A stretch of 20,000 bases of DNA from an uncultured virus (IMG/VR IMGVR_UViG_3300029319_000022) (taxonomy: Duplodnaviria; Heunggongvirae; Uroviricota; Caudoviricetes). The notes below the pieces were generated by a model, which was given only the letters and a program-made list of their open reading frames with translations, was not told the origin of the DNA and did no database searches. The DNA is taken from IMG/VR virus record IMGVR_UViG_3300029319_000022; one strand, written 5' to 3'. The position numbers were made by a program, and so were the translations under genes. Below, in pieces: positions 1 through 20,000 of the stretch. Within the stretch, counting starts at the first letter, position 1. Every line of letters starts with the position of its first letter.

Positions 1-1080
1 CTTTTAGATATTTCTTTAGATTGTATAGATAAAGTTAATTGTAAATTAATATTTATCGTCAGAGACGACCAAATATCTAATTATGGAGTGGATAAACTTT
101 TAAGAGAAAAATATAGCGACTATGATATTGAGATTGTGGTTACAGATGGATTAACAAAAGGATCTGTGTGCAGCTGTTTATTAGCGAACAAGCACATAGA
201 CAATGATATACCTTTATTTATACACACTCTTGATATTGAGTTTAAACCTAATGTAAATCCATCAGAGGTGGTTAAAGGTGACTATGATGGACTAATTTTT
301 ACTTTTAAATCTAACTGTGATAATTATAGTTACGCTTTAAAAACAGCTAACGACGAAGACGGGCTTGTAAAAAAAACAGCGGAGAAAAAAGTTATAAGCG
401 ATGAAGCTTGTGTAGGAATTTATTATTTCAAAAGTGGAAATATTTTTTGTCGAGCCGCTGAGACAATGATAAAAAAAGATTTGAAAACTAAAGGTGAGTT
501 TTACATTTCTCCTCTTTATAATATTTTAATTGATGATGGGTTACGTATTAAAACTAAATTAGTCGAAAAAATGTATGTTTTTGGCACTCCTTCAGAGTTC
601 GTTTTTTATAAAAAAAATGTTACTAAATGTTTTACAGAAAAACCAATAGCTCTGTGTAGCGATCACTCAGGATTTGATTGTAAAAATCAATTTAAAAAAA
701 TACTAGACTATAATAATATTAAATACATTGATTTTGGAACATTTTTACCTGATGATTGTGATTATCAATACTTTATAAAACAAGCGGTTAATTCTAAAAA
801 TGAGGATGTTTGCGATTTTATATTTGGTTTTTGTAGGACAGGCCAAGGAGTTAATATGTGCGCTAATAAATTTTCTGGCGTTAGAGCCGCTTTAATTTAT
901 GATAAATATTCTGCGGAAATGGCTATAAGACATAACTGTGCCAATTTTTTTTCTTTTCCTTCATCCGTATTTGGAACAAACAAAGATTTAATTTCAGAAA
1001 CTTTAAAAATAATACTCAATAATACTTTTGATGGGGGTCGTCATCAATTAAGAGTTCAAGAGATAGAAAATGCAAATTAA
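1..1080 (+). CDS. 5'-truncated fusion: sugar-phosphate nucleotidyltransferase-like (GT-A) domain plus C-terminal ribose-5-phosphate isomerase B (RpiB/LacAB) domain
   Basis: Frame 1 is open from base 1 (LLDISLDCIDKVNCKLIFIVRDDQISNYGV...), so the listed GTG at 88 is internal. NTP-transferase-like motifs: 'YSYA...VKKTAEKKVISDEACVGIYYF', 'GEFYISPLYN', 'FGTP'. From about 646: 'IALCSDHSG', 'DFGT', 'DY', 'CRTGQG...ANK..GVRAA', 'RHNCAN', 'FDGGRH..RV', matching RpiB. Confidence 0.85.
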   Translation, partial: LLDISLDCIDKVNCKLIFIVRDDQISNYGVDKLLREKYSDYDIEIVVTDGLTKGSVCSCLLANKHIDNDIPLFIHTLDIEFKPNVNPSEVVKGDYDGLIFTFKSNCDNYSYALKTANDEDGLVKKTAEKKVISDEACVGIYYFKSGNIFCRAAETMIKKDLKTKGEFYISPLYNILIDDGLRIKTKLVEKMYVFGTPSEFVFYKKNVTKCFTEKPIALCSDHSGFDCKNQFKKILDYNNIKYIDFGTFLPDDCDYQYFIKQAVNSKNEDVCDFIFGFCRTGQGVNMCANKFSGVRAALIYDKYSAEMAIRHNCANFFSFPSSVFGTNKDLISETLKIILNNTFDGGRHQLRVQEIENAN

Positions 1081-1411
1081 TCATATTTCTAATTTTACTA
1101 ACGGTTGGTTTATTGGTGATTTTGAACCATCATTATTTAAAAATCCTTTTTTTGAGGTTGCTCATCAACACCATAAAAAAGGTAAAATAGGTGATAAACA
1201 TTTTCATAAACTTACAACTGAGGTTACGTATATTGTTACTGGTTCAATGAAGATAAATGATCTTGCACTTAATAGAGAGCGATTTTTAGAAGCTGGTAAT
1301 ATGTTTACTTTCTTTCCTAACGAAGTATCTGATGTAGAGTTTTTAGAGGATTCTGATCTCATAGTTTTAAGATATCCATCTATACCAACAGATAAATATC
1401 TAATTGAATGA
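1070..1411 (+). CDS. Small cupin-fold protein
   Basis: 'HFHKLTTEVTYIVTGSMKIN...LEAGNMFTFFPNE' fits the cupin HxH...E...G pattern. Overlaps the upstream stop codon. Confidence 0.7.
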   Translation: MQINHISNFTNGWFIGDFEPSLFKNPFFEVAHQHHKKGKIGDKHFHKLTTEVTYIVTGSMKINDLALNRERFLEAGNMFTFFPNEVSDVEFLEDSDLIVLRYPSIPTDKYLIE

Positions 1412-1827
1412 AAATCATATCCCATAGAGGGAATATCTCTGGCCCAGACTATAAAAACGAAAATCATCCAGATCAAATTTTAAAAGTCTTAAATAAAAAT
1501 ATTGATTGTGAAATAGATGTTTGGAGAATGGACGGAACATTCTACACTGGTCATGATAAACCTAATTATCAGATAGACTGGAAATTTATATGCAAACCTA
1601 ACTTATGGGTCCACGCTAAAAATTTAGAAGCTTTAACGAATCTACCTAACTATGTTAATTTTTTTTGGCATGAATCTGACGCATATACTTTAACATCAAA
1701 CGGTTACATTTGGACTTTTCCTGAACAACAGACATGCAAAAAAAGTATTATTGTCGATAAAAATAGAAATTGGAGAGACAAAAATTATAATTGCTTTGGA
1801 ATTTGCACAGATTATATTTTAAATTAA
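1408..1827 (+). CDS. Short glycerophosphodiester phosphodiesterase (GDPD/PLC-like) protein
   Basis: N-terminal 'IISHRG', 'EN', 'EIDV', 'GHD' and terminal 'GICTDY' are GDPD-family hallmarks. ATGA overlap. Confidence 0.75.
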   Translation: MKIISHRGNISGPDYKNENHPDQILKVLNKNIDCEIDVWRMDGTFYTGHDKPNYQIDWKFICKPNLWVHAKNLEALTNLPNYVNFFWHESDAYTLTSNGYIWTFPEQQTCKKSIIVDKNRNWRDKNYNCFGICTDYILN

Positions 1828-1833
1828 AAAAAA

Positions 1834-2856
1834 ATGGATAAAACAGCATTAATTTTAGGAGGTGGAGGCTTTATTGGTGGGCATCTGGCTAGGAAACTTA
1901 AAAATGAAGGATACTGGGTAAGAGCAGTGGATATTAAGCATCATGAGTACTTTGATTGGTCGGAGATATGTGATGAATTTATTCGGGCTGATTTGACAGA
2001 TGCAAAAATAATGTCTGAAGTTGTAGAACTTGGCCCAAATCATTCTTTTGATGAAGTTTATCAATTAGCCGCAGATATGGGCGGGGCAGGTTATATATTT
2101 ACAGGGGAGAACGACGCTAACGTGATGCATAATTCTGCGTTGATTAATTTACATTTAGCTAAAGAGGCGGTCAAACAAAAAGTTGGCAAAATATTTTATT
2201 CATCTTCAGCATGCATGTATCCAGAGCATAATCAGCTTGATCCTGATAATCCTAATTGCGAAGAGTCTTCAGCGTACCCTGCAAATCCAGATTCTGAATA
2301 TGGCTGGGAAAAACTTTTTAGTGAGAGATTATATTTAGCATTTCAAAGAAATTATGACCTTAAAATTAGAATAGGCAGATTTCATAATATTTTTGGCCCT
2401 CAAGGAACTTGGACAGGCGGCAAAGAAAAAGCTCCAGCTGCGATGTGTCGTAAAGTAGCAGAATGTGAAGACGGGGGAGAAATTGAGGTATGGGGAGATG
2501 GAAAACAAACTCGTTCTTTTTTATATATTGATGAGTGTTTAAAAGCTATTGAAAAGTTTATGGCTCAAGATCATTTTTCTGGCCCAGTTAACATTGGCTC
2601 AGAGGAAATGGTTACTATTAATGAATTAGCAGAGCTAGCTATTAAATCATCAGGCAAAAACATATCTATTAAAAATCTTTTTGGTGAAGAGTTTGAGCAA
2701 AAGTATGGTCATAAATGCCCATTAGGAGTGAAGGGTAGAAACTCTGACAACACACTTTTCAAAGATCAAATTGGCTGGGAATCACAAAAACCATTACTAG
2801 AGGGAGTGTCTTCAACATATAAATGGGTAGAAGAAAAAGTTAATGAAAAAAGATAA
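1834..2856 (+). CDS. NAD-dependent epimerase, GDP-mannose 3,5-epimerase-like extended SDR
   Basis: GGGGFIG Rossmann motif, 'LAADMGG', 'SSSACMYP', 'YGWEK' (YxxxK), 'RFHNIFGP.GTW.GG.EKAPAAMCRK'; closely follows the GME family pattern including the catalytic Cys and Lys. Confidence 0.88.
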   Translation: MDKTALILGGGGFIGGHLARKLKNEGYWVRAVDIKHHEYFDWSEICDEFIRADLTDAKIMSEVVELGPNHSFDEVYQLAADMGGAGYIFTGENDANVMHNSALINLHLAKEAVKQKVGKIFYSSSACMYPEHNQLDPDNPNCEESSAYPANPDSEYGWEKLFSERLYLAFQRNYDLKIRIGRFHNIFGPQGTWTGGKEKAPAAMCRKVAECEDGGEIEVWGDGKQTRSFLYIDECLKAIEKFMAQDHFSGPVNIGSEEMVTINELAELAIKSSGKNISIKNLFGEEFEQKYGHKCPLGVKGRNSDNTLFKDQIGWESQKPLLEGVSSTYKWVEEKVNEKR

Positions 2857-3922
2857 TATTGTAATTATTATCACTGGGGTTACTGGGCAAGACGGTAGTC
2901 TCATGACAGATTACTTACTCAAAAATACAAAGCACACAATTATTGGGGGCGCTAGACGGCTAAGTGTTAAAAATCACGATAATATTTCACATTTGCTTGA
3001 TCATCCAAGATTTTTTCTTATTGACTTAGATGTCACTGACCCTCAAAACATAGATAAAGTAATAGCTGAGCATAAACCTCATTACTTTATAAATTTTGCA
3101 GCAAATTCTTTTGTTGGGAATAGCTGGACACAGCCAGTAAATCACATGGTGACAAACTGTATGTCTGTTTTACATCAATTAGAAGCCATAAAAAGGCACT
3201 GCCCACAATGTAGATACTACAATGCTGGATCGTCTGAGGAATTTGGCGATGTCATAACACAACCACAAAATGAAGAACATCCACTCAGACCAAGAAGTCC
3301 TTATGGCGCTTCAAAATGTTCCGCTAGGCACTTAGTAAAAGTATATCGAGACTCTTATGGGTTATATGCAATTCAAGGTTGGCTTTTTAATCATGAAGGT
3401 GTACGTAGAGGTTCAGAATTTGTCACTAGAAAGATTACTCAAAATGTTGCACGTATTAGCAATGAATACGTTAATAAAAAAAATTTTGAACCTTTGAAAC
3501 TTGGAAATGTAGAGTCTAGAAGAGATTGGAGCGATACTGAAGATTTTATGGATGGTGTATGGAGAATGTTAAATCAAGAACAATATTCAACTAAAACTTC
3601 TAAAAAAACTCCTGACGATTATGTTTTATCTTCAGATGAAACACATAGCATAAAAGAATTTGTTGAGGAGGCGTTTCATATAGCTGGATTTCACAGATCA
3701 ATGTGTAGATGGGAGGGATTTGAGGAAAACACTAAGTATTTTCATGGTGATGATTTATTAATGGAGGTTGATCCAAAGTTTTACAGACCAGCAGAAGTTG
3801 ACTTACTGCTTGGTGATTCAACCAGAGCTAGAAATGAGCTTGGCTGGGAGCCTAAAAGCACTTTTGTAGACTTAGTAAGAAAAATGGTTGACAATGATTT
3901 AAAAATTGTAAATTCTTATTAG
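2843..3922 (+). CDS. gmd: GDP-mannose 4,6-dehydratase
   Basis: 'ITGVTGQDGS', 'SSEEFG', 'PRSPYGASK', 'LFNHE..RRG..FVTRKIT', 'LGN....RDW', 'YRPAEVDLLLGD...AR.ELGWEP'. Confidence 0.95.
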   Translation: MKKDNIVIIITGVTGQDGSLMTDYLLKNTKHTIIGGARRLSVKNHDNISHLLDHPRFFLIDLDVTDPQNIDKVIAEHKPHYFINFAANSFVGNSWTQPVNHMVTNCMSVLHQLEAIKRHCPQCRYYNAGSSEEFGDVITQPQNEEHPLRPRSPYGASKCSARHLVKVYRDSYGLYAIQGWLFNHEGVRRGSEFVTRKITQNVARISNEYVNKKNFEPLKLGNVESRRDWSDTEDFMDGVWRMLNQEQYSTKTSKKTPDDYVLSSDETHSIKEFVEEAFHIAGFHRSMCRWEGFEENTKYFHGDDLLMEVDPKFYRPAEVDLLLGDSTRARNELGWEPKSTFVDLVRKMVDNDLKIVNSY

Positions 3923-4269
3923 TGGCTAAGAAACTAAAGCTTAATAAAAGACAAATTTTAGAAAAGCTTTTAATCATCCCAGAAAAGGGTCGTAGACCTT
4001 TTTTTTCTCGCGAGATGAAGCTTTTGAACGATTTATGTTCTAAGTACTCACAAGAATTTATGAGTATTGTTTCTTTTCCAAAAAAGTTTGATTCATTAAC
4101 TTACTTGATTAGCCCAAAGCTGACAGATAAATTAGATGAAAAGTTTAGAGCATTTAATTTTAAAGTAGACTTTTCAAAATACCCACGGTATAATATCGGC
4201 GATAAGTTTGGCAAGGATGCCAAAATCAAACCTAATAAAAAAACAATTAGAGATTTTTTAAATGAGTGA
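3922..4269 (+). CDS. Hypothetical basic protein
   Basis: 115-aa ORF exactly filling the gap; GTG start overlaps the gmd stop (TAGTG) and its stop overlaps the recA-like start. No family recognised. Confidence 0.65.
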   Translation: MAKKLKLNKRQILEKLLIIPEKGRRPFFSREMKLLNDLCSKYSQEFMSIVSFPKKFDSLTYLISPKLTDKLDEKFRAFNFKVDFSKYPRYNIGDKFGKDAKIKPNKKTIRDFLNE

Positions 4270-5371
4270 CGGACCAGACCCAAATGAACTTCTTGGCAAT
4301 TTTTTGAAATCAAACAAAAGCGATCATTATAACTTTGAAAAAGAGTGCGATTACAAAGTCTCTAGTGGATCTTTGCAGTTTGACCTTTGTATGAATGGAG
4401 GCTTTGGACCTGGATTACATCGCTTTACTGGGCTGACTGAGGGAGGTAAAACCTCTGAAGCCTTGGAAGTAATGAAGAATTTCTTAAACACTGTAGAGAA
4501 GCCAAGAGGTTTGTACATCAAAGCTGAAGGTAGACTCGCTCCAGAAATAAGAGAAAGATCAGGTGTAAAGTTTGTTTGGTCAGCCGATGAATGGGAGGAT
4601 GGTACTTGTTTTGTGCTAGAAACGAATATATATGAAACAGCTATGACTTGCATCAAGCAACTTATAGATAATGTAAAAAACCCACAAAAATATTGTTTTA
4701 TATTAGATTCTGTTGATGGATTAACAGCGAAAAATGACGCATCTAAAGGTTTTGAAGAGTTTGCTAAAATAGCCTCTGGAGCGTCTATTGCAGCTAGGTG
4801 GTGTGCTCAAACTAGTATAGCTTTAGGCAAGAGAGGTCACATGGCTATTTTTATTAGTCAGGTAAGATCAGAAATGAGAGATCAATATTCTAAAGAGCCG
4901 CCTAGACAATCTGTAGCTACAGGTGGATATGCTTTACAGCATTATGCTAATACTTGCATACAGTTTCAACCTAGGTATAAAGCCGACTTGATTCTTCAGA
5001 ACCCAAGTTTAAAAACTATTGATGAGAAAAAAAACCCAATCATTGGCCATTTTGCAAAGGTTTTAATAGCTAAATCCCCTAATGAAAAATCAAATGTCAC
5101 TTTAACTTATCCTGTTAGGTACAATAGATCTGGTGGCAACTCTATATGGATTGAAAAAGAGGTAGTTGATTTACTTTATGCTTGGGACTTTGTAGAAAAA
5201 AAAGGATCTTGGATCAAACCTACAGATGATTTCAAAGATTTATTAAATGATAATAAATTAGAGTTTCCTGAGCAAGTTCAAGGAGATAACAATTTATTTA
5301 AAATCCTTGATGAAGATCAAAAACTTTGCAAATTTTTAATTGATTACTTCAAACAGCAAATAACCTCATGA
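4262..5371 (+). CDS. recA: Divergent RecA/UvsX-like recombinase
   Basis: 'VSSGSLQFDL.MNGG', Walker A 'GLTEGGKTS', 'YIKAEG', Walker B 'FILDSV', 'IFISQVR', 'ATGGYALQHYA', 'VEKKGSW'. Confidence 0.88.
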   Translation: MSDGPDPNELLGNFLKSNKSDHYNFEKECDYKVSSGSLQFDLCMNGGFGPGLHRFTGLTEGGKTSEALEVMKNFLNTVEKPRGLYIKAEGRLAPEIRERSGVKFVWSADEWEDGTCFVLETNIYETAMTCIKQLIDNVKNPQKYCFILDSVDGLTAKNDASKGFEEFAKIASGASIAARWCAQTSIALGKRGHMAIFISQVRSEMRDQYSKEPPRQSVATGGYALQHYANTCIQFQPRYKADLILQNPSLKTIDEKKNPIIGHFAKVLIAKSPNEKSNVTLTYPVRYNRSGGNSIWIEKEVVDLLYAWDFVEKKGSWIKPTDDFKDLLNDNKLEFPEQVQGDNNLFKILDEDQKLCKFLIDYFKQQITS

Positions 5372-5775
5372 AGTTTGTTGATCAATATGGTAAACAAAGA
5401 AATCTTAAAAACGCAAAAAAATATTTAATAGATTGGCATAAACCTAGTCGTAGCAAATTTCAAACAAAGGTTAAGAAATTTCTTTTTGAATATTGGCAGA
5501 ACGATATTGTTTTTGAGGAGTTCAGAGTTGTAGGGACTAGATTAACTTTAGATTTTTATAACGCCAATAAAAAAATTGCTGTTGAAGTTCAAGGGGCGCA
5601 ACATACAAAGTATGTAAAATTCTTCCATAAAAATCACTTTAAATATTCTGATCAGTTAAAAAGAGATGAAAAGAAACTTGATTTCTGTCAAGCAAATGGC
5701 ATAAAGTTAGCAGAGGTTTATCCTCAAGATGAGATACAGGCATCATTATTTAAGAATCAAGATATATACCTATGA
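5368..5775 (+). CDS. Vsr/DUF559-like PD-(D/E)XK endonuclease
   Basis: 'LDFY....KIAVEVQGAQH' and 'RDEKKLDFCQANGIKLAEV' fit the DUF559/very-short-patch nuclease pattern. Confidence 0.75.
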   Translation: MKFVDQYGKQRNLKNAKKYLIDWHKPSRSKFQTKVKKFLFEYWQNDIVFEEFRVVGTRLTLDFYNANKKIAVEVQGAQHTKYVKFFHKNHFKYSDQLKRDEKKLDFCQANGIKLAEVYPQDEIQASLFKNQDIYL

Positions 5776-6017
5776 ACATTGAAGATGAGGAAAGTGATTT
5801 CCATATACCAAGCGAGATGGTTGATAAGCTATATGAGCTTTCAGGTGGCGCAGATAAATATAAAGGAATTATAATGGCTGTTTCATCTGAAAATGGTAAA
5901 CCTTTGATTTACAGAAAGTTTGATTGTGCAATGACTGAGCTTGCGTTAAGTAAATGCTTGCAAGACTTTCTTGATAGCTCTACTGTAGAAAAGCGATCTC
6001 AAGATGACGAAGAATGA
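5772..6017 (+). CDS. Small acidic hypothetical protein
   Basis: 81-aa ORF with ATGA overlaps at both ends. No family recognised. Confidence 0.65.
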   Translation: MNIEDEESDFHIPSEMVDKLYELSGGADKYKGIIMAVSSENGKPLIYRKFDCAMTELALSKCLQDFLDSSTVEKRSQDDEE

Positions 6018-7534
6018 TATACTCTTACGAATTAGAAAAACAGCTTTTAGCAGGTTTGTTAAAAGAGCCTCAAGCTTTAACAGAAATATGCAACTTCATA
6101 AGTGTTTCTGATTTTTACTCTGAGCAGTCATCTTTAAATAGCACTATATTTAGAATTATAGAGCAAGCTGTAAATGCTGGTGAGGATGTCGATGAGATTA
6201 TTATAGCTCAAAGAGTTAATGAGGTAGGTATATCATTTGAGGATAATCTAAATCCATCAGACTATATAAAATCTTTATGCCTGAGAAAAGTTCCGTCTGG
6301 CAACACAATAAAAACCGCTAAAGAACTTAAAAAGTATTCAATTAGGCGCGAAATCCTTAAATCATCAAACACTATAGCTAAAAAGATGAAAGGCATGTCT
6401 CCTGAGACATCTTATGCCGATATTATCGAAGCCGCAGATAAAATTTACAATTCAAAAATAAATTTATATGAGATTGGCAATGACATTCCTGTTAACATAT
6501 ATGATGACATGGAAAGTATTATTGAGCATAGAGGCAACAATCCTGTCACTGAGTTCGGTATGTTTGGCCCTCATGACAAAATCAATAGTATATATGGATC
6601 TTTATTAAGACCTGGAAATATAACTGTTGTTGTCGCTAGATCTGGGGTTGGTAAAACTCAGTTTTGTATGGATTATTGCACTAAAGTTAGTCTAAAATAT
6701 AATGTTCCTGTTTTGCATTTTGATAACGGAGAGATGAGCAAAGAGGAGCTTATTATGAGACAGTGCTCTGCTCTCTCAAACATACCCATGCATTTATTAG
6801 AGAGTGGTAAGTGGAGACAGGCGGGTAAAACAGTTGTAGATAAAGTTAGATCAGTTTGGGCTAAAGTAAAAGATTTAAAATTTTACTATTATAATGTGGG
6901 GGGTATGGATGTAGACTCAATGATAAATACTTTAAAAAGATTTTATTACTCTAAAGTCGGCAGAGGCAATCAGATGATTTTTTCTTTTGATTATATTAAA
7001 ACAACCTCTGAATCCATGATGAATAAATCTGAGTGGCAAATTGTTGGAGAGATGGTTGATAAATTTAAAAAATGTGTTCAGAAAGAAATTTTGTATGATG
7101 GCGAGCCGATTATTCCTATGATTACCTCAGTTCAATCAAATAGGTATGGCATAACGAATAACCGAAATTCAGATACAATAGTAGACGATGAATCAGTTGT
7201 TTCATTATCTGACAGGATCACACAGTTCTGTTCTCATATGTTTATATTAAGAAATAAAACTGCTGATGAAATAGAGAGGGAGGGTGCGTCTTTTGGCACA
7301 CATAAGCTTATAAATGTAAAATCTAGACATTTAGGAAACGATATAGCTGGCGCTATAGAACCTGTTAGAGTTGGAGATACCTTGAGAAAAAATTCAATTA
7401 ATTTAGATTTTAATAATTTTAATATTACTGAGAGGGGCGATTTGAGAGATATAGCTCGTGTATTAAATGGTGACATTGAGTTAAATACAGATGGACAGCA
7501 ACAAGAAATACCAGACTTCGATCAGCTCGGATGA
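6014..7534 (+). CDS. dnaB: Replicative DNA helicase, DnaB family (divergent)
   Basis: N-terminal 'ELEKQLLAGLL...DFY' domain, Walker A 'ARSGVGKT', 'GEMS.EEL..R', Walker B 'FDYI', 'Q.NR', 'VKSRH'. Confidence 0.9.
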   Translation: MIYSYELEKQLLAGLLKEPQALTEICNFISVSDFYSEQSSLNSTIFRIIEQAVNAGEDVDEIIIAQRVNEVGISFEDNLNPSDYIKSLCLRKVPSGNTIKTAKELKKYSIRREILKSSNTIAKKMKGMSPETSYADIIEAADKIYNSKINLYEIGNDIPVNIYDDMESIIEHRGNNPVTEFGMFGPHDKINSIYGSLLRPGNITVVVARSGVGKTQFCMDYCTKVSLKYNVPVLHFDNGEMSKEELIMRQCSALSNIPMHLLESGKWRQAGKTVVDKVRSVWAKVKDLKFYYYNVGGMDVDSMINTLKRFYYSKVGRGNQMIFSFDYIKTTSESMMNKSEWQIVGEMVDKFKKCVQKEILYDGEPIIPMITSVQSNRYGITNNRNSDTIVDDESVVSLSDRITQFCSHMFILRNKTADEIEREGASFGTHKLINVKSRHLGNDIAGAIEPVRVGDTLRKNSINLDFNNFNITERGDLRDIARVLNGDIELNTDGQQQEIPDFDQLG

Positions 7535-8564
7535 TTTTCAACAAACCTTAGAGTCTTTAGGTTACAATCTTATAGATTGTGGAGATCACTGGAGAACTCA
7601 AGCTTTGTATAGAAATGGCGATAACAAAACAGCTGTAAAAATATATAAAAATACAGGCGTTTGGATGGATTTTGTTCAAAACAAAGGCTCTCAACCCTTT
7701 GAATCACTTGTTAGGGCTACCGCATCATTAAAAAACGAGGATTATAGTTCAATTATTTCAAAAATTAAGTCTGGCACTGTAGAACAATATGTAAAAAAGC
7801 AGACTATTGAAATGGAAAAAGTTTACCCTGCAAAATCTCTAGACAAATTATTTCCTAATTATAAATTTTATAATGATAGGAACATATCTGAGGAGACCCA
7901 ACAGCTTTTTGATGTTGGTTTAGCTGGCGTAGGAAAAATGTATCGAAGGATGGTTTTTCCGATATATAATGAGCATGAACAAATTATAGGATTTTCTGGT
8001 AGAAAAGTTGATGATAACAATAATTATCCAAAATGGAAGCATATAGGCAGAAGAAACAACTGGGTTTATCCTGCATTTAATGTAAAAACAGGTGTTAACC
8101 AAGCCATAGAACAAAATAAAACAGTAATACTAGTAGAAAGTATAGGAGATGCCCTTGCCCTTTATGAACAAAATATTAAGAACGTGCTTGTCATATTTGG
8201 CTTATGCGTTAACAACAATATTATTAATTTTCTTAGCAGTAAGTGTGTCAACAATATCTATATTTGTACTAATAATGATGACCATAGTTCGCAAAATAGA
8301 GGACATATTGCAGCTGTTAAAAATTATTTAAAATTATCGAAATACTTCGATTTACAAAATTTAAGTATAAAAATGCCGCCAAAACCTTATAATGATTTTG
8401 GTGATGCTAATTTAGACGATTTTGAACTTAAAAATTGGTACTATGATAGCGTAGACCAACCTAAACAATTTCAAAAAATCTTAGAATTTATAGATAAGAA
8501 CAATTCATGCTTCACTAAGAATGAAATAAAAACTTCGTTAGTGTTAAGCAATGAACATTCCTGA
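7491..8564 (+). CDS. dnaG: DNA primase, DnaG-like with TOPRIM domain
   Basis: 'RRMVFPIYN...IIGFSGR', 'PKWKH', TOPRIM 'VILVESIGDALAL', 'NNDD', 'NDFGD'. Directly follows dnaB. Confidence 0.85.
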   Translation: MDSNKKYQTSISSDDFQQTLESLGYNLIDCGDHWRTQALYRNGDNKTAVKIYKNTGVWMDFVQNKGSQPFESLVRATASLKNEDYSSIISKIKSGTVEQYVKKQTIEMEKVYPAKSLDKLFPNYKFYNDRNISEETQQLFDVGLAGVGKMYRRMVFPIYNEHEQIIGFSGRKVDDNNNYPKWKHIGRRNNWVYPAFNVKTGVNQAIEQNKTVILVESIGDALALYEQNIKNVLVIFGLCVNNNIINFLSSKCVNNIYICTNNDDHSSQNRGHIAAVKNYLKLSKYFDLQNLSIKMPPKPYNDFGDANLDDFELKNWYYDSVDQPKQFQKILEFIDKNNSCFTKNEIKTSLVLSNEHS

Positions 8565-9576
8565 GACACCTTTATCTGCCAGCAGAATTAAAACGGCTGA
8601 ATCGTGCTCTTGGCTTTACTGGTGCAAATATAAATTAAATTTACCAGATAAAAGTAATGATGGCGCAAAAAGAGGGTCTATTTGCCATTTAATATTTGAG
8701 GTTTTAGGATTACCTAAAAGAAAAAAATATTTTAATAAAATTATAAAAACGCAAGATGTTTTTTCTGTCCCATCAATAAAAAAACTAATACTAAAACATG
8801 CCGTTAGAGAGGGTGTTTCTGACGAGGAAAACGTGCAGTTAATGAAGGAGATGATATTTAATGGCTTAACTTATGATTTTTTTGGTAAAGATCTAGGTAA
8901 ACCTACTGAAGATTATTCTGAAAAAGATTTTTTAATCGTAGAAAATAATGGCGATATAAAATATAAAATAAGAGGCTTCATAGACAAACTGTTTTTATAT
9001 AAAAGAAAAAAATTTGCTATTATAAGAGACTTTAAAACAAGTAAATCAGTTTTTAAAGGTAAAGATTATACTGATAATCTCCAAGATCTAATGTACAGTT
9101 TGGCTGTAAAAAAAATGTTTCCTGAGTACTCTACAAGAGTTAGTGAATTTTTGTTTTTAAAGTTCGATTTAGATGAAAATTCTAATAATTCTGGTCTTGT
9201 AAAAATGAAACCATTAGATAATGATGAATTACATGGATTTGAGCTACAACTATCTGAAATACAGAGATATTTAGATAATTTTACCATAAAAGATGCCAAA
9301 AGCAATTATGCAGCCTATAAAGGTTTTCCAAGTGATGGTTCATTTAGCGGCAAACTTTTATGTGGCTTTGCTACAAAAAAAGGTGAATTAAAAATTGATG
9401 GCGATCCAAAATGGCATTGCCCTATGAAGTTTGATTTTTTCTATTACAAAGTGTTTGATGAAAAAGGCGATCTACATTCATCTGTTTTTGAAGAAGATTT
9501 TGATGAAAAATCATTACCTGAAAATTTTACATATGAAATAAAATATTATGAGGGTTGTCCTGCTCATTTAACTTGA
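8551..9576 (+). CDS. PD-(D/E)XK exonuclease, Cas4/RecB/AddB-like
   Basis: 'LSASRI...C', 'GSICH..FE', 'RGFIDKL', 'IRDFKTSK', 'LQ..MY'; several Cys near both termini. Confidence 0.85.
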   Translation: MNIPETPLSASRIKTAESCSWLYWCKYKLNLPDKSNDGAKRGSICHLIFEVLGLPKRKKYFNKIIKTQDVFSVPSIKKLILKHAVREGVSDEENVQLMKEMIFNGLTYDFFGKDLGKPTEDYSEKDFLIVENNGDIKYKIRGFIDKLFLYKRKKFAIIRDFKTSKSVFKGKDYTDNLQDLMYSLAVKKMFPEYSTRVSEFLFLKFDLDENSNNSGLVKMKPLDNDELHGFELQLSEIQRYLDNFTIKDAKSNYAAYKGFPSDGSFSGKLLCGFATKKGELKIDGDPKWHCPMKFDFFYYKVFDEKGDLHSSVFEEDFDEKSLPENFTYEIKYYEGCPAHLT

Positions 9577-9600
9577 CAGTTGATGATGTGGTCATATATT
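9573..9600 (+). promoter_or_regulatory. Sigma70-type promoter, probably producing a leaderless mRNA
   Basis: Perfect TTGACA (9573-9578), 16-nt spacer, TATATT (9595-9600); ATG at 9607. Sits in the only sizeable gap in the replication block. Confidence 0.6.
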
Positions 9601-9606
9601 TTTTAC

Positions 9607-10326
9607 ATGACCCCAATTTTTAAGTCAGATTATTCAATAGGTAAAAGTATTCTTACTATAGAAAACATAGTAAAGCTTTACAAAAAAACTAATGAAAAGT
9701 TTTTGGTCTTAGTTGAGGACTCTATGACTGGTTTTGTGAAAGCTCATAACTTGACAAAACAAAATGACATACATCTAGTTTTTGGGTTGAGAGTGTCTTG
9801 TTGCAACGACGTATCAAAAGAAAATGATAATTCAGATCATAAAGTTATAATTTTAGCAAAAAACGATCAAGGCTGTAAGTTGTTAAATAAAATATACTCT
9901 TTTGCTCATATAGGTAACAAAGGTCAAGTTGATTTTAATTATTTAAACACAATATGGGATAATGATAGTTTGGAGTTAGTAATCCCTTTTTACGATTCTT
10001 TTATATATCAAAATCAATTGTACTTAAAAAATTGCATACCTAATTTTAATAAAATTAAACCTATTTTTTGGATAGAGAAAAACAACTTGCCATTTGACGA
10101 TATTATATCTCAAGCTGTTTTTGAGTATTGCAAGGATAAATATGATTCAGAGTTGGTAAAAAGCGTTTTGTATGAAAAAAAAGATGATGCAGAGGCTTTA
10201 CAGACATATAAAATTATATGTGGCAGGAAATTTGGTAGACCCTCCACATTAAGTTGTCCAAATTTAAATCATTTTGGCAGTAATGAGTTTTGCTTTGAAA
10301 GTTTTGAGGAGTACGTAAATGGATGA
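9607..10326 (+). CDS. Stand-alone degenerate PHP domain (N-terminal part of DNA polymerase III alpha)
   Basis: 'FKSDYSIGKSILTIENIV', 'LVEDSMTGF', 'LVFGLRV', 'HKVIILAKNDQG..LLNKI.S.A', 'EFCFESFEE' align with the DnaE PHP domain but lack the metal-binding His residues. ATG 9607 is preferred to the listed TTG 9580, which lies inside the promoter. Confidence 0.8.
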   Translation: MTPIFKSDYSIGKSILTIENIVKLYKKTNEKFLVLVEDSMTGFVKAHNLTKQNDIHLVFGLRVSCCNDVSKENDNSDHKVIILAKNDQGCKLLNKIYSFAHIGNKGQVDFNYLNTIWDNDSLELVIPFYDSFIYQNQLYLKNCIPNFNKIKPIFWIEKNNLPFDDIISQAVFEYCKDKYDSELVKSVLYEKKDDAEALQTYKIICGRKFGRPSTLSCPNLNHFGSNEFCFESFEEYVNG

Positions 10327-10951
10327 TACATTACTAAGATTTAATAAAAATCAAAAATACATTGTTTTTGATACTGAAACGGAGGGTTTGAATTTAATTA
10401 CATCAAGACCTTGGCAAATTGCTTGGCTTGTGGTAAAAGGTGATGAAATTCAAGAGAGGCATGATAAATTTATACATTGGCCTAATATAAATGTATCTGA
10501 AGGTGCAGCTAAAGTTACAGGTTTTTCAGAAAAAAAATACTATTCTAAGTCCTTAGCGCCAAATCAAGTATGGGATGAATTTTCTAAGTATTTGTATGAT
10601 GAAGATACTTTGATAGTCGGTCAAAACTTACTTGGATTTGATGTATATATGATTGATGTCTGGCGTAGAGCGATGGGTAGAAAATTAGATCAGAGTTATA
10701 TAAAAAGAATCATAGATACTAAAGCTTTAGCAACCGCCATAGCTAAAAACATACCATATAATAATGATAAATTTATTAATTGGCAATATAGGCTTCTAAA
10801 TTATAAGGAGAGAGGTTTAAAAACATCACAGGGTTTCTTGTTAAAGCATTATAACATAAAACACGACCCTAAAAAACTTCATGACGCACTCTATGACATA
10901 GAGATGAATTTTAAAATATTTAAAAAACAACTTTTTGATTTAGAGATATGA
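10319..10951 (+). CDS. dnaQ: DEDDh 3'-5' exonuclease (Pol III epsilon-like)
   Basis: ExoI 'VFDTETEG', ExoII 'GQNLLGFD', ExoIII 'HDALYD' all intact. Confidence 0.88.
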   Translation: MDDTLLRFNKNQKYIVFDTETEGLNLITSRPWQIAWLVVKGDEIQERHDKFIHWPNINVSEGAAKVTGFSEKKYYSKSLAPNQVWDEFSKYLYDEDTLIVGQNLLGFDVYMIDVWRRAMGRKLDQSYIKRIIDTKALATAIAKNIPYNNDKFINWQYRLLNYKERGLKTSQGFLLKHYNIKHDPKKLHDALYDIEMNFKIFKKQLFDLEI

Positions 10952-13518
10952 AACTTTCAAGTTACAAGCCATATAAAACACCTTTTCCAGTTGGCGTAAA
11001 ACTGCCAGAGATTAAGATAGAAAAAAAATATTATGACGAGGTTTCTTGCAAAGACCTGGAAGGTAACTATCAGTTCCTAAGAAAGCTTTGCTTCAATAGA
11101 TTAAAACAAAAAGGCATACATGAATTAGAAAATGCTCAAGTTTACTATGATAGATTAAAAGAAGAATTACAAATTTTTGAAGATCTTGGATTTATTGACT
11201 ATGTTCTTTTAAACTGGGACATAATAAATTTTTGTGTACAGAATGACATCCCTGTTGGTGCAGGTAGAGGCAGCGCCGCTGGATCTTTGGTTCTATATGT
11301 TATTGGCGTAACGGACATAGATCCTATAGAGCATGATTTATTTTTTGAGAGATTTGTATCTAAAAGCAGAGCTAAAAAAATAGAACATAATGGTGAAATA
11401 TATTTAGATGGCAGCTTATTAGCTGATGTTGACAATGATATTTCCTATGATCGTAGATCTGAGGTCATTGAATACATTGAAAAAAAATTTAAAGGTAGGA
11501 CTTCTAAAATTTTAACATTAAATACTCTAAGCAGTAAGCTTTGCATGAAAGAGTGTTGTAAAATAGTTGAAGAGCTTTCAGAAGCTGATGTCAATATAAT
11601 TAGTGAAAGCATACCTAAAACTTTTGGTAAAGTTGCAAGTTTAAACAATGCTTGCAATGAGAGTGAAACTTTTAAAAAACATGCAGATAATCATGCAAAA
11701 GCTTTTGCTATAGCAAAAAAATTAGAAGGTTTAAATAAAAACACAGGGGTACACCCTTCAGGCATATCAATATCATTTTTTGATTTAGAAGATATTATGC
11801 CCTTACAGCTAACTAATGACGATTCACTAATATCAGCTTATGATATGAATGATGTCGCTAGTTTAACAGTCAAGTTTGACATTTTAGGTTTAAGAACTTT
11901 ATCTGTTGTAAACGATGTCTGCAAACAGCTTAAAATAAATGTAAAAGACATAGATCCTCACGATCCATCAATATATGCAGCTTTATCTTGTTTACGATCT
12001 CCTCAAGGATTATTTCAAATTGAAGCCGACACAAACTATAAAGTCTGTCGCACAATATGCCCCAAAAGTTTAGAGGAATTATCTGCTGTTGTGGCTATAG
12101 CAAGACCTGGAGCTTTAGAGTTTTTGGACTATTATGCAGCATACGCTAGAACAGGCGATTTTTCATCTGTTCATGAGTTTTTTGACGATATTTTAAGCTA
12201 TACAGGCGGTATACCTCTTTACCAAGAGCAGCTCATGAAAATGGCTGTTAAAGTTGGCTTTAGTTTAGATGAGTCAGAACAATTAAGAAGAATAATTGGT
12301 AAGAAAAAAACCGAGCAAATGCCAGCTTGGAAAGCTAAAATAACACAAAAAATAAAAGATAATAATTTAGATGCTAAAATCGGTGAAGTTTTGTGGAAAG
12401 TAGCTGAAGATTCAGCTAATTACTCTTTTAATAAGTCGCATTCCATAAGTTATGCCTATCTAGCTGCAATAACAGTTTATTTAAAGTTTAATTATCCTAA
12501 AGAGTTCTTTTTAAGTCTTTTAAAATATGCAAAATATGAGCCAAACTCTCATGAGGAGATAGCAAAAATCACCCAAGAGCTTTCATCATTTAATATTAAA
12601 CTTTTACCACCTGATTTGAACAAATCGGACATAGATTTTAAAATAGAAGGCTCAAACATAAGATATGGCTTAAATTCTATTAAAGGAGTTTCAGATAAAG
12701 TTTTACAGTCATTATTAAATTTTAGAGAGGAAAGTTTTTCTAATAAATATGACATTTTTGTTTCTGCTAAACAGGCAGGAATGAACATAGGTATTTTATC
12801 AGCTTTAATTCAAGCGGGATTATTAGATTCTTTTGTCTCTTCAAACAGATGCCGTTTAGTTCTTGAGGCTCAAACCTTTAATATATTAACTGATAGAGAA
12901 AAGCGTAATTTTATTGAGCTTGGCACAAAATATGACTTTGATATTTTAAATGCAGTCCATGATCAATATTCTAGCAAGTCTGTCGGTGATGACGGCAGAT
13001 TAATGATGACTGAAAAAAGGTTTCAAACTTTTAAGAAAAAGTATGGTCCATACAAAGATATTTATGAAATGAATAAAAAGTATCTTAGGTACGCTAATTG
13101 GTTTTTTGAAAACAAATTGCTTGGGTACAGCTACTCGCATAAATTAAAAGATATTTTTGACTTATCTCAAGACTTTGTATCCGCTGAAGAAATCAAAATA
13201 GAATCTAATGAAGAGTCTCCTGCTTTTAGAGATTTAAAATTTATAGGTGTTGTAACAGATTCTGTAAAAAGAACTAGCAGAAATGGTAACAAGTATGTTA
13301 GATTAGATTTGCAAGATGAAAGTGCGCTAATAAGCGGTTTATTCATGGATTCTGATAGAGAACAAAAATTAACAAATTATCTAAATTCTGGTAATAAAAT
13401 ACCTAAAAAAGAAGACATTGTTGTAATTCATGGTAGATTAGGTGAGGATATAATTTTTATAGAAAAAATGCATTCTTTAAAAGATAAAATCTACATGAAA
13501 CTATCTGAGATAAAATAG
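10948..13518 (+). CDS. dnaE: DNA polymerase III alpha catalytic core (family C), lacking the PHP domain
   Basis: 'GRGSAAGSLV', 'FERF', catalytic 'DVDND', 'GVHPSG', 'KFDILGL', 'LYQEQLM', 'YSFNKSHS..Y', HhH 'GLNSIKGV', C-terminal OB-fold. Begins at the post-PHP region. Confidence 0.95.
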   Translation: MKLSSYKPYKTPFPVGVKLPEIKIEKKYYDEVSCKDLEGNYQFLRKLCFNRLKQKGIHELENAQVYYDRLKEELQIFEDLGFIDYVLLNWDIINFCVQNDIPVGAGRGSAAGSLVLYVIGVTDIDPIEHDLFFERFVSKSRAKKIEHNGEIYLDGSLLADVDNDISYDRRSEVIEYIEKKFKGRTSKILTLNTLSSKLCMKECCKIVEELSEADVNIISESIPKTFGKVASLNNACNESETFKKHADNHAKAFAIAKKLEGLNKNTGVHPSGISISFFDLEDIMPLQLTNDDSLISAYDMNDVASLTVKFDILGLRTLSVVNDVCKQLKINVKDIDPHDPSIYAALSCLRSPQGLFQIEADTNYKVCRTICPKSLEELSAVVAIARPGALEFLDYYAAYARTGDFSSVHEFFDDILSYTGGIPLYQEQLMKMAVKVGFSLDESEQLRRIIGKKKTEQMPAWKAKITQKIKDNNLDAKIGEVLWKVAEDSANYSFNKSHSISYAYLAAITVYLKFNYPKEFFLSLLKYAKYEPNSHEEIAKITQELSSFNIKLLPPDLNKSDIDFKIEGSNIRYGLNSIKGVSDKVLQSLLNFREESFSNKYDIFVSAKQAGMNIGILSALIQAGLLDSFVSSNRCRLVLEAQTFNILTDREKRNFIELGTKYDFDILNAVHDQYSSKSVGDDGRLMMTEKRFQTFKKKYGPYKDIYEMNKKYLRYANWFFENKLLGYSYSHKLKDIFDLSQDFVSAEEIKIESNEESPAFRDLKFIGVVTDSVKRTSRNGNKYVRLDLQDESALISGLFMDSDREQKLTNYLNSGNKIPKKEDIVVIHGRLGEDIIFIEKMHSLKDKIYMKLSEIK

Positions 13519-13528
13519 TGTAAATATT
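13517..13528 (+). promoter_or_regulatory. Repeated intergenic motif AGTGTAAATATT, copy 1 (candidate phage late promoter)
   Basis: Identical 12-mer also at 17031-17042. Both copies lie directly upstream of a start codon and resemble the T4 late promoter TATAAATA. Confidence 0.55.
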
Positions 13529-13529
13529 T

Positions 13530-15971
13530 ATGATGGGTTTAACAGATTTCAATTTAACTCCAAAAGCAAAAAAATGCATAAAAGATGCAAAAGCTTTTGC
13601 ACAATCTAATAATCATAAGTTAATCAACATAAGTCATTTAATTTATGGATGTTTAGTAAATTTATCTGATAGTTGTGTGGTAAAGCTTAAAAGTTTTGGG
13701 TTTGATCCAGATATAAAAGAATTTTTAAAATTATTTAAAGAGTTTTGCAAAGAAAGAAAAGATTTGTATGACACTGATGAAGAAGGTTGGCACGAAGAAG
13801 TTAATGAAGTAATCTTTTTTGCTAAAGATTTTTCAGATAACTTTGACAGCTATTTTATTGGAGTAGAGCACATACTGTACGTTATTTTTGACATAGACGG
13901 TGATTTTGTAAAATTCTTAAAACAAAAAAATGTTGAGGTTCAATACGCTAAAGAAATCATAGAAGCTCATGTTGTAGAGACATCAATACCATCTACAGAT
14001 CAGGTTAAAAATATTTTTCATATAGAAGGCAAAAAAGTTTTTTCTTTTGAAAAAGTTGACGCTAAAAAAACTTTAAAAAGCATACAAATATTAGAGAAGT
14101 ATTGTGTTAATTTAAATCATAAATTTATAACAGAAAATTCATCAACAATTTCTTGTAGAGACTCAGAAATTAATGAGTTAATTGAGATTTTACTTAAAAA
14201 AAATAAATGTAATGCGATTCTCATTGGTGATGCTGGCGTTGGTAAAACTGCGATAGTAGAGGGTTTAGCGCAAAAGATTGTAAATCAAGAAGTGCCCTGT
14301 CATTTAGCATTGATGCAAATATACTCAGTTGATATAACTTCAATGTTAGCTGGTACAAAGTATCGTGGAGAGTTCGAGGAGAGATTCAAGCAATTGATAA
14401 ATGAAGTTTCTAAAGATGACAATATTATACTTTTTATAGATGAGATACATACTATTATTGGAGCTGGCAGTTCTGAAGGGGGAGTTGATGCCTCAAACAT
14501 GTTAAAACCAGCTTTAGCTCGCGGTAATATAAAATGCATAGGCGCTACAACCCTTCAAGAATACAAAAAATTCTTTGAAAAAGACTCTGCGATTACCCGA
14601 AGATTCGATAAAATTTTAGTTAATCAGCCTAGCAAATCAGATACTAAAAAAATTATAATCAATACCTTAGAATACTATGAAAATTTTCATCATGTTAAGT
14701 ATGAAGAAAAAGAAATAGATTTGATTTTAGATTTGTGTGAAACATTTTTAAGTAATAAAAATTTTCCAGATAAAGCTTTTGATGTAATTGATCAAGTTGG
14801 AGCTAAAACTAAGATAAAATATTTTAAAAACTCAGATAAAGTTATTGATGCCCGCGAGACTTTTACTGGCTTAATAAAAAATTTAGATGATAATTCAGAG
14901 TTTGATGAGGCTAAATTTACTGAAATCATAAAAGATTATATAACTACAATGTCTACATTTATGACCTCTAAGGGTAAGGGTAGAAAAAGAAAAATTAAAG
15001 AAAATGACATAATAGACGTAGTTAGTGAAAAAAGCGGCATATCAAAAAAAGCAATCATGCAAAAAAAGAATATTTTCTCTAAGTTTATGGAAAATATTAA
15101 ATCTGAAGTTTTTGGGCAAGATGAGGCATTAGAGAGAATATATAGCAATCTATCATGTGCTAAAACAGGTCTATCAGATAAAAATAAACCGCTATCAAGT
15201 TTTCTGTTTGTAGGTTCTACTGGAGTGGGTAAAACATTCACAGCTAAGAATATAGCTAAATACTTTTTTGGTAGCGAGAAATCTTACATACAGCTTAATA
15301 TGAGTGAGTATCAAGACAAAACTAGTATAAATAAATTAATTGGTGCAAGCGCTGGATACGTTGGTTATGAGGATGGCGGTATATTGTCTGAGCATGTAAG
15401 AAATAACCCTAATTGCGTGGTTGTATTTGATGAAATAGAAAAATGTGAGCCAAAAATATTGGACATTTTACTACATTTATTAGATGAGGGTTACATAACA
15501 GATAACTTAAATAGAAAAATTGATTTTAGTAATACAATAGTTGTTATGACATCAAACATAGGTCAGCAGCAAAAACATAAAAGAAGCATGGGGTTTTTAG
15601 ATGACTCTGACAGCCCTAAAAAATTAGAAAATGCTGCCGTAAAAAAATATTTAAGACCTGAGCTAATCTCAAGAATAGATGAGATATTAAGTTTTAATGA
15701 TTTACAAGATTCTGTTTATCTAAGTATTATTACAAAAGAAATTAAAAAGCTCAAAGAAAGATTAGAGCTAAAAGGTGTCCACTTAAAAATAACGCCTCAT
15801 GTTAAAAAATTTATTTTTAATGAAATAAAAAACAAAAAAATTCATGCAAGAGATATAAAAAACTTTGTAAAGAAATTTATTCAATTCCCTGTTTCTAAGT
15901 ATATCATTGAGCATAAAGATGTTGATACAGTTGGAGTTAAGATAAAAAATAAAAACATATGTTGTTTATAA
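13530..15971 (+). CDS. ClpC/ClpA-type Hsp100 AAA+ unfoldase
   Basis: Clp N-domain repeats ('HLIYG', 'FIGVEHIL'); NBD1 'GDAGVGKT', '[11 protein letters not shown]', 'FIDEIH'; 'PDKAFDVID'; NBD2 'GSTGVGKT', 'GYVGY', 'FDEIEK'; 'MGF' loop. Start may be the second ATG at 13533. Confidence 0.93.
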
Positions 15972-15972
15972 A

Positions 15973-17025
15973 ATGAGTTTACATTTATACAATGACAAAG
16001 CTTATGTATTAAATACGCCCAGCTTAAAAGATTCTACTAGGGAGTATATTCTCAGCATTTTAGATAAAATATATAATCAGTTGAGTGTTGAAAACATAAC
16101 ACTGATAGATAATGGCATTAACTATGACACTTATTCTTTGAAAGCGTCAGATGGCAAGCTTTATCTTTTAAAAGTATCACTTGACCCAGATAATGTTCAG
16201 TTATCTAGGGAGAGTTTTTTTTTAAAGCAGTTAAAAAATTTTGCGTCTGCTAAGTTCATATGTCTTAAAAAAGTAAAAGTAGGGGATGATATATTATGTT
16301 TATTGTGCCAATTTCCTGATTGTATTAATTTAAAAGATGCTGGTAGAGATTTTTTCTTAAAAAATGCAGATGTATTTTTTTGGACTCATAAAGCTGTAAT
16401 TGAAAAAATTAAACCAAAAAGATTAAAAAGCGGATATCTTAAAGAATTAACTGAACACCAAAATTTTTCTAAAAATTTTACAGATAGAACAAAAAATTTA
16501 ATAAAAGATTATACTGACTACGATAAGTTAGAAAAAATTTTACTTAGCTTGCTTGATGATATCAGCCACACAGCTCCAAAGGTAAGTGATCCCATCCCAT
16601 GTTTGTCAAACATTACTATTGATTCTATATTTTTAACTAACTCATTGTTTTTTTTCGATAAGTTAGAAGATTGTTGTAAATATCACCCATATATAGACTT
16701 ATGTGATATAATATTGAATTTAAGCTATAAAGATGACGCAAAGGAGCAAATGATGTCTATATATAAATCCATTCACAAAGATTTTAATCAGGGAGAGTTT
16801 GATAGTTTTTTCAAATTTTGCGTTAAAAAGAAACTATTGGAAAGTCTTAGTGATTATCTGAGAGAAGTATATGAATTAAGATGCCTTAGAATAAATAAAA
16901 TAACTGATATTATGTCTGTATTCTATTCTAATTTTAAAAACTTTAAAAAATTACCTATTTTTATTGATAATCAAGATTTTTTACTTAAAACAATAACAGA
17001 ACCAGTTTTAGGTGTAAAAGCATAA
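15973..17025 (+). CDS. Hypothetical protein with a degenerate aminoglycoside/choline phosphotransferase-like fold
   Basis: N-lobe-like 'GINYDTYSL....KLYLLKV...L.RE..FL' and a C-lobe-like stretch 'PCLSNITIDSIFL...FFFDKLED....HPYIDL' whose spacing matches HGDL..NIL...IDWE.....P..DL but without the catalytic residues. Confidence 0.5.
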   Translation: MSLHLYNDKAYVLNTPSLKDSTREYILSILDKIYNQLSVENITLIDNGINYDTYSLKASDGKLYLLKVSLDPDNVQLSRESFFLKQLKNFASAKFICLKKVKVGDDILCLLCQFPDCINLKDAGRDFFLKNADVFFWTHKAVIEKIKPKRLKSGYLKELTEHQNFSKNFTDRTKNLIKDYTDYDKLEKILLSLLDDISHTAPKVSDPIPCLSNITIDSIFLTNSLFFFDKLEDCCKYHPYIDLCDIILNLSYKDDAKEQMMSIYKSIHKDFNQGEFDSFFKFCVKKKLLESLSDYLREVYELRCLRINKITDIMSVFYSNFKNFKKLPIFIDNQDFLLKTITEPVLGVKA

Positions 17026-17030
17026 TATCA

Positions 17031-17042
17031 AGTGTAAATATT
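17031..17042 (+). promoter_or_regulatory. Repeated intergenic motif AGTGTAAATATT, copy 2 (candidate phage late promoter)
   Basis: Identical to 13517-13528; 8 nt upstream of the ATG at 17051. Confidence 0.55.
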
Positions 17043-17050
17043 AGTGCAAA

Positions 17051-18100
17051 ATGCCGATTCCAACTCCAAACGATAAAGAAAAAAGATCTGATTTTATGAG
17101 CAGATGTGTTGCTGATTTATCAGAAAAAGGGGAATTTGGAGATAATAAACAAAGAGTTGCTGTTTGCATATCACAATTCGAAAAAGCATCCAAAAAAGCT
17201 TCTGTTTCTGTAGGAAATGAGTTTTTAGATGGAAAAGGTCCATGGGATGACCAAGATTTATTTTTTTACTTTAATAAACCAAAAACTAAAATGAGCGAAG
17301 CTAGCTATCACGATAACGAGAAATCAAAATCTAATCGTCACAAAATGGACGAAAAAGAAACTAAAATATTCAAATCCTATATGAGTCATTGTGCTATGAA
17401 TGACGCTGATATGGTAGATACCAAGGATATGAATTTAGATAATACTATGAAAGCGTGTGGCGTTCAGTACGGCAAGGATAGGCCAATGCTCATGGAAAAT
17501 ACAAATGGCCAACTTACTGAAAAACAAAAGAAGTTGCCACCAGCCTTACAAGAGGCCATTCTTAAAAAAATGAAAGAGGAGGGTAAGGCAAATTATCATG
17601 ATGGAGATGAAGAAAGCAAAGCTGGCATGCATGAAAAGAAAAAGACAAAAGCTGGCATGCATGGAGACAAGAAAAAAATGAAAGGTGGCATGCATGAGGA
17701 AAAGAAAACTAAGGCTGGCATGCACAAGGATGAAGAGAAAATGAAAGGTGGCATGCACAAAGATAAGGAAAAAATGAAGGGCGGCATGCACAAAGATAAG
17801 GAAAAAATGAAGGGCGGCATGCACAAAGATAAGGAAAAAATGAAAGGTGGTATGCACAAAGATGAAAAAACTAAGGCTGGGATGCATCATAAGAAAAAAA
17901 TAGAGGCTGCTGACGACCCTATGGATCACTCCTTCCCTACAGCTAAAGAGGCCATGAAAGATGCAAAAAAACTAGGATTACAAGGTGTACACATGCACAA
18001 AGGTAAAGATGGCAAGCCTGTATACATGCCTGGAAAAAGCCATGATGAGTTTATGAAACGTCATAAGGAGATCATGAAAGAAAAAAAAAAGGCGAAATAA
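17051..18100 (+). CDS. Modular Lys/His/Met-rich repeat protein (possibly virion-associated); may extend to 18228 via a -1 frameshift
   Basis: 349-aa ORF of short modules ('MPIPTP..EKRSDFMSRC...QRVAVC', 'LTEKQKKLPPALQEAILKK', nine K[AG]GMH repeats, 'AKKLG..GVHMH....YMPG.SH'). Function not established. Confidence 0.8.
   Translation: MPIPTPNDKEKRSDFMSRCVADLSEKGEFGDNKQRVAVCISQFEKASKKASVSVGNEFLDGKGPWDDQDLFFYFNKPKTKMSEASYHDNEKSKSNRHKMDEKETKIFKSYMSHCAMNDADMVDTKDMNLDNTMKACGVQYGKDRPMLMENTNGQLTEKQKKLPPALQEAILKKMKEEGKANYHDGDEESKAGMHEKKKTKAGMHGDKKKMKGGMHEEKKTKAGMHKDEEKMKGGMHKDKEKMKGGMHKDKEKMKGGMHKDKEKMKGGMHKDEKTKAGMHHKKKIEAADDPMDHSFPTAKEAMKDAKKLGLQGVHMHKGKDGKPVYMPGKSHDEFMKRHKEIMKEKKKAK
17618..17887 (+). 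repeat. Coding tandem repeat: nine units of 30 or 33 bp encoding K[A/G]GMH plus charged residues
   Basis: ggcatgcacaaagataaggaaaaaatgaa occurs exactly at 17750, 17783 and 17816 (33-bp period); flanking units are diverged but in frame. Confidence 0.95.
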
Positions 18101-18228
18101 AGAGTAGTCTTTGGGAAAATATTAGAAAAAAAAGAGAACGCATAAAAAGAGGATCAGGCGAAAAAATGCGTAAAAAAGGAGACAAGGGCGCTCCTACTGC
18201 TGATCAAATAAAAAAAGCTCAAAAGTAA
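18081..18228 (+). other. Slippery A10-G run and a 45-codon -1 frame extension of the repeat protein
   Basis: Frame 0 reads GAA AAA AAA AAG GCG AAA TAA. The -1 frame from 18091 reads GEIKSSLWENIRKKRERIKRGSGEKMRKKGDKGAPTADQIKKAQK* (stop 18226-18228) with no upstream start codon after the in-frame stop at 18064-18066. Confidence 0.7.
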
Positions 18229-18268
18229 TTTTATATAGAAAAATACTACTTTATTAATAGTATCGTAC

Positions 18269-18754
18269 ATGATTGTACAATACTATAAGCCTAATTCTAA
18301 AAATACTGGGTGTGCCGTCAGCTTTGATATTGGGCCAAACCAAAAAAATAAAGAGCCTTGTATTTTTGTAAGAGCTATAAAACAATTTTCTTGGAATCAA
18401 GAAAAAAGAACTGGATCATTTTCGGAAAACGCTAAAAACACAGAGAAATCCATCTCACTAAAACTTAATGAGATAGAAGTTGGCGGTTTGATAAATGCAA
18501 TAACTAATTATTGCGAATTCTCTGCTTTTCATTCTTATCAAGATAATAAAACAGCTATATCTTTCAAACCATATAATAAAAAAGATGGTACAAAAGCGTT
18601 TTCTTTCTCTATAAATAGAAACTCAGCAAATAAGTTTGGGATTGGGGTTGAAATGTCTGAGGCTTATTCTTTATTAGAATTTCTAAAAGTTTATTTACAA
18701 GAGCTTTATCTACATAGATTACAAAAAGCTAAAGAGCTTAGATCTAATAATTAA
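18269..18754 (+). CDS. Putative Whirly-like (PC4-fold superfamily) single-stranded nucleic acid binding protein
   Basis: Two beta-beta-beta-beta-alpha-like halves. 'YYK...CAVSF', 'SISLKLNEIEVGGLI', 'CEFSAFHS', 'DGTKAFSFSI', 'IGVEMSEAYSLLEFL' are collinear with plant Whirly motifs recalled from memory. Confidence 0.55.
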   Translation: MIVQYYKPNSKNTGCAVSFDIGPNQKNKEPCIFVRAIKQFSWNQEKRTGSFSENAKNTEKSISLKLNEIEVGGLINAITNYCEFSAFHSYQDNKTAISFKPYNKKDGTKAFSFSINRNSANKFGIGVEMSEAYSLLEFLKVYLQELYLHRLQKAKELRSNN

Positions 18755-20000
18755 TGAGCAAAAAAACAGTTTTATTTCACTCTAATTTTTGCAGAGCTTT
18801 TACTGGCTTTGGTAAAAACAAAAAAAATATTTTAAGGTATCTTTACAATACCGATAAGTATAACATAATCGAGCTTGCAAACGGAATACAGTGGGATGAC
18901 CCACAAACAAAATCAGTCCCTTGGACATGTAGAGGCGCATTACCTGCGCCTAATAAATTACAAAATTTAAGTCCAGATGAGCAAAGGCAGGAGGGGTATG
19001 GTAAATCATTGGTTGACCAAGCAGTCTCTGAGTTTAAACCTGATGTTTATATAGGCATAGAGGATATTTGGGCTTTTGGGGGGTACTCCAATAAACCTTG
19101 GTGGGACAAAATAAACACTATGATTTGGACTACTTTAGATAGCTTACCAATCTTACCTCAAGCGATTGATTTTGCGCCTAAAGTAAAAAATTATTATGTT
19201 TGGTCTAGTTTTGCAGAAAAAGAATTTAACAAAATAGGTTACGACCATGTAAAAACATTAAGGGGTTCTTTAGATACTAGCAATTTCTATAGGCTTCCTG
19301 ATGCGGATCGGAAATCTTTGAGAGACACTCATAATTTATCTAATGAATATATAGTGGGATTTGTTTTTAGAAATCAACTAAGAAAAAGTGTTCCTAATTT
19401 ATTAGATGGGTTTAAATTATTTAAAAAATCAGAGCCTAGAGCTAAATTATTTTTACACACGCATTGGTCTGAAGGTTGGGACATACCTAGAATGTTAGAA
19501 GAAAAAAATATTAGCTTAACAGATGTTTTGACAACTTATGTATGTTCTAAATGCGGCGCTTATGAGATTAAAAATTTTACTGGTCAAGAGCTTAATTGTA
19601 AAAAATGTGGAACTGAAAGGTCTTTAAACACCACAAATACAAATATGGGAGTTACTGAAAAACAATTAAATGAAGTTTACAATCTCATGGATGTTTATTG
19701 TCACCCTTTTACTAGTGGCGGTCAAGAAATACCAATTCAAGAAGCTAAGTTAACAGAATTAATCACTTTAGTAACAAATTATTCTTGCGGTGAGGATAGC
19801 TGCTCCGAAGAAAGCGGAGGTTTACCTTTAGCTTGGAGTGAATATAGAGAACCTGGAACTCAATTTATAAAAGCATCGACCTGTCCAGATAGCATATGTG
19901 AAAACCTCAAAAAAGTTTATGCTATGACAGATGCCGAGAGAAAAGAATTAGGCCAAAAATCACGACAATGGGTCATAGATAATTTTTCTATAGAGGTCAT
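18754..20000 (+). CDS. GT-B (GT4-like) glycosyltransferase, 3'-truncated, with a CxxC...CxxC insertion
   Basis: Absent from the ORF track because it has no stop in the window. ATG at 18754 (TAATG overlap) reads MSKKTVLFHSNFCRAFTGFGK...FKPDVYI...VGFVFRNQLRKSVPNLLDGF...LNEVYNLMDVYCHPFTSGGQEIPIQEA..., open to the window end. Confidence 0.85.
   Translation, partial: MSKKTVLFHSNFCRAFTGFGKNKKNILRYLYNTDKYNIIELANGIQWDDPQTKSVPWTCRGALPAPNKLQNLSPDEQRQEGYGKSLVDQAVSEFKPDVYIGIEDIWAFGGYSNKPWWDKINTMIWTTLDSLPILPQAIDFAPKVKNYYVWSSFAEKEFNKIGYDHVKTLRGSLDTSNFYRLPDADRKSLRDTHNLSNEYIVGFVFRNQLRKSVPNLLDGFKLFKKSEPRAKLFLHTHWSEGWDIPRMLEEKNISLTDVLTTYVCSKCGAYEIKNFTGQELNCKKCGTERSLNTTNTNMGVTEKQLNEVYNLMDVYCHPFTSGGQEIPIQEAKLTELITLVTNYSCGEDSCSEESGGLPLAWSEYREPGTQFIKASTCPDSICENLKKVYAMTDAERKELGQKSRQWVIDNFSIEV

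Follow-up and report, generated by a model that had tools for sequence, protein, structure and literature searches.

Does the phage gene described here encode one protein or two? Its open reading frame, ORF0, stops shortly after a run of ten adenines, and behind the stop codon follows a stretch that reads like protein in another frame. The original prediction, made from the letters of the DNA and a list of its open reading frames, explained this layout by a programmed -1 frameshift of the dnaX/IS911 type, which would give a second, longer isoform carrying a basic, putatively nucleic-acid-binding tail of 45 aa.

The window, that is, the whole stretch of 20,000 nt that was analysed, comes from an uncultured marine phage, has a GC content of 31%, and carries tightly packed genes on the + strand. 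Among the neighbours of ORF0 are genes for a UvsX-like recombinase, a DnaB-like helicase, a primase, a DnaE polymerase divided among three ORFs, a ClpB-like double AAA+ ATPase, and a glycosyltransferase. The gap of 168 nt behind ORF0 (18101-18268) is indeed the widest between + strand ORFs of the window, as had been remarked, the runner-up measuring 25 nt. No GenBank phage matched the region at the DNA level, the tail or ORF0, the only hits being distant ones to DnaE, and the same comparison revealed no cultured relative of the window phage. The features at the junction are as follows.

17051..18100, + strand: ORF0, 349 aa, ending KEKKKAK before its stop
17618..17870, + strand: tandem 30/33-nt repeats encoding ..GGMHKDKEKMK.. 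units
18041..18076, + strand: two-tier RNA hairpin (predicted fold)
18064..18070, + strand: SD-like TAAGGAG, read as the codons His-Lys-Glu
18081..18090, + strand: A10 run, the proposed slippage site
18085-18091, + strand: phased A_AAA_AAG heptamer at the end of the A10 run
18091..18228, + strand: start-less tail frame of 45 codons and a TAA, -1 with respect to ORF0
18098..18100, + strand: ORF0 stop TAA, two codons past the run
18103-18225, + strand: conserved module SSLWENIRKK...GDKGAPT..QIKKAQK within the tail

The 3' end of ORF0 reads GAA AAA AAA AAG GCG AAA TAA. The end of the ORF, the A10 run, the phased heptamer and the TAAGGAG motif were thus all found where the original prediction had placed them. 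Reading in the -1 frame meets no stop from 18067 until the TAA at 18226-18228; the peptide quoted for this frame is exact, and no ATG, GTG or TTG precedes its conserved part. ORF0 itself consists of an N-terminal MPxPxP...QRVAVC domain, His/Met-rich repeats, and a C-terminal ...YMPG..H..FMKRH segment. The copy number of the tandem repeats varies among relatives, with length variants of 327, 306, and 286 aa. Neither Pfam nor PHROG gave a match for the window's own ORF0; PF12518 (DUF3721) and PF19141 (DUF5824) were found on its relatives, and a search of the ESM Atlas returned nothing beyond 'hypothetical protein', viruses and DUF3721. AlphaFold2, run with 26 sequences on a relative of 171 aa that has the module in frame, gave a poor model (mean pLDDT 63.8), with values of 41-57 in the tail.

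Given the composition of the window, about 0.7-1.7 runs of at least ten adenines are expected in 20 kb, and this one is the only one observed. Taken alone, the A10 run is no more than chance would give, and A-runs are common in this genome, as the original prediction had cautioned. What does lie beyond chance is the content of the tail frame and its conservation, together with the recurrence of the arrangement in related phages. The original prediction had further cautioned that a homopolymer assembly error would look the same. An identical A10 is present in a virus record 96% identical to the window and in 5/5 IMG/VR contigs of the window subtype. Furthermore, contigs from three runs of three studies cross the run with 0 gaps (X2 record 1, X8 record 6, and X9 record 11) and differ from the window at 5-8 positions elsewhere. 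Because contigs of three independent runs carry A10, an assembly error is rejected. In the raw-read run X21, a single read was found, which terminates inside the A-run and does not span it. Among the sequencing runs listed for this phage, none was an RNA run. Judged as a set from their coordinates, the 12 other A8 runs listed for the window fall inside ORFs that are recorded as unbroken.

The 45-aa tail matched phrog_16028 with an E-value of 1.2e-17 (residues 4-45 against profile positions 3-44 of 50), and Pfam held no match for it. In a library of 1.84 billion proteins, 1234 cluster representatives matched the tail at E<=0.001. The best 150 of these 1234 are proteins of 51-939 aa in which the module is N-terminal, internal or C-terminal, and one library protein has three matched module stretches. 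The module is also encoded in 506 stretches of viral contigs. Taken by its sequence and distribution, the tail presents itself as a self-contained, mobile, and very basic module. For 74 of the 86 locus rows, the motif lies within an ORF that has an upstream start, and most such ORFs are built like ORF0, with an N-terminal MPLPxP...QRxAVC, a variable middle, and a C-terminal ...YMAGP.H..FMKRH.EIL. In the in-frame relatives, a Lys/Glu linker of variable length (KEKEK) and SDSS lead directly into LWENIRKK.... By this comparison, the module normally belongs to an ORF0-type protein and is mostly fused in frame at the same C-terminus. Stand-alone small ORFs that contain the module and begin with a normal ATG occur elsewhere (L090/L098/L106 and L045/L074). 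In-frame fusion in all homologs was the outcome that the original prediction had named as speaking against it; fusion is the usual state of the wider family, but not of the clade to which the window belongs.

That clade emerged from the 12/86 locus rows in which the motif has no upstream start. These rows represent nine contigs, eight of which form one clade with the window in a FastTree phylogeny of 55 unique proteins, whose resolution is limited as it was built from three short aligned segments. Extra members came from scanning metagenomes with the aligned ORF0 sequences of the clade, and, clustered at 98.5% identity over 330 nt, 26 sequences fell into 16 distinct lineages. Relative to ORF0, the tail frame is at -1 in 11 of them, at +1 in four (L014, L015, L116, and L126), and in frame in one (L127, via an additional G after the run). 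The L014-type protein is found on 8 contigs from three sources.

The run is uninterrupted in 16/16 lineages, being A10 in 15 and A9 in one. It stays unbroken while 7/14 nearby invariant Lys/Glu codon columns vary between A and G at the third position. The frame differences were traced to single-base indels outside the homopolymer, in a spacer between run and tail whose length is 18, 17, 16 or 19 nt. Since these indels sit in ordinary spacer sequence, homopolymer sequencing error cannot yield the frame states. Related genomes, to which the original prediction had pointed as a check, therefore keep the out-of-frame arrangement in 15/16 clade lineages, all with an unbroken A9 or A10. Conservation of the heptamer, the other part of that check, had a divided outcome: all 11 -1 lineages have a heptamer in phase (A_AAA_AAG in 10, A_AAA_AAA in L005), but it is of no use to the four +1 lineages.

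At the protein level, the clade is represented by 35 cluster representatives with E-values below 1e-100, of which 31 are informative after four fragments were set aside. Termination two to five residues past the K-run was found for 29/31 of these proteins, and the remaining two are fused, namely P0035 (L127 type) and P0027 (...KEKKDKIESS...). P0027, judged from the protein alone, suggests an L124-type gene with a run two shorter; a pattern search of IMG/VR for a run-shortened in-frame variant gave 0 hits. The existence of two in-frame forms within the clade (L127/P0035 and P0027) implies that the out-of-frame state is not obligatory.

A separate case was seen in the long-protein branch. In L007, a 5-nt duplication behind an A9 run shifts the tail to -1; an in-frame relative next to it has A9 as well. 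The truncated protein of L007 is recorded on 3 contigs.

The tail evolves as a protein-coding sequence would. Pairwise dN/dS values ranged from 0.016 to 0.14 (27 informative pairs, 8 lineages), and between the window and L005, the tail differs by 10 synonymous changes and one non-synonymous change. Across the 16 lineages, the numbers of variable columns at codon positions 1/2/3 are 4/7/29 of 41 each in the tail and 20/13/37 in the last 45 codons of ORF0. In all 16 lineages, the tail frame is free of stops and has the same length and stop position. These patterns indicate that the tail is under strong purifying selection and translated in the clade. As the out-of-frame state is common to the clade, the divergence of the tail arose while it was out of frame. 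Concerning the +1 lineages, 4 synonymous changes separate the tail of L126 from that of its nearest -1 relative, with 0 at the amino-acid level, and the tails of L014 and L015 are identical. L116 differs from L014 by four amino-acid changes versus two synonymous ones, and among the former is an Asp in place of a Gly that is invariant elsewhere. In view of these changes in L116, and as selection on +1 tails after the switch cannot be isolated, some +1 lineages could be decaying.

No ATG, GTG or TTG was found before the motif in the 15 out-of-frame lineages. The sole recurrent candidate start codon is ATA or GTA, and its sequence is imposed by the overlapping ORF0 stop. An independent start of the tail was rejected on the grounds that only ATA or GTA stands at the candidate position. 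On the + strand, no promoter-like site starts between 17571 and 18253, and no terminator-like site is present just before the tail either. Given the two fused forms in the clade, the meaningful product is ORF0 plus tail, and all of this points to the tail being reached from ORF0 at the A-run.

Possible stimulators of slippage were sought on both sides of the run. The predicted hairpin upstream of it in the window (18041-18076) has a folding energy of -12 kcal/mol and a z-score of -4.09, and ends 4 nt upstream of the G preceding the A-run. Hairpins with z <= -2.8 at this position were predicted for 10/16 clade lineages versus 0/14 in-frame relatives; in the other 6/16 clade lineages, the hairpin is absent or weak. 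It is made of palindromic codons (CATGA/TCATG) without real covariation, and the lineages compared are mutually related. In dnaX-type systems, the SD-like site is spaced 10-14 nt from the heptamer. AAGGAG occurs in 3/16 clade lineages, where it coincides with His-Lys-Glu codons; because of this low count, the SD-like site is not regarded as a conserved element. On the 3' side, no conserved stem-loop or pseudoknot was found, the RNAalifold consensus being weak (-7.62 kcal/mol) and made of long-range pairs. In the minimum-free-energy fold of the window, the only such element is a 6-pair helix in which the last A's of the run take part. The remark in the original prediction that no clear 3' hairpin was to be seen agrees with both calculations.

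The reading that we favour treats ORF0 and the downstream frame as one gene, in which an A9-A10 run would stand before a last module that is purposely held out of frame. Under standard decoding, the product would be the 349-aa protein, which stops two codons past the run. Slippage on the run would let a fraction of the products continue into the tail frame and acquire the basic module of 45 residues, resulting in a protein of 392 aa. We consider it likely that slippage at the run, whether by polymerase or by ribosome, yields this long isoform, and the basic module would probably be added to part of the protein copies only. Two isoforms of 349 and 392 aa are the best reading because the tail appears as a conserved, start-less coding module reached at the A-run; on this point, comparison lends support to the original prediction.

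With regard to the slipping agent, we lean slightly towards RNA polymerase as the main one, since both shift directions occur, an SD-like site is present in 3/16 lineages, and an upstream hairpin in 10/16. In window-type lineages, the nascent RNA would realign on ten rA:dT pairs, giving an mRNA with one extra A, and for the +1 lineages, the required mRNA would have one A fewer or two more. The nascent-RNA hairpin just 5' of the run may assist in many lineages. Ribosomes that shift by -1 on A_AAA_AAG probably raise the yield in the -1 lineages. Runs of 9 A or T are described as slipping efficiently in bacteria, and a nascent stem-loop 5' of the slip motif as stimulating slippage of RNA polymerase (PMC5009743). 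Against the polymerase reading stands a study in which poly(A) is reported to induce less slippage by the E. coli RNA polymerase than poly(T) does (PMC6260861); ribosomes, too, are reported to slide on poly(A) (PMC4363877). A phage-encoded T7-like RNA polymerase (PF00940) had no match in two related, incomplete records, in which the control matched nowhere either, so that little can be read from this. The original prediction had mentioned in passing that runs of at least 9 A cause transcriptional slippage. This aside turned out to be the better fit, and the dnaX/IS911 arrangement finds no support as the conserved mechanism, with the SD-like site in 3/16 lineages, no conserved 3' structure, and 4/15 out-of-frame lineages at +1.

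The most serious competitor is a purely translational, dnaX/IS911-like -1 frameshift on A_AAA_AAG, aided by the SD-like site, with the +1 lineages as recent dead variants. It explains the 11 -1 lineages equally well, because the slippery heptamer is phased in all of them, as it is in the window, where TAAGGAG additionally lies 14 nt upstream and a 0-frame stop follows close behind; the changes in L116 hint at the relaxed constraint that dead variants would show. A -1 shift of the dnaX type is, however, inadequate for the 4/15 out-of-frame lineages, as these require +1 or -2, and they are widespread, the L014-type protein being recorded on eight contigs from three sources. The purely synonymous divergence of the L126 tail, the rarity of the SD-like site, and the missing conserved 3' stem-loop also count against it, and we regard this explanation as unlikely, while giving it more weight than those that follow. 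If the A-run were instead hypermutable at the DNA level, subpopulations with A11, A8 or A9 would make the fused protein and the majority the short one. Such phase variation would accord with P0027, which looks like a run two shorter as judged from the protein, and with the several changes of frame state within the clade. Yet every contig of the window subtype has A10 (the window, G001, three Logan contigs, and the IMG/VR set), a count to be read with the proviso that contigs hide rare variants, and the remaining frame changes are located outside the run. We consider phase variation improbable.

Still less probable is that no recoding occurs at all and that the tail is an unexpressed, pseudogenised remnant or an assembly artefact. 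The frequency of A-runs at 31% GC, with roughly one of at least ten adenines expected per 20 kb, is what speaks for it. It is contradicted by the low dN/dS, by the concentration of variation at third positions (29 versus 4 and 7), by a stop and length that are constant across 16 lineages, by the agreement of independent assemblies on A10, and by frame-setting indels in non-homopolymer sequence. Finally, the tail might be made as a separate peptide of about 43 aa, through a non-canonical start or through termination-reinitiation at the ORF0 stop, for which the stand-alone, ATG-started module ORFs found elsewhere (the phrog_16028 profile has 50 positions) and the ATA that overlaps the ORF0 stop in the window could be cited. 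That codon is GTA in L002 and L003, no conventional start codon is available in any of the 15 out-of-frame lineages, both in-frame forms fuse the tail to ORF0, and the + strand lacks a promoter-like site just before the tail; we hardly give this idea credence.

Slippage at the A-run, as favoured here, can be compared with several known cases. Its closest parallel is tssM1 of Citrobacter rodentium, where an A11 run before a premature stop is described as giving two functional length variants by transcriptional slippage (PMC4256274). Like tssM1, and tssM of Yersinia pseudotuberculosis, the phage gene has about 10-11 A before a stop with a conserved C-terminal part out of frame downstream; relatives carry the gene in one frame, and there are two length variants, which for the phage are proposed from sequence. 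Unlike in the description of tssM1, the gene is a phage gene, its cargo is a mobile module of 45 aa rather than a large domain, and the layout is kept throughout a clade with both -1 and +1 states.

The phage junction shares the A_AAA_AAG heptamer with dnaX of E. coli and the kind of run with dnaX of Thermus thermophilus (9 nt), and as with this dnaX pair, related genes would obtain two products by alternative means (PMC5009743). In both dnaX genes, standard decoding gives the long product and slippage the short one; in the phage gene, the order would be reversed. Unlike in E. coli dnaX, moreover, the 5' SD and the 3' stem-loop are not conserved in the phage clade. In spa13 of Shigella and other type III secretion genes, slippage extends the C-terminus of a minority product (25-30% for spa13; PMC5009743), which is similar to what is proposed for ORF0, in a different gene family and a different biological setting. 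A nascent-RNA hairpin just 5' of the slip motif is also described for the Roseiflexus IS630 element (PMC5009743), comparable to the one predicted here in 10/16 lineages. According to that description, the T5C5 motif of IS630 is fully hairpin-dependent, whereas the A-run of the phage gene is long enough to slip unaided and its hairpin is not universal.

Phage genes with an extended minor product are known as well. Gene 10A/10B of phage T7 has an end-of-gene -1 frameshift that produces a minor, C-terminally extended isoform. Similarly, the G/GT tail chaperone of phage lambda is described as a phage gene with a minor, C-terminally extended isoform and a shift near the end of the ORF (PMC5009743). 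Both differ from the present case in that they are ribosomal events in structural genes, at short heptamers and always in one direction, as opposed to a homopolymer and a varying direction. By analogy, the arrangement seems to work like that of tssM1, spa13, and Thermus dnaX, and partly like that of E. coli dnaX. It fails two defining dnaX/IS911 features, the conserved SD and the 3' structure. It stands apart through its phage setting, a cargo that is a small mobile module, and the -1, +1, and in-frame layouts that a whole clade shows around one run. A literature search found no paper on this protein family or on slippage in uncultured marine phages.

The variety of layouts allows a further, tentative step, on which we would place somewhat less than even confidence. 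Selection might keep the module out of frame in either direction, such that polymerase slippage together with the hairpin would act as a heritable dosage dial, and switches between the -1, +1, and in-frame states would retune the ratio of the two isoforms.

The locus provides a well-supported natural example of recoding in uncultured ocean phages, for which hardly any has been documented. A clade that contains -1, +1, and in-frame layouts offers a comparative series for telling polymerase slippage from ribosomal slippage. It also reveals that gene callers miss the extension, as 29/31 informative clade entries break off at the run, with the tail passing for "intergenic" sequence. Moreover, it draws attention to a very common and unstudied basic viral module, with 1234 representatives, whose dosage seems to matter.

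A second out-of-frame tail was found in the long branch of proteins of about 500 aa, where locus L007 represents a case independent of the window's clade. The junction of this locus, compared with the loci L008 and L101, is as follows:

L007 3994-4021: A9, then a 5-nt duplication with a TAA directly behind it; tail at -1

The sister contig in this comparison likewise carries A9, but its tail is in frame. The truncated L007 protein comprises 501 aa and is on record from 3 contigs; L007, L019, and L107 are one and the same contig.

Database proteins also gave hints on the run length. The cluster representative P0026 (276 aa) ends in KEKEKKKKK, and judging from this C-terminus its gene may contain a longer A-run. 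In P0027 (308 aa), the tail is fused and one Lys fewer is present; the missing residue suggests that the A-run of the underlying gene may be shorter by two.

Within ORF0, the following repeat region was observed:

Window 17618-17870: tandem Met/His-rich 11-aa units (..GGMHKDKEKMK..), about 7-9 copies

The copy number of these units is not constant among the ORF0 relatives (forms of 349, 327, 306, and 286 aa), and units of the type ..KAMDMP.. replace them in sister lineages. Their composition may resemble Met/His metal-binding motifs.

The window contains a sole other run of 9 A (1826-1834), which adjoins the ATG of the first of two epimerase genes. The phage DnaE polymerase is encoded by three adjacent or overlapping ORFs (9580-13518), and the gene of the ClpA/ClpB-like ATPase lies within the replication module. 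For the 350-aa ORF that follows the latter (15973-17025), no family match was found.

Window 1834-2856 and 2843-3922: two tandem nucleotide-sugar epimerase paralogues
Window 5368-5775: HNH/homing-endonuclease-like ORF between the UvsX-like recombinase and helicase genes
Window 9580-10326: DnaE N-terminal part, PHP-like
Window 10319-10951: DnaE exonuclease subunit
Window 10948-13518: DnaE polymerase core
Window 13530-15971: ClpA/ClpB-like double AAA+ ATPase, 813 aa (phrog_4871, E 1e-209)

The tail module was additionally found in other settings. In the library protein P0089 (241 aa), it was matched in three stretches (E 6.7e-34). The loci L090, L098, and L106 (about 1394-1640) encode a different small protein with the N-terminus MSLWENINKRKK... 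and its own ATG, located one base downstream of a gene that ends in ..KKKKGY and harbors an A9 run. This small protein is an LWENI-type peptide in stand-alone form.
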